A stretch of 64,000 bases of DNA from a virus. The DNA lies in the IMG/VR virus record IMGVR_UViG_3300050343_000163; one strand, 5' to 3'. Positions 1-64,000 of this stretch are shown piece by piece. Position 1 is the first letter of the stretch; the number at the start of each line of letters is the position of its first letter. Below the pieces are notes generated by a model. It ran no database searches. It saw only the letters and a program-made list of their open reading frames with translations, and had not been told where the DNA came from. A program made the translations under genes and the position numbers.

Positions 1-736
1 CAGCAGGACCATTAACTCTTTGTGTCTGAGATGCTTTCTCAATAGAAGCTACTGCTTGACATAATGGTTGAGCAGTATTGTTTGCCCATGGCATAATGCA
101 TAGAGTAGATTTGGAAGTATATGAGTTTCTACCAAAAATACCAAACTCATTATTATTAGAAGCAGCAGTCCTTGCTCTCTTACCATCATGGAAGTGAGCA
201 TGTGGTTGGAAAGCAGTTGACAATACTTCAGATTCTTCTGTATAGTTACCAGTAGATCTTGTAAATCCTGGTTGACCAGTAATTGTTAGAGACTGAGATG
301 GAATGAAGAAATTTCCTTGATATTGAACTTCAAATACTGAACCAATGTTTGAACTAACTTCTAGTCCAACACCAGATTTGGTGATAGTTTGACCAGAATC
401 ATTCTGTAAGTAAGTATCAACATAATCACCTAAGTTTGCAGAGTTTGATGCTCTGATACTCTTGGCACCTAGATCAGGGACCTGAAATTGATTAGATAAC
501 AAATCAGTATCAGGTTTTTTATACCTACAGCTAGTGCCAACTCCCAAAACTTCTGCTAACTGTGGAAAAACTTCTGCTTGATATACAGAACCATCACATC
601 TAAGATAACCTGCTGGTAGATCTGCCAGAGTGTTAGGATCTTCTGGATCAGTTGATGTTAATTGGTCTGACCAATTAATAATAGATCCAGTTAGTGTTCC
701 TAACTTTGCTTTTTCTCTGCTATAAAATACTGCCAT
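1..736 (-). CDS. Tail-collar domain protein (short fibre/baseplate-associated), runs off the window start
   Basis: Manual translation from ATG at 736: MAVFYSREKAKLGTLTGSIINWSD...LPAGYLRCDGSVYQAEVFPQLAEVLG, a tail-collar motif; absent from the ORF track because it is truncated. Confidence 0.85.
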   Translation of the reverse strand, partial: MAVFYSREKAKLGTLTGSIINWSDQLTSTDPEDPNTLADLPAGYLRCDGSVYQAEVFPQLAEVLGVGTSCRYKKPDTDLLSNQFQVPDLGAKSIRASNSANLGDYVDTYLQNDSGQTITKSGVGLEVSSNIGSVFEVQYQGNFFIPSQSLTITGQPGFTRSTGNYTEESEVLSTAFQPHAHFHDGKRARTAASNNNEFGIFGRNSYTSKSTLCIMPWANNTAQPLCQAVASIEKASQTQRVNGPA

Positions 737-737
737 A

Positions 738-3389
738 TTAATATGCTCTGATAATATACAGTACAGTTAGGGATGGTGTATTAGGATTAATCTGTACGCT
801 CAATCCTCTGTCAACATTGATAGGTTCAACATTTCCAGTCGTCATATTATTTATCAGAATAGTACCAGGCAAATCCATCTGTCCCTTAGTCATTGTTAAA
901 TCAACAGTAAAGTGATTATGAGATCCAAGCGAGTTAGATGTAAATGCATCAGCACCATGATTCAATGTAACTGGGTAAGGAGTATCTCTACCTTCACCAA
1001 TAGCACCATAATAATCTTCCTCATCTGTATCAACACCAGATCCACCACCAGTAGGACCAGAGAAAATTGTATCAACTCTAAACAATTCTGTACTAATAGC
1101 AGGACTAAATGGACTAAACTGAGCTGTTGGGAAAGTTAGTGTGTTGCCAGTATTATAACCTTCTCCTTGATTATTAATAGTATTAATCTTGTATCTAGTA
1201 TTGATAGGACTACCACCATTCACGACAATACCATCCAATCTAATTGATTGTGGAGTGAATGAATAATTGCCAAGACCAAGATTAATTCTTCTAGATGTAT
1301 TAAATGAGAAATTTAATATATCTCCAACTGAATATCCTGTTCCAGCTTCAATAACAGATTCAACTCTCAATCTACTATTATATGGATAAGATTGACCAGA
1401 AGATACTTGTCCAATTTTTAGGATACCAAATGGACCCATTGATTGCATAGAAGTATTAGGAAGTCCTAGTGCAAGTCTTCTATCAGTATTAAAGTAACAC
1501 TGTAGCTCTGCTCCAGCAGTAAATCCAGTACCAGGATCTACAACTTCTAATAATTTCCACCTTGAGTTGGGAGGATAAGCAGGATTATTACCTGAACCTC
1601 TTACTGGTTCAAGTCTAATTCTAACTTCAGCACCAACACCATTACCATCAGATGATACTAATGTACCATCACTAGTCTTACAAGTAGCAACTAAAAAGTC
1701 ACCAAAACCATTCCAATATTGTGCAGCAGAACCATCAAGAGAATAGAACCAATCATTATTACCCATGTTGTTACTGTTGTACCAACCATCAGGTCCTGGT
1801 CCATTTGTCCAAGCGGGATCATTTTCAACAGAATCAATTTCATTATGATAACCTTGTAATGTAGCAACATCAATTGCTGCACCTGAAATGAATGGTTGTG
1901 GCCATGCTTCACATCTAATTCTCAAAACCATACCAGTTCCAGAACCACCAGTCATGGTAAATTCTTCTTCTACAAAATCACTTCCATCATTCCAAAGCTG
2001 AGCATTTGCTCCATCATTATTATACGCCCATCTATTAATAGCAGCAGCGTAATATCCAGAACTAGTTACTTCACTGTTTGGGTTTGGTACTTCTGAATTA
2101 CCGAGACTATCCTCGTAAATCGCAAAGTCACCTTGAGCGGCAGAGAATCCACCTGTTGCTAATGCAGGATCAGGCCATGGTTCAAATGTAGCGTTGACAA
2201 TTATCCCAGTACCATCACCACCAGATAATGGGAAGTTATTAACTATTTGGTCATCCATGGAATTCCATCCCATAGATCCAGAAAGGTATGTCCACTCTCC
2301 CACGCTCTTTGAATAAAATCCAGAAGATACAGTAAGATCTTCTTTCAATAGGAACGCATTTGTTGCACCTGCAGGAGGTACAAAGGTTACACCCTCTCCT
2401 CTTCTAGGACCAGGAACATCACTAGATTGATAGTAATTTCTTTGTCCCAAATAGATTCCTGGTGGTGGGAATGGAGCAGTAACTGCTGGTTGTTGTACGT
2501 TTGTAATACAGCTATTATCATCTTGATATTCAACAGTATTAGCATACTGTGCTACAGTTCTGTTTACTGTTGGTACAATAGGAATAACATCAGAATCATC
2601 AGAATAGTTTCTGAATGTAGACATCGTTGGAAGACTATTTGCCTGAGGATCATATGCCGTCCATGTCAATGTTCCAGGATTAAATCTATCTGCTTGTGAT
2701 TCTTGAGGGTTTAAACCAATATCACCACCAGTAGTGAATTCACTATCTTGTACATCAAATAAACCTGCTTCAAACAATCCGAGATAACCACCACCTAGTT
2801 CTACAGATGGATAGAAACCATCAGTAGGTTTAGAGTGTGTATGAGATGCAGTGTGTTCTACACCTAATTTTCTAGGAATAATTCTAAGAGTATCAAAGTA
2901 TGCTGGTTCTTCAAAGTCAATACCTTTGATTTTTCCTGCCAGTTCACTACTAACATCAACACTGAAGTTAATGTCAATATAAGATAGAACATTAGTTAAT
3001 GGTTGTTGTGCAGAATCAACACCATTTAAAGAAACATATTGTCCAACGACAAATGCTTCTGCAGGAGTTAATGCAGAACTCTCCAAGTCAATCAAAGATA
3101 CTTCACTGAGTGTTGGTAGATTAAACACATCATCATCATTGTATACTGGATAGCTATTAGAAATGCCAATAAAGGGTTGTCCTGGTTCATTAAATGGACC
3201 ATATAAATTTCCAACTACCTGTGCAAGTAGAGGATAATCTCTTGCTCTTAGTTGCTGTCCCCTTAATACAACCCACCCCTTAGGGATTGCATCAGGGACA
3301 AGAGAGGATGTACTAGAGCTACCAGTCCATGGCATGATTGTGCCGATAGGACTGATTTTTTGTGCTTTGATTCTGTTGTAACTTGCCAT
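738..3389 (-). CDS. Tail-collar domain fibre protein, 883 aa, with internal repeats
   Basis: N-terminal PIGTIMPWTG...IPKGWVVLRGQQLRARDYPLLAQVVG collar motif; C-terminal PSLTVLYIIRAY typical of these fibres. Confidence 0.85.
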   Translation of the reverse strand: MASYNRIKAQKISPIGTIMPWTGSSSTSSLVPDAIPKGWVVLRGQQLRARDYPLLAQVVGNLYGPFNEPGQPFIGISNSYPVYNDDDVFNLPTLSEVSLIDLESSALTPAEAFVVGQYVSLNGVDSAQQPLTNVLSYIDINFSVDVSSELAGKIKGIDFEEPAYFDTLRIIPRKLGVEHTASHTHSKPTDGFYPSVELGGGYLGLFEAGLFDVQDSEFTTGGDIGLNPQESQADRFNPGTLTWTAYDPQANSLPTMSTFRNYSDDSDVIPIVPTVNRTVAQYANTVEYQDDNSCITNVQQPAVTAPFPPPGIYLGQRNYYQSSDVPGPRRGEGVTFVPPAGATNAFLLKEDLTVSSGFYSKSVGEWTYLSGSMGWNSMDDQIVNNFPLSGGDGTGIIVNATFEPWPDPALATGGFSAAQGDFAIYEDSLGNSEVPNPNSEVTSSGYYAAAINRWAYNNDGANAQLWNDGSDFVEEEFTMTGGSGTGMVLRIRCEAWPQPFISGAAIDVATLQGYHNEIDSVENDPAWTNGPGPDGWYNSNNMGNNDWFYSLDGSAAQYWNGFGDFLVATCKTSDGTLVSSDGNGVGAEVRIRLEPVRGSGNNPAYPPNSRWKLLEVVDPGTGFTAGAELQCYFNTDRRLALGLPNTSMQSMGPFGILKIGQVSSGQSYPYNSRLRVESVIEAGTGYSVGDILNFSFNTSRRINLGLGNYSFTPQSIRLDGIVVNGGSPINTRYKINTINNQGEGYNTGNTLTFPTAQFSPFSPAISTELFRVDTIFSGPTGGGSGVDTDEEDYYGAIGEGRDTPYPVTLNHGADAFTSNSLGSHNHFTVDLTMTKGQMDLPGTILINNMTTGNVEPINVDRGLSVQINPNTPSLTVLYIIRAY

Positions 3390-3398
3390 CTTTTTTTA

Positions 3399-6300
3399 TC
3401 AGACCTCCATTAGCCACCAACCTTGTACACTGGTTGGAATTCCGATTTGATTATTACTATCAGTAGAACCGAGATAGATCAAAGCAAATGCTGCATTTGC
3501 TGTTTGTACAACGAGTTCACCAGAAGGATATGGTGTAATTCTATCGCCAAACAGTGTACCTGTAGAATCTCCTTGAATTGGAGTTCCACTGGTTTCAGGG
3601 GTTCTAATAACAAGTGTGGTATCATATTTAAGATTGCCACCAACGTCAATCAATCTAACAACATCGCCAGTTTTTGCTCCATCTGGTAAAGTTACAATCA
3701 AGGTTTGTGTTGATTGAATATTTGCCATGTAAACAATATTTGGAACCAGAGTTAGATCTGCTTCAGGTGATGCAGCAGAAATATATCTGGTGTGTCTTGC
3801 ACCATTGCTAGTGTAGTAGTTATTAATACCAAAGGCATCAATAGAACGATCTTGCTTGACTTCAAATTGATCTGCACCATTAACTCCAAGATTTTGTACA
3901 GAGAATACATTTGTCTCGGTAGGTGTAGTAGTCGATACCCCCGTAATAGTTAGGGAAGTTTTAACTGTGCCATTTCCAAGGTTATCAATAGAGAACGATG
4001 GAGTACAATCTAGTGATTGAATAACGTTTTCTGGACAAGATGATGGATATAAGAAGAAGTCACCTCTAGCAACAACACCAGCATCCCAGTTAAGTAAACC
4101 TTGGTGATCAGCATGACCATCATCGTTGGTTAACTTGAATAGTTCAGTCTGTCTAACAGAATCATAGATGATAAAGTCACCGCCACCCAACGTTAGATTG
4201 TTGGTAACGTGTAGACTACCTTGTCTATAAGACTTGGCACCATCACCAAGTTGTTCATTCATCACAGTTGTGTGAATCTTTCCATCCAATCTACCGTTTA
4301 CAACAGCTAGAACCTCTTCACTGTTAGACTTATTACTAAATCTTATCCATTGCTTATAATCTAGTTTCTGTTGTACAATGTATCCTCTCTCAATAATTAC
4401 AGAGAGATAATCAACAGGAGCTCCGCCAGACTGTCTTTGTCTGATCTCAGCATCATTAACACGAGACCAATCTTTATGTTTGATGAGTCTTCTTACAGAA
4501 TCACCAACGTTGTGAGTCATCTCAACTGTTCCTTCCTGAGCACGTTTTGCGATTAGAGTAGGAATTGCACCAGTGATAACACCATCAATCTCAAGGAATT
4601 CAAGTTGTCCAGAAGTAGCGAAGGAAGCAGTAGGACCAATAGCAATTAGATCACCAACAACGAATGCACCAGAACCTTCACCAAGACTTTGTACAGGAAT
4701 CTGTAGTAGTGTTGCATCATTTCCAGTTGCAGTTGCTGCAGAAATAGTAGTTGAAGGACCATTTGACTGAATAGTCTGTGGATCAACATAGTAACTGTAA
4801 GCAACTACATCATCTAGATCAACTACACTCTCAAGAGAAGCAGTAGTAGTATAAGAAGAATTGCTAGACCATGCTATTCCTACATCAAGTCTGCCAACGT
4901 AAGATCCAATATCAGTAGTTCCAGAACAAGAGTTAATTTCAAACGTTCTATTTTCACCACCATCTTTGACAGTAAAGAGTTCATCTCTCTCTGCCTTCAT
5001 GCTTATACCAGTAGCAGAAGAACCACCAATGAATGATTGATTTAGATAGATAGCACCACCAAAGATGAAATCAACTTTGGTATCTTGTAAAGTCTTAACA
5101 GGACAGGAGTCTGTAAGAATCTTCAGAGAATCGCCTGGTTTAATGTCTGCGAGTGTCTTATTAGCAGTTGTAATAGTAACGTTAGAAATAACTCTAGAAC
5201 GAGATTCAATATTACCAGTAAACTCAACTTGATTTAGAGTGCCACAACCACCATCAAATGCTAAGCTAGAGTTGATAGTAAGAACAGATCCAGGAATATT
5301 TGGATTACCAATCTGTACCTCACCAGTTACAGAGTTGACTACGAATACATCCTCATCAGGATCACTACAGTTAGAAACTCTAAACTTCTGAACTTGCTGA
5401 TCTAATGGAGAAACAACCTTGACATATTCTGGGACTTTAGGAGAGTCATCTCTATCAACGATAACGTAATCGTTATTAGTAAGTGACCCACCAAACTCAG
5501 AGAGATATACATTGTCAGTTGCACTACTATCGCTATCAAGTGCTTGCTCAGTCCATGTAGCATCAAACTGTACATTAACCTTAAAGATAGGAGTTGTATC
5601 AGCATGATTTTCTAGGATACCGCCAAATGCACCGAATGGACGACGCTTAACCTTAACATAGTAAGGAGCAGCGTTGATTCTAGTTAGTTCTACAATCTGT
5701 AGAATTTCTGGGTGACTGGTTGCAGAAGAACCAGATCCAACAACAGCACTATTAATAATGATATAATCATTAGTTCCAAAGTATGGATCACCATTTGCTT
5801 TGACTGGTTGATTCTTAAGTGGTAGATAGAACTGATCACCAGATAGAGCGGATAGATCTGTTGGTTCAATTACACCACCGATGTTTACTGCCTGCTGATA
5901 AGCTGCACCACCCCAAGTTCCACTACCTGCGGTATCAACTTGGTTATATCCTTCCTCTGTAGTTCCTACAACTAATATGTTGAGGATATCAATATTCTTA
6001 TTAAAGAGAGTATCACTTAAGATTCCATCTTCGTGTGCGCTAATATCTGTGCCAAGTTGTGCTCTACCACCTTCAAATGCGAAGGAGGCAACACCACCAC
6101 ACATATGCATATCACCAAGGAACTTAGCAGATGCAACAACCTCTAGTTGGTTGTTAATCGTAGTCTTACCACCTTGACCTGCGATGTTAATCTCAGATGC
6201 ATTTAGTGCGAAGTTAAGGATCGAAGGACCACCAGAGTTAGAGAAGAATTCAACTTGTGATGCTTGAGACTTAAGTTCAACAGTCTCACCAATTCCTCTA

Positions 6301-9300
6301 CGGAATCCGAGCCACATATCACCATCAACTCTGAAGTTTCTGGTATTGATCTTGGTGTAAGATAGATCTTCATTAGAGTTGAGATATGCACCACCAATTT
6401 CTACCTTGGAGATACCAACACCAGAGCTATCAGGTGTAGCACCCAACCAGATGTTGCTATGTGCAGATCCTCTACCGATGTTAATGAATTGATCATCAAC
6501 ACTATCATTCAACATGTTGAGATAAGTAACTTCGCTACCGAAGTTGACTGTTCCAGTAAATGTGGTATCATCAATTAGATTAAATGTGCCAGTTGTCTGA
6601 GAAGTTCTAATCTCAGCAATTACACCATCATCACCATTGACTTCAATATCATGTTCAAAGCGAACATCATCAGTAAATCTAGATGTGCCGTCAACAACCA
6701 GAGCTCTGTCTAGTTGAGAGTTATCTACATTAATACCAACACGACCACTATTTGTAGTAGCAACACGTAAGACTGCCTCATCATTAGGAGCAGAACTATC
6801 ACCACCAACTAACAGTGCATTGTCGATTGCTGTCTTGTCACGATCAGCGAAGTTAGTGTGATCTAAGAAGTCACCTGTAATTCTACCGCTAATGAATGTG
6901 TTACCAACAACATCAAGGTTTGCACGAGGATCAGTTGTTAGAGTATCAACCCATGCATTTGTATATGCACTATGTGGAGCACGAGCAACAGTGTTGATGC
7001 CTAGCTTGTACTCACCAATAGTCTCAGTTTCAGTTCTCAGTGCTTCAGCACCTAGAACACCAACTTCCTTGAAGTTAGCATTAGAGAACTCAATAGTTGG
7101 TTGATCTGCACCTGCTGAAGTTCCAGCAATAATATTTTCCCATGGTTCAGTTGCCTGTGGGATCTGATCAATAACTTGGAAGTGACAGTAGTTATTGCTT
7201 GGAGAGAATGCATCGCCTGGTTTAGCAGCATATACTACCCAAGTTAGATTCAATCTAGGATCATAGTAGAAGTTCTTGATTCTAATCTGAGAAGCAGAAG
7301 TAATTCCAATATCAGTGTTAGAAAGAGTAACACCACTGTTAAAGTCTCTGAAGGAGATCTTAACAACGTTAGTACCATCAAACTCAATGTTATCAATCTG
7401 ATTATCTGCAATCTGAGAGAAGTAGTTAGATAAGACCCATGCAATAGATCCATTCTTACCAATCTCAGATCCTTTGAATAGAACATCGCCAGGAGCAGCA
7501 AGAACACCACCATAAGTAACAAATTGAGATGCATCAATTCTAGAACCACCAGAAGCAATTAATGGAGATTGATTAGGAGTAATGTTCGATGCAACACCGC
7601 TAATGGTGTGAGTCTGGAACATGTAACTCTGACCATTTCCTCTAGCATTGAACTGGAAGATAGCAGAACGAATTCTGTTCTTGCTTAGTCTGATGTCACC
7701 TTCAGTTGGAGGAGCAAATGCAGTTCTGTCTAGACCTTCATCTTGTTGTAACTGAGTTACAGGATCAACAGAAGATACGTTAGAACGAATGATTAATGCA
7801 TGTCTTGCCTGTGTTAGATCAGAATCTTGAACAGCGATAGTAATTGGTGATTCAAATGTGTTGACTAGCTGTCCGTCACCACCAACAACTGTAATATTCT
7901 GGTTGAATGTTACAGGTGTATCGAAGGTAGTAACTAGACCACCAATTGTGTCATCCTCATCTCCATCATCTGCTAATGTAGCAGTGTCTATAAATGTCTC
8001 TTCACCAGTGATAGCATTAATTCTTCTGTTACCAATGTATAGATCACCTTGTGAGTTAATACCTGTATAGAATACGATACCACCATCTTGTTTCTTAGAC
8101 TGTGCGTAGAAGTCTTCTTCAGGTGTTAGTACAACTTCCTGTCTAGCTGGTAGACCAGTTGAGTAGTTACCTGGACCAAAACCAAGATATTCAAACGTAT
8201 GGTTACCAGCACGAGCGATAGATGGTCGTCTAAGTTCAACATAATATCTCTGATCAGATAGAACTGTGCTATCACCAGAAATTGGAATCCTGCGATCTTC
8301 AGAACCAGAAGTTGCATTACCACTTTGTGCTTGAATTGCATTGACACCAGTGTAGGTGTTAAGCAAGAATGCAGGTTGTTCTGTAAGGTCTGCAACCATC
8401 TCTCTGGTTGTAGAGTTCTTAAAGTCGTTAACTGTGACAAGACCATGTACATAGTTGTCAGCAGCAGAGTATACCTGTGGTGGGTCAATTAATGCAGCAT
8501 ATAGATCTTTTTCTTCTTGTGAAGTACCAGACTTCTTAAACCAAAGAGGATCGTTTCTATAGTTAAGAGGATATAGCTTACTGACTGGTTGAGAGAACTT
8601 AAACTTCTTGAAGTTGTTAGTTACACCAGCACCAGTTGGGAATGGTGAAACGTTACCACGGAGAGCAGTTAGATAGTAGATACCATCTTGCTGTCCAGAA
8701 ATTCTCTTTTGTAGAGTGTCATATCCGAAGATATAGAATGTATCTTCGATAACTCCTGCATCTTCAACACTATCAACATAGTATTCAACACCAGCGTCAT
8801 CTTGAATTCTGTCGCCAGGTGTGATAGTATAAACGTTAGCGCCGTTTTGCTTGTAGAAAAACTGGGGATTATTTTTTCTGATTTGAGTTTTTAGAGGAAG
8901 CGATTTGCCCATGTCCTGATCCTCAAGCATGTCAGCAAAGACAGTTCCTTGAGTAAATCTTGTATTGGCATATTCACTGTACTCTAAATCACCACTGCGA
9001 ACGTTCTTGATGATTAAGTAATGTTCACCATTTACAGTATAATATGCATGAACGTTAGCTAAACCAGAAGAATTACCAGTAAAACTAATAGCATTAGGAG
9101 ATCCAGAAGTATTATCTACCTTACTAGTTACGAAGTTACCACCTTGAGGAGCAGTAATCTTAATTGTAGTAAATGTCTCGTTCCTTAATCCAGGGAAGTT
9201 TCTAGTATCAACAGCATGATCATATAGATTTAACTCAAGATACTTGATAGAAGGATCTAAAACATCTTCTACATAACGACCAGATTGAATAGTTGCTTGA

Positions 9301-12300
9301 ATACCAGAGGTGAATCTTGCAAATGCTCTGTACTCAATGCCTGCACCTGTTTGATCCTTTTTAAATGGATCATACTGTGCATCTAAATTAAGACTATTAG
9401 TATTGAAATCAGCAGAATCGTATCCAATATATTCACCAGCTTGTACTGGGTTTTCAAAACGAGCACCATATACTGTACCTACAACTGGTTTTAATACAAT
9501 CTTCTGAGGTACTAACTTACGTGTGTCATCAGTTCTTGTCTTAACAACAAATCCATTAATAGGATCTCTTGCATTCTCAAGATACTTAGGAATGACCATA
9601 CGTAATTTGTATGTTCTATCATCCTTGTCACGATTATCCTCTAGACGTTGATACCACATATCAGTGGATCTCTGCCTATCAGCGTAATCAGACTGAGAAA
9701 TTCTCCAGAAGATATTATCTGTAGGATCACCACTACCAGTTACCTCATCCTTACACTGGATGTACCACTTACCATTAGTTGCAGTAGCATCAGTGAAACC
9801 AGGATCGAAGCGCATTGGCGAACGACTCTTGTTAGCATAAACATTAAACTCAAGACCAGATTGACCAGATGCAAATGTAATTGGATTTACATTGTTAATT
9901 GCATCAGCATGTGTCTTGTGTAATGTAAGTGTCTTATTGTTCTGATAACGAGTGAAGAACTCAATGTTAGGATTGATTCTACCGATAGCAGAGTTCTGTG
10001 AATCAGTTACTGCAACCTGAGGATCGTTAACATAGGTCTGTGAGATTAGAGGTAGAACACCACCCTCAACAGCTCTGATGAATGCTTTCTGAGGTGTAGT
10101 ACCAGCATTAGGAGCATCAAAGATGTGAGATACATCTGTTTGAATACCAGCGTTAACTGATGTACTTAGTACACCAGTATAATTGTGTAGATCATACTTG
10201 TCATCTAAGACAAACTGATAGAGATCGATCTCAACATCCTTATCAATTGCATCAGTTTCAGATGCATAAATGTAAATACCAGATGCTGCGTTCTCTCTAG
10301 AGGTTGCAAGCATCAATCTAGTTTGATCACTACCATCGAAGAATGATGTACCACCGTAATTCTCTGGTTGTGTTACTCTACCTGGTGCAATGACATAGTA
10401 TGTTCTGTTAGTATCAAAACCATTAGGTAGTCTAACAAGACGCTTATCAACATCAACATACTTACCAGTTACTTGATCGAAACGTGGACGTGGAACTAAT
10501 CTAACTGCTGTACCAGTTTCAAAGTCATGTGGGTTAGAAGGACCACTACCAGAAACGTCAATCGTAAATACTGTAGCTCTAGATGCAAGAAGTGCAGTGT
10601 TAACTGTCTGCTCTTGTCTAGTAACTGTGCCAAGACCACTATTAATAATAGTAGTGATGTTACCGACTAATGTTTCAATAGCATTAGCAGTACCAGAACA
10701 CTCTCTATTTGTTGAAGAAACTGTGGTGTCTTGAATGACCTCTTCACCAGTTCCTGCAGGACCGACAATCTTAGTTGTGGGTAATGTATCCGCCCAAATA
10801 CCACTTTCATATACAAAGTATAGTTCAGTTGTAGTGCTAGTCTGTAAGGCGTTGACTGTGTTGCCTTCAGTTAGTCTAGAACCATTAACACCAAGTTCAA
10901 TTTGTGTATTACTTACAATGTTCTTGACATATGTACCAGCAGGGATATTAGATACTAGTTGAGTTGCTCCACTTTGTAGCAATCCATTGACATATGCTGG
11001 TGCAGTTGGATCAGTGTCATCATATTCCTTGACACTCATACCAATAATGATGCCACGAGTATCGTTAACATCAACGATTGCAGAACCAGTAGTTGTAGAA
11101 CAGTTGAATGCGAGAACATCGAAGTTTCTCATGGCAGCAGTTGCCATCTCTCCAACATAGTTCCATGCATCTAGAGTTTCAGTCTTCTCACCGTCAATAT
11201 ACTCTAGGTTGTTACCAACATAGTATGCCTCACCAGCTTGGATACTGTTAATGTTACCACCAAGTCGTAAGTCATTAACAACAGCATCAACGATGTAAGT
11301 AACATCACGGAAACACTTGGATGCTTCGTTATTGATTGTGAAGTCTCCAGTGTTAAGAGGAGGTAAACCAGCAAGTGTACCACCAACGATTGCATCTTGT
11401 AGAATATCAAAGAGAACTTCGATAGAACTACGAACGTTTGCACAATCCCACTCACCATTGTTTAGAGGTGGTAAGTTGTTAAGGTTACCATCATTAAGGG
11501 AGTTACATGTAATATCAATCAGTGCGTTAACAGTAGCTAGAACATCAGAACAGTTACCATCTGCATATGCAGCAGGTCTATACTTACCAGATGCTCTAGG
11601 ATAAGAATGTGTCATAACATTCTGATCCTTAGTACACTTGAAGATTAAAGATTCTTCCTTAAGTTTGACACTAGTACCAGAGGTTATTGTGTGAGAACCA
11701 ATCGTAAGAGCAACAGAACCAGTAGCAGGATCATAAACAGCGTTCGATACATTGTGCTCAACTAGAGGAGATGCACCAACATTAATTGTAATAGAGGTTG
11801 CAGTTACAGCAGTTGGGTTAACATTTTGACCAGCAACAGGATCAGATCCAGCACGAGGATAAGTCTTAGTTGTTGAATCTCTACCCATATCACAAGAGAA
11901 TGTGAGTGAGTTATTGTCCAGAGATAGTTGATCACTAGTGGTTACACCATGTGCAGTTCCAAAGTATAGAGTTAGATCACCACTTGCAGCATCGTATGTT
12001 GCATTAATTGGTGTTAATGGACTACCGTTAACCACGTTAACAGCGTCAGCAGATGCACTTACAAATGTATGAGCATAAGCACCACCAGATACTAAAGCAC
12101 CAGTAGCTGCTGCGATAAATGTGTGTGGATATTGATCTTGTGATGCAGATGCACCAACGTTAAGTGTAACAGAAGTAGCAGTAGTGCTGATAACATTGAG
12201 TGCCTTGTTCCATGCAGGATCAGGACCATCAAGAGTAGTTCTAACTACACCATCAAGATTACCTACGCCACCATCATTACCAATTGCTTGAATAACGATA

Positions 12301-15300
12301 CCAAACAAAGTATCAACAGCAGCGACAGCTGAACCACACTTAGGTAGTAGTTCAGTTGCATCCCAGTCTTCTACGATAGTAGTATCAATGACTTGAGTTT
12401 TAGTATTAGAAACATCAGTGGTTACAGTTTCATTCTTGATAACCTGCATGGCGATGTTCTTCGCCTCAAGCATTACCTTAGCAGCTTCATCACGTTCAGC
12501 ATCAAGGAACGTTGAGATGTTAGTACCAGTTTGATAATCGTAGTTAGTGACATAGATCTTAGCAGCATCATATGTCTTATAGTTACCACCAAACTTAACG
12601 TCCCACATAACTTCTTTAAGGACAGTAATAACATCATCCTTACAATCCTGTGCAGTGTTATTTGCCTGTGGTGTGTAAGCAGGATATGCAGCAATCATAC
12701 GAAGATATGCTTCTTCTGCAATGAAGTCTAGGTTAGAAGTTACCATGTCATGTGCATCACACTCGATGTCACCTACGATTGGTGGATCACCTGTCTGATC
12801 TAGTGTGATATTAAGGTCACGATCATAGTAAACGTTATTTAATGCACGCTGCATTAAATCTTCAGCACGCTTGAATGCAGTGATAGAAGGTGCAACTTCA
12901 GCATCAACACCGTTAGCAATTAATGCATTATTATTAAAGTATTCTTTAGTTGCAGCGATAGTAAACTCGTTACCACCAAACCAGAGATCCTGTGCAACAG
13001 CATCAACAACGATACCAAGATCTCTACGACACTTAGCTTCGCCAGTGATGAATGTTCCAGCATTAGCAGCAGAGTTCCAGATACCACCAGTAATATTACC
13101 AGCAGTGATTGCATCAGTAGCAATAGTTCCTAGTGTAGTGATAGCATTCTGAACATCAGCACATGCAGTAGAAGAATTTCTAGCAACAGTGCCATTGCCA
13201 TCTCCATATTGACTCTCACCTTCAGTTACAGTGAGATCTTTATAGTATAGTTGGTTAGTAACTGCTCTCTTCATTTCATTAAGAGCAGTGTTGAAAGCAG
13301 TAACACTTTCTGCTTCTTCACCAACAAGACCGTTGTTTAGAGGTGTAGTAGCATTAGTGAAGTATTGCTCAGTGAATGTTCTAGTATGCTTATTACCTTC
13401 ACAGAACATATCAACAGAGATAGCATCGATAAAGTAACCGATGTCACGAGCACACTTAAGTTCGCCAGGACCTCTACCACTACCATAGTTAACCTCAATA
13501 GGCATGGTGCTGAGGTTACCATTAGAAAGAATTGTAGTTACAATACTTGTTAATGAGTCAACAGCAGATTGAACGTCAGAGCATAGAGCAGTCTGAGCAT
13601 CGATTAGTTGATTTGCAGTGTTACCAGCAAAGTTTACACAATTAGCAACAGCACTTACAAATGTATGATCGTATTGCTGTCCAGCAGGAGATGCACCAAC
13701 ATTAACTGTGATACTATCTGTCGTAGATGCAGTAATCTCAAGGTACTGTCCAGATGCAGGGTCTGTATTACGTGGATATGCATGGTTACTACCATTGCTA
13801 TCCATAGTACATGTAAATACAACTCCAGAATCTGCAATCTTAACACGGTCGCCATTACTTAAACCATGGTTAGCGATACTAAGAACCATATCACCAGTTG
13901 CTGCATTATAAGTTGCACCATGTGGTGTGTAATTTTTAGATACCTGACCATATGCTGAGCCAGGTGCATTGTCTGCTGTTCTGAATAGATCTTTTTCGTA
14001 AAGCTGATTAGTGATCGCTTTCTTGATCGTCTCAGCAGCTTTATTGAAGTTGGTATTGTATACCCCTGAGTTGAATGAGAACTCAGGAGTTGAAGCATCT
14101 GTAAAGAACTCTGCTCCAAATCTGTGAGTGTAAACATTACCTTTACAGAACAAGTCAAGTGCGATACTATCAACAAAGATACCAATATCTCTACGGCATT
14201 TCTCTTCACCAGGACCTGCGATATATGCTGTCTCGGCAGGTAGAGCGGATAGGTCACCAGCAGCAATCTGTGTCGTAACAATATCAACTAGAGTTGTGAT
14301 TGCAGATTGTACATCATCACATGCACCAGCGTTAGTGTTAGCAATGTCTCCACCACCTCCACCATATTGTGCAGGACCTGGTGTAACTGTAGGATCTTGA
14401 ATAGAAAGTTGGTTAGCTACAGCAGATTTCATTAAATCTCTTGCTTGGTTAAATGCGTAGATACTTTCAGTCTCTTCACCTTGTAGACCACCAGAGATCC
14501 AAGCATTACCAGCAGCATTAAAGTATTCTTGAATAAACTTACGTGCGTACTTGTTACCACCAACGAAGAGGTCAAGAGATACAGAATCAACGAAGATGCC
14601 CATGTCACGCTTACACTTAACTTCAGTAGCTGCAGCGCCTGCATACTGTCCTAGTGTATTTGTCCATGCAGTGTTGACAATCTCAGTTTTGTTTTGCTGG
14701 ATTAAACGATAACCATCAGCATATCTTGAACGTGCATCAGTCTGTTGATCACCAACAAAGTAATAGTCTGGATGTTGTACAGTTGTTTCTGCCAATGCAA
14801 CATCAATAATCTGGTTTCTATTGTTTGCAATCAAACGATATGCAGATGCATATCTAGATCCTTCATCAGTCTGATTATCACCATCAATATAGAAATTAGG
14901 ATGAGCAACAGCAATAGCTGCAAGTGCCTTATCTCTAATCTCAGAAGAGTTACGACGGATCATTCTAAATCCATCAGCAAGTCTAGACTGTGAATTGGTT
15001 TGTGTGTCGCCAGGAATGTAGAAGTCAGGATGATATACACTTACCTCAGCAAGTGCTGCATCTAGGATGAACTCTCTATTGGCGACAATTCTGTTACGTG
15101 CGTCCTTATAACGGGATGCAGGATCTGCCTTGAGTGCAAGGTCAATCGTTACACCGTTAGTTGTATCACCATCTAGTTCTGCCTGAGAACCTGTCTTACC
15201 GAGGTTGATACCATAAGGAGCAAGGTTACTGTTAGGATCAGGATCATATAGATCTGCCTGTACAGTTAGTAGGTTAGCAATAGCAAGTTTACATAGATCA

Positions 15301-17678
15301 CGAGCTCTACGGAATGCATAAGTTGCATAGTCTTCCTCACCAACTAAACCATTAGTTAGTGGATTGCCATCACCATCGAAGTAAGTTCTGGTTGCAGCAA
15401 TAACGTTAGAGTTACCACCATCCTTAAGATCTTCTGCAACAGCGTCAACAATCAGACCAATATCTCTCTTACACTTACCATCACCAATACCTTGGATCAC
15501 ACTAGATCCATAGGTTGTGATCATATCATCGAATGCTGTATCAACAATCTGTTGACGGTTAGCAGCAATTAGATTACGAGCATCAAAGTATCTGTTGCCT
15601 GCAGGATTTAGACCAGGATTAACATAAGGAATATTCTGGAGTCTAGGATACTTCTCTAAGATATATCCGAAGACTTCCTCCTGAATCATACGACGGTTAG
15701 ATTCGATTAAGTTAGCAGCATCTGCATAGACACTATTAACTACACCACCAGAAGGATTGAGAATAGAACCCTTAGCAACATACTTAACAAAACCAGTTGG
15801 TTCTAGTTGTGCATTAAAGAATTCATCTGTGCCAGGAGCATTATCTAATTTAACATATAATTTATCATCAGATTTAGCACCAAGTCTATAACCATTGATG
15901 GTCGCAGCTGGTCTTACCAGAGGATCTACGATGTCATCATTACCAAGGAATAGTTTGGTGTAATTCTGAGAAGTTTGTAGAGTTCCTTGAATATCAATTG
16001 TATAATAATTGATCTTCTTGGTACTAGCAGTATTATCAATAACTGCTTCAGGTGGAATGATGTCAGTAATGAAACCACCTTTATCTTGGTTAAAGGCAAA
16101 TCCTTTGAAACCAATAGCATGAAGTGATGTATTACCAAAGTTGGAGTTTGAGTTCGTGATGGACATGTCACCACCACTTTCCATTAGGAAGTGATCAGCG
16201 AAACCAACAGCGAAGATAGAAACGTTCTGAATGAAAGCATCATCCGAAGCACGAACGTGGAAGTTTCTCCACTCATCCTTCCAATAGCTATCACCCTTGG
16301 TGTGATAAGGAACAGTAGCAAATGCATCTACTAGTGATGCTTGGTTCCATGTGTTAGTATATTCATCATAACGAATGAATGCTCTGTCATCCTTCTGCAA
16401 CGATACGCCCGTATACTGAGCGATAACCATGGATTTAAATCCAGTGGCTTTTAAACCATTCGCCCAGATACCACAAATACCCCACGTAGATCTAATCGAT
16501 ACGTTAAAGACATATGGAGATGCAGATTCAACAGAGTCAACCTCTGCTAATGTCTGTGCATTCTGTCCTAGTGCAGGAGTAGTGTCAACACTAACTGTCT
16601 GACCAGATACAATATTACTACCAATTCCACTTACAACGAATGGAACTTCGTACTTAAATTTACGAGCATCATTCTGATCAATCTCTTTGATCTGGAAGAT
16701 ACCTTCTAATACATCATCAATTTGTGTATTAGCAATAGCAACAAACTGACCAGCAAAATATCCATGGTCAACTTTAGTTGTTACTGTAATTTCTGCAGTG
16801 GATGCAGGAATACTAGGATCAGTTGTAGCATCTGCAAGAGTTAAAGACTCAATAACTCTAGAGTCAGATAAAGGACCAACAATTCTGTTCTCTTGGACTC
16901 TGAAATCAAATTCACCAGGATCATCAATTGTAGGTTGATATGCAGAGAAACCTTTTGCAATTTTTCTATAGAAAAGACTTAACTCTTCTGTATCAGCATA
17001 TTCAAATACAGTTAGCTTGTGGTGAGAAAAATTTGGTGCGGATTTTTTTGCGAAATCCTTAGGATCATAATAAACTAAACCACTTCCTTCAGAGTTATCA
17101 TAAAGAGGAGATTCAGATGTAGTTTGTCCATCTTTAATGGTGAACTGCCAGAAGTAACAACCACCAGTTACGTTAAAGATTGCAGAGCGAGGAATTTCAC
17201 GTTCCGTTGTTGCAGGGTCGGGAACGTACATTGGACGAACAACAGTTCTTCTTAGGTCATAACCTACGAGAGAAGAACCTCTAGGGATGATTGCACCACC
17301 CTCAGTGTTGTTGTACTTATAGAAAATGTTATCTGGGTTAGAGATGTCAAGGATACTATCATCAGTCCAAGCGTTAGTAGCTTGATCAAATCCAAATACA
17401 TCAATACCGCTAGTGTCAACAAGACCAGGACGGTTATCAATATAGTGAATACCAGGCATCAGCATAATGCTGAACTGGTCGAACCTATCGTTCTGGAAAC
17501 CAGGTAGATAAGAATATCTAGCAATCTCTAAGAATGCTCTCTGAATACTCTTAAAAGGTGTTACTGGTGAATTGCCTCGGTTCGATAACGCATCTGTTGC
17601 GTTAAAATCGTCTGGCGAAACATAAAGATACTTACCAGTTTTTGAACTAATAAGGTTATCTAAACGTGTTAATGGCAT
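3399..17678 (-). CDS. Giant cyanomyovirus virion structural protein, 4759 aa
   Basis: Uninterrupted ORF; N-terminus MPLTRLDNLIS...YLYVSPDDFNATD...PFKSIQRAFLE typical of cyanophage giant structural proteins; late promoter upstream. Confidence 0.9.
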   Translation of the reverse strand: MPLTRLDNLISSKTGKYLYVSPDDFNATDALSNRGNSPVTPFKSIQRAFLEIARYSYLPGFQNDRFDQFSIMLMPGIHYIDNRPGLVDTSGIDVFGFDQATNAWTDDSILDISNPDNIFYKYNNTEGGAIIPRGSSLVGYDLRRTVVRPMYVPDPATTEREIPRSAIFNVTGGCYFWQFTIKDGQTTSESPLYDNSEGSGLVYYDPKDFAKKSAPNFSHHKLTVFEYADTEELSLFYRKIAKGFSAYQPTIDDPGEFDFRVQENRIVGPLSDSRVIESLTLADATTDPSIPASTAEITVTTKVDHGYFAGQFVAIANTQIDDVLEGIFQIKEIDQNDARKFKYEVPFVVSGIGSNIVSGQTVSVDTTPALGQNAQTLAEVDSVESASPYVFNVSIRSTWGICGIWANGLKATGFKSMVIAQYTGVSLQKDDRAFIRYDEYTNTWNQASLVDAFATVPYHTKGDSYWKDEWRNFHVRASDDAFIQNVSIFAVGFADHFLMESGGDMSITNSNSNFGNTSLHAIGFKGFAFNQDKGGFITDIIPPEAVIDNTASTKKINYYTIDIQGTLQTSQNYTKLFLGNDDIVDPLVRPAATINGYRLGAKSDDKLYVKLDNAPGTDEFFNAQLEPTGFVKYVAKGSILNPSGGVVNSVYADAANLIESNRRMIQEEVFGYILEKYPRLQNIPYVNPGLNPAGNRYFDARNLIAANRQQIVDTAFDDMITTYGSSVIQGIGDGKCKRDIGLIVDAVAEDLKDGGNSNVIAATRTYFDGDGNPLTNGLVGEEDYATYAFRRARDLCKLAIANLLTVQADLYDPDPNSNLAPYGINLGKTGSQAELDGDTTNGVTIDLALKADPASRYKDARNRIVANREFILDAALAEVSVYHPDFYIPGDTQTNSQSRLADGFRMIRRNSSEIRDKALAAIAVAHPNFYIDGDNQTDEGSRYASAYRLIANNRNQIIDVALAETTVQHPDYYFVGDQQTDARSRYADGYRLIQQNKTEIVNTAWTNTLGQYAGAAATEVKCKRDMGIFVDSVSLDLFVGGNKYARKFIQEYFNAAGNAWISGGLQGEETESIYAFNQARDLMKSAVANQLSIQDPTVTPGPAQYGGGGGDIANTNAGACDDVQSAITTLVDIVTTQIAAGDLSALPAETAYIAGPGEEKCRRDIGIFVDSIALDLFCKGNVYTHRFGAEFFTDASTPEFSFNSGVYNTNFNKAAETIKKAITNQLYEKDLFRTADNAPGSAYGQVSKNYTPHGATYNAATGDMVLSIANHGLSNGDRVKIADSGVVFTCTMDSNGSNHAYPRNTDPASGQYLEITASTTDSITVNVGASPAGQQYDHTFVSAVANCVNFAGNTANQLIDAQTALCSDVQSAVDSLTSIVTTILSNGNLSTMPIEVNYGSGRGPGELKCARDIGYFIDAISVDMFCEGNKHTRTFTEQYFTNATTPLNNGLVGEEAESVTAFNTALNEMKRAVTNQLYYKDLTVTEGESQYGDGNGTVARNSSTACADVQNAITTLGTIATDAITAGNITGGIWNSAANAGTFITGEAKCRRDLGIVVDAVAQDLWFGGNEFTIAATKEYFNNNALIANGVDAEVAPSITAFKRAEDLMQRALNNVYYDRDLNITLDQTGDPPIVGDIECDAHDMVTSNLDFIAEEAYLRMIAAYPAYTPQANNTAQDCKDDVITVLKEVMWDVKFGGNYKTYDAAKIYVTNYDYQTGTNISTFLDAERDEAAKVMLEAKNIAMQVIKNETVTTDVSNTKTQVIDTTIVEDWDATELLPKCGSAVAAVDTLFGIVIQAIGNDGGVGNLDGVVRTTLDGPDPAWNKALNVISTTATSVTLNVGASASQDQYPHTFIAAATGALVSGGAYAHTFVSASADAVNVVNGSPLTPINATYDAASGDLTLYFGTAHGVTTSDQLSLDNNSLTFSCDMGRDSTTKTYPRAGSDPVAGQNVNPTAVTATSITINVGASPLVEHNVSNAVYDPATGSVALTIGSHTITSGTSVKLKEESLIFKCTKDQNVMTHSYPRASGKYRPAAYADGNCSDVLATVNALIDITCNSLNDGNLNNLPPLNNGEWDCANVRSSIEVLFDILQDAIVGGTLAGLPPLNTGDFTINNEASKCFRDVTYIVDAVVNDLRLGGNINSIQAGEAYYVGNNLEYIDGEKTETLDAWNYVGEMATAAMRNFDVLAFNCSTTTGSAIVDVNDTRGIIIGMSVKEYDDTDPTAPAYVNGLLQSGATQLVSNIPAGTYVKNIVSNTQIELGVNGSRLTEGNTVNALQTSTTTELYFVYESGIWADTLPTTKIVGPAGTGEEVIQDTTVSSTNRECSGTANAIETLVGNITTIINSGLGTVTRQEQTVNTALLASRATVFTIDVSGSGPSNPHDFETGTAVRLVPRPRFDQVTGKYVDVDKRLVRLPNGFDTNRTYYVIAPGRVTQPENYGGTSFFDGSDQTRLMLATSRENAASGIYIYASETDAIDKDVEIDLYQFVLDDKYDLHNYTGVLSTSVNAGIQTDVSHIFDAPNAGTTPQKAFIRAVEGGVLPLISQTYVNDPQVAVTDSQNSAIGRINPNIEFFTRYQNNKTLTLHKTHADAINNVNPITFASGQSGLEFNVYANKSRSPMRFDPGFTDATATNGKWYIQCKDEVTGSGDPTDNIFWRISQSDYADRQRSTDMWYQRLEDNRDKDDRTYKLRMVIPKYLENARDPINGFVVKTRTDDTRKLVPQKIVLKPVVGTVYGARFENPVQAGEYIGYDSADFNTNSLNLDAQYDPFKKDQTGAGIEYRAFARFTSGIQATIQSGRYVEDVLDPSIKYLELNLYDHAVDTRNFPGLRNETFTTIKITAPQGGNFVTSKVDNTSGSPNAISFTGNSSGLANVHAYYTVNGEHYLIIKNVRSGDLEYSEYANTRFTQGTVFADMLEDQDMGKSLPLKTQIRKNNPQFFYKQNGANVYTITPGDRIQDDAGVEYYVDSVEDAGVIEDTFYIFGYDTLQKRISGQQDGIYYLTALRGNVSPFPTGAGVTNNFKKFKFSQPVSKLYPLNYRNDPLWFKKSGTSQEEKDLYAALIDPPQVYSAADNYVHGLVTVNDFKNSTTREMVADLTEQPAFLLNTYTGVNAIQAQSGNATSGSEDRRIPISGDSTVLSDQRYYVELRRPSIARAGNHTFEYLGFGPGNYSTGLPARQEVVLTPEEDFYAQSKKQDGGIVFYTGINSQGDLYIGNRRINAITGEETFIDTATLADDGDEDDTIGGLVTTFDTPVTFNQNITVVGGDGQLVNTFESPITIAVQDSDLTQARHALIIRSNVSSVDPVTQLQQDEGLDRTAFAPPTEGDIRLSKNRIRSAIFQFNARGNGQSYMFQTHTISGVASNITPNQSPLIASGGSRIDASQFVTYGGVLAAPGDVLFKGSEIGKNGSIAWVLSNYFSQIADNQIDNIEFDGTNVVKISFRDFNSGVTLSNTDIGITSASQIRIKNFYYDPRLNLTWVVYAAKPGDAFSPSNNYCHFQVIDQIPQATEPWENIIAGTSAGADQPTIEFSNANFKEVGVLGAEALRTETETIGEYKLGINTVARAPHSAYTNAWVDTLTTDPRANLDVVGNTFISGRITGDFLDHTNFADRDKTAIDNALLVGGDSSAPNDEAVLRVATTNSGRVGINVDNSQLDRALVVDGTSRFTDDVRFEHDIEVNGDDGVIAEIRTSQTTGTFNLIDDTTFTGTVNFGSEVTYLNMLNDSVDDQFINIGRGSAHSNIWLGATPDSSGVGISKVEIGGAYLNSNEDLSYTKINTRNFRVDGDMWLGFRRGIGETVELKSQASQVEFFSNSGGPSILNFALNASEINIAGQGGKTTINNQLEVVASAKFLGDMHMCGGVASFAFEGGRAQLGTDISAHEDGILSDTLFNKNIDILNILVVGTTEEGYNQVDTAGSGTWGGAAYQQAVNIGGVIEPTDLSALSGDQFYLPLKNQPVKANGDPYFGTNDYIIINSAVVGSGSSATSHPEILQIVELTRINAAPYYVKVKRRPFGAFGGILENHADTTPIFKVNVQFDATWTEQALDSDSSATDNVYLSEFGGSLTNNDYVIVDRDDSPKVPEYVKVVSPLDQQVQKFRVSNCSDPDEDVFVVNSVTGEVQIGNPNIPGSVLTINSSLAFDGGCGTLNQVEFTGNIESRSRVISNVTITTANKTLADIKPGDSLKILTDSCPVKTLQDTKVDFIFGGAIYLNQSFIGGSSATGISMKAERDELFTVKDGGENRTFEINSCSGTTDIGSYVGRLDVGIAWSSNSSYTTTASLESVVDLDDVVAYSYYVDPQTIQSNGPSTTISAATATGNDATLLQIPVQSLGEGSGAFVVGDLIAIGPTASFATSGQLEFLEIDGVITGAIPTLIAKRAQEGTVEMTHNVGDSVRRLIKHKDWSRVNDAEIRQRQSGGAPVDYLSVIIERGYIVQQKLDYKQWIRFSNKSNSEEVLAVVNGRLDGKIHTTVMNEQLGDGAKSYRQGSLHVTNNLTLGGGDFIIYDSVRQTELFKLTNDDGHADHQGLLNWDAGVVARGDFFLYPSSCPENVIQSLDCTPSFSIDNLGNGTVKTSLTITGVSTTTPTETNVFSVQNLGVNGADQFEVKQDRSIDAFGINNYYTSNGARHTRYISAASPEADLTLVPNIVYMANIQSTQTLIVTLPDGAKTGDVVRLIDVGGNLKYDTTLVIRTPETSGTPIQGDSTGTLFGDRITPYPSGELVVQTANAAFALIYLGSTDSNNQIGIPTSVQGWWLMEV
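11100..15500 (-). repeat. Seven dispersed helical repeats (KCxRDxGxxVDAVxxDLxxGGN) in the giant protein
   Basis: KCKRDIGLIVDAVAEDL, KCKRDMGIFVDSVSLDL, KCRRDIGIFVDSIALDL, KCARDIGYFIDAISVDM, KCRRDLGIVVDAVAQDL, DCKDDVITVLKEVMWDV, KCFRDVTYIVDAVVNDL; boundaries approximate. Confidence 0.85.
14670..15120 (-). repeat. Tandem ~43-aa repeat (about 3.5 copies) in the giant protein
   Basis: SRYxxxxRxIxxNRxxIxDxALAxxxVxHPDFYxxGDxQT recurs with ~129-nt period; boundaries approximate. Confidence 0.85.
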
Positions 17679-17717
17679 GATTACTCTGACCCTGCGGTGA
17701 TACTTTGTCCTCGGGTT

Positions 17718-17725
17718 TATTTATA
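17718..17725 (-). promoter_or_regulatory. T4-type late promoter TATAAATA
   Basis: Exact TATAAATA ~40 nt upstream of the giant structural gene. Confidence 0.85.
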
Positions 17726-17763
17726 CCAGTAGAAGACTGAAAATACTGTTGGGTTCTAAGATT

Positions 17764-17785
17764 TAGAAGTAGTGAGATTTGAACC
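17764..17785 (-). pseudogene. 3' remnant of a tRNA (T-loop, 3' T-stem, 3' acceptor strand)
   Basis: Minus strand GG-TTCAAAT-CTCAC-TACTTCT-A directly after the HNH stop codon; no 5' half present. Confidence 0.6.
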
Positions 17786-18136
17786 TTATGGCATAACAAT
17801 GAGTTCAGGTAGATCTACGTAACCATTCTGTAATAGTCTATTACAGTTTGCACATATTGGGGCACATTTATCAATTTCTTCTTGTAATGTCTTGTAACTA
17901 GCTATCTGTAATAATTTCGATACGCTGTGTTTTTTTGGTGATGGATCTACATGAATAAGATCCATTTGTATAGGATGAAAATCTTTATTACAGATGATAC
18001 ATGAATGCTTCTTTGCATCCTCTACTATCTGCTTTCTCCTCTGAGAACCAATTTGATTTGATTTAATAGTTTTTGAATTCTTTTTCGCCCACTCGCGCTG
18101 ATACTTACGATTTTCTTCTTTATCTTTGTAAGGCAT
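17786..18136 (-). CDS. HNH-type endonuclease, possibly degenerate
   Basis: CIIC...MDLIHVDP...EIDKCAPICANCNR Zn-binding HNH layout; basic N-terminus YQREWAKKN. Confidence 0.75.
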   Translation of the reverse strand: MPYKDKEENRKYQREWAKKNSKTIKSNQIGSQRRKQIVEDAKKHSCIICNKDFHPIQMDLIHVDPSPKKHSVSKLLQIASYKTLQEEIDKCAPICANCNRLLQNGYVDLPELIVMP

Positions 18137-18198
18137 ATCAAAAACACTTCTCTAAAACATATGTAGATGTATTCTAGTTGTTCTTTGTATGTTATCAT
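18025..18198 (-). CDS. Possible small protein (MITYKEQLEYIYICFREVFLIC...) overlapping the HNH start
   Basis: ATG 3 nt after the tRNA-Asn 3' end; only the first ~24 codons are non-overlapping. Confidence 0.3.
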   Translation of the reverse strand: MITYKEQLEYIYICFREVFLICLTKIKKKIVSISASGRKRIQKLLNQIKLVLRGESR

Positions 18199-18200
18199 AA

Positions 18201-18272
18201 CTCCCCTTCCTGGGATCGAACCAGGGACAAATTGATTAACAGTCAACCGCTCTACCGCTGAGCTAAAGAGGA
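18201..18272 (-). tRNA. tRNA-Asn(GTT), CCA not encoded
   Basis: Cloverleaf TCCTCTT/AAGGGGA, anticodon arm GTTGA-CTGTTAA-TCAAT, T-arm CCTGG-TTCGATC-CCAGG. Confidence 0.97.
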
Positions 18273-18275
18273 TTG

Positions 18276-18291
18276 GGGGACCGAAGTCCCC
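18276..18291 (-). terminator. cUUCGg hairpin (terminator or processing signal) between the ParB-like gene and tRNA-Asn
   Basis: GGGGAC-TTCG-GTCCCC; no U-tract. Confidence 0.5.
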
Positions 18292-18299
18292 TTAAATTA

Positions 18300-19283
18300 T
18301 TACTTAACTAGTTCAGTAGAGTCTTCTTCACCGATGATTTGAGGAATGAATCCCTCTAATTTAAACATCTTAAAGTTCTTACCTTCTTCCAAACGCTTTT
18401 GGAATGCTGCTTCAAATGCACCATTGGCAGAATCTACTTTTTCCTGTGCTTTTTCACGGAAGTAAGGAACCTCATCAGCTTCGATACCTTGAGTATAACC
18501 AATGAAAGATAGTTCTCCTGCTCCATAAAATGCACTAATGAAAGCACGATCAAAGTAAGTTGTTTTGATTCCTCCACCCTTCTGAGCAGAAACATTGAGA
18601 GGAACTACCTTCAGGTTGTTTGGACAATGCCTAGCAGCAAAAGCATTTGCCTTTGGAGAATCAATAGCAACAACACTAGCAGAACAACGATGCTTCTTAA
18701 GGCATTCGTCAGCTATATCAATAACTTGTTTCTGGACAAATGAATGGGGAATGTTGTTTACCCAATCAATGCAGTAACCAGTAGAAGGAAGTACATCATT
18801 CTCGGTCAAATACAAGGAAATATGTCCGTTCAAACGCCTCTTGAAGTCATTGATAGTAGCACCTTTGGAAGGTGGATGATCATTAGCACCTAGACCAATC
18901 TCATCAAGCATCTCTTTCTCAGTAAAACCATCCTTCAACTCAAGTTCATTGAAGATTCCATGAGTTAGTCCAAGTTCAAGCATGGCACCATAACGAGTAA
19001 ATCCATCATAAAGATTGGACTTGTAGATATATGGTGGTTGTACACTAGTCAAAAGACCATGTACTGCCATGTTGCTCTTGATGAGTTCTTTATTGACTCT
19101 ATCAGTACCAATAGAGCGAGCTACATTAACTTCTTGTCCAGCATCGTTGGTAATACCTACTTCATCAAGAGAATATAAGTTTCTCTCACGGACGATGTAA
19201 GTACGTCCTTCAGGCAATTGAAGATTTTCGTACCAAGAAGCTTCAGGTAATTGACCTGCAATAATTTTTTTGTAATTTAACAT
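18300..19283 (-). CDS. Hypothetical protein with ParB/Srx-like N-terminal domain, 327 aa
   Basis: ARSIG...GLLTSVQPPYI...LYDGFTRYGAMLELG resembles the ParB/Srx P-x-DGxxR-xxA motif. Confidence 0.6.
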   Translation of the reverse strand: MLNYKKIIAGQLPEASWYENLQLPEGRTYIVRERNLYSLDEVGITNDAGQEVNVARSIGTDRVNKELIKSNMAVHGLLTSVQPPYIYKSNLYDGFTRYGAMLELGLTHGIFNELELKDGFTEKEMLDEIGLGANDHPPSKGATINDFKRRLNGHISLYLTENDVLPSTGYCIDWVNNIPHSFVQKQVIDIADECLKKHRCSASVVAIDSPKANAFAARHCPNNLKVVPLNVSAQKGGGIKTTYFDRAFISAFYGAGELSFIGYTQGIEADEVPYFREKAQEKVDSANGAFEAAFQKRLEEGKNFKMFKLEGFIPQIIGEEDSTELVK

Positions 19284-19348
19284 TTTTCAGATTTGCAATA
19301 GCATAATATTTCGGTTTTGACGCTTTACGCTAACTCTACCGATTGAGT

Positions 19349-19528
19349 TATAGGGGTGGGAGGTTGGATTTCTGTGTACCAACAAAAGACGGGCATTACT
19401 ACAGAGTAATTCATCTTTGCCTGAGACCCGACTGGTTGGTCGGTTCATATCCTAAGATAGCAGCACCACCTGTGTCTCATCACCTTAACCAGCAGTATGC
19501 CAGTAAGTTTATTCAGTCACTCCCTATA
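19349..19528 (-). ncRNA. Structured RNA, probably the manA motif
   Basis: ~180-nt GC-richer intergenic stretch closed by TATAGGGAGTG/CACCCCTATA helix, internal stems; sequence resembles recalled cyanophage manA RNAs; lies among tRNA genes. Confidence 0.75.
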
Positions 19529-19546
19529 GAGATGATCAATCTCTAA

Positions 19547-19618
19547 AGCCTAATGTCAGATTTGAACTGACGACCTACGCTTTACAAAAGCGTTGCTCTA
19601 CCACTGAGCTAATCAGGC
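19547..19618 (-). tRNA. tRNA-Thr(TGT), CCA not encoded
   Basis: GCCTGAT/ATTAGGC acceptor, ACGCT-TTTGTAA-AGCGT anticodon arm, GTCAG-TTCAAAT-CTGAC T-arm. Confidence 0.97.
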
Positions 19619-19625
19619 GACGGCA

Positions 19626-20141
19626 TCACTGCCTTACGAATTTAAATGCTCCGTAATCAGAACCCCATACTTTAGTATGGTTTTCTACATGTAATCCTTT
19701 GTCAGTTACATGGTATTCGTCCTTAGTGAGTCTTACCTCATTCTGGACAAAAGTATCAATACCATTCCAATTGACATTACAGTGGCAGGTAGATGTTCCA
19801 CCGAAGTAAGATTCTGTGCCTGTCTGTCTCATAATAATATCACAACCCTCGCGGTATGTCAACATGTCTTCTGTAATTGTTTCGATTCCTTTACACTCTG
19901 CAAACTGAAGAGGGTTTGCAATCTCGTAGTTCTTGAGATGGTACTCTTCTCCATCCTGAACCACATCAATCACGAACTGACGATATGGACGATTGAGTAG
20001 ATAGTTGTATGCTTGCTCTCCATATATACGATTCTCTCCAATCAAACGGTGAGAAACACGAATGTGTGCAAAACGTGTAGGATGGGATTGTGCTTGACGT
20101 TTGTTAGCAAATGTCCCAACCAATAATTCAATAAAACTCAT
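19626..20141 (-). CDS. cpeT: CpeT/CpcT-type phycobilin lyase
   Basis: GTFANKRQAQSHP, GEQAYNYLLNRPYRQ, YREGCD, VWGSDYGAFKF motifs. Confidence 0.93.
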   Translation of the reverse strand: MSFIELLVGTFANKRQAQSHPTRFAHIRVSHRLIGENRIYGEQAYNYLLNRPYRQFVIDVVQDGEEYHLKNYEIANPLQFAECKGIETITEDMLTYREGCDIIMRQTGTESYFGGTSTCHCNVNWNGIDTFVQNEVRLTKDEYHVTDKGLHVENHTKVWGSDYGAFKFVRQ

Positions 20142-20398
20142 TCTGGTATAAGCTCTGGATTAACAAGATCTAATTCAAATAAAACTGGATGACATTCTTC
20201 AGCAATTAAATAATCAGAGAATTTAAAAATATCTTCTAAGGTATACTCTTGATTTATTGCTGCTTCAGACAAGATCCACTTGTCTTCTTTATCTTCTCTT
20301 TCTAGAACATCAAAAGCAAATGGTATCTCCTGAATATAATACATTAAAACAGGTTCGTTGTCAACAAAACAATGTTTTCTGCTAATGGTATACTTCAT
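20138..20398 (-). CDS. Cyanophage hypothetical protein, 86 aa
   Basis: ORF coupled to cpeT by 4-nt overlap. Confidence 0.75.
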   Translation of the reverse strand: MKYTISRKHCFVDNEPVLMYYIQEIPFAFDVLEREDKEDKWILSEAAINQEYTLEDIFKFSDYLIAEECHPVLFELDLVNPELIPE

Positions 20399-20433
20399 CT
20401 TTTGTCAGCGTTTCATGTTCTATTTAACAAGAA

Positions 20434-20518
20434 TGCGAGTAGGGAGACTTGAACTCCCACGAGCACAATGCTCAACAGATTTTAAGTCTGGTGCGTCTAC
20501 CGATTCCGCCATACTCGC
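20434..20518 (-). tRNA. tRNA-Leu(TAA) with long variable arm
   Basis: GCGAGTA/TACTCGC acceptor, anticodon loop CTTAAAA, variable arm GAGCA-TTG-TGCTC, GGGAG-TTCAAGT-CTCCC. Confidence 0.97.
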
Positions 20519-20577
20519 AAGTGTGAGAGGCGGTTCTGCGGATGAGAACACATTGTAGTTTACCTCTCAACTCCCTT

Positions 20578-20586
20578 AGTATAGCA
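20578..20586 (-). promoter_or_regulatory. Extended -10 sigma70-type promoter for the tRNA cluster
   Basis: TGCTATACT about 60 nt upstream of tRNA-Leu; no clear -35. Confidence 0.6.
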
Positions 20587-20588
20587 GA

Positions 20589-20729
20589 TTAAACAGGGCG
20601 TGTGGGTGGTGCAGACAGTTTTACGATTGACTGTTGTTTGATAAATGCTTTGAGTTCTGAACTCTCTTCCCAAATCCACTCCTCTTCACGACCTTTCTTA
20701 TCTGTTTTCTTAAAGCTTTTCTTAGTCAT
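20589..20729 (-). CDS. Small hypothetical protein, 46 aa (MTKKSFKKTDKKGREEEWIWEE...)
   Basis: Manual translation; overlaps the upstream stop by 8 nt. Confidence 0.7.
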   Translation of the reverse strand: MTKKSFKKTDKKGREEEWIWEESSELKAFIKQQSIVKLSAPPTRPV

Positions 20730-20919
20730 TGTTAATACCGTCCATTACTTGTTGTAGATCATCAGCACGTCCCCTATAGTAATCAATTTCCTCAGTAAGA
20801 ACATCACGAATATCGTTAACAATAACGTTAGGGTCAACATCATCATTAAAGTAGGTCTTAATCGCTTCTGCTAAGTAACGACGCCTGTTCCACTCCATAC
20901 TATAGGGTTTATAATTCAT
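20722..20919 (-). CDS. Hypothetical protein, 65 aa
   Basis: ORF track; in operon. Confidence 0.75.
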   Translation of the reverse strand: MNYKPYSMEWNRRRYLAEAIKTYFNDDVDPNVIVNDIRDVLTEEIDYYRGRADDLQQVMDGINND

Positions 20920-20960
20920 GATAATAAGGTCATATGGTTTAAATTGTACATGATTTGATT

Positions 20961-21215
20961 CTATTTGTCAAGCATGTGTATGTTTTTCATGTAGTTTAAT
21001 GTATCATGCATACTACCAACATGCTTGTTGCCTATTGAAATTTGAGGGTAAGTAGCATTACTCCCAAATTCCATTTGAAATTGCTGTTTAGTAAAATCCG
21101 TATCTAGTTCGTATCTATGAAAATCTTCAACATCAGGTAATACTTTTAAAAGTGATGCCATGCGATCACATTCTTGACTACCATTACTATAAATTACAGC
21201 TGTTAAATTTGACAT
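20961..21215 (-). CDS. Glutaredoxin-like protein with SQEC in place of CxxC
   Basis: IYSNGSQEC...TYPQISIGNKHVG glutaredoxin fold motifs. Confidence 0.75.
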   Translation of the reverse strand: MSNLTAVIYSNGSQECDRMASLLKVLPDVEDFHRYELDTDFTKQQFQMEFGSNATYPQISIGNKHVGSMHDTLNYMKNIHMLDK

Positions 21216-21219
21216 TAAT

Positions 21220-21459
21220 TTATTCTCCTAGATCAAGCTCAAGTTGTAGTTTACGTTCTTCTTCTATTCTATTGTGCTCTGCCCACATATCAGCAACCAT
21301 ATCAACATTATGAACAACAGCAACGTGTTGTGGTGGTTGTGATTGCCATTTATCAATTGCCTCTTGTGTAGGAACAGCAATTCGGAAAGGAATATCATCC
21401 TCTTCAAATTCCTTATTCATATCGATATATGTTTGAGGAGTAATCTTGAAATCATTCAT
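21220..21459 (-). CDS. Hypothetical protein, 79 aa
   Basis: ORF track; ATGA-coupled to the upstream ORF. Confidence 0.75.
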   Translation of the reverse strand: MNDFKITPQTYIDMNKEFEEDDIPFRIAVPTQEAIDKWQSQPPQHVAVVHNVDMVADMWAEHNRIEEERKLQLELDLGE

Positions 21460-21590
21460 AGTTTCATTGATTTTAAAACTACGATTTGTGATTTGAGTTC
21501 ATTAATTTCCCTTCTTAGTTCTTTGATAGTGTCTCTATCATCTTGTTTTTTATATTGGTTTGCTGCTAGGTTGTCTAAAAAATCGTTCAT
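21456..21590 (-). CDS. Small coiled-coil hypothetical, 44 aa (MNDFLDNLAANQYKK...)
   Basis: Manual translation; fills the gap with 4-nt overlaps at both ends. Confidence 0.75.
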   Translation of the reverse strand: MNDFLDNLAANQYKKQDDRDTIKELRREINELKSQIVVLKSMKL

Positions 21591-21886
21591 AATGTTCTCT
21601 CTAATCTATTTGTTGCTTGATCTGGAAAGTCTCTAGGTCTACTATCAGTAGCATTATCAGTCTTAGGAGAACCTTCGTTCGCCTTCATAGTATGCTGATA
21701 GTTTGGTCGTGGGTATCTCATATAGAATGGATCAGGCATCCAGTATGTTACTTGCCATTCTTGTTCGGGACATAGCTCAAGATGCTTCTCTACACTATGG
21801 GAGAAACTACCAAGTTGAATATATCCATCGTGAGTGATGCATCTGCCATTGCCAGCATCAACTAGGAACATCATCTTGCTACTCAA
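21587..21886 (-). CDS. Cyanophage hypothetical protein, 99 aa
   Basis: ORF track; coupled overlaps. Confidence 0.8.
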   Translation of the reverse strand: MSSKMMFLVDAGNGRCITHDGYIQLGSFSHSVEKHLELCPEQEWQVTYWMPDPFYMRYPRPNYQHTMKANEGSPKTDNATDSRPRDFPDQATNRLERTL

Positions 21887-22197
21887 TCTCTTTGTCTCCA
21901 GTCATCGGGTTTATCCTGTTGAAACCAATCTTTAATATCGTCAGCACCGTCAAATCTAGTTTTGTGTTTGGATGGATCAGGATCTCCTAGACCCATCCTA
22001 TTCAAAAAATCATCGGTACTTCCCTCCTCTATATTTTGCGAGGATTGTCTTCTAGCTTGCCGCAACCATTCTCTTGCGGTTGTGTGAGATTTAGAAAGTT
22101 TCTCTGCCCAGATCATGTCTTGCAAAGCAACCTGTTCGTTATTTGCAATTTTTTTGCAAATACCTTCTAATCTTAATCTATATTGAGTAGAAAGCAT
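21883..22197 (-). CDS. Cyanophage hypothetical protein, 104 aa
   Basis: MLSTQYRLRLEGICKKI...DMIWAEKL; in operon. Confidence 0.8.
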   Translation of the reverse strand: MLSTQYRLRLEGICKKIANNEQVALQDMIWAEKLSKSHTTAREWLRQARRQSSQNIEEGSTDDFLNRMGLGDPDPSKHKTRFDGADDIKDWFQQDKPDDWRQRD

Positions 22198-22227
22198 ATT
22201 TTAATTACTAACGTTGATATTTAGAAT

Positions 22228-22252
22228 AAAAAAAGGGAGTCCTAAGACTCCC
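22228..22252 (-). terminator. Intrinsic terminator after the OMP-like gene
   Basis: GGGAGTC-TTAG-GACTCCC followed by a T run. Confidence 0.9.
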
Positions 22253-22290
22253 TGTTATTATATCACACCATTACAATTACGCAACTAGTA

Positions 22291-22665
22291 TCAGAATGAA
22301 TACTTGATACCTGCCTTTGTACCGTATCCACGGTCAACGCTGTCAGAACCCGAACCAACGAAACTGACTTCGCCATAGACACCAAGAGCATCAGTAACGC
22401 CAACGCCAATACCTGCCTTACCAGAAGGAACAGTGTCAGATTCTCCGCCATCGGGAGAAAGTACGGTAGCTCCGCCTTGGACGTAGTATGATGCAGATTC
22501 GCCAAGAGCGCCTTCATACCCTACGTGAAGGTCTGTATTCGTCCCAGAATAATCGGATCCCGTCCAACCAGAGTTTGCCTCTACGTTAACGTAAGGACCA
22601 GCGAATGCGGCAGGAGCAGCGATTGCAGAAGCAGCTGCAAGGGCAGCAAATGCGGTTTTGATCAT
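22291..22665 (-). CDS. Small outer-membrane beta-strand protein with signal peptide, 124 aa
   Basis: Ala-rich signal peptide (AAFA|GP), alternating amphipathic strands, C-terminal KYSF beta-signal. Confidence 0.85.
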   Translation of the reverse strand: MIKTAFAALAAASAIAAPAAFAGPYVNVEANSGWTGSDYSGTNTDLHVGYEGALGESASYYVQGGATVLSPDGGESDTVPSGKAGIGVGVTDALGVYGEVSFVGSGSDSVDRGYGTKAGIKYSF

Positions 22666-22696
22666 TGAAATTTTCCTCGTTTAAATGTTTGTTTAC

Positions 22697-22742
22697 TTGC
22701 GGAGTGGTTACCCGCAGATGGAGAGTCGGTTGTTTCCGACTG
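22697..22742 (-). promoter_or_regulatory. Two-hairpin 5' leader of the OMP-like gene
   Basis: AGTCGG-AAACAA-CCGACT and TGCGG-GTAACCACT-CCGCA. Confidence 0.6.
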
Positions 22743-22749
22743 CTTGAAA

Positions 22750-22778
22750 AGTATAGCACATGATGCAGAGCGCGTCAA
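22750..22778 (-). promoter_or_regulatory. Sigma70-type promoter
   Basis: TTGACG-N17-TATACT. Confidence 0.9.
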
Positions 22779-22827
22779 GTGAGTTGGTGCGAGTAATTGA
22801 GGCACCTTCTCTGATTGCTACAAGGTT

Positions 22828-22856
22828 AATTTATCAGGGTTGAGTCCAGAAATCAA
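22828..22856 (-). promoter_or_regulatory. Second, upstream sigma70-type promoter
   Basis: TTGATT-N17-TAAATT preceded by AACTGGCAC and a G run. Confidence 0.6.
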
Positions 22857-22910
22857 CCCCCCTTGTGCCAGTTTGCTATGAGCATTACTTACCATTATAA
22901 TAAGTTCTAC

Positions 22911-23141
22911 TTATAAATCATCCTCTGAATCATTGTCTTCGCTTCTGAATACTAGCAATTCTGTCCCATACTCAATTCCTTCCATTTCAGGATGAGGTGC
23001 GGGTAATACGGTCTTTTTTGTCTTCCTAGGTTTATCAAATTCCTTAAGTGTTGATGTCATCATAGTAAACATGAACGCAAATGTAGCTCCCAATAGACTA
23101 ACAAAACATATTAAGTATATAAAAACTGTAATTTGATTCAT
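22911..23141 (-). CDS. Membrane hypothetical, DUF2973-like, 76 aa
   Basis: N-terminal TM helix, HPEM...ELLVF motif. Confidence 0.7.
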   Translation of the reverse strand: MNQITVFIYLICFVSLLGATFAFMFTMMTSTLKEFDKPRKTKKTVLPAPHPEMEGIEYGTELLVFRSEDNDSEDDL

Positions 23142-23419
23142 TTTCTAATCCATCTCGGTAGGTAAAATATAACGAAAGATAGTGCCCAGAAAGTTAATAA
23201 TGCCATCACATGCATTAATCTATTGGAGTTTACAATCAAACCAATAGCTACTAGTCCCATCCAAGTATAGTCAAGTGTACCATGGAATCTATACCATGTG
23301 TTTGCACCATACTTTTCAATAAATTTATCTCTTTGTCTAGAGAACCACGGTGATACGTGTCTCATCATAACGAATCCTTCGTTGAAGAACATAACAAAGA
23401 ATCCAATCCAAAAAATCAT
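23138..23419 (-). CDS. Membrane hypothetical protein, 93 aa
   Basis: Three hydrophobic segments; operon position. Confidence 0.75.
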   Translation of the reverse strand: MIFWIGFFVMFFNEGFVMMRHVSPWFSRQRDKFIEKYGANTWYRFHGTLDYTWMGLVAIGLIVNSNRLMHVMALLTFWALSFVIFYLPRWIRK

Positions 23420-23424
23420 AGTTT

Positions 23425-24492
23425 TTAATTAAGGTAAATTAATGCACCAGTAATGCGAACGTTTGCACCAGTGATAGAAACGTCTGCTCCGCCAGTAATA
23501 CCAACTGCTGCTCCACCAGTAACACTAACTTCTGCACCTGCAAGAGTCATGTCACCAGTCGAAGTAGCAGTGAAAGTACCACCTGCAGCAATCGTTGCAG
23601 CAGCACCTGCAGTAGCAGTGAAGGCAGCACCAGAATTCATGATAGTTGCACCTGCAACAGCATTAGTGCTGATGTTACCTAATACAGATTTTACACTGTA
23701 TGAAGAAGATCTATCTTTTACTAAAGGAACAGCAAATACGCCACCTGCTGCAGTGATGTTAGATACACCACCAATGTATTGTTTATAGTCTCCAGCAATA
23801 ACATGACTAATATGACCTGGTGAAACAACAGCTTGATTAGATCTCGGGTCAAACTGGACTGAAGTTTCTTCTCCAGCACCAAAACTCATCTTCTGACCTA
23901 GAATAATATCCTTCTTATTGATTTGTGCAGAGTTGATAGCAGTAGCAGCCATCTCAATATCAGACTGAGATTGAATTTTAATAGATCCACCCGCTAAAAC
24001 TAATTCTTCAACAGCTTCGATTCTAATTATATTTGCTTTTATAACTCTTTCTGATCCTTTAGCTTCATCTATATGATCTCCATAACATATGATGTTTAAT
24101 GCTTGTCCATCACCCTGTGGTTTTTGATTATCACCTTCGTGAAACTCCATATTAACTCTGGCCTCATGCTTATGAAGACCACCAAATGTTGTGATATTTA
24201 ATCTTCCACTAGCAGCACCTTTATTAGGATCTCTTGTTCCAGTCATGACAGTAATTCTCCCATCATTATGGAAAGTCATTGCATTATCAGAACCTGCAGG
24301 ACCATCAATACACAATGCTGTTGTGAGTTTATCTGGAAGTGTTCTTTCATAGATAGATGCTCTTGTTCTATACCCTTTATAAGCATAACACAACCTAATA
24401 CCACTGGTATCTTGTGTTTCATCAGGAGTTGATGGTTTTGCAATACCATCCTTCTTAATATTATTATAAGTTTCTTGTGAAGCAGCTGCCAT
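23425..24492 (-). CDS. gp5-like spike protein, C-terminal beta-helix part
   Basis: C-terminal short A/G/T-rich repeats ending VRITGALIYLN; follows the gp5 OB-fold gene. Confidence 0.75.
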   Translation of the reverse strand: MAAASQETYNNIKKDGIAKPSTPDETQDTSGIRLCYAYKGYRTRASIYERTLPDKLTTALCIDGPAGSDNAMTFHNDGRITVMTGTRDPNKGAASGRLNITTFGGLHKHEARVNMEFHEGDNQKPQGDGQALNIICYGDHIDEAKGSERVIKANIIRIEAVEELVLAGGSIKIQSQSDIEMAATAINSAQINKKDIILGQKMSFGAGEETSVQFDPRSNQAVVSPGHISHVIAGDYKQYIGGVSNITAAGGVFAVPLVKDRSSSYSVKSVLGNISTNAVAGATIMNSGAAFTATAGAAATIAAGGTFTATSTGDMTLAGAEVSVTGGAAVGITGGADVSITGANVRITGALIYLN

Positions 24493-24504
24493 TATCTACA
24501 TCTC

Positions 24505-27402
24505 CTAAGGACAATCAACATAACGACCTGTACCAATTTTGGTAGAACCAATCTTGGAAAGTCCATCTGTATCTAGACATAATAATGAAGGTAACAATTG
24601 TCCTCCATATCCACCACCACCAACGACTTTGACCTCAGGAAATCCTTCAAAAGTTTTTGTTCTATTAAGAATTCTAGCACCAATTAAAAATCCATCATCA
24701 TTAATGATAGCTTCTGCTAATCCTGGTTCGTCATTAATAAAAATCTCTGGTTTAGTTTTATATCCAATTCCAAATCTAGTAGCGGTAAATGTATCAATGA
24801 CACATCTCTTGTCATTATCACCAGAGCGATTTTTCTTATAACCAAATCCTGGTGAGAGGACACGAATTTCAGTTAAGAATCCATTGTCATCTAATAATGC
24901 CGTTGCAGTTGCACCAACTCCTTCTCCACCAACGAATACGAATGGTGGTTCTGCCCATGGATCGCCAGGATTATCCACAGGAATTTCGATAATACCACCA
25001 TTATCATCTGTAATTACATCAGGAATATTAATTGCAGGTGGTCTAAAGTCATCAAATACAATTTCTGTAGAATCACCAACACCTTCGTCAAAATCAGGAA
25101 GATTTAAATCTCTTCCTGATACAATCAAAACATCTGCAGTAGCTCCTTTACCTGTAATAGCAAAGGTTAGATTTTCTGCTTCTTCTACTACACCATCTTC
25201 TGCAATACCAATAGTTACTTGTGCTTTACCACTGTTAATAACAAATGATCCAGTTAGAGAACCATTAATGATATCATCTGATGTAATACCTTGACCGAAT
25301 AAGTTGTAAAATAAGATAGTTCCATTATCTACATTATTAGTAGTAATTGAATAGATAATAAATTCATCTTCTGGACAAATAGATCTGTTAGCTACAACTT
25401 CATAAGAAGGTGTGGTGTTAGATGGATCGTCGATAGGATCATCTGGCGTACCATCTCCATCATCATCAGGAGGAGTCAAAGGATCCTCAGGAACATCAAT
25501 ATCAATTGGATTTTCTGATGGTGGATTGTATGGAGGATAATCTTCTTTAAGTGGTTGTGGTGAAATCTCACACTGTGCAACATTTCTTACAAAAAATGAT
25601 TTAATTCCGCTACTATCAATCGGACTATTTTGTTTAATTTTTACAAAAAATTCTTCTATTGATCTATCAGATAGTGGATCTCCAAACGTCCTAATCTCAA
25701 CAGTTTTTGAAGTTTCTTTTGGTTGAAAACCAACAATTGTATTTGCTGATAAGTAATCCTCTACAGGTGTTGCTGTACCTTGTCCATCCAGAGTTTTAAA
25801 TGTAACAGAGGAAGCAGATTCTAGGTATCCAGAACGAATAATTGTGAATACAGCAGTATCACCTCTAGTTACTTTAATATCTTGAATATTATATGCAATT
25901 TTTGGTCTCTTTGTAGCTAAGTCATCAGGACCTTTTGGTGTGTATGGTAAAGGAACACCTCCAGTAAATCCAATAGTAGTAAGTGTTAATGGATTTCCAG
26001 TATATGCTTCTTCACAAACATACTGTGTATAATCACCAGGAGTATCTCCAAATAAATTATCGATACTACTCAAAAGATTATCCAAGAAATCTTCATCATC
26101 TTTTTTCCCTTCTTCTTCTCCATTAGTACATGCTTTCTTGTACTTATTACATGTTTGATCAGGACCAGAACAAGAAATACCAAGAAGTTTTAAAACAAAA
26201 TTGATAGCTTGACCGATCATATTAAGTGGTTCAGCAATAGCACCAAGAATATCTTGTAGAGGTCCTAATATTTTACCAAGTATTTCAGTAATCAACTGAT
26301 TAATCTTAGAGATGATTCCATTTACAAACTCATCTACATGACAAATAGCAGCACGATATGCTTTGTTGACGTAACTCATCAATACATTTGTCAACCATGA
26401 CATCAAACGTTCACCTAAGTCTGCCATTTGACAACCAAGGTCTTTCAAAGCATTGTTAAAGAATTCTGTTACAGGAGTTAGAGCATTACCAGATTCATCT
26501 GGTCTTAATAATGCCTTTACTAAGTTGTCTACAGCCTCCTGTAATTGTTGTTTAATATAACCTTTAATCCTTGCTAAGAACTCAGTAACAACACGCTGTG
26601 CTTTGTTAATAGATGTTCTTGCCTTAGAGATTGCACTGTTTACACCACCACTAACTTTATTAACATAAAAATCTCCAATGTTGCCATTGTTATTCTGTAT
26701 ATCAGATAACATCTGACCAACAATAGAGTTCATCTGTGTTTTTAAATCTTGGTCTTTGCATTTTTCAGCAACACTTTGACACCACTCTTCTTTTTTTAAT
26801 CTTTCTGTTGCTGCTGGTGGTACAGGAATGTCTTGTCTCTTTTCACCATTTTCATCCTCAACTTCTCTTCCTGTAGATAAACCCGAACCTGTTCTAGCAC
26901 CCTTTTCAGAAACACCTGATGTTTCAGTAGTACCTGATTCTGTTACTTCTTCTGCACCATCTTTATATGGGTCAACTTGTGATTTATAACTCTCTCCTGT
27001 AACATATGCTTTTCTTTTTGGTCCTGGTGTATTAACAATCTTTGTAGCTGCAGGTGTTTGACCAATAGAACCTATAATAATAGGTTTCTGTTTATCTGCG
27101 TCTACATAAAATCCAGTTACCCAACAACCTTCAATTAACTGAGAACATGCACCACCAACATTACCTGGCATGAATGGTGTTGTAACTGGCATCACAACGG
27201 TTGCCCATGGCAAAGCAGCAGTAGGAAGAATATCCTTATTACCAGGATGATCTCCTACAATTCTTACCTTATAACGATATCCACCTTTATTGTTTTTATC
27301 GTCATCTACAGTTCCTTCTACTTGTCCAATCCACCAAGCGTATCCATCGGATCCAATTTGGTGTATAGGTACTAACCGTGATAATGAGTCATCCATATTC
27401 AA
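24505..27402 (-). CDS. gp5: gp5-like baseplate hub protein: N-terminal OB-fold plus Calx-beta-like domain, 965 aa
   Basis: WWIGQVEG...YRYKVRIVGDH...LPWATVVMP...GCWVTGFY...PIIIGSIG gp5 OB motif. Confidence 0.85.
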   Translation of the reverse strand: MNMDDSLSRLVPIHQIGSDGYAWWIGQVEGTVDDDKNNKGGYRYKVRIVGDHPGNKDILPTAALPWATVVMPVTTPFMPGNVGGACSQLIEGCWVTGFYVDADKQKPIIIGSIGQTPAATKIVNTPGPKRKAYVTGESYKSQVDPYKDGAEEVTESGTTETSGVSEKGARTGSGLSTGREVEDENGEKRQDIPVPPAATERLKKEEWCQSVAEKCKDQDLKTQMNSIVGQMLSDIQNNNGNIGDFYVNKVSGGVNSAISKARTSINKAQRVVTEFLARIKGYIKQQLQEAVDNLVKALLRPDESGNALTPVTEFFNNALKDLGCQMADLGERLMSWLTNVLMSYVNKAYRAAICHVDEFVNGIISKINQLITEILGKILGPLQDILGAIAEPLNMIGQAINFVLKLLGISCSGPDQTCNKYKKACTNGEEEGKKDDEDFLDNLLSSIDNLFGDTPGDYTQYVCEEAYTGNPLTLTTIGFTGGVPLPYTPKGPDDLATKRPKIAYNIQDIKVTRGDTAVFTIIRSGYLESASSVTFKTLDGQGTATPVEDYLSANTIVGFQPKETSKTVEIRTFGDPLSDRSIEEFFVKIKQNSPIDSSGIKSFFVRNVAQCEISPQPLKEDYPPYNPPSENPIDIDVPEDPLTPPDDDGDGTPDDPIDDPSNTTPSYEVVANRSICPEDEFIIYSITTNNVDNGTILFYNLFGQGITSDDIINGSLTGSFVINSGKAQVTIGIAEDGVVEEAENLTFAITGKGATADVLIVSGRDLNLPDFDEGVGDSTEIVFDDFRPPAINIPDVITDDNGGIIEIPVDNPGDPWAEPPFVFVGGEGVGATATALLDDNGFLTEIRVLSPGFGYKKNRSGDNDKRCVIDTFTATRFGIGYKTKPEIFINDEPGLAEAIINDDGFLIGARILNRTKTFEGFPEVKVVGGGGYGGQLLPSLLCLDTDGLSKIGSTKIGTGRYVDCP

Positions 27403-27626
27403 TCTTCATATACTAAACATTCAGGTTCTGATGGATTTGAGTCACAAAATAGTTCCAAAGGTGTTGGATCATGATGATCACCTGCTTCAATCTCTTTCTT
27501 GTGATGCTCTACATAGTCTTCCAATTCGTGCAACTCACCCTCAACATGACGACGTTGATGTGGTGAGGTCATAGGATTGTCAAGGATTTCTTTGTCCTTT
27601 TCGATATGCTTTTCGATGCTTTCCAT
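27399..27626 (-). CDS. cp12: CP12 Calvin-cycle inhibitor
   Basis: C-terminal PTPLELFCDSNPSEPECLVYED. Confidence 0.93.
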   Translation of the reverse strand: MESIEKHIEKDKEILDNPMTSPHQRRHVEGELHELEDYVEHHKKEIEAGDHHDPTPLELFCDSNPSEPECLVYED

Positions 27627-27650
27627 AAGTAGGTAACTTCCTTTAGTTAT

Positions 27651-29084
27651 TTATTTACTATGTGTGGACACTTTATCCTTTTGTCCATAAGAGTCTCTCA
27701 TCAAGCGCAATGTAGTGTAAAATGTACCATTTGATCCAGATAAAGGATCAAAAGCATGTGTTACTTCTTGAATCAAGTATTGTCCGCTACTCTCCAAGTC
27801 GAAAGGTTCGTCCTTTCCTAATGAAGTTGGTAGCTTACTGACTAGTCTAACATTAATTTTGTCTCCTGCACATATTTCAGCATTTCCAGGTATTACGATA
27901 CTACACTTCTGATTTGTAAGTAATCTATACCTTGCTATGGATTGTGCCATATAATATTTTTGCCAATCAGCAAATTTTGTTGGAGATTTAGATCTATCTC
28001 CTGGTTCTGGTGAAGCAGGTTCAAGTTCATTAGACCAAGATTCATGATCTAAGTATACTGACATAATTCTACTGGGATAATCAGATAATTCTACATCTTT
28101 TACAGGAATTAAAGAAAGAGAATCTTGTCCTCCAAGATGTGACATGTTATCATAACTATCTTTAATTTTATAGACATACTCTTCGTATTGCCCTGTTGAA
28201 TGATTGAAGAATACCATCAAAGAAGAATATTTTCCCACTCTTAACGATGTAAGAGTATCAACCTCAGAATCAAAGATAGATTTTTTAATTGTAAATCTTT
28301 CATCCGCACCATCTCCAATATTTCCCAATCTCTCCGTATAAGGTTCATCTGGTCCATCACCCCATGCTTTCACTTGTAATCTATCAGATTTTAGAGGACT
28401 TTTCTCATCAGCACATAAAGAATCAACTGCAAAGAAATTATATCCTCTACGTGTTTCCCAAAAGAAAAATCCACCACTGCCTTTAATTTGTTGTTCTGAT
28501 TTATTCTTATTTGATGTATTATTAGTTTCAAACTTAGCTTTAGGAGAAATACTCTTAACTGCTAGTTGTGTAATAAGATCAAATGGTCTTTTATTATTAG
28601 GAATTATTTTGTTTTCAAATAAAGAAGGTTCTGAGAAAAACTCTTTTTGACTACCAATATATTCTGGTTGTTTTATCATCTTTTTAATAATCCCCTCAGG
28701 ATTACCTTCCATTACAACATTAACTCTTGTAATTTCATTCTCCAATGCTTCAGGAGATATTAAACCAATCTTATATACTTGTTTCTGTTGTTGAGCATAA
28801 CGATCAGAGACTCTCCAAATAACCATATCATATCGAATTGGAACATCACTAATATTTGTCAACATTTCAATAACTACCCTTTCTCCACCTTTAATAGGAA
28901 GAGATCCAAGTAAACCAGCACTATCAACTATAGTAGCACCAGCTACTATAAAAGGACTTAAAATAGACTCAACATATTCAAAATTTGCAACTAATTTTTT
29001 GATCTCAATATCTGTATTAGTTCCTCCCTTAAAAATTCTAAAACTTCTAAGTACAAAATCAGTTGGTGAAGAAAAATTTTCCAT
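27651..29084 (-). CDS. Baseplate hub protein (gp27-like), 477 aa
   Basis: FEYVESILSPFIVAGATIVDSAGLL...GGERVVI and IVIPGN..ICAGDKI...SSGQYLIQEVTH hub-type motifs; position between tape measure and gp5. Confidence 0.65.
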   Translation of the reverse strand: MENFSSPTDFVLRSFRIFKGGTNTDIEIKKLVANFEYVESILSPFIVAGATIVDSAGLLGSLPIKGGERVVIEMLTNISDVPIRYDMVIWRVSDRYAQQQKQVYKIGLISPEALENEITRVNVVMEGNPEGIIKKMIKQPEYIGSQKEFFSEPSLFENKIIPNNKRPFDLITQLAVKSISPKAKFETNNTSNKNKSEQQIKGSGGFFFWETRRGYNFFAVDSLCADEKSPLKSDRLQVKAWGDGPDEPYTERLGNIGDGADERFTIKKSIFDSEVDTLTSLRVGKYSSLMVFFNHSTGQYEEYVYKIKDSYDNMSHLGGQDSLSLIPVKDVELSDYPSRIMSVYLDHESWSNELEPASPEPGDRSKSPTKFADWQKYYMAQSIARYRLLTNQKCSIVIPGNAEICAGDKINVRLVSKLPTSLGKDEPFDLESSGQYLIQEVTHAFDPLSGSNGTFYTTLRLMRDSYGQKDKVSTHSK

Positions 29085-29087
29085 AGT

Positions 29088-31628
29088 TTAAGCTCTAAGT
29101 TGCATTGGAGCAAACATAAAATTAGGACCCATCTGACTATAGCTAGATGCTAATGCTACATCATCTCCTCCAGAAGATTTACCACCACCAGTTGTTGTGT
29201 TGTAGTTATTGATGATTGTAGTCCCTGCTCCTGCAGAAGCAGTTAATTGAGCATCTGTAGAAGCTGTATTTAATGCATTAGGATCATCAACAGATGCAGT
29301 AAGTGAGGTTGAGTCATTATCTGTTGTTGGATTTAAGGAACTTACTTCTTTTGGTTTAGCAGCCTCTATTAATTGTTTTTTTAACCCAAGGTTTTTACCT
29401 TCAGTATTCATAGGTGTAAACATACCAAGAAAACCTCTTTTCATGATCTTATATCCACCACTATCTTTCTTGATAGCACGGAACTGATTATTATCACCAA
29501 AATCAATAAATGGTTCATTCCCCAGATTCAATGATTTTGCCCAGTCAGCACCATCTGGTTTAACATCTGGGTTTTCTCCTATTAATTTTGGAACAGAACC
29601 AGCAGCTCTATCTCTTTTTAATGCTTCGATTATTTCTTCGGGACTGATAGAAGCAGCATTGCCAGCAGTACCATCATATAGACCTTGACCTCTCGTCATC
29701 CGATTTCCTTTATAAGTTTCATCATATTGGAGTCCTACAGAAGCAAACTCTCTTGCCAGTGCCTGTCCCGCTTCAGTGGGATCATTAGTTTCTCCTCTTA
29801 AATATTTACCTACCGAAGGTCTTTTCACATTAATAACATAATCTTTAAACATATCTTGAGTTTGCTCAGTAAATAGCATATCCCTAGTAACATCACTATT
29901 TTGAACAAACTCTTTCATTGTGTCTGGAATGATTTGATATTTACCAACGGCAAACACTTCTTCTCTTGCTTGAGCATCCATAATCTCACCAACAGTCATC
30001 TCAGTGAGATTCTTACCAAAGATAGATTTTGCACCACCAGGAGTATCACCAGCCTTGCTACGGTTTACAGAATTTACACCACCCTCACCAGAAACAATAG
30101 TATCAAATGTAGCAGCACCACCACCTGCCATATTACTCCTATTGCGACCGCCGCCGCCTGATGTTGATGTATCTTCTTCGTTGTCGTTTTTAAATCTGAA
30201 AATTTTACCGATTCCAGGTAACGTAAGAGCACCAAGAATTTCTTTTAATCCTTTGTAGAATCCATTCCAACCACCTTGTTTATCATAATATTGATGCAGT
30301 CCCTCCGATTGCAATTGACCAAATAAACGTTTATTCCTTTTTTGTGCTTCAAGAATACCCTCTCCAATATTAAGAGAGATATCTTTCATTTCTTTAGACT
30401 TATTACCACTGAGAGTAACCTCAGTACCATGAAGTTCTGCAAGATAACCAGATTTAGGACCAGTTGTTACCATACCATCGGCACCAGATGGCATCGTCAT
30501 ATCTTTTGCAGCTAGAGCAGCATCAATACCAACAGAAGCAGCAGTACCAGCACCAGGAATAGTAGATGCTGCACCAGAAGCTAATTCCAGACCAGCACCA
30601 ATAAAATCTCCCTGTAGTGCTCTCTGAGCAGCAAAAACAGCACCTAATCCTAATCCTACCAGTGGAATTTTCTTTCCTAGACTCTTTGCAATTGCTCCAC
30701 CAGCAAGTTTACCAATTGCTTTTCCACCTAATTTCTTTCCTAAGTTTTTCCCAAGACCTTTGCTCATCTTACCACCCAGAGCAATGCCAAGTCTTGTTCC
30801 AGCTCTAGCACCACCTCTTTTCATCACGGATCTGCCTAATGCACCTGCAGCTGCCTTACCACCTATACCTACGCCAGGACCACCGCCTCTACGTGATCCA
30901 CCACCAGCACCCATCAGTGCCATGCCGTTTGCTCCAAGACCCATATAAGCAGCGTTGCTAGAGAAGTCTCCACCTCGTTCCAGATTAAATTCTTCTGCAG
31001 CTGCTATTGATTTTCTTCCTAATTTTTCTGCTTCTTGTTGCTGTGTTTGAGCAATCTGTTGTTGAACTTGTGTTTGTTGTTTTGTAGTAGCAACTAAACT
31101 CATGGTAACCATGGTCAATCTATCAATTGCCTGTACTACTTCTCCACTATCTCCACCAACAGGTTCCATGCGTTTGACGAACATATCGTCACCGCCAATA
31201 TCTCTTTCTACACCAAGATTTGTAGCACCGATATTTACAATTCTATCAGAAACAAATCCTTCTGATTTTAGTGGTTTTCCATTAAATCCACCCCTAGCTA
31301 ATCCACCACCCTGAACATCAGGATTTATTGCTGATGGTCCTGCAGGTAATGCTCTTTGTAAAGCTGTTCCACCAAGCATTCTTTGTAAAGGGGCTGCAGC
31401 TACTGCTTTTTGATTTCCACCCGATAATAAAGGTTGTTGTCCTGCTCTCAAAGCAGCAGGTTCTTCTACTTTTGCAGAAACTTCCTCAATTTTCTGGTCT
31501 GTTTTTTTACGTTCTTTTAATAAATGTTCTTTTAGTTCTTTATATTTCTTTTCAATCAAATTTTCCAGACCAATCTCAATCCCAGATTTACCTCTGCTAT
31601 CTTGATATGATAAAAATCCGTGTGCCAT
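29088..31628 (-). CDS. Tape-measure/gp29-like protein with lysozyme-like domain, 846 aa
   Basis: Gly/Ala-rich helical region; SGEGG...AVGKYQIIPDT...LAREFASV muramidase-like segment. Confidence 0.75.
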   Translation of the reverse strand: MAHGFLSYQDSRGKSGIEIGLENLIEKKYKELKEHLLKERKKTDQKIEEVSAKVEEPAALRAGQQPLLSGGNQKAVAAAPLQRMLGGTALQRALPAGPSAINPDVQGGGLARGGFNGKPLKSEGFVSDRIVNIGATNLGVERDIGGDDMFVKRMEPVGGDSGEVVQAIDRLTMVTMSLVATTKQQTQVQQQIAQTQQQEAEKLGRKSIAAAEEFNLERGGDFSSNAAYMGLGANGMALMGAGGGSRRGGGPGVGIGGKAAAGALGRSVMKRGGARAGTRLGIALGGKMSKGLGKNLGKKLGGKAIGKLAGGAIAKSLGKKIPLVGLGLGAVFAAQRALQGDFIGAGLELASGAASTIPGAGTAASVGIDAALAAKDMTMPSGADGMVTTGPKSGYLAELHGTEVTLSGNKSKEMKDISLNIGEGILEAQKRNKRLFGQLQSEGLHQYYDKQGGWNGFYKGLKEILGALTLPGIGKIFRFKNDNEEDTSTSGGGGRNRSNMAGGGAATFDTIVSGEGGVNSVNRSKAGDTPGGAKSIFGKNLTEMTVGEIMDAQAREEVFAVGKYQIIPDTMKEFVQNSDVTRDMLFTEQTQDMFKDYVINVKRPSVGKYLRGETNDPTEAGQALAREFASVGLQYDETYKGNRMTRGQGLYDGTAGNAASISPEEIIEALKRDRAAGSVPKLIGENPDVKPDGADWAKSLNLGNEPFIDFGDNNQFRAIKKDSGGYKIMKRGFLGMFTPMNTEGKNLGLKKQLIEAAKPKEVSSLNPTTDNDSTSLTASVDDPNALNTASTDAQLTASAGAGTTIINNYNTTTGGGKSSGGDDVALASSYSQMGPNFMFAPMQLRA

Positions 31629-31822
31629 TATCGTTGTTTAGCTGCTTCTTGTGCTTTTTTGACATTATCTAGATGTTGCATTAAGAGACTAGTGTATACC
31701 TGTCTCTCCCATGGCATCATATTTTCAATCTCAGTCAAAGAGTATTTATGATGATGCATCAAAGCAAAGTTGGTTTTGTAGTATCCCTCTAGCGTGTTAT
31801 GGAAGAGGGCTATCCGAAAAAA
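31628..31822 (-). CDS. gp51: gp51-like baseplate hub assembly chaperone (no ATG/GTG ahead of the conserved part; -1 frame relative to gp26)
   Basis: Manual translation FFRIALFHNTLEGYYKTNFALMHHHKYSLTEIENMMPWERQVY...; frame closed upstream by TAA at 31823-31825. Confidence 0.85.
   Translation of the reverse strand, partial: FFRIALFHNTLEGYYKTNFALMHHHKYSLTEIENMMPWERQVYTSLLMQHLDNVKKAQEAAKQR
31785..31822 (-). promoter_or_regulatory. Candidate -1 ribosomal frameshift signal
   Basis: T_TTT_TTC heptamer (31822-31816), 6-nt spacer, CCCTCT-N13-AGAGGG stem. Confidence 0.7.
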
Positions 31823-32523
31823 TTAGTTAATCCATTGATTAAAAACTCAGATTCAACTCCTGTCTCTGGATTTGTAACCGTAAATGTATGCTCTAATCTA
31901 GGAATAGACTCAAAAAACTTTTGAATTTTTTCAAATTGAGTATTGGTCAATCCTTCTACGAATTGAACAAATTCTTTTTTAGTAGTAGTAGAGTTGTCAT
32001 ATACATCCTCTTTATCAAAGATCTGATCAATACATTCAGCAATAATTTCAACTATACCATCTGTAGATGGAGTTTGACCCATAATAGATCCACTAATGAA
32101 TTCAGTCCAAGAAGGATACTTCATAATAACACCAAGTTCATCATTTAGCATGATTTTAGGGTCATGTCCTTCTGGTTTGCTGACTTTAACCTCAGTCAGA
32201 TTCAGATTATACTTAACTTGCGTTTTTTCGTCATCTTTGCAAGTTACATTCATCTGTACAATTTCACCAACAGATACAGCACGAATTTGAAGGAAAATAT
32301 ATTCCAAATCAAACATTGCTAGATCTTCTAGTTTAATTCTTGACTGAATACAACCCTTTAAAAGAGACTTAACAGATTTTTCAATTTCTTTTTCATCTTG
32401 TGTTTCTAAAGCTATTAGAAGTACCTTTTCTTCCTTTACAACAAAAGGACGATATCTCAATTTTTTCCCATTAGAAGGAATTTCCAACTCATAAGTTGGG
32501 AGAACAACTTGTGGCAACGCCAT
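31810..32523 (-). CDS. gp26: gp26 baseplate hub subunit
   Basis: PTYELEIPS...YRPFVVKEEKVLL...FDLEYIFLQIRAVSVGE...INGLTNFFG. Confidence 0.92.
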   Translation of the reverse strand: MALPQVVLPTYELEIPSNGKKLRYRPFVVKEEKVLLIALETQDEKEIEKSVKSLLKGCIQSRIKLEDLAMFDLEYIFLQIRAVSVGEIVQMNVTCKDDEKTQVKYNLNLTEVKVSKPEGHDPKIMLNDELGVIMKYPSWTEFISGSIMGQTPSTDGIVEIIAECIDQIFDKEDVYDNSTTTKKEFVQFVEGLTNTQFEKIQKFFESIPRLEHTFTVTNPETGVESEFLINGLTNFFG

Positions 32524-32542
32524 TATATTAACTCCAAGGTCA

Positions 32543-32550
32543 TATTTATA
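32543..32550 (-). promoter_or_regulatory. T4-type late promoter TATAAATA
   Basis: Exact match 20 nt upstream of gp26. Confidence 0.85.
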
Positions 32551-32556
32551 TTTAGC

Positions 32557-32600
32557 GACTTTTTCAGACGAAAAATATCGGGAATTTTTTTCCCACTTTT
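32557..32600 (+). repeat. AT-tract motif, copy 1
   Basis: GACTTTTT...AAAAAT..CGGGAATTTTTTTCCCACTTTT, similar to 36344-36387. Confidence 0.6.
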
Positions 32601-32626
32601 ATGGAACTGAAAATTGCAATTTGACC

Positions 32627-33403
32627 CTACTGATCCATGGGGAAGGCATTCACCATTCTTGACGCAAGATTTTTATTACCAGTCACAGCTACTTCCCTCT
32701 TAAAGTTCTCTAGTCGTTGCTCATCTGTAAGAGGAGTAACACTTTGATATGGACCCAATCCATCACCTTTAGTAATTTGAGGAGCTTTTCTAACATCTCT
32801 CATTATAGTATAATGTCTTTCATACTTGAATTGAGCTGTTACTTTTGTTATTTGAGAGGATCCAAATTGAAGTGGGATAGCATCAATTTGGTATGGCCAT
32901 GCTTTCTCCATAACATAAGTGATTGGTTTTCTTTCAGTAGAAGAATCTTTTCCAGCCTCTGTCTTTGTAATATAAATGTCACACGCATAGTCATCTTTGT
33001 AACCGACTCTCATTACTCTATTAGGACTTAATACATTTCCTTTTTCTTTAATATTATTGTTATCCATACCACCAATAATAACATAATACCAAGCATTTAA
33101 AGCTTTCAAAATGTTTAAGTTAGCATCTAACATAAATGTAAGAGAAAATTCTGTAAACACTCTTGTGTGTGGATAATCTACAGCACCAAGACCAGTGACT
33201 AATCCAACTTGTGTTCCAGTTGCAGTATTTGAGTTAGGCAATTGTGCTTCTTCACAAAAAATCTCTAACAAATCAGGATTGAAGAAATCAGCTGGAGAAA
33301 CACCTCCCTTAGAACCTTTAAATTCTACTAGAAAGTTATTACTAAATGAAAATCCGCCTTGACGACTGACCTGAGATAAAAATGAAGTAATTCCCGCTGC
33401 CAC
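32627..33403 (-). CDS. gp54: Tail-tube initiator (gp54/gp19-like), GTG start
   Basis: FCEEAQLP, YPHTRVFTEFSLTF, YKDDYACDI, AWPYQIDAIPLQFG...VTAQFKYE. Confidence 0.75.
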   Translation of the reverse strand: MAAGITSFLSQVSRQGGFSFSNNFLVEFKGSKGGVSPADFFNPDLLEIFCEEAQLPNSNTATGTQVGLVTGLGAVDYPHTRVFTEFSLTFMLDANLNILKALNAWYYVIIGGMDNNNIKEKGNVLSPNRVMRVGYKDDYACDIYITKTEAGKDSSTERKPITYVMEKAWPYQIDAIPLQFGSSQITKVTAQFKYERHYTIMRDVRKAPQITKGDGLGPYQSVTPLTDEQRLENFKREVAVTGNKNLASRMVNAFPMDQ

Positions 33404-33434
33404 GCTAAATACCTATGTTGGATCATTTATATTT

Positions 33435-33866
33435 ATGGCGTACTCTGGGTATTTTAAACCTAAAAACCCTCAGAAGTACCGTGGCAACCCGACAAACATT
33501 GTTTACAGGTCGCTATGGGAACGTAAGTTCATGGTGTTCTGTGACAATAACCCTTCAATATTACAGTGGGGAAGTGAAGAGATTATTATACCATACAGAG
33601 CTCCTGATGGTAAGGTGAGGCGATACTATCCAGACTTTTATATCAAAGTTCGTGAAAAGTCTGGTAATCTTGCGAAGTATATTATTGAAGTAAAACCCAA
33701 AAAACAAACACAACCACCGAATGAGAAAAATAAACGAACTGCCTCATATCGTAATGCTGTATTAACATACGCAAAGAACCAAACTAAATGGTCTGCTGCT
33801 CGTGAATATTGTGAAGATAGGCAGATGAACTTCTTAATATTAACCGAGGATCATTTAGGAGTATGA
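33435..33866 (+). CDS. gp4: gp4 head completion nuclease
   Basis: KPKNPQKYRGNPTNIVYRSLWE...WGSEEIIIPY...RYYPDF. Confidence 0.95.
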   Translation: MAYSGYFKPKNPQKYRGNPTNIVYRSLWERKFMVFCDNNPSILQWGSEEIIIPYRAPDGKVRRYYPDFYIKVREKSGNLAKYIIEVKPKKQTQPPNEKNKRTASYRNAVLTYAKNQTKWSAAREYCEDRQMNFLILTEDHLGV

Positions 33867-33869
33867 CAA

Positions 33870-34559
33870 ATGACAACAGGATTCGCCGCTATACAGCGCA
33901 ACAACGTAAATAAAGAACCAGGATACAAAACATTATTTGAAAAAGTCTCCGCTAAAACAAACGGAGAAAAAAAATCACTTGCATGGTATAGAAATGCAGT
34001 GAAATCAGAAGCTAGTAGTTATAAGAAAAATTTTAGTAAGTATATATTAAATGAAAAGAGTGACAGAGTAGGCGCTGCTGATGAACAAGATGCAAATGAA
34101 TTGCGTCGATACACAGTAGCAGGACACCTTTATATGTTTGAGTATAAAGCAAAGATGAAGTATCTTCCTTACTATGATAGGTTTCCTTTAGTGTATGCAA
34201 TCAAAGCAGCAGGTAAAACTGAATTTTGGGGTGCTAACCTACATTACTTGTCACCAAAGAAGAGAATTATAGCTACTAAAAAATTAATGCAGGGAAGAAT
34301 TGACATTCCTAAGAGATGTTTCCATAAATACCTAAGTTCACATGTAGAAGGGTTATACCTAGATCTATCTTCAAGTGAATGGGATACTGCAATCCTATTA
34401 CCAACAGAAGATTTTGTAAAAAATGTCAACGGCATGGTATTTCCAATAGATAAATCTGAAGTATGGAAAGATACTGATGAGAATTTCTACGATAAAATCC
34501 GAGGTCAAAGACTAGTGAAAGGATATGGAACACCACAATCCAAGGAAATGAGTAGATGA
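33870..34559 (+). CDS. gp2: gp2 DNA end protector
   Basis: GHLYMFEY...LPYYDRFPLV...FWGANLHYL. Confidence 0.92.
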   Translation: MTTGFAAIQRNNVNKEPGYKTLFEKVSAKTNGEKKSLAWYRNAVKSEASSYKKNFSKYILNEKSDRVGAADEQDANELRRYTVAGHLYMFEYKAKMKYLPYYDRFPLVYAIKAAGKTEFWGANLHYLSPKKRIIATKKLMQGRIDIPKRCFHKYLSSHVEGLYLDLSSSEWDTAILLPTEDFVKNVNGMVFPIDKSEVWKDTDENFYDKIRGQRLVKGYGTPQSKEMSR

Positions 34560-35713
34560 ATAAACCTAAACAAGAAAAACAATGGTTCTGGGATTTTATC
34601 CAAGAATACGTCCTCGGGACAGGTGGTTTTGGTTCCGATGAAATTATCAAAGAGCAACAAGAGAAACAAGCAAAAGAGGAAGGATACGATAGTGCCGCAG
34701 AATTTAATGTTAATTCTAGAATTAAAAGATTAGATTCACCTAAAGAAAATTATACATCTTCCAATATTCTAAAATATCCTAATGCTCAGACTATTGGTGA
34801 GCAGAGTGACTATGTATTGTTTCAGTTTAAAAAATATAATCCACCATTTCAAAAAAGATCTAAAAAAGCATTTGGAGTCGAAGGTAATAACCTCAATATT
34901 AATACCGAGGAAAAATTAGGAAATTATCTTGGAAAACCCTATGATTACAATCAAGTTGGTGAATATACAGATGCTGGAGAGGATTATCCATCTGTCATAA
35001 TGTATATGCCAGAAGATATTTCTACTGGTTTCAGAGGTAATTGGGGTGGTAAAGCATTCAGTACAGTTGGTGCAGGTATTTTAAGAGCTGCTGGTCAAGA
35101 AGGACTAGGTGCCAAACTTGCTGGAGGTTTTGGTACACTTAATGGTGCAGCAGAAAGAGCTCTTGGTCTAGCATCTGCTGCAGTTTTACAGAAGTCTGTT
35201 CAAAAAGCTGGTGGTGATCAACTTACTAAAGATGATATTTTTGGATCAATATCTGGGGCAATCATGAATCCCAATACTGAATTGATGTTCCAAAGTGTTG
35301 ACATGAGAAACTTTGCTTTGAAATTCAAATTAGTTCCAAGAAATGCAGGTGAATCTAAAGAAATTAATAAAATCATAAAAGTATTCAAAGCATGTACTTT
35401 ACCACGCCGTGATCCTGAACAAGTAATGGGATTTAATGATCCAGGTAAACCGATAAACAAGGGAATTGTGTCTGCATTTATTGGTGTACCAAATCTTTGC
35501 AGAATTTCTTTTATGCGTGGAGCAACTGAACATAATGTTCTTCCAAGATATAAAATGTTAGCTGTTACTGAAGTAAGTGTAAATTACACTCCTGATGGAG
35601 CATATGCTACATATAGAGATGATGGTCAACCTGTTGCCATCGAATTAACACTTAATTTTCAAGAAACAAAAATCAACTTTGCAGAAGAAGTTCTCTCAGA
35701 CTCTGTTCGATAA
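34556..35713 (+). CDS. gp48: gp48 baseplate tail-tube cap
   Basis: MYMPEDI...NPNTELMFQSVDMRNF...FKLVPRN...NYTPDG...IELTLNFQE. Confidence 0.9.
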   Translation: MNKPKQEKQWFWDFIQEYVLGTGGFGSDEIIKEQQEKQAKEEGYDSAAEFNVNSRIKRLDSPKENYTSSNILKYPNAQTIGEQSDYVLFQFKKYNPPFQKRSKKAFGVEGNNLNINTEEKLGNYLGKPYDYNQVGEYTDAGEDYPSVIMYMPEDISTGFRGNWGGKAFSTVGAGILRAAGQEGLGAKLAGGFGTLNGAAERALGLASAAVLQKSVQKAGGDQLTKDDIFGSISGAIMNPNTELMFQSVDMRNFALKFKLVPRNAGESKEINKIIKVFKACTLPRRDPEQVMGFNDPGKPINKGIVSAFIGVPNLCRISFMRGATEHNVLPRYKMLAVTEVSVNYTPDGAYATYRDDGQPVAIELTLNFQETKINFAEEVLSDSVR

Positions 35714-36345
35714 TGTATTTTTCAATCATACCAGATCTCGCTTACGACGAGAAACCAATCAACTCTCCTTTTTCAACATCAGATTTTACAGTCGCGAAGA
35801 ATTTTTTTCGTAGATATAAAATCAATGATGATATCTTTTCCAATGTTGTTTACTTTAACAAGTATGCAATCAAAGATGGAGAACGTCCAGATGTTTTAGC
35901 TAGGAATTTTTACGGAAATCAATTTTATGATTGGGTAATTCTTTTGACTAACAACATGGTCAACGCACAGTATGATTGGCCAATGAATAACTATGAACTC
36001 TATAGAGTATTAGAGCAAGAATTTGATGATCCATACAGTCAGATCAATCATTATGAAATCAAACAATCGATGGGACACTATGCTGCTGGTTTACATGTTG
36101 ATCAAACATTTTACAATGGACAGCATAAATTAAATATCGATGGTGTCATGACATTAAAAAACGGCAATGAGATTTGTAGTCCCATTACCGTTGCAGAATA
36201 TTATCAAGAAGAAAATGATAAGAAGAGAGAAATATATCTTCTTAAAAAACAATACTTACAATCTTTTGTAGATGATTTCAGAAAACAAAATCTATACAAA
36301 AAAGACACCAACTATATTAGTCAGCGTCTAAAGAAAACTGGTTGA
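35713..36345 (+). CDS. gp53: gp53 baseplate wedge subunit
   Basis: MYFSIIP...IKDGERPDVLA..FYG...YDWVILLTN..YDWPM. Confidence 0.93.
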   Translation: MYFSIIPDLAYDEKPINSPFSTSDFTVAKNFFRRYKINDDIFSNVVYFNKYAIKDGERPDVLARNFYGNQFYDWVILLTNNMVNAQYDWPMNNYELYRVLEQEFDDPYSQINHYEIKQSMGHYAAGLHVDQTFYNGQHKLNIDGVMTLKNGNEICSPITVAEYYQEENDKKREIYLLKKQYLQSFVDDFRKQNLYKKDTNYISQRLKKTG

Positions 36346-36387
36346 CTTTTTTTACCAAAAAATTGGCAGAGAATTTTTTTCACTTTT
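36344..36387 (+). repeat. AT-tract motif, copy 2
   Basis: GACTTTTTTT...AAAAAATTGGCAGAGAATTTTTTTCACTTTT. Confidence 0.6.
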
Positions 36388-36508
36388 CACAGATTTGATT
36401 ATCGAATTTCGTCTCTAGTTTTGCGACTCGTGTGAGGAGAACTAGGTTGTCTGCCTCCACCTGATCGAGACGCTTACGTAGTGCCTCGATCATTTCTTTT
36501 TTCTTCAT
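36380..36508 (-). CDS. Small coiled-coil hypothetical, 42 aa (MKKKEMIEALRKRLDQVEAD...)
   Basis: Manual translation; TAATG coupling to the upstream ORF. Confidence 0.65.
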   Translation of the reverse strand: MKKKEMIEALRKRLDQVEADNLVLLTRVAKLETKFDNQICEK

Positions 36509-36702
36509 TAGTTAAGTTCATAACAAGCTGATCGTGCCAACTCTGGATTCTTTTTCAGTGCTCGATGCACATGACCATGAACATCTGTTTCTAAAGTATG
36601 ATGTGCATTAGTATGGACTACTTGAATCAATCCTAAGGTTCCAACAAAAGTTAAGTTTAAAACTGTAACTGGGTGAAAGATAACCTCAAACACTTTCTTC
36701 AC
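36508..36702 (-). CDS. Hypothetical protein, 64 aa
   Basis: ORF track; N-terminal hydrophobic segment. Confidence 0.7.
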   Translation of the reverse strand: MKKVFEVIFHPVTVLNLTFVGTLGLIQVVHTNAHHTLETDVHGHVHRALKKNPELARSACYELN

Positions 36703-36857
36703 TTAATGAACTTATCCATACGAAGTTTAATGTAATACATTCCTACGACCCAAAGGGAGAAGAGAAACCCCTCCCCGTAGCTCATAGAATTCCATGCTCC
36801 AACTGCTCCATCTAGCATTGCTAGAGTGTCAGGCATTGCCAAGAATTCAGTTCCCAT
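36699..36857 (-). CDS. Small membrane protein, 52 aa (MGTEFLAMPD...)
   Basis: ATG 2 nt after the gp32 stop; the longer ORF-track call overlaps gp32. Confidence 0.7.
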   Translation of the reverse strand: MGTEFLAMPDTLAMLDGAVGAWNSMSYGEGFLFSLWVVGMYYIKLRMDKFIK

Positions 36858-36858
36858 A

Positions 36859-37785
36859 TTACTCTTCAGCAAGACGTGCGAAGTAGGACAGGGCATCATC
36901 ATCATCAACGACTGCTTCTTCCTTGACAGGAGAACGATGGTGACCACCAACCAGTTGATTATTACTATCGATAGTAATATCAGGGGCGTTGAAACTACCA
37001 CGACCTTCAGACTCATCCTCGAAGGACTCATCAACTGGACGGGGAGCAGGACGTGCGCTGATACCTAGCACAAGATTCAAACGACGCTCAAGATCTTCGT
37101 ATGACTTGAACTGCTCTTTAGAAGTGAATGACTCTAGTGAGTATTCTTTTTTCCACGTTGCTTCAAGTTCATCATCGTCTGCAGACAAAGCACTAACACT
37201 ATCAAACTCAGAGCTATCATAGTTCCAGTACCCTGCTACTTTTTTGATCTTCAATTTGAAGTTAGCACCTTCCCAAAGATCAAAGACATTTACTGGTGTC
37301 TCATCTTGGAACTCGGGTTGCATGGCAGCAAGGATCTTATCATGGATCTTCTTGCCATACTTATACAAGAATGTCTTACCCTCGTTCTCAGGGTGCTTAG
37401 GATCCTTTACAACATAGATGTTACTGTAGTAAGAAAGCTTACGCTTCTGCTTACGTGCAGTCTCTTTGTCCTCATCAGCACCGCTGTTCCAGAGACGGCG
37501 GTTCACTTCACCAACGGGATCCTTTTCGTTGAGTGTAGTTAAGGAGTTTTCAATGTACCAACCACCAATACCTTGGAAGGCATGGGAGTACACCTTTGCC
37601 CATGGGATGGTTTCACCATCAGGGGCAGGAAGGAATCTGATAACGGCATATCCGTTACCAGCAGCGTCAACTTCTGGTTTCCAGAACCTATCATCAACGT
37701 TCTTACCGCTGGATGACTTCTCAAGTTCCTTCTGAAGGTAGGAGAAGTTGTTCTGAGATTTACGCTTTAAGTCTGCGAATGACAT
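36859..37785 (-). CDS. gp32: gp32 single-stranded DNA-binding protein
   Basis: DDRFWKP...GNGYAVIRFLP...WYIENSLTTL...EGANFKLKI...DDALSYFARLAEE. Confidence 0.97.
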   Translation of the reverse strand: MSFADLKRKSQNNFSYLQKELEKSSSGKNVDDRFWKPEVDAAGNGYAVIRFLPAPDGETIPWAKVYSHAFQGIGGWYIENSLTTLNEKDPVGEVNRRLWNSGADEDKETARKQKRKLSYYSNIYVVKDPKHPENEGKTFLYKYGKKIHDKILAAMQPEFQDETPVNVFDLWEGANFKLKIKKVAGYWNYDSSEFDSVSALSADDDELEATWKKEYSLESFTSKEQFKSYEDLERRLNLVLGISARPAPRPVDESFEDESEGRGSFNAPDITIDSNNQLVGGHHRSPVKEEAVVDDDDALSYFARLAEE

Positions 37786-37858
37786 AGATTACCTCGGATT
37801 TAATCGGATTTGGTTTGTGTATTGGGTCGGAACCCAATGGTGCCCTCATCACTTGAAC

Positions 37859-37887
37859 ATAATAACAGGCAAGGGGACGGGCGTCAA
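37859..37887 (-). promoter_or_regulatory. Sigma70-type promoter of gp32
   Basis: TTGACG-N17-TATTAT. Confidence 0.85.
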
Positions 37888-38219
37888 CCCCCTGCCTCTA
37901 ATTGTTGCTTCATGCGTTGAACCTTTAACAATAGTTCATCAAACATGGATTCGATGGACGTGTCAGGTGTAGCTCCTAGCATGACAACCCCCTGCTTCAT
38001 GGTCTCGATGACCGATTTAGCTTCGGGATCATCACTCAGTTTAGCACGAGCATAAAAGATCTTTTGTTTTTCAATGAGAGTTTCAAGTGCATCAAAATAA
38101 TCCATCTTCCTTTCGTCTTCAAGAAGAACAAAATTCATAGCGGATCTAAAACAGAACTGCTGGAGCTCCAACATTTCTTGGATGTCACCTCTAACTATAT
38201 CAGATTTAAAGAAACTCAT
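37884..38219 (-). CDS. DUF1825-like cyanophage protein
   Basis: FFKSDIV...LIEKQKIFYARAKLSDDPEA. Confidence 0.75.
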   Translation of the reverse strand: MSFFKSDIVRGDIQEMLELQQFCFRSAMNFVLLEDERKMDYFDALETLIEKQKIFYARAKLSDDPEAKSVIETMKQGVVMLGATPDTSIESMFDELLLKVQRMKQQLEAGG

Positions 38220-38470
38220 ACTAACATTAACTTGGCACGACTTGTTTTTTTCATGAAGTTAAGTTGCTGTGCATCATGACGCAACTTTTCTTTCAATGGT
38301 TTGCTAATTAGTTTACTTACACTATCTAATTCGATTTCATTTTCCTCGCAGTAGTGAATAACAGAATCAATATAATTCATTGATGGATTGTGTAATGCAA
38401 TCTTCTCCACTTCCTGCGAAAATCTCGCAGCGGTCATAAATTTATCCTCTAATAATTGTTTTTTGTCCAT
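38216..38470 (-). CDS. gp33: gp33 late transcription co-activator
   Basis: FSQEVE...NYIDSVIHYCEENEIE...LISKPLKEKL..DAQQLNFM. Confidence 0.92.
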   Translation of the reverse strand: MDKKQLLEDKFMTAARFSQEVEKIALHNPSMNYIDSVIHYCEENEIELDSVSKLISKPLKEKLRHDAQQLNFMKKTSRAKLMLV

Positions 38471-39140
38471 ATCGTTCTTGGTATTCGTCGATGTAACCCA
38501 TCAACTTGATGAAATATTCTTTCTTAGGTGGAAGCACCTTGACTTGGGTCTCTCCGTTTTCACAAGCAACGATTGTGACGAGTTGTTTGACACTCAACCC
38601 GTAGTTTTCTTGAAGCATACATGCGTATGCAGTTTCTTGAACGAAATAGTCGTAGAGATATTCTTCACGCTTAGGTTGTTCTGCTGTCTTAAAGTCAATA
38701 ATAGACAACACACCATCAAACTCAGCGATACAATCTACACGCCCTGCTAGTTCTAAATGTTTAGAGTAGAGCGCAGCTTCCTGTAAGTAAATATTATTTA
38801 TACGGTCCAAAGTAGGACGACTGTGGTGAAACATCAGCACAGGAAGGGGATGTGATTTGTATTTCTTTAAGTCTAAATCGTTATTAAGATAATCTTCTGC
38901 AACTAAATGATACTTTGTGCCACGACCAGTAGCACGAGTGGACTTGGCATTTGCTGCCTTCTCACCAACACGAGCTCGCCACCTAGCAATACCCGCCATC
39001 TTTTTAGCATTGTTACCAATCACGGTGGTGACAGATGGAAATTTCATGCCTTCGGGTGTGAGATAAAGTCTTTTTCCTTCGACCATCTCAGCAGACATTT
39101 CAATAGGTTCAATGCCACCTACATGATTAAACAATTTCAT
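38442..39140 (-). CDS. PD-(D/E)XK exonuclease
   Basis: PSVTTVI...RGTKYH...AGRVDCIAEFDGVLSIIDFKT...YFVQETAYA. Confidence 0.9.
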   Translation of the reverse strand: MKLFNHVGGIEPIEMSAEMVEGKRLYLTPEGMKFPSVTTVIGNNAKKMAGIARWRARVGEKAANAKSTRATGRGTKYHLVAEDYLNNDLDLKKYKSHPLPVLMFHHSRPTLDRINNIYLQEAALYSKHLELAGRVDCIAEFDGVLSIIDFKTAEQPKREEYLYDYFVQETAYACMLQENYGLSVKQLVTIVACENGETQVKVLPPKKEYFIKLMGYIDEYQERYGQKTIIRG

Positions 39141-39889
39141 AAACCTAAATTAATTTTGTTGATGAGATAAGATTTGACAAGACCAGAACGAACGATATCT
39201 TCTACACCGAATTCAACCAGTGAGAACTCATCCATTTTCTGTAAGATGCGTTGGAAGTCAATGATACCTGTACGCTCACTGATCTTTTGCAGATCAGTTT
39301 GTGCAGCATCACCACAGAAAATGATCTTACTATCCTGTCCAACACGAGTGATGATACTATCCAGTTCATGGAAGTTTAGGTTCTGACACTCATCAATGAT
39401 AACGATAGCATTGTCTAGTGTAGTGCCACGTATGAAACTAGTAGACCAGAAGGAGATAGTTTCCTGTGCCTTCAGGTTATCATAGAGCATTTCATATGAT
39501 GCATCGTCAGGCATCTCAAACATGGATTGAACCATGTTCTTATATGGTATCTGATAGAGAGAAGACTTATCCTCATGGTCGCCAGGTAAGAAACCAATCT
39601 CTCTAGTAGCTACTAGAGATCTAACGATGTATATTTTATCGTATGGTGTGTACTCATTCAATACATCTTTAAGTGCTTTGTACAGTGCAATGAACGTCTT
39701 ACCTGTACCTGCTACACCATATGCATATAACATCTGTCCTTTGTCCCACTCATCAAAGAAAATCTTTTGATTATCAGTGATGGGTTCAACAGGAAGCATG
39801 TATGCTTCGTCAATAGGTTTACGACGCTTGCGTTGCTTCGCAGTCATCCCTTGACCAGGTGATTTAGTTGTCTTCTTTCTAACGGGCAT
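39137..39889 (-). CDS. phoH: PhoH-family ATPase
   Basis: GVAGTGKT Walker A, REIGFLPGD, SFIRGTT, IIDECQN, FCGDAAQTD. Confidence 0.97.
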   Translation of the reverse strand: MPVRKKTTKSPGQGMTAKQRKRRKPIDEAYMLPVEPITDNQKIFFDEWDKGQMLYAYGVAGTGKTFIALYKALKDVLNEYTPYDKIYIVRSLVATREIGFLPGDHEDKSSLYQIPYKNMVQSMFEMPDDASYEMLYDNLKAQETISFWSTSFIRGTTLDNAIVIIDECQNLNFHELDSIITRVGQDSKIIFCGDAAQTDLQKISERTGIIDFQRILQKMDEFSLVEFGVEDIVRSGLVKSYLINKINLGL

Positions 39890-39891
39890 AA

Positions 39892-40158
39892 TTAGTAGTT
39901 GTACTTATCGGTAATGGTTTTGTTACGAGGTGCTTTAGGAATCACCTTGTTTTTCATGATGTCTTTCCATCCAGGATGGGTCCTCGCCATCTTATCTCTC
40001 CATTCTCCCACTTCACCAGAGGCAGGGCAAGTAGAGGGATCACTCCAATCTCTATCCCATTCTGGATTGTCTGTCTTCCACTGGTCCCAATCATGAACGC
40101 TAATTCTAACGTCCTTCTGTTCACCAGTCTCTTTATTAATCACTGGGTAAGTCGCCAT
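39892..40158 (-). CDS. Cyanophage hypothetical protein (MATYPVINKETGE...)
   Basis: Likely start at MATYP within the longer ORF-track call. Confidence 0.8.
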   Translation of the reverse strand: MATYPVINKETGEQKDVRISVHDWDQWKTDNPEWDRDWSDPSTCPASGEVGEWRDKMARTHPGWKDIMKNKVIPKAPRNKTITDKYNY

Positions 40159-40366
40159 CGTCTCCCTCCTTTGTTTTATTAAATCCAAATGGACCTGCTC
40201 CCTTTTCTTCGAGTGCTAGCTTCAGTGCAACACCACCAATAGATTCCATAACTTTAATGACTTGCTCAGGTTTGGCATCCTCACCAAGTTCTTTGGCAAC
40301 ATACCAATACTTAGGCCAAAATGTTTGACCTGCTAATTCATAATCTTCTAACGTTAATAGTTTCAT
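40136..40366 (-). CDS. Hypothetical protein, 76 aa
   Basis: ORF track; coupled to thyX. Confidence 0.8.
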   Translation of the reverse strand: MKLLTLEDYELAGQTFWPKYWYVAKELGEDAKPEQVIKVMESIGGVALKLALEEKGAGPFGFNKTKEGDDGDLPSD

Positions 40367-41001
40367 AACCAGTCAAGTGCCTCCGCACAAATAGGAAACT
40401 GTTCAGAGAATACACGACGTGCATCTTCTGCAATCAGCATGTGTTCTTTCTGCGTTCCATGAGCAGAACGCAATTCAATATAATGGATCCATGAACGAAC
40501 TGAGCCCGTCATGTAGATTTTTGTGGGAACTGCCAAAGGAAGCACAAATCTAGCACACTCCTTTGCCACACCGTGATCAAGCATAGTCTGGTATAGATCC
40601 ATAGAAGAAGCAAAATGCCTTTCGATAGCAATCTCAAACTCTTGCTTATGAAAAGCATCTAAATCATCAGTAGAATTCTGACGATTCTTTTTATCCTGAC
40701 GACGTAAATCAGGTAGAGGAATACGATCTGCTAGCATAGAACTATCAGCATACCGTTGAGAAAACTCTTGGAATGTAAAAGATCTATGTCGTAGAACTTG
40801 AGCTGCGATTCCTCTAGATGTCTCGATCTCAAGCGTCATGTGTGCCTGCTCAAAGACGCTCCAGTGGTTGTGCTTGATACAATACTTTAACAGACCAGAA
40901 ACCTTAGGATTATCCTGATTGTTTGGGTTCGATACTCTCGCCACGTACCCCATCATTTTCTCTGCGTCTGGTGTCACTGTTACGAGTTTCACTGAGTTCA
41001 T
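40363..41001 (-). CDS. thyX: Flavin-dependent thymidylate synthase
   Basis: HWSVFE, QVLRHRSFTFQEFSQRY, ECARFVLP, RSWIHYIELR. Confidence 0.97.
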   Translation of the reverse strand: MNSVKLVTVTPDAEKMMGYVARVSNPNNQDNPKVSGLLKYCIKHNHWSVFEQAHMTLEIETSRGIAAQVLRHRSFTFQEFSQRYADSSMLADRIPLPDLRRQDKKNRQNSTDDLDAFHKQEFEIAIERHFASSMDLYQTMLDHGVAKECARFVLPLAVPTKIYMTGSVRSWIHYIELRSAHGTQKEHMLIAEDARRVFSEQFPICAEALDWL

Positions 41002-41176
41002 TACTAAATCCTTTCTCCTGTTTTCTTTGTTGTTGTTTTACTTTCAGTTGTATCTTAGCACGTATAAGTGCTAATGTCATGTATTGCAATTCCTCATCTG
41101 TATACAGATCAGGTTTAATCTTTGCTTCCTTAATAGCTTTCTTTGCTAATCTTATCTGGTCTTTTAGTCGGGTCAT
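40910..41176 (-). CDS. Basic hypothetical protein (MTRLKDQIRLAKKA...) whose tail overlaps thyX
   Basis: Likely start at 41176 within the longer ORF-track call. Confidence 0.65.
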   Translation of the reverse strand: MTRLKDQIRLAKKAIKEAKIKPDLYTDEELQYMTLALIRAKIQLKVKQQQRKQEKGFSNELSETRNSDTRRRENDGVRGESIEPKQSG

Positions 41177-41396
41177 AGTACGCTTTGTAGTAGGCAACAA
41201 TACCAGATGTACTTGCGTTACCTTGTGATACCCAATCGTGAATGCATTCGTAAATGCTTTGGGATGAATACCTTGGTGATCCGTCTGAGCATAACTCAGG
41301 TCCAAATTTCTTGAGTAGGATATTAAGTCCTTGTGTTCTCACGTCCATTCGTTTATCACTGTAACGCCAATCAATCTGCATATCCGTCATCGTCAT
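41130..41396 (-). CDS. Hypothetical protein, 88 aa
   Basis: ORF track; operon context. Confidence 0.75.
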   Translation of the reverse strand: MTMTDMQIDWRYSDKRMDVRTQGLNILLKKFGPELCSDGSPRYSSQSIYECIHDWVSQGNASTSGIVAYYKAYYDPTKRPDKISKESY

Positions 41397-41553
41397 TCTC
41401 TGAGGTTAATACTCTAGCTTTTGTTTTGTTTACATGTTCGTCCCAAGGATGAACATATTTGTATGCATCCACATTTGAATACACTTCACTCTCCAATGCA
41501 TTGACCAGAGATTTGAGGTTTTTGACAATGAGTTTTAGTCTTGCTCTATCCAT
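41371..41553 (-). CDS. Hypothetical protein, 60 aa
   Basis: ORF track; CATAAATA late-like element abuts the start. Confidence 0.75.
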   Translation of the reverse strand: MDRARLKLIVKNLKSLVNALESEVYSNVDAYKYVHPWDEHVNKTKARVLTSENDDDGYAD

Positions 41554-41574
41554 ATTTATGTTACAGATAGTAGC

Positions 41575-41610
41575 ATCATAGCATAAAAAAAGAGGGGTTG
41601 CAACCCCTCT
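41575..41610 (-). terminator. Intrinsic terminator overlapping a sigma70 promoter
   Basis: AGAGGGG-TTGCAA-CCCCTCT-T6; loop TTGCAA-N17-TATGAT. Confidence 0.8.
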
Positions 41611-41618
41611 CTAGATAT

Positions 41619-41792
41619 TTACGTTAAAATTTTTCTACATATTCGTTTACAATAAGTTTGGTTTTCTAAATCGCATTCGACTAAACATTCATAGTAGTCA
41701 TCGAGCTTTTGATTTTCCACCTCCAAAGTGTCTACAGTAGTTTCTAAATGTCTCCACTGGTTAAGTTGAGATCTGGACAATAGATTGTGCAT
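41619..41792 (-). CDS. Small twin-CX3C protein, 57 aa
   Basis: Manual translation MHNLLSRSQLNQWRH...YYECLVECDLENQTYCKRICRKILT. Confidence 0.8.
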   Translation of the reverse strand: MHNLLSRSQLNQWRHLETTVDTLEVENQKLDDYYECLVECDLENQTYCKRICRKILT

Positions 41793-41937
41793 TAGTTTTC
41801 TCCATGCAATAAACCATAATAAAGGGGAGAGAAGGGTTCATTTTTCCACCTCGCATAATTCTACCACTATTTATTTTTGGTACATTCAATTAAAGAAAAA
41901 TTGCAACGAATATTATTGCCTACTAGTTTATACTCAT

Positions 41938-41965
41938 AAAAAAAGAGAGGGTCAAAACCCTCTCT
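41938..41965 (-). terminator. Intrinsic terminator after the DUF4278 gene
   Basis: AGAGAGGGT-TTTG-ACCCTCTCT followed by a T run. Confidence 0.9.
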
Positions 41966-41980
41966 GGATAAGTAAGTTAA

Positions 41981-42148
41981 TCACTTTTTATAAAGTTGAC
42001 CACGATAGCAGAATGTGCCATGGGTCTCTTTAGATTCTACACTACCTGTATCATACTTAACACCACGATATGTAGTGTGAAGAATCTGAGCGTCGTGTAG
42101 AGCAGATCTCTTGATGATCTGCTTCTTGATTTGATTAAGTGTGTTCAT
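41981..42148 (-). CDS. DUF4278-like peptide, 55 aa
   Basis: Manual translation with two YRG motifs (TTYRGVKY, FCYRGQLY); AGGAG SD 7 nt upstream. Confidence 0.85.
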   Translation of the reverse strand: MNTLNQIKKQIIKRSALHDAQILHTTYRGVKYDTGSVESKETHGTFCYRGQLYKK

Positions 42149-42182
42149 GAGTTGACTCCTGAAGAAGTAGGGTGGTTAGTCC

Positions 42183-42366
42183 CCGTTCCTTCAGTCGTTT
42201 GCGTCCCAAGGGTAGCATTCAGGGGTTGATTCCTTCATGACCTCAATCAATTCCACCTTATATTCGGGGGGAATATTCTCGTTTGTCCTCATCCGAAGCA
42301 TAACTGCATCAGCTTGAGCACATGTGAGTGATGAATAGAATAATAATTCTAGCATGGGATGAACGG
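42183..42366 (-). ncRNA. Glutamine-II (Downstream-peptide) riboswitch aptamer 2 with ~150-nt insertion in P2
   Basis: CCGTTCATCCC ... GGGACGCAAACGACTGAAGGAACGG. Confidence 0.8.
42191..42355 (-). CDS. 54-aa protein nested in aptamer 2
   Basis: MLELLFYSSLTCAQADAVMLRMRTNENIPPEYKVELIEVMKESTPECYPWDAND; GGAG SD 11 nt upstream. Confidence 0.75.
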   Translation of the reverse strand: MLELLFYSSLTCAQADAVMLRMRTNENIPPEYKVELIEVMKESTPECYPWDAND

Positions 42367-42368
42367 CT

Positions 42369-42415
42369 CCGTTCCGCGACTTACTTGCGTCCCACCCTAA
42401 AGTGGGATGAACGAT
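42369..42415 (-). ncRNA. Glutamine-II-type riboswitch aptamer 1
   Basis: ATCGTTCATCCCAC-TTTAGG-GTGGGACGCAAGTAAGTCGCGGAACGG. Confidence 0.75.
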
Positions 42416-42421
42416 GGTATA

Positions 42422-42450
42422 AGCATACCATACTATGTATGCTTTGTCAA
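42422..42450 (-). promoter_or_regulatory. Sigma70 promoter of the riboswitch transcript
   Basis: TTGACA-N17-TATGCT; inverted repeat AAGCATAC-N8-GTATGCTT across spacer and -10. Confidence 0.85.
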
Positions 42451-42452
42451 CC

Positions 42453-42468
42453 TGTATTTCTTAATACA
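42453..42468. promoter_or_regulatory. NtcA binding site
   Basis: TGTA-TTTCTTAA-TACA, exact TGTA-N8-TACA. Confidence 0.8.
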
Positions 42469-42469
42469 A

Positions 42470-42742
42470 TTAGTTTCCTGCTAAGTAGAATGCTTCACCC
42501 TTAGCTTTACAAACACGACGTACCTCAGCATCATAAACAGGTATACCTAATTCTCCACCTGTAATTAAATTCTTTGCAAACTCCCACGCTTCTCTGAAGC
42601 GTCTAAATTTATAAACTTGATCATATGTTTTAGCAGACACAAGCACACCATCACTTCTCCATAGTCTCATCGTATGCCACACAAGTGGATCATCAATTCG
42701 TCTATAAAAAATTGCCCAGTTTCCTGTTTGTGATGCGCTCAT
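42470..42742 (-). CDS. Hypothetical protein, 90 aa
   Basis: ORF track; operon context. Confidence 0.8.
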   Translation of the reverse strand: MSASQTGNWAIFYRRIDDPLVWHTMRLWRSDGVLVSAKTYDQVYKFRRFREAWEFAKNLITGGELGIPVYDAEVRRVCKAKGEAFYLAGN

Positions 42743-42993
42743 TATTTTTTCTTTGCAGGTTTAGCGTTTGGATCTTGCCAGAGTTTAGGATTAGCTCTAC
42801 CCTCTGTTTGGTTCATACTAATCACACTATGATACTTGTCCCAGTAATGATCAAATATCTCTGATTTCTTAGCAGATATAACAATGTCATGTTGAACACC
42901 ACCTTCAGTGTTGTACTCAATAATATAAGCAGTACATGGTAGTGATGTATCATCTGCTAATTTAGGGTCGCAATTTTCGTGAAGAATATTCAT
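42742..42993 (-). CDS. Hypothetical protein, 83 aa
   Basis: ORF track; 1-nt coupling. Confidence 0.8.
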   Translation of the reverse strand: MNILHENCDPKLADDTSLPCTAYIIEYNTEGGVQHDIVISAKKSEIFDHYWDKYHSVISMNQTEGRANPKLWQDPNAKPAKKK

Positions 42994-42999
42994 TAGTAA

Positions 43000-43431
43000 T
43001 TAACTACGGTTTCCCCATTCGATCTGGGGGAAGGCTTCTTCGACACACTGTTTAGTAATTTTCCAGCGTTTGCCGATTTTCCTGTCCTTCATCAGACATA
43101 ATACCTCAGCTTCGCCTTTATGTAAACCCTCTAGCAGTTGAATGAATAGGTTTTCTCTACGAGTCTGAGAGACGCTTGCACCGCCCTTGAAGAAGAGATA
43201 GAGTTTACGATACTCATGTGTAAGTTTCGTATGTTCTGTCTCTTCAGGCGCTTCATTCTCCTTGTAGGGAACGTTCCCTTCAGGGAGCATAGAGATTACA
43301 CTCTCGTCAAAGTTAGCAATCAGAATTTGTCTGAGTGCTGGTGTATTATATTCCTGTAACAGTTTAATTTTTTGTGCTTTGGTCTTAGCATTGCTGACCT
43401 TTTGCAGCACTTCATTGAGTAATAATTTCAT
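43000..43431 (-). CDS. Conserved T4-like cyanophage protein, 143 aa
   Basis: MKLLLNEVLQKVS...LPEGNVPY...RRENLFIQLLEGLH..EAE. Confidence 0.85.
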   Translation of the reverse strand: MKLLLNEVLQKVSNAKTKAQKIKLLQEYNTPALRQILIANFDESVISMLPEGNVPYKENEAPEETEHTKLTHEYRKLYLFFKGGASVSQTRRENLFIQLLEGLHKGEAEVLCLMKDRKIGKRWKITKQCVEEAFPQIEWGNRS

Positions 43432-43457
43432 GACTATTGGTATACCTTAATTATTAT

Positions 43458-43688
43458 TTATTCTTCCTCCAATTCCTCTTCATTTAAAAAGCGAACAGAG
43501 AGTAGTTCTTCATTGATCCATTGTCCTTGACTATCATACATTTCTGGGTGGAGGTTTTCATTTTCTGTTTCTCTAACGTAGAGATACTCATGCATCTTTT
43601 CATTTACTGTCCAACCAGCAAAGACACCGACACATAGAAATACAAATGATGCTGTTGCTGAGAAATAAACGAATAAAATTTCTGTCAT
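43458..43688 (-). CDS. Membrane hypothetical, DUF2973-like, 76 aa
   Basis: TM helix plus HPEMYD..G..INEELLSVRF. Confidence 0.75.
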   Translation of the reverse strand: MTEILFVYFSATASFVFLCVGVFAGWTVNEKMHEYLYVRETENENLHPEMYDSQGQWINEELLSVRFLNEEELEEE

Positions 43689-43703
43689 TGTTCAACTCCG
43701 AAC

Positions 43704-43868
43704 TTAAGTTTCTTTTTTGTCCCACTTAAATTCAAAGTTGAAATAAACTTCTCGTTTTAAGAGGGAAAACGCCTTCGTAATAATAAATCCCTTACGGGGT
43801 AGCATTTCTTTTTGTTTTGCCCTCCTGAGCATGAGCTCTATGCCTTTATTTATTTTAAGTTCTTTCAT
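43704..43868 (-). CDS. Small basic hypothetical, 54 aa (MKELKINKGIELMLRR...)
   Basis: Manual translation; ATGA coupling to glutaredoxin. Confidence 0.7.
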   Translation of the reverse strand: MKELKINKGIELMLRRAKQKEMLPRKGFIITKAFSLLKREVYFNFEFKWDKKET

Positions 43869-44125
43869 TTTTTGGATGTGGTAACCAATCCATCTGCAAG
43901 AAACTTTTTAGCGAGTGGAACTAATCCACCAATGTATTCCCCATCAATAAAAACAACAGGAAATCCTTGTACATCTGGATAGTCAATATGAAACTGATCT
44001 TGTTCTTCTTGAGGAAGATCAGACCAAAGAATTTCATTGTAATCTGTAATATTTGCTCTACTCAATAGCTCTTTAGTTCTAGAACACCAAGTACAACCAG
44101 TAGAGGTATAGATTTTAATATTCAT
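43865..44125 (-). CDS. Glutaredoxin (NrdC-like)
   Basis: IYTSTGCTWC, FPVVFIDGEYIGG; start at MNIKIY. Confidence 0.92.
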   Translation of the reverse strand: MNIKIYTSTGCTWCSRTKELLSRANITDYNEILWSDLPQEEQDQFHIDYPDVQGFPVVFIDGEYIGGLVPLAKKFLADGLVTTSKK

Positions 44126-44144
44126 ATGGTTTAATTCTATGTAT

Positions 44145-44170
44145 AAAAAAATGGGGCGTTTCCACCCCAT
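44145..44170 (-). terminator. Intrinsic terminator after the psbD operon
   Basis: ATGGGG-TGGAAACG-CCCCAT-T6. Confidence 0.8.
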
Positions 44171-44230
44171 CATATCATATCTTTAAGAGGTGGTCAATCA
44201 TGAAGCGATTAGAGTTAGTTAATCGCTTCA

Positions 44231-44476
44231 TCATGCTTCCTGTAGAGACTGAACTGTGTTGTGAAGTTCTCCAATATCACGGAGACCTTCAGCACTGAAC
44301 CATGGAGCATTCGCCCAACTAAATCCTTCACCCATGGTGCTATCAGGTGCTGTGATATACCAATGACAAGCTGTGTCTGGTACATCAACCGCACACTTAG
44401 ACCAATCATCCTGCCACTGTGGGACTTGCACCCACATCAATGCAGCAAACATAAAAGTGAAGAGAGATTTAATCAT
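44231..44476 (-). CDS. Small secreted Cys/Trp-rich hypothetical, 81 aa
   Basis: Hydrophobic N-terminus; ATGA-type coupling to psbD. Confidence 0.75.
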
Positions 44477-45528
44477 AGTGCGTTACCTCTAGGTAGAACT
44501 TCTTCTGGGAATACAAAGTTCTCATGTGGTTGGTCAGCAGGTGCCATCCAAGCACGGAGTCCTTCATTCAGGAGGATATTCTTGGTGTAGAAGGTCTCGA
44601 ATTCAGGATCCTCCGCTGCACGAATCTCTTGAGATACAAAGTCGTAAGCACGTAGATTAAGAGCGAGTCCAATAATACCGATAGAAGCAGTCCAGAGACC
44701 CATGACGGGCACGAAGAGCATAAAGAAATGCAACCAACGCTTGTTACTAAAAGCAATACCGAAGATCTGTGACCAGAAACGGTTCGCAGTAACCATCGAG
44801 TAAGTCTCCTCCTCTTGTGTAGAGTCGAAAGCTTTGAAAGTGTTTGCTTGATCCCCATCTTCATAGAGAGTATTCTCCACAGTTACGCCATGAATAGCAG
44901 ATAACAATGCTCCACCTAGGATACCTGCAACACCCATCATATGGAAAGGGTTGAGCGTCCAGTTATGGAAACCCTGTAGGAAGAGTAGGAATCTAAATAT
45001 CGCAGCAACACCAAACGACGGTGCAAAGAACCAACTGGACTGTCCGAGAGGATAGATGAGAAACACACTGACAAAAACAGCGACAGGCCCAGAGAACGCA
45101 ATAGCATTGTATGGTCTAATTCCTACGAGACGACTAATTTCAAACTGTCGAAGCATGAAACCAATGAGGGCGAAGCAACCGTGGAGAGCCACAAAAGCCC
45201 AGAGTCCCCCAAGTTGGACCCACCTGACGAAATCCCCCTGAGATTCAGGACCCCAAAGTAGCAGAAGAGAATGACCCATAGCGTCAGCAGGCGTCGAGAC
45301 AGCTGACGTAAGAAAATTAGCACCCTCAAGATAAGAAGTAGCAAGCCCGTGGGTGTACCAGCTCGTGACAAAAGTTGTGCCAGTAAGCCAACCGCCAATG
45401 GCAAGATAAGCAGTGGGAAGAAGAAGTAGTCCAGACCAACCAATAAAGACAAAGCGATCTCGTTTAAGCCAGTCATCAAGGACATCGAACCACCCCCTCT
45501 GTTGTTGTTGTAATGTAGCAGTCGTCAT
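44473..45528 (-). CDS. psbD: Photosystem II D2 protein
   Basis: [21 protein letters not shown]...[10 protein letters not shown]. Confidence 0.99.
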
Positions 45529-45539
45529 TGTTATTTACC

Positions 45540-45761
45540 TTAGTTGTTAAGTTCCAAATAGAATTTTGTTTGATCACTGGGTGCATTTTCGTAGAATGAA
45601 ATGTCACCATAAGTTTTGTGGTCTTTGTAACCAACCATACGACCTTTGGTATTTTGGATAGCACCCATCATAGCTATGATGAGGAAGATCGTAGGAGGAC
45701 CGAGGATAAGAGCACCACCGATCACATAGTAAGTGAGCAATTCGATTAGATCAGTAGACAT
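45540..45761 (-). CDS. Membrane hypothetical, 73 aa, between psbA and psbD
   Basis: ORF track; single TM helix. Confidence 0.75.
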   Translation of the reverse strand: MSTDLIELLTYYVIGGALILGPPTIFLIIAMMGAIQNTKGRMVGYKDHKTYGDISFYENAPSDQTKFYLELNN

Positions 45762-45781
45762 AAAACTTTACAGTAATGAGC

Positions 45782-45811
45782 AAAAGAAAAGGGGTCTCGA
45801 AAGACCCCTTT
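45782..45811 (-). terminator. Intrinsic terminator after psbA
   Basis: AAAGGGGTCT-TTCG-AGACCCCTTT-TCTTTT. Confidence 0.9.
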
Positions 45812-45832
45812 ATCATACCACAGGTTGAGTGA

Positions 45833-46912
45833 TCAACCGATAGAAGGTGCGATGAGTGCAACAGGAGTTGACTCAGCAGCTGCTAGATCCAGTGGGAAGT
45901 TGTGAGCGTTACGCTCGTGCATAACTTCCATACCAAGACCTGCTCTGTTCAATACGTCCGCCCAAGTAGGGAGAACTCTACCATTTGCATCCAAGATGGA
46001 CTGGTTGAAGTTGAAACCGTTGAGGTTGAATGCCATGGTGCTAACACCAAGAGCAGTGAACCAGATTCCGACTACAGGCCATGCTGCTAGGAAGAAGTGG
46101 AGTGAACGTGAGTTGTTGAACGATGCATATTGGAAGATCAAACGACCGAAGTACCCGTGGGCAGCGACGATGTTATATGTTTCTTCTTCTTGACCGAACT
46201 TATAACCATAATTCTGGGACTCAGTTTCTGTTGTCTCTCTGACGAGACTAGAAGTAACCAAAGATCCGTGCATAGCAGAGAAAAGAGATCCACCGAATAC
46301 CCCAGCAACACCGAGCATGTGGAACGGGTGCATAAGAATATTGTGTTCTGCCTGGAAGACGAACATATAGTTAAAAGTACCAGAAATACCAAGAGGCATA
46401 GCATCAGAAAAACTCCCCTGACCGAAAGGATATACTAAGAATACTGCGAACGCTGCAGCGACTGGTGCAGAGTATGCAACACAGATCCATGGACGCATAC
46501 CTAAACGATATGAGAGTTCCCACTCACGACCCATGTAGCAAGTAATGCCAATGAGGAAGTGGAAGATTACCAATTGAAATGGACCACCGTTATACAACCA
46601 CTCATCGAGTGATGCAGCTTCCCAGATTGGGTAGAAGTGAAGACCAATTGCGTTGGAGGAGGGCACAACAGCACCAGAAATGATGTTGTTGCCATACATG
46701 AGTGAACCAGCTACGGGTTCACGGATCCCGTCAATATCGACAGGAGGTGCCGCTACGAAAGCGACGATAAAACAGATGGTTGCCGCCAACAGAGTTGGGA
46801 TCATCAGTACACCAAACCAACCAACATATAAACGGTTGCTGGTGGAGGTTACCCACTCGCAGAATAATTCCCACGAAGAGGTTGATTGTTGTTGCCTTGA
46901 AAGAGTTGACAT
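45833..46912 (-). CDS. psbA: Photosystem II D1 protein (Q130 form, no intron)
   Basis: [15 protein letters not shown]...[13 protein letters not shown]; GPFQL; [16 protein letters not shown]. Confidence 0.99.
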
Positions 46913-46930
46913 TTGAAAAAGGGTAAGTAT

Positions 46931-47030
46931 TAGTGCAGGGAAACACTGATAATATATTCCTGTTGCACCCTCAGCAGCAGGTATGAAAGACTGTTGTTTA
47001 ATGACGCTGTTTAGTCTTGGTAAGGCGTCG
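46931..47030 (-). ncRNA. Structured psbA leader, PhotoRC-II-like
   Basis: GACGC..GCGTC stem, TTTCATACCTG..GAGGG..CAGGAATA core, AGTG-TTTCCCTG-CACT stem; family recalled, not searched. Confidence 0.65.
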
Positions 47031-47078
47031 TAAGTATCTATGTTAGGAAAGCAAGATGCTTCGTAACATTTGTTTACC

Positions 47079-47112
47079 TATTTATAGTAACACGGTTCGG
47101 GAAACCAGTCAA
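47079..47112 (-). promoter_or_regulatory. Composite psbA promoter (sigma70 plus T4 late)
   Basis: TTGACT-N17-TACTAT overlapping TATAAATA. Confidence 0.85.
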
Positions 47113-47243
47113 CCCCTAAAAGATGAGTATTTGTGCTTATTTCTGAGGGGGTGCTTAGGGACCTTGTGCTTTGGGTTTCTTTTAAAGTCTCGTTTGAGAT
47201 CCTTGAGAAACTTGAGATGCTTTTTAATTTCAGAACGATGCAT
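47109..47243 (-). CDS. Small very basic hypothetical, 44 aa (MHRSEIKKHLKFLKDLKRD...)
   Basis: Manual translation; stop codon lies in the psbA -35 element. Confidence 0.65.
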   Translation of the reverse strand: MHRSEIKKHLKFLKDLKRDFKRNPKHKVPKHPLRNKHKYSSFRG

Positions 47244-47400
47244 CTTCAGCACTGTACTCAGTATAGCATGGTTGTATCTCCCAGCGTGACCAATCTATTT
47301 GTTTTTCTGATAACATTTGTTCTAATTCGTCTATTGTTAAGTCGTGTTTGATAACTTCGTTCGTTCCTTTTTTGTATATGTGGAAAGTAATGGTCTTCAT
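47230..47400 (-). CDS. Hypothetical protein, 56 aa (MKTITFHIYKK...)
   Basis: Start coupled to the oxygenase stop. Confidence 0.7.
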   Translation of the reverse strand: MKTITFHIYKKGTNEVIKHDLTIDELEQMLSEKQIDWSRWEIQPCYTEYSAEDASF

Positions 47401-47954
47401 ATGAAGCAAGTCCAACCCGTTGCAATGTATTTCGTTTTGGTCTTACTAGTTATACCACGATGACAGTGTGTCCAATAAACTGGCCATATAACTAACCTGC
47501 CTTCAATACAATCTGTTGTTAGATCATAGCTAGTGAATAATGTTCCGCCATCTTCAACAGTGTTTAAGTAGAACATCCATGCCAAGACAGTAGTGTCTTC
47601 CTTTGTACTATGTTCACAATGGACATCTTTATATCCTTGCTTTGGATGATACCTTTGTATGTTGAAATCATTCTGTGGTGCCCATGGTGCTACCTTACAA
47701 CAATCCTTATGGGTCTTTACATATTTTTTAGTATTATCATAAAGACTATTGTGAATCATCTTTGTTATCTCATTCTCATATGAAAACAAAAGAAATATAT
47801 CTGTACTATCCTTTTTAGCTATGTCTACTTTAAAAGTATCAGCTGATCCAACAACGCCACGCTTTTTTTCATCGGATGATTCAAAGTAATCAATGATTCT
47901 TTTGCATTGATCAGAACTCAAAGCATTATCATATACCTCAATAAAATTTTTCAT
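47397..47954 (-). CDS. 2OG-Fe(II) oxygenase
   Basis: IQRY..HCEH...AWMFYLN..GGTLF...GRLVIWP..WTHCHRG..KYIATGW. Confidence 0.92.
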   Translation of the reverse strand: MKNFIEVYDNALSSDQCKRIIDYFESSDEKKRGVVGSADTFKVDIAKKDSTDIFLLFSYENEITKMIHNSLYDNTKKYVKTHKDCCKVAPWAPQNDFNIQRYHPKQGYKDVHCEHSTKEDTTVLAWMFYLNTVEDGGTLFTSYDLTTDCIEGRLVIWPVYWTHCHRGITSKTKTKYIATGWTCFI

Positions 47955-47979
47955 AAAAAAAGAGGGGGTGTTCCCCTCT
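47955..47979 (-). terminator. Intrinsic terminator after the hli operon
   Basis: AGAGGGG-AACAC-CCCCTCT-T6. Confidence 0.85.
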
Positions 47980-47989
47980 AATTATATCA

Positions 47990-48163
47990 CTAAGATGGTG
48001 ATGGTGCAAATACAGGAGTCATAAGTCCTCCATCACTACCGTCATCATCATCATCTTGGTTTGCTAAACGTAGGAATAATTCAATCGCAACTAAACATGC
48101 CATAGGGTAAAGACACCATAATATAGCTTTCCAATATGGATATGATTCTGTTACTAGTTCCAT
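47990..48163 (-). CDS. Small membrane protein with acidic tail, 57 aa
   Basis: Manual translation MELVTESYPYWKAILWCLYP...QDDDDDGSDGGLMTP. Confidence 0.75.
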   Translation of the reverse strand: MELVTESYPYWKAILWCLYPMACLVAIELFLRLANQDDDDDGSDGGLMTPVFAPSPS

Positions 48164-48252
48164 TAAATTATTGCCGTTGTAAGTGTACTAGTCCCCAGTG
48201 CCAACATAAAGATGTATGGCACTATCTTAAGGGGCACTGGGTGTCTATTCAT
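48163..48252 (-). CDS. Small membrane peptide, 29 aa (MNRHPVPLKIVPYIFMLALG...)
   Basis: Manual translation; TAATG couplings on both sides. Confidence 0.65.
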   Translation of the reverse strand: MNRHPVPLKIVPYIFMLALGTSTLTTAII

Positions 48253-48359
48253 TAGAAAATGCCAGGAATAATCTGACCAGTGGTTGCATATGCGCCAACT
48301 GCTGCTACGAAACCTAGCATTGCTGCCCAACCGTTAAACTTTTCTGCTTCTGGAGTCAT
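48252..48359 (-). CDS. hli: High-light inducible protein, 35 aa
   Basis: MTPEAEKFNGWAAMLGFVAAVGAYATTGQIIPGIF. Confidence 0.95.
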   Translation of the reverse strand: MTPEAEKFNGWAAMLGFVAAVGAYATTGQIIPGIF

Positions 48360-48407
48360 GATAGTGTACCTATTGTGTGTTAATTGTGTGTTGTTTTGTG
48401 TATTGAA

Positions 48408-48608
48408 TCAGAACCCTAGGATTCCGAAGAAAAAGAAGCTTCCTGATGTTACATAAGAAATAATGCCAGCAACAAACCCGATCATAGCTAGACGACCATT
48501 GAGTTTTTCAGCATTAGGACCATATCCATCATAGTTGTCAACATAGGACATGGAAGGTTCCTGTGCAAACATGTTAGTGCGTCCGCCGTCTTCAGTTGTT
48601 ACAGTCAT
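48408..48608 (-). CDS. hli: High-light inducible protein, 66 aa
   Basis: AEKLNGRLAMIGF chlorophyll-binding motif. Confidence 0.95.
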   Translation of the reverse strand: MTVTTEDGGRTNMFAQEPSMSYVDNYDGYGPNAEKLNGRLAMIGFVAGIISYVTSGSFFFFGILGF

Positions 48609-48635
48609 TTATCTTTTGTAAAGAAATACTACAAT

Positions 48636-48664
48636 ACTATATAGCAAACATTAAGGTTTGTCAA
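48636..48664 (-). promoter_or_regulatory. Sigma70 promoter of the hli operon
   Basis: TTGACA-N17-TATAGT. Confidence 0.85.
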
Positions 48665-48710
48665 GCCCCTATGAAAATTAATATTGCTTATTGCGAACAT
48701 AAGTTGGTTT

Positions 48711-48718
48711 GATAAATA
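48711..48718 (+). promoter_or_regulatory. Late-promoter variant GATAAATA for the plus-strand operon
   Basis: 1 mismatch to TATAAATA, ~27 nt before the first ATG. Confidence 0.6.
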
Positions 48719-48744
48719 AATATAGATCCAAAATTTTATACGTT

Positions 48745-49239
48745 ATGAAGAAATTACTTCCTATCGTGATGTTATTGATGACCGCCAGTGCTGCACAAGC
48801 AGGTGGACTTATTACTAAGCACGCTTCAAGTGTGCAACTTACAGTTGATGCCGCAAGATCAACAGCTTCAAGAATTGGTTCTTCATTTAGTATTAATGGT
48901 TCAAACATTGATACTACGGATGGTACTACAGCAGGCACAGTGTCTGCTGGCACTATTACTTCTGGAGTATATGCTCCTGGTACTATTGCTGCTACTCAAG
49001 ACACAGCAGGCGCTGCTTTCTCATTTAGTCAGTCATATACACAGGCTGATGCGGTCCCAACTGGTGCTCCTACAGTAGGTGAAGTTCCAAACTTCTCTAG
49101 TGTTGTTTCTTATAGTGCTGGATCAGCAGGATCATTAGCTGGAACTATCACTAGTGGAAATGTTATCGGAATTACAGCTGGTGGGGCTGGCACTACTGCT
49201 ACGGGACAATTTGTTTCTGAGATTACTGTCATTGACTAG
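48745..49239 (+). CDS. Secreted Gly/Ser/Thr-rich beta protein, 164 aa
   Basis: Signal peptide MKKLLPIVMLLMTASAAQA|GG; C-terminal GQFVSEITVID. Confidence 0.85.
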   Translation: MKKLLPIVMLLMTASAAQAGGLITKHASSVQLTVDAARSTASRIGSSFSINGSNIDTTDGTTAGTVSAGTITSGVYAPGTIAATQDTAGAAFSFSQSYTQADAVPTGAPTVGEVPNFSSVVSYSAGSAGSLAGTITSGNVIGITAGGAGTTATGQFVSEITVID

Positions 49240-49250
49240 GAGTATCAAAG

Positions 49251-49697
49251 ATGACCCTTTTTGGAAAGAGAATCACATATATTGTGATGTCTGTGGTGGG
49301 AGTAAGTCTTATTCCTGTAGGTGTATTGGCGGTCCCCGTGGTCCCAAATTTCAGCCAGGGAAGTATGACCAGTCATACGGAGACGACCAGTAAGGTAACC
49401 GAGACCATAAACAGCATGGACTATGCGACAGGATATCAATATTCTGTCACTGGATCAGGCGTAACTGCAAGTGGAAATCTGACACCAAGCACAGATTCCA
49501 ACAACGTAACTATTAATGGAGTGACATCATCATGGACTGGAGTAACCAGTACGCCAGCGTTTACACAAACAACACCAGGCGAAGCTTTTCAATTCTCAAA
49601 TACATACAACGGACCTGGCCTTCAAAATCATACGATTATAAACAGAGTAACAGAGGTTACAAGCGTAACCGACACAACAAGTATCTTCTCGCAATAA
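49251..49697 (+). CDS. Secreted Thr/Ser-rich protein, 148 aa
   Basis: Signal peptide ending GVLA|VPVVPNF; ends TSIFSQ. Confidence 0.85.
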   Translation: MTLFGKRITYIVMSVVGVSLIPVGVLAVPVVPNFSQGSMTSHTETTSKVTETINSMDYATGYQYSVTGSGVTASGNLTPSTDSNNVTINGVTSSWTGVTSTPAFTQTTPGEAFQFSNTYNGPGLQNHTIINRVTEVTSVTDTTSIFSQ

Positions 49698-50401
49698 AAA
49701 CACTATGTCTATCTGCCCTAACTGTAAGTGTAACTGCCCCTGTGAATGCAGAGACTGTAGGGGGTGTAAGTGCAACCGCATCCCCCGTAGCAAATAGCTC
49801 TGGCTCAGTTACCAATCAAGCTATTCAGGTTTTACAAGGACCATATATTACTAATACTTATGGTGCTGGTATTCAATGTCAAGGTGAAACTGTAAACTTT
49901 ACACCATTCATTACTGGTAGTGCATCAGCACAGAAACCATATCAAGATTTCTATGATACTCCAGTGTATGATATGAGAGATATGGATGAAGATGGAGCAC
50001 CTGATAATCCTGGTGACATATTATGGATGCAACCAACTAGAACTGGACAGAAAGATAATTACAACTTATCCGTTGGTATCAGTGCAACATGGTCTGTTCC
50101 AAGAGATAAAAAATTACAGCAGTTATGTAAAGAAGCAGCACAGTCTAACATTGCTTTGATGCAACAAGCTAATGCTAATAAAAGATTAGATTTTGAGATA
50201 GCTCGTCTTAAAAATTGTGGTGAGTTAATGAAATCTGGAATTCGATTCGCACCTAATACAAAATATGCAAGGATATGTGCAGACGTTCAAGTACAAGGTG
50301 TAAACTTTATGGTTCCACATGTACATAAGATTCCTAATGCGAAACCCAAAGTTAGCACTGATGCGTCAGTGTTAAGTCTTCCTATTTCTATTGGTGATTA
50401 G
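49532..50401 (+). CDS. Secreted Cys-containing protein; true start uncertain (ATG 49532 or ATA 49694)
   Basis: Signal-like KTLCLSALTVSVTAPVNA|ETVGG; four Cys in the mature part. Confidence 0.8.
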   Translation: MDWSNQYASVYTNNTRRSFSILKYIQRTWPSKSYDYKQSNRGYKRNRHNKYLLAIKTLCLSALTVSVTAPVNAETVGGVSATASPVANSSGSVTNQAIQVLQGPYITNTYGAGIQCQGETVNFTPFITGSASAQKPYQDFYDTPVYDMRDMDEDGAPDNPGDILWMQPTRTGQKDNYNLSVGISATWSVPRDKKLQQLCKEAAQSNIALMQQANANKRLDFEIARLKNCGELMKSGIRFAPNTKYARICADVQVQGVNFMVPHVHKIPNAKPKVSTDASVLSLPISIGD

Positions 50402-50555
50402 TACCCACAATCTTCTTCCACCTATAAAACATGGCTTGTAAATGCCATGACTGTGCCAAACTTTTTGCACCCTCTTCTAAACGTCGAAGATCTCTCGGGT
50501 CGTTGGTGTACTTTTTATAATCTTCTCGCCAATCAATTTCTTTGTAATTTGTCAC
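50388..50555 (-). CDS. Small hypothetical, 55 aa (GTG start; ...DWREDYKKY...SLAQSWHLQAM...)
   Basis: Manual translation; overlaps the convergent gene end by 14 nt. Confidence 0.65.
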   Translation of the reverse strand: MTNYKEIDWREDYKKYTNDPRDLRRLEEGAKSLAQSWHLQAMFYRWKKIVGTNHQ

Positions 50556-50567
50556 GTTCTTTTAAAA

Positions 50568-51335
50568 TTATTTTTTGGGTAGTTTGAAAGGAGGTAATCC
50601 TCTCTTCTCTCTATACTTATTAGTTTGAATTTCATTAGCAGATAGTTTAGGAGGTTCTTTTCCTAATAACTTCTTAACTTTTTTAATGATCTGTTTGACA
50701 ATTGGTTTAACAACTTTCAATAGGAAAGGAGTGGCAGTCGCAGCTGCAGTTGCTACGATAGCAATTGATGCTGTTGTTGTGACTTGGTTTGTAGATGGTA
50801 TTCCTTTAATAAATTGATCAACAACAGTAATCTCTTCTTTGATTGGTATACATTCTTTTCCAACCAATCTATACTCAATAATTTTTTTAGTACCACCATC
50901 GGTAAGAGTACCGATTGGTTCCTTTAATTTTTGTGCTTCTGTAGGACACTTCACTGAAGCAGTATTAGTATCCTTTGGTATTTCAGGTGAATCTACCTCT
51001 GGTGATTCTGGTGATCTCACAGGAGGTACTTCTGCTTCTCCTGTAAACTGCAGTTCATCTTTATTATAATCAATAGGATTATAAGATGGCATTCCAGCAT
51101 CACAATATGTCCTGACACCTTTTGGGTCAGCAGTCTCAAGCATATTGTTTTCATCTACATCATGTGCTTCTACACAACCAGGCATATCGACAATCGGTAT
51201 GCCTACCTCTGTAGTTACAGGAGGATAGATAGGGATTGCTTGAGGTGGATCTAACAAATAATCAGGAGTGAAAGGGATTTTGATAGTATCAATCTCCCCT
51301 CCTCTCAATATAATTTCAGGAATTTCCATCAACAA
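50568..51335 (-). CDS. Pro/acidic-rich protein with C-terminal membrane anchor, 255 aa
   Basis: Cys pairs; ASIAIVATAAATATPFLL followed by a basic tail. Confidence 0.8.
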   Translation of the reverse strand: MLMEIPEIILRGGEIDTIKIPFTPDYLLDPPQAIPIYPPVTTEVGIPIVDMPGCVEAHDVDENNMLETADPKGVRTYCDAGMPSYNPIDYNKDELQFTGEAEVPPVRSPESPEVDSPEIPKDTNTASVKCPTEAQKLKEPIGTLTDGGTKKIIEYRLVGKECIPIKEEITVVDQFIKGIPSTNQVTTTASIAIVATAAATATPFLLKVVKPIVKQIIKKVKKLLGKEPPKLSANEIQTNKYREKRGLPPFKLPKK

Positions 51336-51892
51336 TCATTAAATACACTACCAATTTGTGATCCTGCCTCAGATCCTGCTTTGTTACCTAGAAGTAACGC
51401 CCAACCACCAGCTAACCAACCCACATAGGGGATGCCAGAAAGGGCAGGAACAGCAACGCCAGCAGCAATAGCACTACCTGCCATTGCACCTTGACTCCGT
51501 GCGCCAGCGTCCGCCACGATGCACTCTACTTCTTTCGCAGACTTTCCCTGCTCATTAGTTGCACCTCCTAGGTTTCTAAACCCATCCATAGTGAATTGAT
51601 CACGACGATATTCTAGACGGTCTTCTATACCACCACCAAACAGTCCTTTCTTATTTTTTAAAAGATCTAGTGTTTGTTCAGATTCTAAGATAGCAGGATC
51701 GTTTGCTCTAAAATCAATTTGGTATCCATCTTTACCTGCTTTGATACTATAAGATGAATACTCCCCGTGAGGAATATTGATAGTAGGAACCTGTGGAGTA
51801 TTGGGTCTTCTGAATACATAACCTAACAATCCGATATGTGCTACTGCGAATAAACCTCCAACAGTAGCAGCAACAATCTTTAATTTAGTCAT
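51329..51892 (-). CDS. Membrane protein with C-terminal glycine zipper, 187 aa
   Basis: N-terminal TM; GAMAGSAIAAG...GWLAGG...GSEAGSQIG. Confidence 0.8.
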   Translation of the reverse strand: MTKLKIVAATVGGLFAVAHIGLLGYVFRRPNTPQVPTINIPHGEYSSYSIKAGKDGYQIDFRANDPAILESEQTLDLLKNKKGLFGGGIEDRLEYRRDQFTMDGFRNLGGATNEQGKSAKEVECIVADAGARSQGAMAGSAIAAGVAVPALSGIPYVGWLAGGWALLLGNKAGSEAGSQIGSVFNDC

Positions 51893-51894
51893 GA

Positions 51895-52143
51895 TCAGAA
51901 TGGCAATGCAGAACCACCAATGTCAGGAATAGCTCCACCAGTTTGACTAGGTAGTTCTGGCATAGAACCACCAACTAAACCAGGAAGTGAACCTGTAACT
52001 GCTTCAGTTACTGCCTTTGTAATTTTTCCTCTAGCATCTTCTACCAGTGTATCTTTATTCATATAAAGATATGTTCCACCACCCACAACTGTGAGTGATA
52101 CTACACCACTGAGAATAGCGATTGCGTTAATAATTTTTTGCAT
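51895..52143 (-). CDS. Single-TM hypothetical, 82 aa
   Basis: N-terminal TM, Pro/Gly tail. Confidence 0.8.
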   Translation of the reverse strand: MQKIINAIAILSGVVSLTVVGGGTYLYMNKDTLVEDARGKITKAVTEAVTGSLPGLVGGSMPELPSQTGGAIPDIGGSALPF

Positions 52144-52148
52144 AGTAA

Positions 52149-52580
52149 TTACATTTTGTAAGTGTCATCTTTATCCGAGGTCGTAATCTTAACAGGTGCT
52201 TGTTCGATTCTAATTGTTTGTGAAGGAGCAGTTTGTGCTGCCTTCTCAATCAGTCTCTCCATCTGTTCTTTAGTGATACCACCACCATTACCACCACCAC
52301 CATCTCCTGCTTTCTTTGCTGCTTGCACACCAAAAGTAGCTAAAACTCCAGTAAAGACCGAAGCTATGAAAGTTGGATCGAGTTTCTGCTCAGGAATTCC
52401 CAAGGCAGGAGGTAGTTTAATATACGCCAGAGTAAGAATTCCACCAGACCAAACAAGAATACCAAGACGGACAAAGGTAGAGAGAATTGCAAGTTGTTCT
52501 TCCTTATCGTCTGCTGCTTCTTTCAGTTTACCAAGAATACCTTTCTTTTTAGGTTCTTCTTTCTTTACTTCTTCTGACAT
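52149..52580 (-). CDS. Two-TM membrane protein, 143 aa
   Basis: FVRLGILVWSGGILTLAYI and FIASVFTGVLATFGV helices; start at MSEEVKK. Confidence 0.8.
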   Translation of the reverse strand: MSEEVKKEEPKKKGILGKLKEAADDKEEQLAILSTFVRLGILVWSGGILTLAYIKLPPALGIPEQKLDPTFIASVFTGVLATFGVQAAKKAGDGGGGNGGGITKEQMERLIEKAAQTAPSQTIRIEQAPVKITTSDKDDTYKM

Positions 52581-52604
52581 ATCTCCCACATAATACAACA
52601 GCTC

Positions 52605-52612
52605 TATTTATC
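52605..52612 (-). promoter_or_regulatory. Late-promoter variant GATAAATA for the minus-strand membrane operon
   Basis: Same variant as 48711-48718, ~25 nt before the ATG. Confidence 0.6.
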
Positions 52613-53750
52613 CTACCAAGTATCCCCAGAAAACAGATTCGCCACCACCTTTAAATTTAATAGTAGAATAGTTTCCATTGCGGTACATACAAACTGTATC
52701 GCCAGCAGCTAATTGCAATAGGTGAGTGGGATTATATGAATTATACATCGAATTGAAATTAGCATCAGTTCTAGTTCCACCTTCACTTTCAACCAATGTT
52801 GTAGAACCATTTACTATGAAAGTAATATACATCCAATTAGATCCACTTGTAAGATAACCGCTACTAATTCCATTAGGAGCTTCTAATTGTAATTCTGCTC
52901 CGAACAGATACGTACCAGCAACTGGTGCTGTGAATTCACTAGTAGAAGTATTAAAATTACCACCCCTATCCATATTTTCTTCGTCAAAAGGAATTTTTGT
53001 CCAACCGTCTGTCGCTACATTCCAAGTGGTTTCATTAACAGAATACCTAACAATAAATGCTGGTTGCCTTGGTTTTGTTACTTCGCCAGCAGTATCTATA
53101 CGAAGTGCTTCACCTGTAGCTACCTTAAATGATAGCGCAGAAGCGTTAGTTCCATCATTAATGCTAGGATTAAGTATTGCAGACCAGTTATTACCAGTAC
53201 CATTATAAAATCTTATTGAATAATCTGTTCTATGACTAAATGATAGTTGTCCATCAAATAAATCCAATTCAGTTCTAGGACTAGCACTACTTCCAATGCC
53301 AACATCACCAGTAAACATGGCATTGCCAGTGTTAGAAAATAATTTTATCTTAGGACTAGTAAAAGCACCAGTAGAATCAAGTTCTATATGACCAGCAGAT
53401 TTAACATTTGTATCAATTTCACCAGCAGCATTAATAGCAAAGGCTCCAGAAGCAAAACTGGCGGTGCCATCTGGTCCTAATTGAATTGCAGTGGATGCGT
53501 TGTCACCAGTAAGTCTGACTCTTAAGTAACTACTGTCTTGAATAGACATGTCAGCACCAAACTTAGCAGTGCTACCAGTCCAAACTAGATTATTATTACC
53601 ATCAATCTCTAACTTATTACTACCCTCAATCAATCTATCAGTAGGAGTAACACCCAGTCCAATCCACTTAGCTCCATCCCATTTGTATGTGATAGACCCT
53701 GCAGTAAAAGTATCATTTGTACTGGGACTAGTGGGAAAATTGATTGCCAT
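52608..53750 (-). CDS. Fibre protein with C-terminal C1q-like domain, 380 aa
   Basis: MAINFPTSP..YKWDGAKW anchor; QPAF...IPFD...FNTSTSEFTAPVAGTYLF...LAAGDTV...FWGYLV. Confidence 0.85.
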   Translation of the reverse strand: MAINFPTSPSTNDTFTAGSITYKWDGAKWIGLGVTPTDRLIEGSNKLEIDGNNNLVWTGSTAKFGADMSIQDSSYLRVRLTGDNASTAIQLGPDGTASFASGAFAINAAGEIDTNVKSAGHIELDSTGAFTSPKIKLFSNTGNAMFTGDVGIGSSASPRTELDLFDGQLSFSHRTDYSIRFYNGTGNNWSAILNPSINDGTNASALSFKVATGEALRIDTAGEVTKPRQPAFIVRYSVNETTWNVATDGWTKIPFDEENMDRGGNFNTSTSEFTAPVAGTYLFGAELQLEAPNGISSGYLTSGSNWMYITFIVNGSTTLVESEGGTRTDANFNSMYNSYNPTHLLQLAAGDTVCMYRNGNYSTIKFKGGGESVFWGYLVG

Positions 53751-53792
53751 TTGAGTTTAGATTAGAGATACCCTGATGTATTTATGATGTGC

Positions 53793-55046
53793 TTAGAGTT
53801 CTGATTCAAAGTAAAGGTATCCTGAAGTATTGCTCACATTTTTAATATTTACTCTATATCCATTTCCATTTGCGGTTGAAACTGCTGTAATTGATAAAGA
53901 TAAATGAGTTCCCTGAGGATATCCTCCATACGAAACAATATTCGCAGATCCCCCTAGCTCGTTCAAAGTATTTGGGTATAATCTATCTGTGACATCGGAA
54001 ACAGTTCCTCCATCCTGAACGTTTATGAATTTATTATAAATTTGCGGATAATTTCTCATTGCTACTGGACAAGCGATACTAGAAAATACTCTATTGCTAC
54101 TACCACCATGACCCCAACTAAAAATGTTCCAATTACCATTTTGGGGAGATGTTAAACTCCAAAAATATCTCTGACACAATGCAAGTTCATCATTATAAAA
54201 ACGATGCTCGAATTCAGTGGCATTTTTTCCTACTTCTAGCTGAACTCCAGTGATAAAATACCGATTACTAGTAGAACTCACAAAATTAACTTGATTTCCT
54301 GTTGTTAGTTCATCACTACTTACCCACTGACCGTCAATACCATCATCAAATTGAGTGCCACTTGCTAAACAAAATCTTACTCTAATTCCAATAGAGTTTG
54401 TTCTTTCCCAAGTTCCATCAGTACATCCAGGAAAGGTTAATGATACTTTCTGCCATTTAAATCCTGGATCAACCGTATATTCTCTTATGCAGGTTTTATT
54501 TACTGCATTATTTTCTAAACCAACACAATATGTTCCAGTTACATTGGATCTTACCCAAAAAGATAGAGTAACTGGTTTTGCTTTTTCAGTTCCCCATCCA
54601 AGATGGGCTGTATTGTATGCCTCAATGTTCTGAAAGAAATGAAGATTTTCAGTTGAGGATAAAGAACTATTATCAGAAGTTACGGCAAATTGAAATGCCT
54701 TTGAAAATTCTCTTACATCACTGCTAAAAGCATTACTACTAGTTGGATCTCCATCTATGTTTACACTTATAGTAGCACCAGTTGCTTCGTTGACCGCCCA
54801 ACGATCTGGTCCACCATAGCTACCACCAGTTGCATTTGGAATTACATATGAACTGGTGCCATTTCTTTGATTAATAGTCATGGCACCATTGATGATCATA
54901 TTTTTACGACCAGCACTTACAAGGTCTCTTGCCTCTTGTACTGTCACAGCACGCATCAACTCACGACCTTTCAGACCAATATTGTTAGTGAGTTCTTTTA
55001 ACTTTTCCCTGATATTAAAAGCAGGTTTGTTTACTCTAACTGTCAT
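53793..55046 (-). CDS. Fibre/receptor-binding protein, 417 aa
   Basis: GRKNMIINGAM.INQR...DRW...ITGVQLEVG..ATEFEHR...ELALCQRYF fibre domain. Confidence 0.8.
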   Translation of the reverse strand: MTVRVNKPAFNIREKLKELTNNIGLKGRELMRAVTVQEARDLVSAGRKNMIINGAMTINQRNGTSSYVIPNATGGSYGGPDRWAVNEATGATISVNIDGDPTSSNAFSSDVREFSKAFQFAVTSDNSSLSSTENLHFFQNIEAYNTAHLGWGTEKAKPVTLSFWVRSNVTGTYCVGLENNAVNKTCIREYTVDPGFKWQKVSLTFPGCTDGTWERTNSIGIRVRFCLASGTQFDDGIDGQWVSSDELTTGNQVNFVSSTSNRYFITGVQLEVGKNATEFEHRFYNDELALCQRYFWSLTSPQNGNWNIFSWGHGGSSNRVFSSIACPVAMRNYPQIYNKFINVQDGGTVSDVTDRLYPNTLNELGGSANIVSYGGYPQGTHLSLSITAVSTANGNGYRVNIKNVSNTSGYLYFESEL

Positions 55047-55047
55047 A

Positions 55048-57411
55048 TTACTGCTCTGTGATGAGTGAATCGTGTGCTGAAATCTCAGTCGTAACTGGAT
55101 CTGTTGTATTATTTATTCTACGTAGTCCCTGAAAATCAGAACGACCATCAGAAGTTCCTACGTGTAGAAGTTCAGTGGTATCATCATAAGCAAGAGCAGT
55201 CACGGCATCAGAAGAACCATATAAGGTTGCCTTAGCATTCTCTTGGAACAGAAGCTTCTCGTCCTCATACATCTTCTTGACTTGTTCTGCTGTTGGTGCT
55301 GATTTAGATATCCTAAACAGTGCTAAAGATGTAGTAGTTAGTGGTCTGCTTGTATTCGGTCTTTCGCCAATCCAAGTTTTTGCTGATGTATTACTTACAT
55401 CTCTAGTGGATGTTGTTGAGGACATAAGTTCACCATTAAAATATACTCCAAAGAAAGATCCATGTCTAACTAAAGAGTAATGACTCCACTGACCATTTGC
55501 TGCAGTTGCAATGGGAATATTAACATTATCAGTAGAACTAAATGCAGATTCTGCAAGGTATGCTGCTAGATTACTACCATTATATTCAATCTGAATAAGT
55601 TTTCCACTACCCCAAGTTCCAGTTCCACCATCTCCTCTATGTAAAATACATTCTATTGGTGTTGATCCATTAGGAGTTTTAAACCAGAATGTAATATTTA
55701 AATCACCAGTTCCAAAATCTAAATCAGAATTATAAGGTTGTTGTAGATAATTACTAGCACTAAACCCACTATAAGCAACCAACTCTGCACCAGTAGCAAC
55801 AGCACTCTTGGTGATTGTTCCAAAAACAGAAAGACCTTTGCCATTTGTTGAACGATCTTTTTCTAATGTTACCGAAATTTGATCATAGGCACTGGTCCCT
55901 CCAGATGTGCTCTTTGAAAACACAAGGATAAAAGTAGTGGTTGCTGTTGCAGTAAAAGTAGCAAAGATTGTTTTACCATCAGCATCAGATCCTAAGTCTC
56001 TCCAACCACTAGCATTCACACCTACACCTTTTAATAAACCAGCAGAACTATTTGTAGAATCGTTTTTAACCACTAATCTACCATCAGCAGTTCCTTGATC
56101 ATACTTGAGTGAAATTTTATATGTCTTACCAATTTCTGTTGTAATCGATGTATGTGCATATCCCCAACTTGCACCACTATTCGGAGCAGTTATCAGTAGT
56201 CTATTGGAATCTAAAGTTGCTGTGCCAATTGCGGCAATCCAATCATTTACATTACTATCAAAATATCCATTTGTAACAAGTTCAGTGGCATTAGTAGTAT
56301 CAGTATCAGACAGGAAAGCACCTTTGATGTCTCCGTGTTGGTATCCAGTGTTGTAGTCTGATGCGACAAAGGCAACCATTCCATTATTTTGTGATTCGTA
56401 GTCTTCAACAAAAAGACTTAAACCATTTACATTTCCAACAACACCTCCATCATTATTAGATACTATACTTGTGATATCTTCATTAGTGTCATCATTATAT
56501 AGAGCATTAAAGTTTGGTCTCATATTTGCAAAAGATCCACTCGTAGCATATGAGAAGTATGTTGCATCTGCACCCTCTTCATATACATTATTTGAAATAT
56601 CAGAAGATGGTATTACATATCTGTTAAACTGATATACATCAGTAACAGAACTAGAAGCTTGTGCTGCAAAATATAATCTTCCTGATTTATCAAAATGAAT
56701 TAGATCAACATCATTAACTGCCTTTGATGAAGTAATATCAACAACAGTCCCATCATCTTTAATCACACTCACACCACCATCAGTCGCAACGGCAATAGTA
56801 GGAACAGGAAGTTCAGTGGCACTATCAATCGGGGCATTAGGTAGCACGGTCATTGCTACATCATTACAATTTGCATTTATAATGTAGTTTGTGCTGTTAC
56901 TTGAACTCAAACCTTTACCAGAATTTCTTTCACCAATTCCACCAAGATATTCTCTATCAGCACTATTTGTTATTCTGTGTGATGTATCAGAAATAAATTT
57001 AATTAAATATAATGCCTCATTTCCTGTTGTAAGTGATAATATTCCATTTAGAGAACTAATTGCACTATTTGTTCCTGATGTTGTTCCAATTAGATTATTA
57101 CTTGTCACATATGAACCACCTTGATTAAACACCATCCACATAGGCATATCAGGGTCATCACCATCATAAATGGTTACCTTAGTTGTCTCCGCAACAATAA
57201 CAGCAACGGCAGGAAACTCTTTCCTACTACCTCTAGTTGCTGTATTCAGTGTTTCATTATACCAAGAAGTATTCTGGGTTCTCTTTCTCCAAGCACCACC
57301 ATCACTATCCTTCGCGGTGTCGTAAACAAAGACATCTACTGCAGTATCTGATATTGATGCTGATATTGTACTCAGATCATTTTCTCCTACTAAAGTACCG
57401 AAAATTGCCAT
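55048..57411 (-). CDS. Virion structural protein with carbohydrate-binding and LamG-like domains, 787 aa
   Basis: ELVTNGYFDS CBM-like segment; DFGTGDLNITFWFK...WSHYSLVRHG..YFNGEL LamG pattern. Confidence 0.75.
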   Translation of the reverse strand: MAIFGTLVGENDLSTISASISDTAVDVFVYDTAKDSDGGAWRKRTQNTSWYNETLNTATRGSRKEFPAVAVIVAETTKVTIYDGDDPDMPMWMVFNQGGSYVTSNNLIGTTSGTNSAISSLNGILSLTTGNEALYLIKFISDTSHRITNSADREYLGGIGERNSGKGLSSSNSTNYIINANCNDVAMTVLPNAPIDSATELPVPTIAVATDGGVSVIKDDGTVVDITSSKAVNDVDLIHFDKSGRLYFAAQASSSVTDVYQFNRYVIPSSDISNNVYEEGADATYFSYATSGSFANMRPNFNALYNDDTNEDITSIVSNNDGGVVGNVNGLSLFVEDYESQNNGMVAFVASDYNTGYQHGDIKGAFLSDTDTTNATELVTNGYFDSNVNDWIAAIGTATLDSNRLLITAPNSGASWGYAHTSITTEIGKTYKISLKYDQGTADGRLVVKNDSTNSSAGLLKGVGVNASGWRDLGSDADGKTIFATFTATATTTFILVFSKSTSGGTSAYDQISVTLEKDRSTNGKGLSVFGTITKSAVATGAELVAYSGFSASNYLQQPYNSDLDFGTGDLNITFWFKTPNGSTPIECILHRGDGGTGTWGSGKLIQIEYNGSNLAAYLAESAFSSTDNVNIPIATAANGQWSHYSLVRHGSFFGVYFNGELMSSTTSTRDVSNTSAKTWIGERPNTSRPLTTTSLALFRISKSAPTAEQVKKMYEDEKLLFQENAKATLYGSSDAVTALAYDDTTELLHVGTSDGRSDFQGLRRINNTTDPVTTEISAHDSLITEQ

Positions 57412-57414
57412 GTC

Positions 57415-60400
57415 TTATGCTACCTCTGTAAGATTGAACTTGTAGGTTTTACCGTTCCTTCTATTTATCAGGAACAAGTCTTCCTCACCCTCTTGAATTG
57501 TATACTGACCCCAAGTTCCATCTACTTCATTAGCAGCACCCTCGTTAGATAGTTGAAGGTCAGCAGAGTAGATGTTCGCCCAACGCTTAGTTGCTGAACC
57601 AAGATCACTGGTAGCATCAGTAGCTGGTGTAATATTTCCTTCAATAACTAAATTAGTTGGGAGTCCATATGGATTAGTGTCAACCCATTGAGAACTAGAT
57701 CCATCATTATAATAGATAAAGAGGCGACCATCATCAGTATCATACCAAAGGTCCCCTTCACTTTGAGTTGCTGGTGGTCCACTGGATACTGCTGCTGATC
57801 CACCAAGAGCACTCCAAGATTGATTAGGAGAAGCACCAGAATATCCCTCAAATTTATTTGTCTCAGTATTATATCTCAGCATACCAACAAGTGCTGCAGT
57901 ATTTCCAGTCTCTCCAGCACGATTTGCAGTTGCACCAACTGGTAGCTTAACCTCACCTGTTCCAGTAAAGTTGAATGATGTTGCACCAGCACCAGTAGTT
58001 GCACTACCTAAAGTATATCCAGCAGTTCCACCAGCAACATCAATCTGTCCTGCTGCTGCTCCAGCATTAGGTCCGATGGTTGATGTATTTGGATCTGCAA
58101 TTTTAATTGCATTCAGTGAGAAATACTTTCCAGAAGCAAGATCAAAGTGTTCAGAAGAAACCCAAGTGTTATATGTGACACCAGCGTCTGCTCCCTTCCA
58201 GAGAATCGACTTGTCAGTGGTGCCTTTAACGATCATACCACCGTCAACAGCTGCAGCATCAGAAGGACCAATGGCAGTTAATGTAATCTGTCCACTACCA
58301 GTGATGTTGTTAGAAAGAACAGCAGCGTTAGCAGTGATAGAAACAATTGTTGTGTTTGGCGGAACTGTAAATCCATTTGTAGAAGTTGTAACTTCCATGC
58401 CAGGAATCAAACCTGCAGTGGGGTTGATTGCAGTAATGTTTGCAGTGCCAGTAACAGCAGTAGCTACAAACTGTCTACTTACAACGTATGCAAGTTCAAT
58501 ATTTTTATCAGCAATTCTTACAATATTAGATTGAGTAATTGTCTGTTGTCCTAGAACATTCAAATTACCTTTAACTGTTAGATCAACGTCAACAGTAACA
58601 TCATTATTGAAAGTAACATCAAAGTTTGAATCACCTCTGACCCATGCTTGACCACCTGAACCAATAACAAGTTGGTTGTCTCCACTAATATTAGGTGGAC
58701 GGAATGTTACATCACCAGAGTTTTCATTGTATGCAGGACCAATAAGAACGTTACCGTCACCAAAAACATCGAAACCAGCATAGTGTCCAATACAGACGTT
58801 GTGATTTCCATCAACGTTTTGCTCTAATACATTGTTACCAATACCTATGTTCTTACTTCCAGCAGTATTGACCAGTAGTACATCTTTACCCAGTCCAATA
58901 TTGTTTGCGCCGATACCATTTGCTCTTAAAACCCTGTGTCCAAAAGCTGTATTGGATGCACCTGAATTTGTTGTGAATAATGTTTCATATCCATAACCAG
59001 TATTTTGAGATCCAGAAGTAACGCTGTTGAGTGTTCTTACACCCATTGCAGTGTTTGTATTGACAGCACTACCACCACGTCCAACTCTCATTGGATCAGT
59101 ACCAGTTCCTCTGATTAACAGGTCAGCATTTTCAGAGTTAAACTGTGCATTACATAAAAGATTATCAGTTGAAGCACCACCTACTGTCAGGTCTTCGTTT
59201 ACAGTTACACTTTGATTGAATGTTGTTGTACCACCAGCAGCACCAATTGTAATGATGCTAGCTGCACCTGCCATGGTTAGATTAGTTACACCAGAATTCA
59301 ATAAATTAAATCCAGGTGATGTTGTCGTAATACCAGTTAAGATTGTTGGGTTTGTTTGGAATACTAACTTATCAAGACCAGTAGTATCTGTAATCAAACC
59401 ACGTAACTGTGTGGATGTTGTTGATGCAAACGATGCTAAAGTATCTGATGTAAATGCAACGTTACCACCCTGTCTAAAGTTTACACTAATAGAAGAGGTA
59501 CTGTTATCAGATGTAAGAACAAGATCTCTATCAACATCCAGTGTTTTACTTGTAGCAATATCTAAAGTTGCAGATGCAGTAGAAGCAATCTCAAGTCCAT
59601 TGATCGATGTAGCTGTAGCTGCTCCAAGAATAGGTGCAGTTAATGTTGGTGCTGTAAGAGTTTTGTTAGTTAGAACTTGCGTCTCACCTTCAGTAACAAA
59701 TCTTTTCTCTACGGAACCATCCCACGATCTCCAGTATCCAGAAGACTCATTCCATTGTAGAGAAACATATGATGTAATGTTACCTGAAGAATCAGATGTC
59801 CTGTTAAGAGTGATACCACCATTAGCACCAGTAAGATTAACACCCTTTCTTAATTCAATATCATTATCTTCCACTTGTAAAGTAGAAGTGTTTAGAATTG
59901 TTTGAGTTCCCTCAACAACTAAGTCTCCATTAATTGTGACTGTAGATCCATTGTCAGTAATTAAAGTATCTGTTAACTGTAGGTTACCTGCATCCCATTT
60001 CATTACAGTGTTACCACTGAAATTACTATAGTTTTTAATTCTAAAATCTACTCCAGAAAGAATTACACCACCAGAAGCAGTTAGCGTAGCACCTGTATCG
60101 TCGTTAGCAGATGTGAATGTAAATGTAGTGACACCAGCAACTGTTTGTGAGCTAACACTAGTTGCTCCAGCACCTGAGAACTGGAAGTCACCAGAAGAAA
60201 CTACTCCGTTATTAGCACCTAGTTTGGTAATAGTATCTGTGTCTATACTTGCAACAGAGATAGTGTTACCAGCTTGTGATACTGTAACATTTGTACCACC
60301 AGTAATTGTTGTATCACCAGTTACGAATGATCCTGCGCCGCCACCCTTGAGTCTAGTGATAGTATCAGTAGAATCATATGTAATAGTAGGATCACCATTA

Positions 60401-61200
60401 CCATCAATACCTTGAGCTACTGTACTTGCACCAGTAGCTAAGAAAGTAAAATCTGCATCAGCAAATACCTGACCAGTAGTTGCTCTCAGTCTAGTGATAG
60501 TATCAACATAACTAGACGTAATTGTAATTGTTTTTGTTGCTGCGTCCTGAGAAATAATAGAGGATCCTGCAGCTGCAATAGTAATATCACCACTCTGTGC
60601 TGTACCACCAGTAGCAGATTGTAGTGTAGTTACAGTATTGTCATCTTCCTGATGACCAGAAATTGTGATAGCCTCACCACTTCTATCAAGGAATAAACTA
60701 AGTGCTTTGTTACCAGCGGGAACAGATGAAGGAACTCCAACTGCAAGAATAACATCATCATCAACACCTGCACCAGCGTTACCACCAGATGTTAATCTAA
60801 GAATTTTTTGAGAAGCACCAGAACCATCTTGAGCAGAGATAGCGTAGGTAGTATTGTTGTCTGGAGTAGTTACTGTTCCGCCTAGAGCAATAGCGGTTCC
60901 GTTTACAGTAATCTGTGAGTTAATTAATGAGTTGTTTGGTATGTTGGTTAATGTGTTGAGCGTACCAACAATAGTACAACCTTCAAATGATTTATTTGTG
61001 AGAGTTTGTGTTTGTGTAAGGTATACGTTACCTGGCGTTCCCCAGAAAACTGACGTTCCATCACTCGTCAGATATTTACTGTTACCAGTGTCTCCACTGA
61101 TAACAAAATTGTTACCTGTAAGGTCTAAATTATCTCCAGAAATCAGTTCTTCAATCTTTTGTGAAACTGGATTTACAATTAACGGAAAGCGGTCAGCCAT
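57415..61200 (-). CDS. Long tail-fibre-like structural protein, 1261 aa
   Basis: MADRFPLIVN, DTITRL repeats, NTAxG beta-repeats, C-terminal NIYSADLQLSNE..DGTWG.YTIQEGEEDLFLINRRNGK. Confidence 0.85.
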   Translation of the reverse strand: MADRFPLIVNPVSQKIEELISGDNLDLTGNNFVISGDTGNSKYLTSDGTSVFWGTPGNVYLTQTQTLTNKSFEGCTIVGTLNTLTNIPNNSLINSQITVNGTAIALGGTVTTPDNNTTYAISAQDGSGASQKILRLTSGGNAGAGVDDDVILAVGVPSSVPAGNKALSLFLDRSGEAITISGHQEDDNTVTTLQSATGGTAQSGDITIAAAGSSIISQDAATKTITITSSYVDTITRLRATTGQVFADADFTFLATGASTVAQGIDGNGDPTITYDSTDTITRLKGGGAGSFVTGDTTITGGTNVTVSQAGNTISVASIDTDTITKLGANNGVVSSGDFQFSGAGATSVSSQTVAGVTTFTFTSANDDTGATLTASGGVILSGVDFRIKNYSNFSGNTVMKWDAGNLQLTDTLITDNGSTVTINGDLVVEGTQTILNTSTLQVEDNDIELRKGVNLTGANGGITLNRTSDSSGNITSYVSLQWNESSGYWRSWDGSVEKRFVTEGETQVLTNKTLTAPTLTAPILGAATATSINGLEIASTASATLDIATSKTLDVDRDLVLTSDNSTSSISVNFRQGGNVAFTSDTLASFASTTSTQLRGLITDTTGLDKLVFQTNPTILTGITTTSPGFNLLNSGVTNLTMAGAASIITIGAAGGTTTFNQSVTVNEDLTVGGASTDNLLCNAQFNSENADLLIRGTGTDPMRVGRGGSAVNTNTAMGVRTLNSVTSGSQNTGYGYETLFTTNSGASNTAFGHRVLRANGIGANNIGLGKDVLLVNTAGSKNIGIGNNVLEQNVDGNHNVCIGHYAGFDVFGDGNVLIGPAYNENSGDVTFRPPNISGDNQLVIGSGGQAWVRGDSNFDVTFNNDVTVDVDLTVKGNLNVLGQQTITQSNIVRIADKNIELAYVVSRQFVATAVTGTANITAINPTAGLIPGMEVTTSTNGFTVPPNTTIVSITANAAVLSNNITGSGQITLTAIGPSDAAAVDGGMIVKGTTDKSILWKGADAGVTYNTWVSSEHFDLASGKYFSLNAIKIADPNTSTIGPNAGAAAGQIDVAGGTAGYTLGSATTGAGATSFNFTGTGEVKLPVGATANRAGETGNTAALVGMLRYNTETNKFEGYSGASPNQSWSALGGSAAVSSGPPATQSEGDLWYDTDDGRLFIYYNDGSSSQWVDTNPYGLPTNLVIEGNITPATDATSDLGSATKRWANIYSADLQLSNEGAANEVDGTWGQYTIQEGEEDLFLINRRNGKTYKFNLTEVA

Positions 61201-61248
61201 TTAACTACCAACAAATACTAGTGCTCAGGTTTATTTATGTATTATCCT

Positions 61249-63438
61249 TTAAGGTCCAACCGCAGGTTGGAATAAAGTGTTCCTACGTGGGTATGCTAAT
61301 GAGTTTTGATTTAGTTTTCTTCTACCCTTAAAATCATCAGCTACTCCAGCGATACCACCACCTGACCAGTCACCTGTGCCCTGCCACCTAGTAAATTTAT
61401 ACTCAATAGTATTATTTAATGTGCCTGCTGCACATGAATCATCAGCAAATGATCCTGGTGGTGGAGTAGAGAAATCATCTACCTGAATAATACCAAGCAT
61501 ACTAGCATGAACACTACATTGATAGTAGTAAGTTCCTGCAGCTGCAGGAGTCCAAGCAACAGTTGTTGTTCCCGTAGCTCCATTGTTAGGAATAGTAGGA
61601 TTGTTTACATCCGCTCCGCCAGGAGACTGTCTCACTTTGAATGGGTGAATACTACCAACTCCACTCAAATTAAAGTTAATTGTATCACCTACGAAAATCC
61701 TAACAGTAATATCGTTACCACTAATAGTTCCGTCTCTAGTTTGACCGTTAAGAGTATAGTAAGCAGAACTTGGTGCTGTAACAGTCACATCATATGTAAG
61801 AGCAATAGATCCACCCCCAATACCTGTGTCAAAAGTCATTAAGTTTTCTTGATGACCTCTTTCAATAACACCAAAAGCATCTTCTTGAGTAAATCTATTC
61901 TTTCCAGTAGCAGCACATGCGATGATACCAGCAACTTGTGGACTCGCCATGCTAGTACCACTAATAGGATACATCCAGTCGCCAGTTCCTTGACTATATT
62001 TTACATCAACTAATCCAATACCTGCATAGTCACCAGTAATTGTAGCAGGGTTTGGCCAGGAAGAAAGAATATTTTGTCCAGCAGCGAAGATATCTACACC
62101 AGTTCCATAGTTAGAAAAACTAGCTCTCCTCTGATTTGCATACTTACTTACTGCACCAACAGAAATAGCGTTGGGAGATGATGATGGAGATGAACCTCTA
62201 TTGTAATATAATTGACTACCACCATTCACTCCACTAATTCTGACATAGTTATTCCAATCTGCTTCACCATCACGAACAACATTAAAATTATCATTACCTG
62301 CAGCTGAAATAATGACAACTCCATCTTTAATAGCATCCTCAACGTCTGCATTGATTGAGGTGTAGTGTACAGGAAATTTTGTTTTATATTGTCCAATACC
62401 AAAATCAACTTCAATACCGTATATGTTCCAACCAGATGGTCCTGGATTAGATGAGTTATAAATCACACCTTGGTATTGGATTTCAATGATGTCAGCAATA
62501 CTAAAACCGTTTGGGAATGTTTCACTATTAGCAGAGATTCCATATCCCCAACTATGATTAGTGATAGTAGGTCTTCTAATTCCTAGGTTATCATCAATTG
62601 CTTTACCAGTATGAAATGCTCTGAGGTAATCAAAAATTAACAGTCCTGGTATAGATTGACCCGAAGGCATTGTTCCAAGAACTTGTAGACCATATATGTT
62701 TGCTGCTGACGCCCACCCATAGTTACCACCAGCTACTGTTCCAGCAACGTGTGTACCGTGTTCAACAGTATTTGTTCCATTAGTGTAATAAGTTACAGAT
62801 CCAGTAGGTAATGTCTGTCCGTCATCATCAATAGATCCTACTGCAGCATTAAGATTATTAAACCATTGATATTCTACAAATCTATTTGTAGTTCCTGCTC
62901 CTTGTAGTGGTTGTCTATTAACTCTATTCAACCACTCACCACAATCACTAGACACGGGATCATCACAGATAACTACATCAACTTCAGAACCATCATTGTG
63001 CCAGATAACATCATCTCCAATTTTTTCTGTCGCACCTGCTCCAAAATTATTCTTATCTCTATTAGGAAATCCAATACTGTATACACCAGCATGATGATAT
63101 AGTCCCCAGTTGGTATCTACAGATGGATCAATTGTAACAGGTGCAATAGTATCATCTTTCCAATATTGACCTGTTAATTGAATAGTAGAATGATTTAAAC
63201 TAGTGGGATATGAATGGCGAACCATCTCGTATCCAGCATCCTCAGGATTTAATTCTACATCCCACACTCTAGGATCTTGTTTTAATTCTTCTGCTTGTTC
63301 GGAAGTCATCCAATAATGAGTGCATCTACTCATTGGACGCTTCATGTTTAGACGAAAACCATTCTCTACCATCTCTGAATAGAAAGCTTCTAAGTCTTCT
63401 CTCTTATGAAGAGTGACGATGTAGATTTTTTCCGACAT
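61249..63438 (-). CDS. S8 subtilisin-like serine protease with inserted cupredoxin-like domain, 729 aa
   Basis: VVICDD, HGTHVAGT, AAGND, GTSMASPQVAG; HPF...YYYQCSVHASM. Confidence 0.9.
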   Translation of the reverse strand: MSEKIYIVTLHKREDLEAFYSEMVENGFRLNMKRPMSRCTHYWMTSEQAEELKQDPRVWDVELNPEDAGYEMVRHSYPTSLNHSTIQLTGQYWKDDTIAPVTIDPSVDTNWGLYHHAGVYSIGFPNRDKNNFGAGATEKIGDDVIWHNDGSEVDVVICDDPVSSDCGEWLNRVNRQPLQGAGTTNRFVEYQWFNNLNAAVGSIDDDGQTLPTGSVTYYTNGTNTVEHGTHVAGTVAGGNYGWASAANIYGLQVLGTMPSGQSIPGLLIFDYLRAFHTGKAIDDNLGIRRPTITNHSWGYGISANSETFPNGFSIADIIEIQYQGVIYNSSNPGPSGWNIYGIEVDFGIGQYKTKFPVHYTSINADVEDAIKDGVVIISAAGNDNFNVVRDGEADWNNYVRISGVNGGSQLYYNRGSSPSSSPNAISVGAVSKYANQRRASFSNYGTGVDIFAAGQNILSSWPNPATITGDYAGIGLVDVKYSQGTGDWMYPISGTSMASPQVAGIIACAATGKNRFTQEDAFGVIERGHQENLMTFDTGIGGGSIALTYDVTVTAPSSAYYTLNGQTRDGTISGNDITVRIFVGDTINFNLSGVGSIHPFKVRQSPGGADVNNPTIPNNGATGTTTVAWTPAAAGTYYYQCSVHASMLGIIQVDDFSTPPPGSFADDSCAAGTLNNTIEYKFTRWQGTGDWSGGGIAGVADDFKGRRKLNQNSLAYPRRNTLFQPAVGP

Positions 63439-63439
63439 A

Positions 63440-64000
63440 TCAAGCCTCGATTGTGATGTACGTAAGGGTTACCTGTATATTATTAGTAGAACCACTTCGG
63501 TTTACAATCTTTGCGTAAGTAGTATTCTGACCAGCACCACCAGAGTTAAAACAAACAACTCCTGGTGTAATCAATTGAGTAGTATTACCAGTTGTGATTA
63601 CCTCTGCAAGAACTCCTGATCCTGGTAAAGGATCATTAGTAATAGCTCTAGTAGAATCATTTGTTCTGCTAGTAGTATCACTATAAAGAGTTACCCATGC
63701 AGCATGTGATGTTGCGATAGAAAGTAATGCATAACCCGAAGGTGTTGTAATAGAAACATCAGAAGAACCTGCATTAGCAATCGATTGTGTTACAGATGCT
63801 GTAGTTCTTGATTGCAATCCACCAGCAGTCCATGTTACACCACCAGCTCCATCACTCGTCAAGACTTGTCCACTAGTACCATTAGTTGATGGATAGGTTA
63901 GACTACCAGCAGTAAGAACACCATTAATAGTTACACCAGTAGAAGTAGTTGCAAGTCTTTCAACTTCTGTAGTGAGACCAGTAGCATAATATAATTTAAT
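63440..64000 (-). CDS. C-terminal part of a fibre-like protein running in from beyond the window
   Basis: Frame open to 64000 (...YPSTNGTSGQVLTSDGAGGVTW...YITIEA). Confidence 0.8.
   Translation of the reverse strand: MKLYYATGLTTEVERLATTSTGVTINGVLTAGSLTYPSTNGTSGQVLTSDGAGGVTWTAGGLQSRTTASVTQSIANAGSSDVSITTPSGYALLSIATSHAAWVTLYSDTTSRTNDSTRAITNDPLPGSGVLAEVITTGNTTQLITPGVVCFNSGGAGQNTTYAKIVNRSGSTNNIQVTLTYITIEA

What the first reader, a model, noticed from the sequence alone, without database searches (positions are those of the whole stretch)
41981..42415. Tandem glutamine-II riboswitches with a whole protein gene nested in the second aptamer
Seen: two aptamer-like units share CGTTCATCCCA...TGGGACGCAA...GAACGG. 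In unit 1 P2 closes a 6-nt loop. In unit 2 the same P2 encloses a 54-codon ORF whose ATG lies in the P2 5' strand, whose last codons (W-D-A-N-D) are the aptamer core, and whose stop is the TGA of the conserved GACTGAAG. Its likely SD (GGAG) abuts P1 of unit 1. A DUF4278 double-YRG peptide follows. The 11-nt direct repeat also lets the 5' strand of unit 1 pair with the 3' half of unit 2, and AGTCG (unit 1) is complementary to CGACT (unit 2). Established: Downstream-peptide/Gln-II riboswitches precede DUF4278 and gifB-type genes in cyanobacteria. Inference: a translation-coupled relay in which glutamine binding to unit 1 gates ribosomes that melt unit 2, plus an unstudied two-Cys microprotein.
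Basis: partly seen in the sequence, partly recalled or inferred. Interest (0 to 1): 0.9.

Follow-up and report, generated by a model that had tools for sequence, protein, structure and literature searches.

The report
Phage glutamine riboswitch with a nested gene
A marine cyanophage carries a double glutamine-sensing RNA switch in which a real 54-codon gene sits inside one stem-loop of the sensor, an arrangement conserved in hundreds of phages and not described in the papers I could search.

Summary
A sigma-70-type promoter starts an RNA directly at a glutamine aptamer. A second aptamer follows, and its P2 stem (UCCCA/UGGGA) closes over a 54-codon ORF. After it come an anti-SD/SD platform, a DUF4278 (IF17-like) ORF and a terminator.

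Phage ACG-2014f has a 4-nt loop where the window has the ORF. Other phages carry ORFs in both P2 loops.

P2 of unit 2 covaries across the 150-190 nt insert. The ORF is coding: dN/dS is 0.14, two Cys are invariant, and it matches phrog_504.

AGUCG of unit 1 pairs with CGACU of unit 2. All 29 evaluable variants are compensated, and a second lineage with an 8-nt helix covaries 115/115. The two sensors are therefore physically coupled, not merely tandem. Rfam's Glutamine (type I) model passes its threshold only across both units of insert-free relatives, which explains why this element is under-detected in phages.

An anti-SD helix (CUGAAG/CUUCAG) covaries: G-C 55, A-U 25, G-U 4, A-C 0.

The mechanism is inferred. 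Glutamine-stabilised folding frees the DUF4278 SD and buries the nested AUG. The literature I could search describes tandem glutamine riboswitches, but neither a nested gene nor a bridging helix.

The parts
42453..42468 (-). TGTA-N8-TACA, an NtcA-box-like palindrome 2 nt upstream of the -35 hexamer
   Evidence: Read. GTA-N8-TAC occurs in 173 of 281 distinct upstream regions of related loci. Binding was not tested.
42422..42450 (-). Sigma-70-type promoter TTGACA-17-TATGCT
   Evidence: 10 of 12 matches. In relatives the -10 hexamer ends 7-9 nt before CGTTCA, so the RNA should start at the aptamer.
42409..42413 (-). 'a': CGUUC, the P1 5' strand of unit 1
   Evidence: Invariant in about 450 loci.
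42390..42407 (-). P2a hairpin UCCCAC-UUUAGG-GUGGGA
   Evidence: Four of five pairs covary in alignment A2.
42382..42389 (-). Conserved joining strand CGCAAGUA (aptamer core and 5' half of the E-loop)
   Evidence: Aligned to the Rfam Glutamine consensus. Invariant.
42377..42381 (-). 'c': AGUCG, the 5' strand of the inter-unit helix P3
   Evidence: Pairs with CGACU at 42197-42193. G-C, A-U and U-A variants are all compensated: 29/29 and G-C 54 / A-U 9 in A2.
42369..42375 (-). 'd': GGAACGG, the P1 3' strand of unit 1. With the AG that follows it forms GGAG.
   Evidence: Linker statistics.
42361..42365 (-). 'e': CGUUC, the P1 5' strand of unit 2
   Evidence: It can pair locally with 'd' (predicted) or with 'h'.
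42353..42359 (-). P2b 5' strand UCCCAUG, containing the nested ORF's start codon
   Evidence: The AUG is at this exact offset in 100/104 loci.
42191..42355 (-). Nested ORF, 54 codons plus TGA; a two-Cys helical-hairpin microprotein (phrog_504)
   Evidence: dN/dS 0.14 in frame, 0.82 and 1.80 in the other frames. phrog_504 at 4.7e-31. Two invariant Cys. AF2 pLDDT 81.5 with two helices. 255 clusters at 50% identity.
42204..42210 (-). P2b 3' strand CUUGGGA
   Evidence: Long-range pairing with 42359-42353 covaries: C-G, U-G and U-A at one pair, plus CCCC/GGGG and UCUUA/UAAGA variants.
42198..42203 (-). Core of unit 2, CGCAAA
42193..42197 (-). 'g': CGACU, the 3' strand of the inter-unit helix P3. 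Its last U begins the nested ORF's stop codon.
42189..42194 (-). CUGAAG, the anti-SD 5' strand. It overlaps P3, the E-loop GAAG and the stop codon.
   Evidence: Pairs with CUUCAG at 42164-42159. G-C 55, G-U 4, A-U 25, A-C 0; G-C 41 / A-U 19 / G-U 3 in A2.
42184..42188 (-). 'h': GAACG, the P1 3' strand of unit 2
42156..42164 (-). CUUCAGGAG: the anti-SD partner plus the Shine-Dalgarno of the DUF4278 gene
   Evidence: The helix is present in the predicted MFE.
41981..42148 (-). DUF4278 / IF17-like ORF, 55 aa with two YRG motifs
   Evidence: Pfam PF14105 at E 6.5e-5, 23.7 bits, below the 25.3 cut-off. phrog_545 at 9.7e-31.
41936..41965 (-). Intrinsic-terminator-like hairpin followed by a T-run

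Best explanation
This is a glutamine-responsive leader made of two coupled aptamers. It controls an IF17-like (DUF4278) gene, and one aptamer stem-loop has been colonised by a small protein gene.

Shown:
- The two units are joined by a covarying helix (AGUCG/CGACU).
- P2 of unit 2 pairs across the 156-nt insert that holds the ORF.
- The strand CUGAAG, which overlaps that helix and the E-loop, alternatively pairs with CUUCAG next to the DUF4278 SD.
- The nested ORF is under purifying selection.

Inferred mechanism:
- Without glutamine, the anti-SD helix closes the DUF4278 ribosome site.
- With glutamine, CGACU-GAAG-GAACG is held in P3, the E-loop and P1, so the SD opens (an ON switch, as shown for gifB).
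- The same folded state pairs the nested gene's AUG into P2 and its upstream region into P1. The nested gene is therefore translated mainly from nascent or unliganded RNA.
- Its ribosomes in turn unfold unit 2 up to the stop codon in the anti-SD strand.
- The likely result is opposite or time-ordered output of the two small proteins from one sensor.

Which P1 strands pair cannot be told. The options are 'tandem with a kissing helix' and 'domain-swapped, two three-way junctions sharing P3'. I lean to the second.
For: Homology of the insertion site:
- ACG-2014f has CCAG-GAAA-CUGG where the window has the ORF.
- In a sample chosen only by the inter-unit junction, 104/114 loci have a long insert, 98/104 of them a multiple of 3 nt; 10 have short hairpins.
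- S-CAM1, S-TIM4 and L009 carry ORFs in both P2 loops.
- S-B43 has a single aptamer with a nested ORF.

Pairings:
- A2 is 97.1% paired and 0/500 shuffles reach it. P2a, P3, P2b and the anti-SD helix each have changes on both sides.
- P3 variants are compensated 29/29.
- The 8-nt lineage covaries 115/115 at its end pair.
- The anti-SD helix shows no A-C combination in 84 loci.

Rfam: the Glutamine model passes its threshold only across both units (41.1-43.6 bits).

Coding.

Fixed codon positions: start in P2 in 100/104 loci and stop in the anti-SD strand in 96/103.

Predicted MFE keeps the anti-SD helix, the d-e hairpin and P2b.

RNA-library contigs cover 41962-42392 exactly, including one 350-nt contig that runs from unit 1 into the DUF4278 ORF. 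This is only a weak hint of a single transcript.

The ON direction is taken from Klahn 2018 (PMC6212724).
Against: - No ligand binding or translation was measured.
- The P1 strands are invariant in about 450 loci, so the bound fold is not resolved.
- P2b beyond 5 bp is not strictly kept: the U of AUG is paired in only 39/62 sequences.
- A ribosome stopping inside the anti-SD strand could switch DUF4278 on whatever the glutamine level, which would blur a reciprocal logic.
- In the 5-bp lineage, GGAG upstream of the nested AUG correlates with ORF presence. That fits a model where unit 1 activates the ORF.
- The window's unit 1 scores below both Rfam thresholds.
Confidence: 0.45

Rival explanations
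1. Translation-coupled relay. Glutamine bound to unit 1 holds GGAACG in its own P1. This frees CGUUCAUCCCAUG and the GGAG for ribosomes. Translation of the nested ORF then melts unit 2 and the anti-SD helix and switches DUF4278 on by coupling. Both genes would be ON with glutamine.
For: - The GGAG-forming linker accompanies the nested ORF in the 5-bp lineage: 101/106 against 0/11.
- The stop codon lies inside the anti-SD strand in 96/103 loci.
- In nascent RNA the a-d and d-e pairings are predicted to be nearly isoenergetic (0.33 against 0.66 at 57 nt), so a ligand could tip the balance.
Against: - The GGAG association may be by descent. The 8-bp lineage has about 80 nested ORFs with almost no GGAG.
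- GGAG lies 10-11 nt from the AUG.
- Insert-free relatives keep the full anti-SD/SD platform.
- This model gives no role to the covarying P3 and P2b helices.
- S-CAM1 and S-CAM9 ORFs stop before the anti-SD strand.
Confidence: 0.2
2. Passenger gene. The P2 loop is simply a tolerant site, like intron loops that hold ORFs. The small gene is translated more or less constitutively, and the riboswitch works only on RNAs free of ribosomes. There is no designed cross-talk.
For: - P2 loops vary freely in length: 12-48 nt in unit 1.
- The same protein family sits in either unit or in a single aptamer.
- The ORF region is not unusually structured (z = -1.44).
Against: - A passenger could start anywhere in the loop and use its own SD. 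Instead the AUG is at the same stem position in 100/104 loci, and the frame into the aptamer core is fixed in 96/103.
- Every one of 180 distinct family members found here is flanked by aptamer halves.
- No copy was found in 401 cyanobacterial genomes searched.
Confidence: 0.2
3. Degenerate or repurposed RNA. The aptamer-like halves no longer bind glutamine and serve only as an mRNA structure, for stability or as a protein-binding site.
For: The window's units score below the Rfam thresholds. No binding data exist for this variant.
Against: - The ligand-core strands CGUUCA, ACGCAA and GGAACG are invariant in about 450 loci, while the stems covary.
- Insert-free relatives pass the Rfam threshold.
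- The downstream gene is the usual DUF4278 partner of glutamine riboswitches (PMC6212724).
Confidence: 0.05

Closest known systems
Glutamine riboswitch type 1 (glnA RNA, Rfam RF01739; Ames and Breaker 2011; Klahn et al. 2018, PMC6212724)
   Same: It has the core strands CGUUCA, ACG(C/G)AAGUA and GAAGGAACG, a P1/P2/P3 three-way layout and an E-loop. It sits upstream of a DUF4278 gene and has an anti-SD platform. Insert-free relatives pass the Rfam threshold.
   Different: P3 is not a local hairpin; it is formed between two units. The P3 'loop' holds a second aptamer-like junction, and P2 of that junction holds a gene. The window copy is missed at Rfam's gathering threshold.
Glutamine-II riboswitch (Downstream-peptide motif, RF01704)
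   Same: It shares the binding-core sequences and the association with short DUF4278 ORFs in marine picocyanobacteria. If unit 1's CGUUC pairs with its own GGAACG, the topology (GGAACG inside the loop of the AGUCG/CGACU helix) is that of type 2.
   Different: The scores are lower: 25.7 bits in the window against a cut-off of 33. The type 2 3' hairpin that closely flanks GGAACG is absent. GAAG and AAGUA, the E-loop halves of type 1, are both present.
Tandem glutamine riboswitches (Weinberg 2010, PMC2864571; Sherlock 2022, PMC9481103: 157 doublets, classed as pseudo-cooperative with separate expression platforms)
   Same: Two glutamine aptamers lie in series on one leader.
   Different: Here the two are joined by a covarying helix and share one expression platform. 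This is more like the tandem glycine riboswitch. Neither a nested ORF nor a bridging helix is mentioned in those papers.
ORFs housed in loops of structured RNAs (homing-endonuclease genes in group I/II intron loops), and dual-function RNAs (RNAIII/hld, SgrS/SgrT; yfr6, named in PMC2864571)
   Same: A protein gene lies inside a peripheral loop of a folded functional RNA, and a long-range helix closes over it.
   Different: Here the host RNA is a metabolite sensor, the start codon lies in the closing stem, and the stop codon lies in the expression platform. Comparison from my own knowledge; not tested.
Riboswitch-controlled upstream ORFs (B12 switch of M. tuberculosis rpfB, bioRxiv 10.1101/2024.07.19.603033; listed)
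   Same: A short translated ORF in a riboswitch leader links sensing to expression of a downstream gene.
   Different: By its abstract (listed) and my own recollection, not read here, that uORF lies in the expression platform after the aptamer, not inside an aptamer stem-loop. Here the ORF also encodes a conserved protein family.

Membership tests
Glutamine riboswitch type 1 (RF01739) | Score at or above Rfam's gathering threshold (35 bits) | tested here: inconclusive
   Window: no hit at gathering threshold; unit 1 alone scores 30.5 bits. Insert-free relatives score 41.1, 43.6, 41.4, 41.0 and 38.4 bits, but only as a composite across both units. The window's unit 2 cannot be scored because of the 156-nt insert.
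Glutamine riboswitch type 1 (RF01739) | P1 CGUUC/GAACG and a P2 hairpin closed next to the conserved A | tested here: met
   Both units have them. P2a and P2b covary. P1 never varies, which says nothing for or against it.
Glutamine riboswitch type 1 (RF01739) | P3 helix flanked by the E-loop strands AGUA and GAA | tested here: met
   Met only across units. AAGUA-AGUCG lies in unit 1 and CGACU-GAAG in unit 2. Covariation is 29/29 and 115/115.
Glutamine riboswitch type 1 (RF01739) | Selective binding of L-glutamine | not testable with these tools
   Needs in-line probing or ITC.
Glutamine-II riboswitch (RF01704) | Score at or above the gathering threshold (33 bits), with a 3' hairpin whose loop carries GGAACG (pseudoknot) | tested here: not met
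   Window 25.7 bits. Relatives 32.1, 22.3 and 21.6 bits. One relative reaches 34.0 bits (L360). No local 3' hairpin surrounds GGAACG.
DUF4278 / IF17-like small proteins (PF14105) | Pfam match above the curated cut-off; YRG motifs | tested here: inconclusive
   23.7 bits against a cut-off of 25.3, E 6.5e-5. Two YRG motifs are visible. phrog_545 at 1e-30. No test of action on glutamine synthetase.
phrog_504 (phage small proteins of unknown function) | Full-length profile match | tested here: met
   4.7e-31, residues 1-54 on profile positions 1-53 of 53.
Intrinsic translational riboswitch platform (anti-SD/SD) | An alternative helix between an aptamer strand and the SD region, kept by covariation | tested here: met
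   CUGAAG/CUUCAG: G-C 55, A-U 25, G-U 4, A-C 0.

The most novel reading that the evidence does not exclude
One ligand-sensing fold gives opposite translational outputs for two genes, one of which lies physically inside the sensor. Glutamine-bound folding buries the nested gene's AUG in P2/P1 and at the same time frees the SD of the IF17-like gene. The phage would thereby toggle between two microproteins according to the host's nitrogen status. The two binding sites would be coupled through a shared P3 in a domain-swapped double three-way junction.
Probability: 0.3. Interest if true: 0.9.

Novelty: new variant of a known kind. Interest (0 to 1): 0.8.

Why it matters
Riboswitch aptamers are treated as compact non-coding sensors placed ahead of the genes they control. 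Here a conserved protein gene lies inside the sensor. Its start codon is in an aptamer stem and its stop codon is in the expression platform, so RNA folding and translation must compete on the same nucleotides.

The arrangement is widespread. It appears in 417 phage records by BLAST, whereas an earlier survey found only two glutamine aptamers in cyanophage genomes (PMC5473149). It is the majority form in a sample drawn without reference to the ORF.

It also shows that 'tandem' glutamine riboswitches can be physically coupled by a helix, which changes how their dose-response should be modelled.

Biologically, it points to a phage circuit that reads host glutamine, and perhaps 2-oxoglutarate through an NtcA-like box. 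The circuit would deploy an IF17-like protein and an unknown two-Cys protein during infection of marine Synechococcus and Prochlorococcus.

It gives a natural system for studying co-transcriptional folding against ribosome loading. It also gives search models a reason to allow large inserts in aptamer loops.

Tried and rejected
- The genome-contig scan for the junction pattern CGGAACGG-N1-5-CGTTCA returned only chance hits in unrelated bacteria; the pattern was too short.
- A stricter junction pattern and the nested-protein profile found nothing in 401 cyanobacterial genomes sampled. This means 'not found in those searched', not absent, and the pattern is phage-specific.
- Scans for P3 variants at positions 3 and 4 found none, so only one pair of the 5-bp helix is informative.
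- P1 strand variants that could tell a-d/e-h from a-h/d-e: none usable in about 450 loci. One contig has CGGUC without compensation.
- Foldseek against the PDB gave no match at E <= 0.001, and the weak rows are generic helical hairpins. The Atlas feature search returned only the protein's own phage clusters. Function remains unknown.
- Signal peptide idea: S-B43 and the unit-1-type ORFs have signal-like N-termini. The window's N-terminus, MLELLFYSSLTC, is too short and carries no positive charge, and the lipobox does not fit. Left open.
- RNA-library contigs are assemblies. They cover 41962-42392 exactly in two runs of one study, but they cannot prove transcription, ends or strand. Flanks without cover count for nothing.
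- Thermodynamic comparison of the constrained folds gives tandem -71.1 and nested -72.4 kcal/mol in the window, and -32.5 and -35.8 in ACG-2014f. The difference is too small to decide, and pseudoknots are not modelled.
- Enrichment of A at the Pro third-codon position opposite the U of AUG (39/62) was considered as evidence for a 7-bp P2b. I rejected it as too dependent on phylogeny.
- Ames and Breaker 2011 could not be read, so I cannot exclude that it mentions a bridging helix.

Full report
**Context.** The window is a T4-like cyanomyovirus. Rfam finds manA RNA, PhotoRC-II and three tRNAs, and the locus matches 417 Synechococcus/Prochlorococcus phage records. The finding lies on the minus strand.

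**Anatomy.**
- A TTGACA-17-TATGCT promoter (42450-42422) ends 8 nt before unit 1. In relatives this distance is 7-9 nt, so the RNA should begin at the aptamer.
- Unit 1 (42413-42369): CGUUC, A, hairpin UCCCAC/GUGGGA, CGCAAGUA, AGUCG, C, GGAACGG.
- After a 3-nt linker (AGC) unit 2 begins: CGUUC, A, UCCCAUG.
- The AUG opens a 54-codon ORF (42355-42191). Its last codons read UGG GAC GCA AAC GAC UGA, which are the P2 3' strand, the aptamer core, the strand CGACU and the first bases of GAAG.
- GAACG follows at 42188-42184.
- Then come a small hairpin, CUUCAGGAG (42164-42156), the 55-aa DUF4278-like ORF (42148-41981) and a terminator (41965-41936).

**Is unit 2 a real aptamer split by a gene?** Yes, on four lines of evidence.
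- ACG-2014f has the same leader with P2 of unit 2 as CCAG-GAAA-CUGG and no ORF.
- I drew 120 IMG/VR loci using only the inter-unit junction as the criterion. Of the 114 that could be evaluated, 104 have a long insert, mostly 153-192 nt, and 98 of those 104 are a multiple of three. The other 10 have 12-27 nt hairpins.
- The stem closing the insert covaries:
  - common form UCCCA/UGGGA
  - UCCUA/UGGGA (G-U)
  - UCCUA/UAGGA in S-CAM9 and L147
  - UCUUA/UAAGA in L160
  - CCCCA/UGGGG in L141 and L144
  - UCCUC/GGGGA in L302
- The 5' strand of this stem is non-coding, so coding constraint cannot explain these changes.
- On a 63-sequence alignment the whole structure is 97.1% paired. No shuffle of 500 reaches it, and slid controls give 31-54%.

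**The nested ORF is a gene.**
- dN/dS is 0.14 in frame against 0.82 and 1.80 in the other frames. Variable sites by codon position are 22, 8 and 35.
- It is phrog_504 (4.7e-31).
- A profile search finds 255 clusters at 50% identity, nearly all 50-90 aa.
- Two Cys are invariant, and every one of 103 ORFs in the sample drawn without reference to the ORF has exactly two.
- AlphaFold gives a helical hairpin at pLDDT 81.5. No fold or family match suggests a function.
- All 180 distinct members found in the loci examined are flanked by aptamer halves. None was found in 401 cyanobacterial genomes searched.
- Homologous ORFs also sit in P2 of unit 1 in S-CAM1, S-TIM4 and L009 (66-68 aa), and in about 20% of the junction sample.
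- S-B43 has a single aptamer with a nested ORF.
- The start codon is at the same stem position in 100/104 loci. The stop is the U(G/A)A of GACU(G/A)AAGG in 96/103.

**The two units are coupled.**
- AGUCG of unit 1 is complementary to CGACU of unit 2.
- A scan for variants at the second position found 33 loci. All 29 that can be evaluated are compensated: AAUCG with CGAUU 26 times and AUUCG with CGAAU 3 times, in several sequence backgrounds.
- A second lineage has 8-nt strands, AGCCGACU in both units, which pair antiparallel with two C-A mismatches.
  - Its end pair is U-A in 91/91 loci and A-U in 24/24.
  - Other variants repair the mismatches.
- The window's 5-bp form equals the 8-bp form minus three pairs on both strands.
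- The tandem-riboswitch review classes glutamine doublets as independent, pseudo-cooperative units (PMC9481103). Weinberg 2010 says only that some occur in tandem.

**Which family?**
- Rfam's Glutamine (type 1) model passes its threshold on insert-free relatives only as a composite. The composite is the 5' strand and P2 of unit 1, AAGUA, a P3 made of AGU and ACU with a 38-41 nt 'loop', then GAAG and GAACG of unit 2. It scores 41.1-43.6 bits.
- The Glutamine-II model scores lower.
- Two bound folds fit the covariation:
  - Tandem units whose joining strands kiss.
  - A domain-swapped fold with two three-way junctions at the two ends of P3. In this fold the inner junction is closed by the local GAACG/CGUUC hairpin.
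- The second fold reproduces the type 1 layout, including the E-loop halves, and needs fewer changes from the predicted unliganded fold. The P1 strands never vary, so this is a preference, not a result.

**Expression platform.**
- CUGAAG overlaps P3 and the E-loop. It pairs with CUUCAG abutting the SD.
- The G/A polymorphism in it is matched by C/U: G-C 55, A-U 25, G-U 4, A-C 0.
- The same base is the middle of the nested stop codon, which is UGA or UAA accordingly.
- Insert-free relatives keep this platform.
- By analogy with gifB (ON switch; PMC6212724), I infer that glutamine releases the SD.

**Fate of the nested gene (inference).**
- The region from about -20 to +3 of its AUG consists of GGAACGG, the linker, CGUUCA and the P2 strand. 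Any folded state of unit 2 occludes it.
- I therefore favour translation from nascent or unliganded RNA and repression in the bound fold, with ribosomes resetting the aptamer.
  - It is helped by the GGAG/ORF association in one lineage (101/106 against 0/11).
  - It is weakened by the other lineage lacking GGAG, and by giving no role to P2b and P3.

**Expression.** Metatranscriptome contigs match 41962-42392 exactly, including a 350-nt contig spanning both ORFs. This is a weak hint only.

**Under-detection.** The window gives no glutamine hit at Rfam's gathering threshold. A 2017 survey reported only two glutamine aptamers in cyanophage genomes (PMC5473149). The nested gene hides the second unit, and the split P3 lowers the score of the first.

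**Verdict.** The mechanism remains open. The element is a new architectural variant of the glutamine riboswitch.

Noticed in passing
window 42453-42468 (minus strand): TGTA-N8-TACA sits 2 nt upstream of the -35 hexamer. GTA-N8-TAC occurs in 173 of 281 distinct 90-nt upstream regions of related loci, most often 8 or 2 nt before TTGAC. Chance expectation is about 2% (my estimate). This suggests an NtcA-type input on the same promoter.
   Followed up: partly
window 42408-42413 and 42360-42365 versus 42143-42148: GUUCAU in both aptamer 5' strands is the exact complement of AUGAAC at the DUF4278 start. The unconstrained MFE pairs unit 1's copy with it. This is seen only in the subfamily whose protein starts with MN, not in the AUGGCA/AUGACU subfamily, so it may be chance.
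   Followed up: partly
window 42169-42183 (minus strand): A small hairpin lies right after GAACG: GGGG-ACUAACCA-CCC in the window, and GGA-UUAAAA-UCC or GGGU-UUAACA-ACC in relatives. In some relatives it is replaced by a longer insert with a GGAUCC...GAAAG hairpin. Its role is unknown.
   Followed up: no
L084 400-600, L089 606-812, L009 1264-1464: ORFs nested in unit 1 start about 11 nt from the predicted RNA 5' end (CGUUCAUCUUAUG), so they would be nearly leaderless. Their N-termini look more like signal peptides than those of the unit 2 ORFs.
   Followed up: partly
proteins P0003, P0005, P0007 and others; P0091, P0112, P0148: Public gene calls often extend the nested ORF to 76-89 aa by reading upstream through unit 1, giving peptides such as DASKSRNGAVHPM. 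By the promoter position those starts lie outside the predicted transcript, so these are probably over-extended calls.
   Followed up: partly
L463, L564 (8-nt lineage): In a few insert-free loci the unit 2 strand is AGUUCGCU, which can form a local two-pair stem with a UUCG loop. Rfam then hits unit 2 alone above threshold, 40.3 bits for L463. Local and inter-unit P3 may therefore interconvert in evolution.
   Followed up: partly
L453 about 750-756: One metagenome contig has CGGUCA instead of CGUUCA in unit 2, with no compensating change in either GGAACGG. This is either a sequencing error or a tolerated mismatch.
   Followed up: no
proteins P0087 (2922 aa) and P0178 (2402 aa): Two very long proteins match positions 13-46 of the nested-protein profile in 10-12 stretches each. 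They are probably repeat or coiled-coil noise.
   Followed up: no
window 19353-19618 and 46946-47045: manA RNA (174.5 bits) lies directly beside a tRNA gene, and there is a PhotoRC-II RNA (51.7 bits), both on the minus strand. These are known cyanophage RNA motifs.
   Followed up: no
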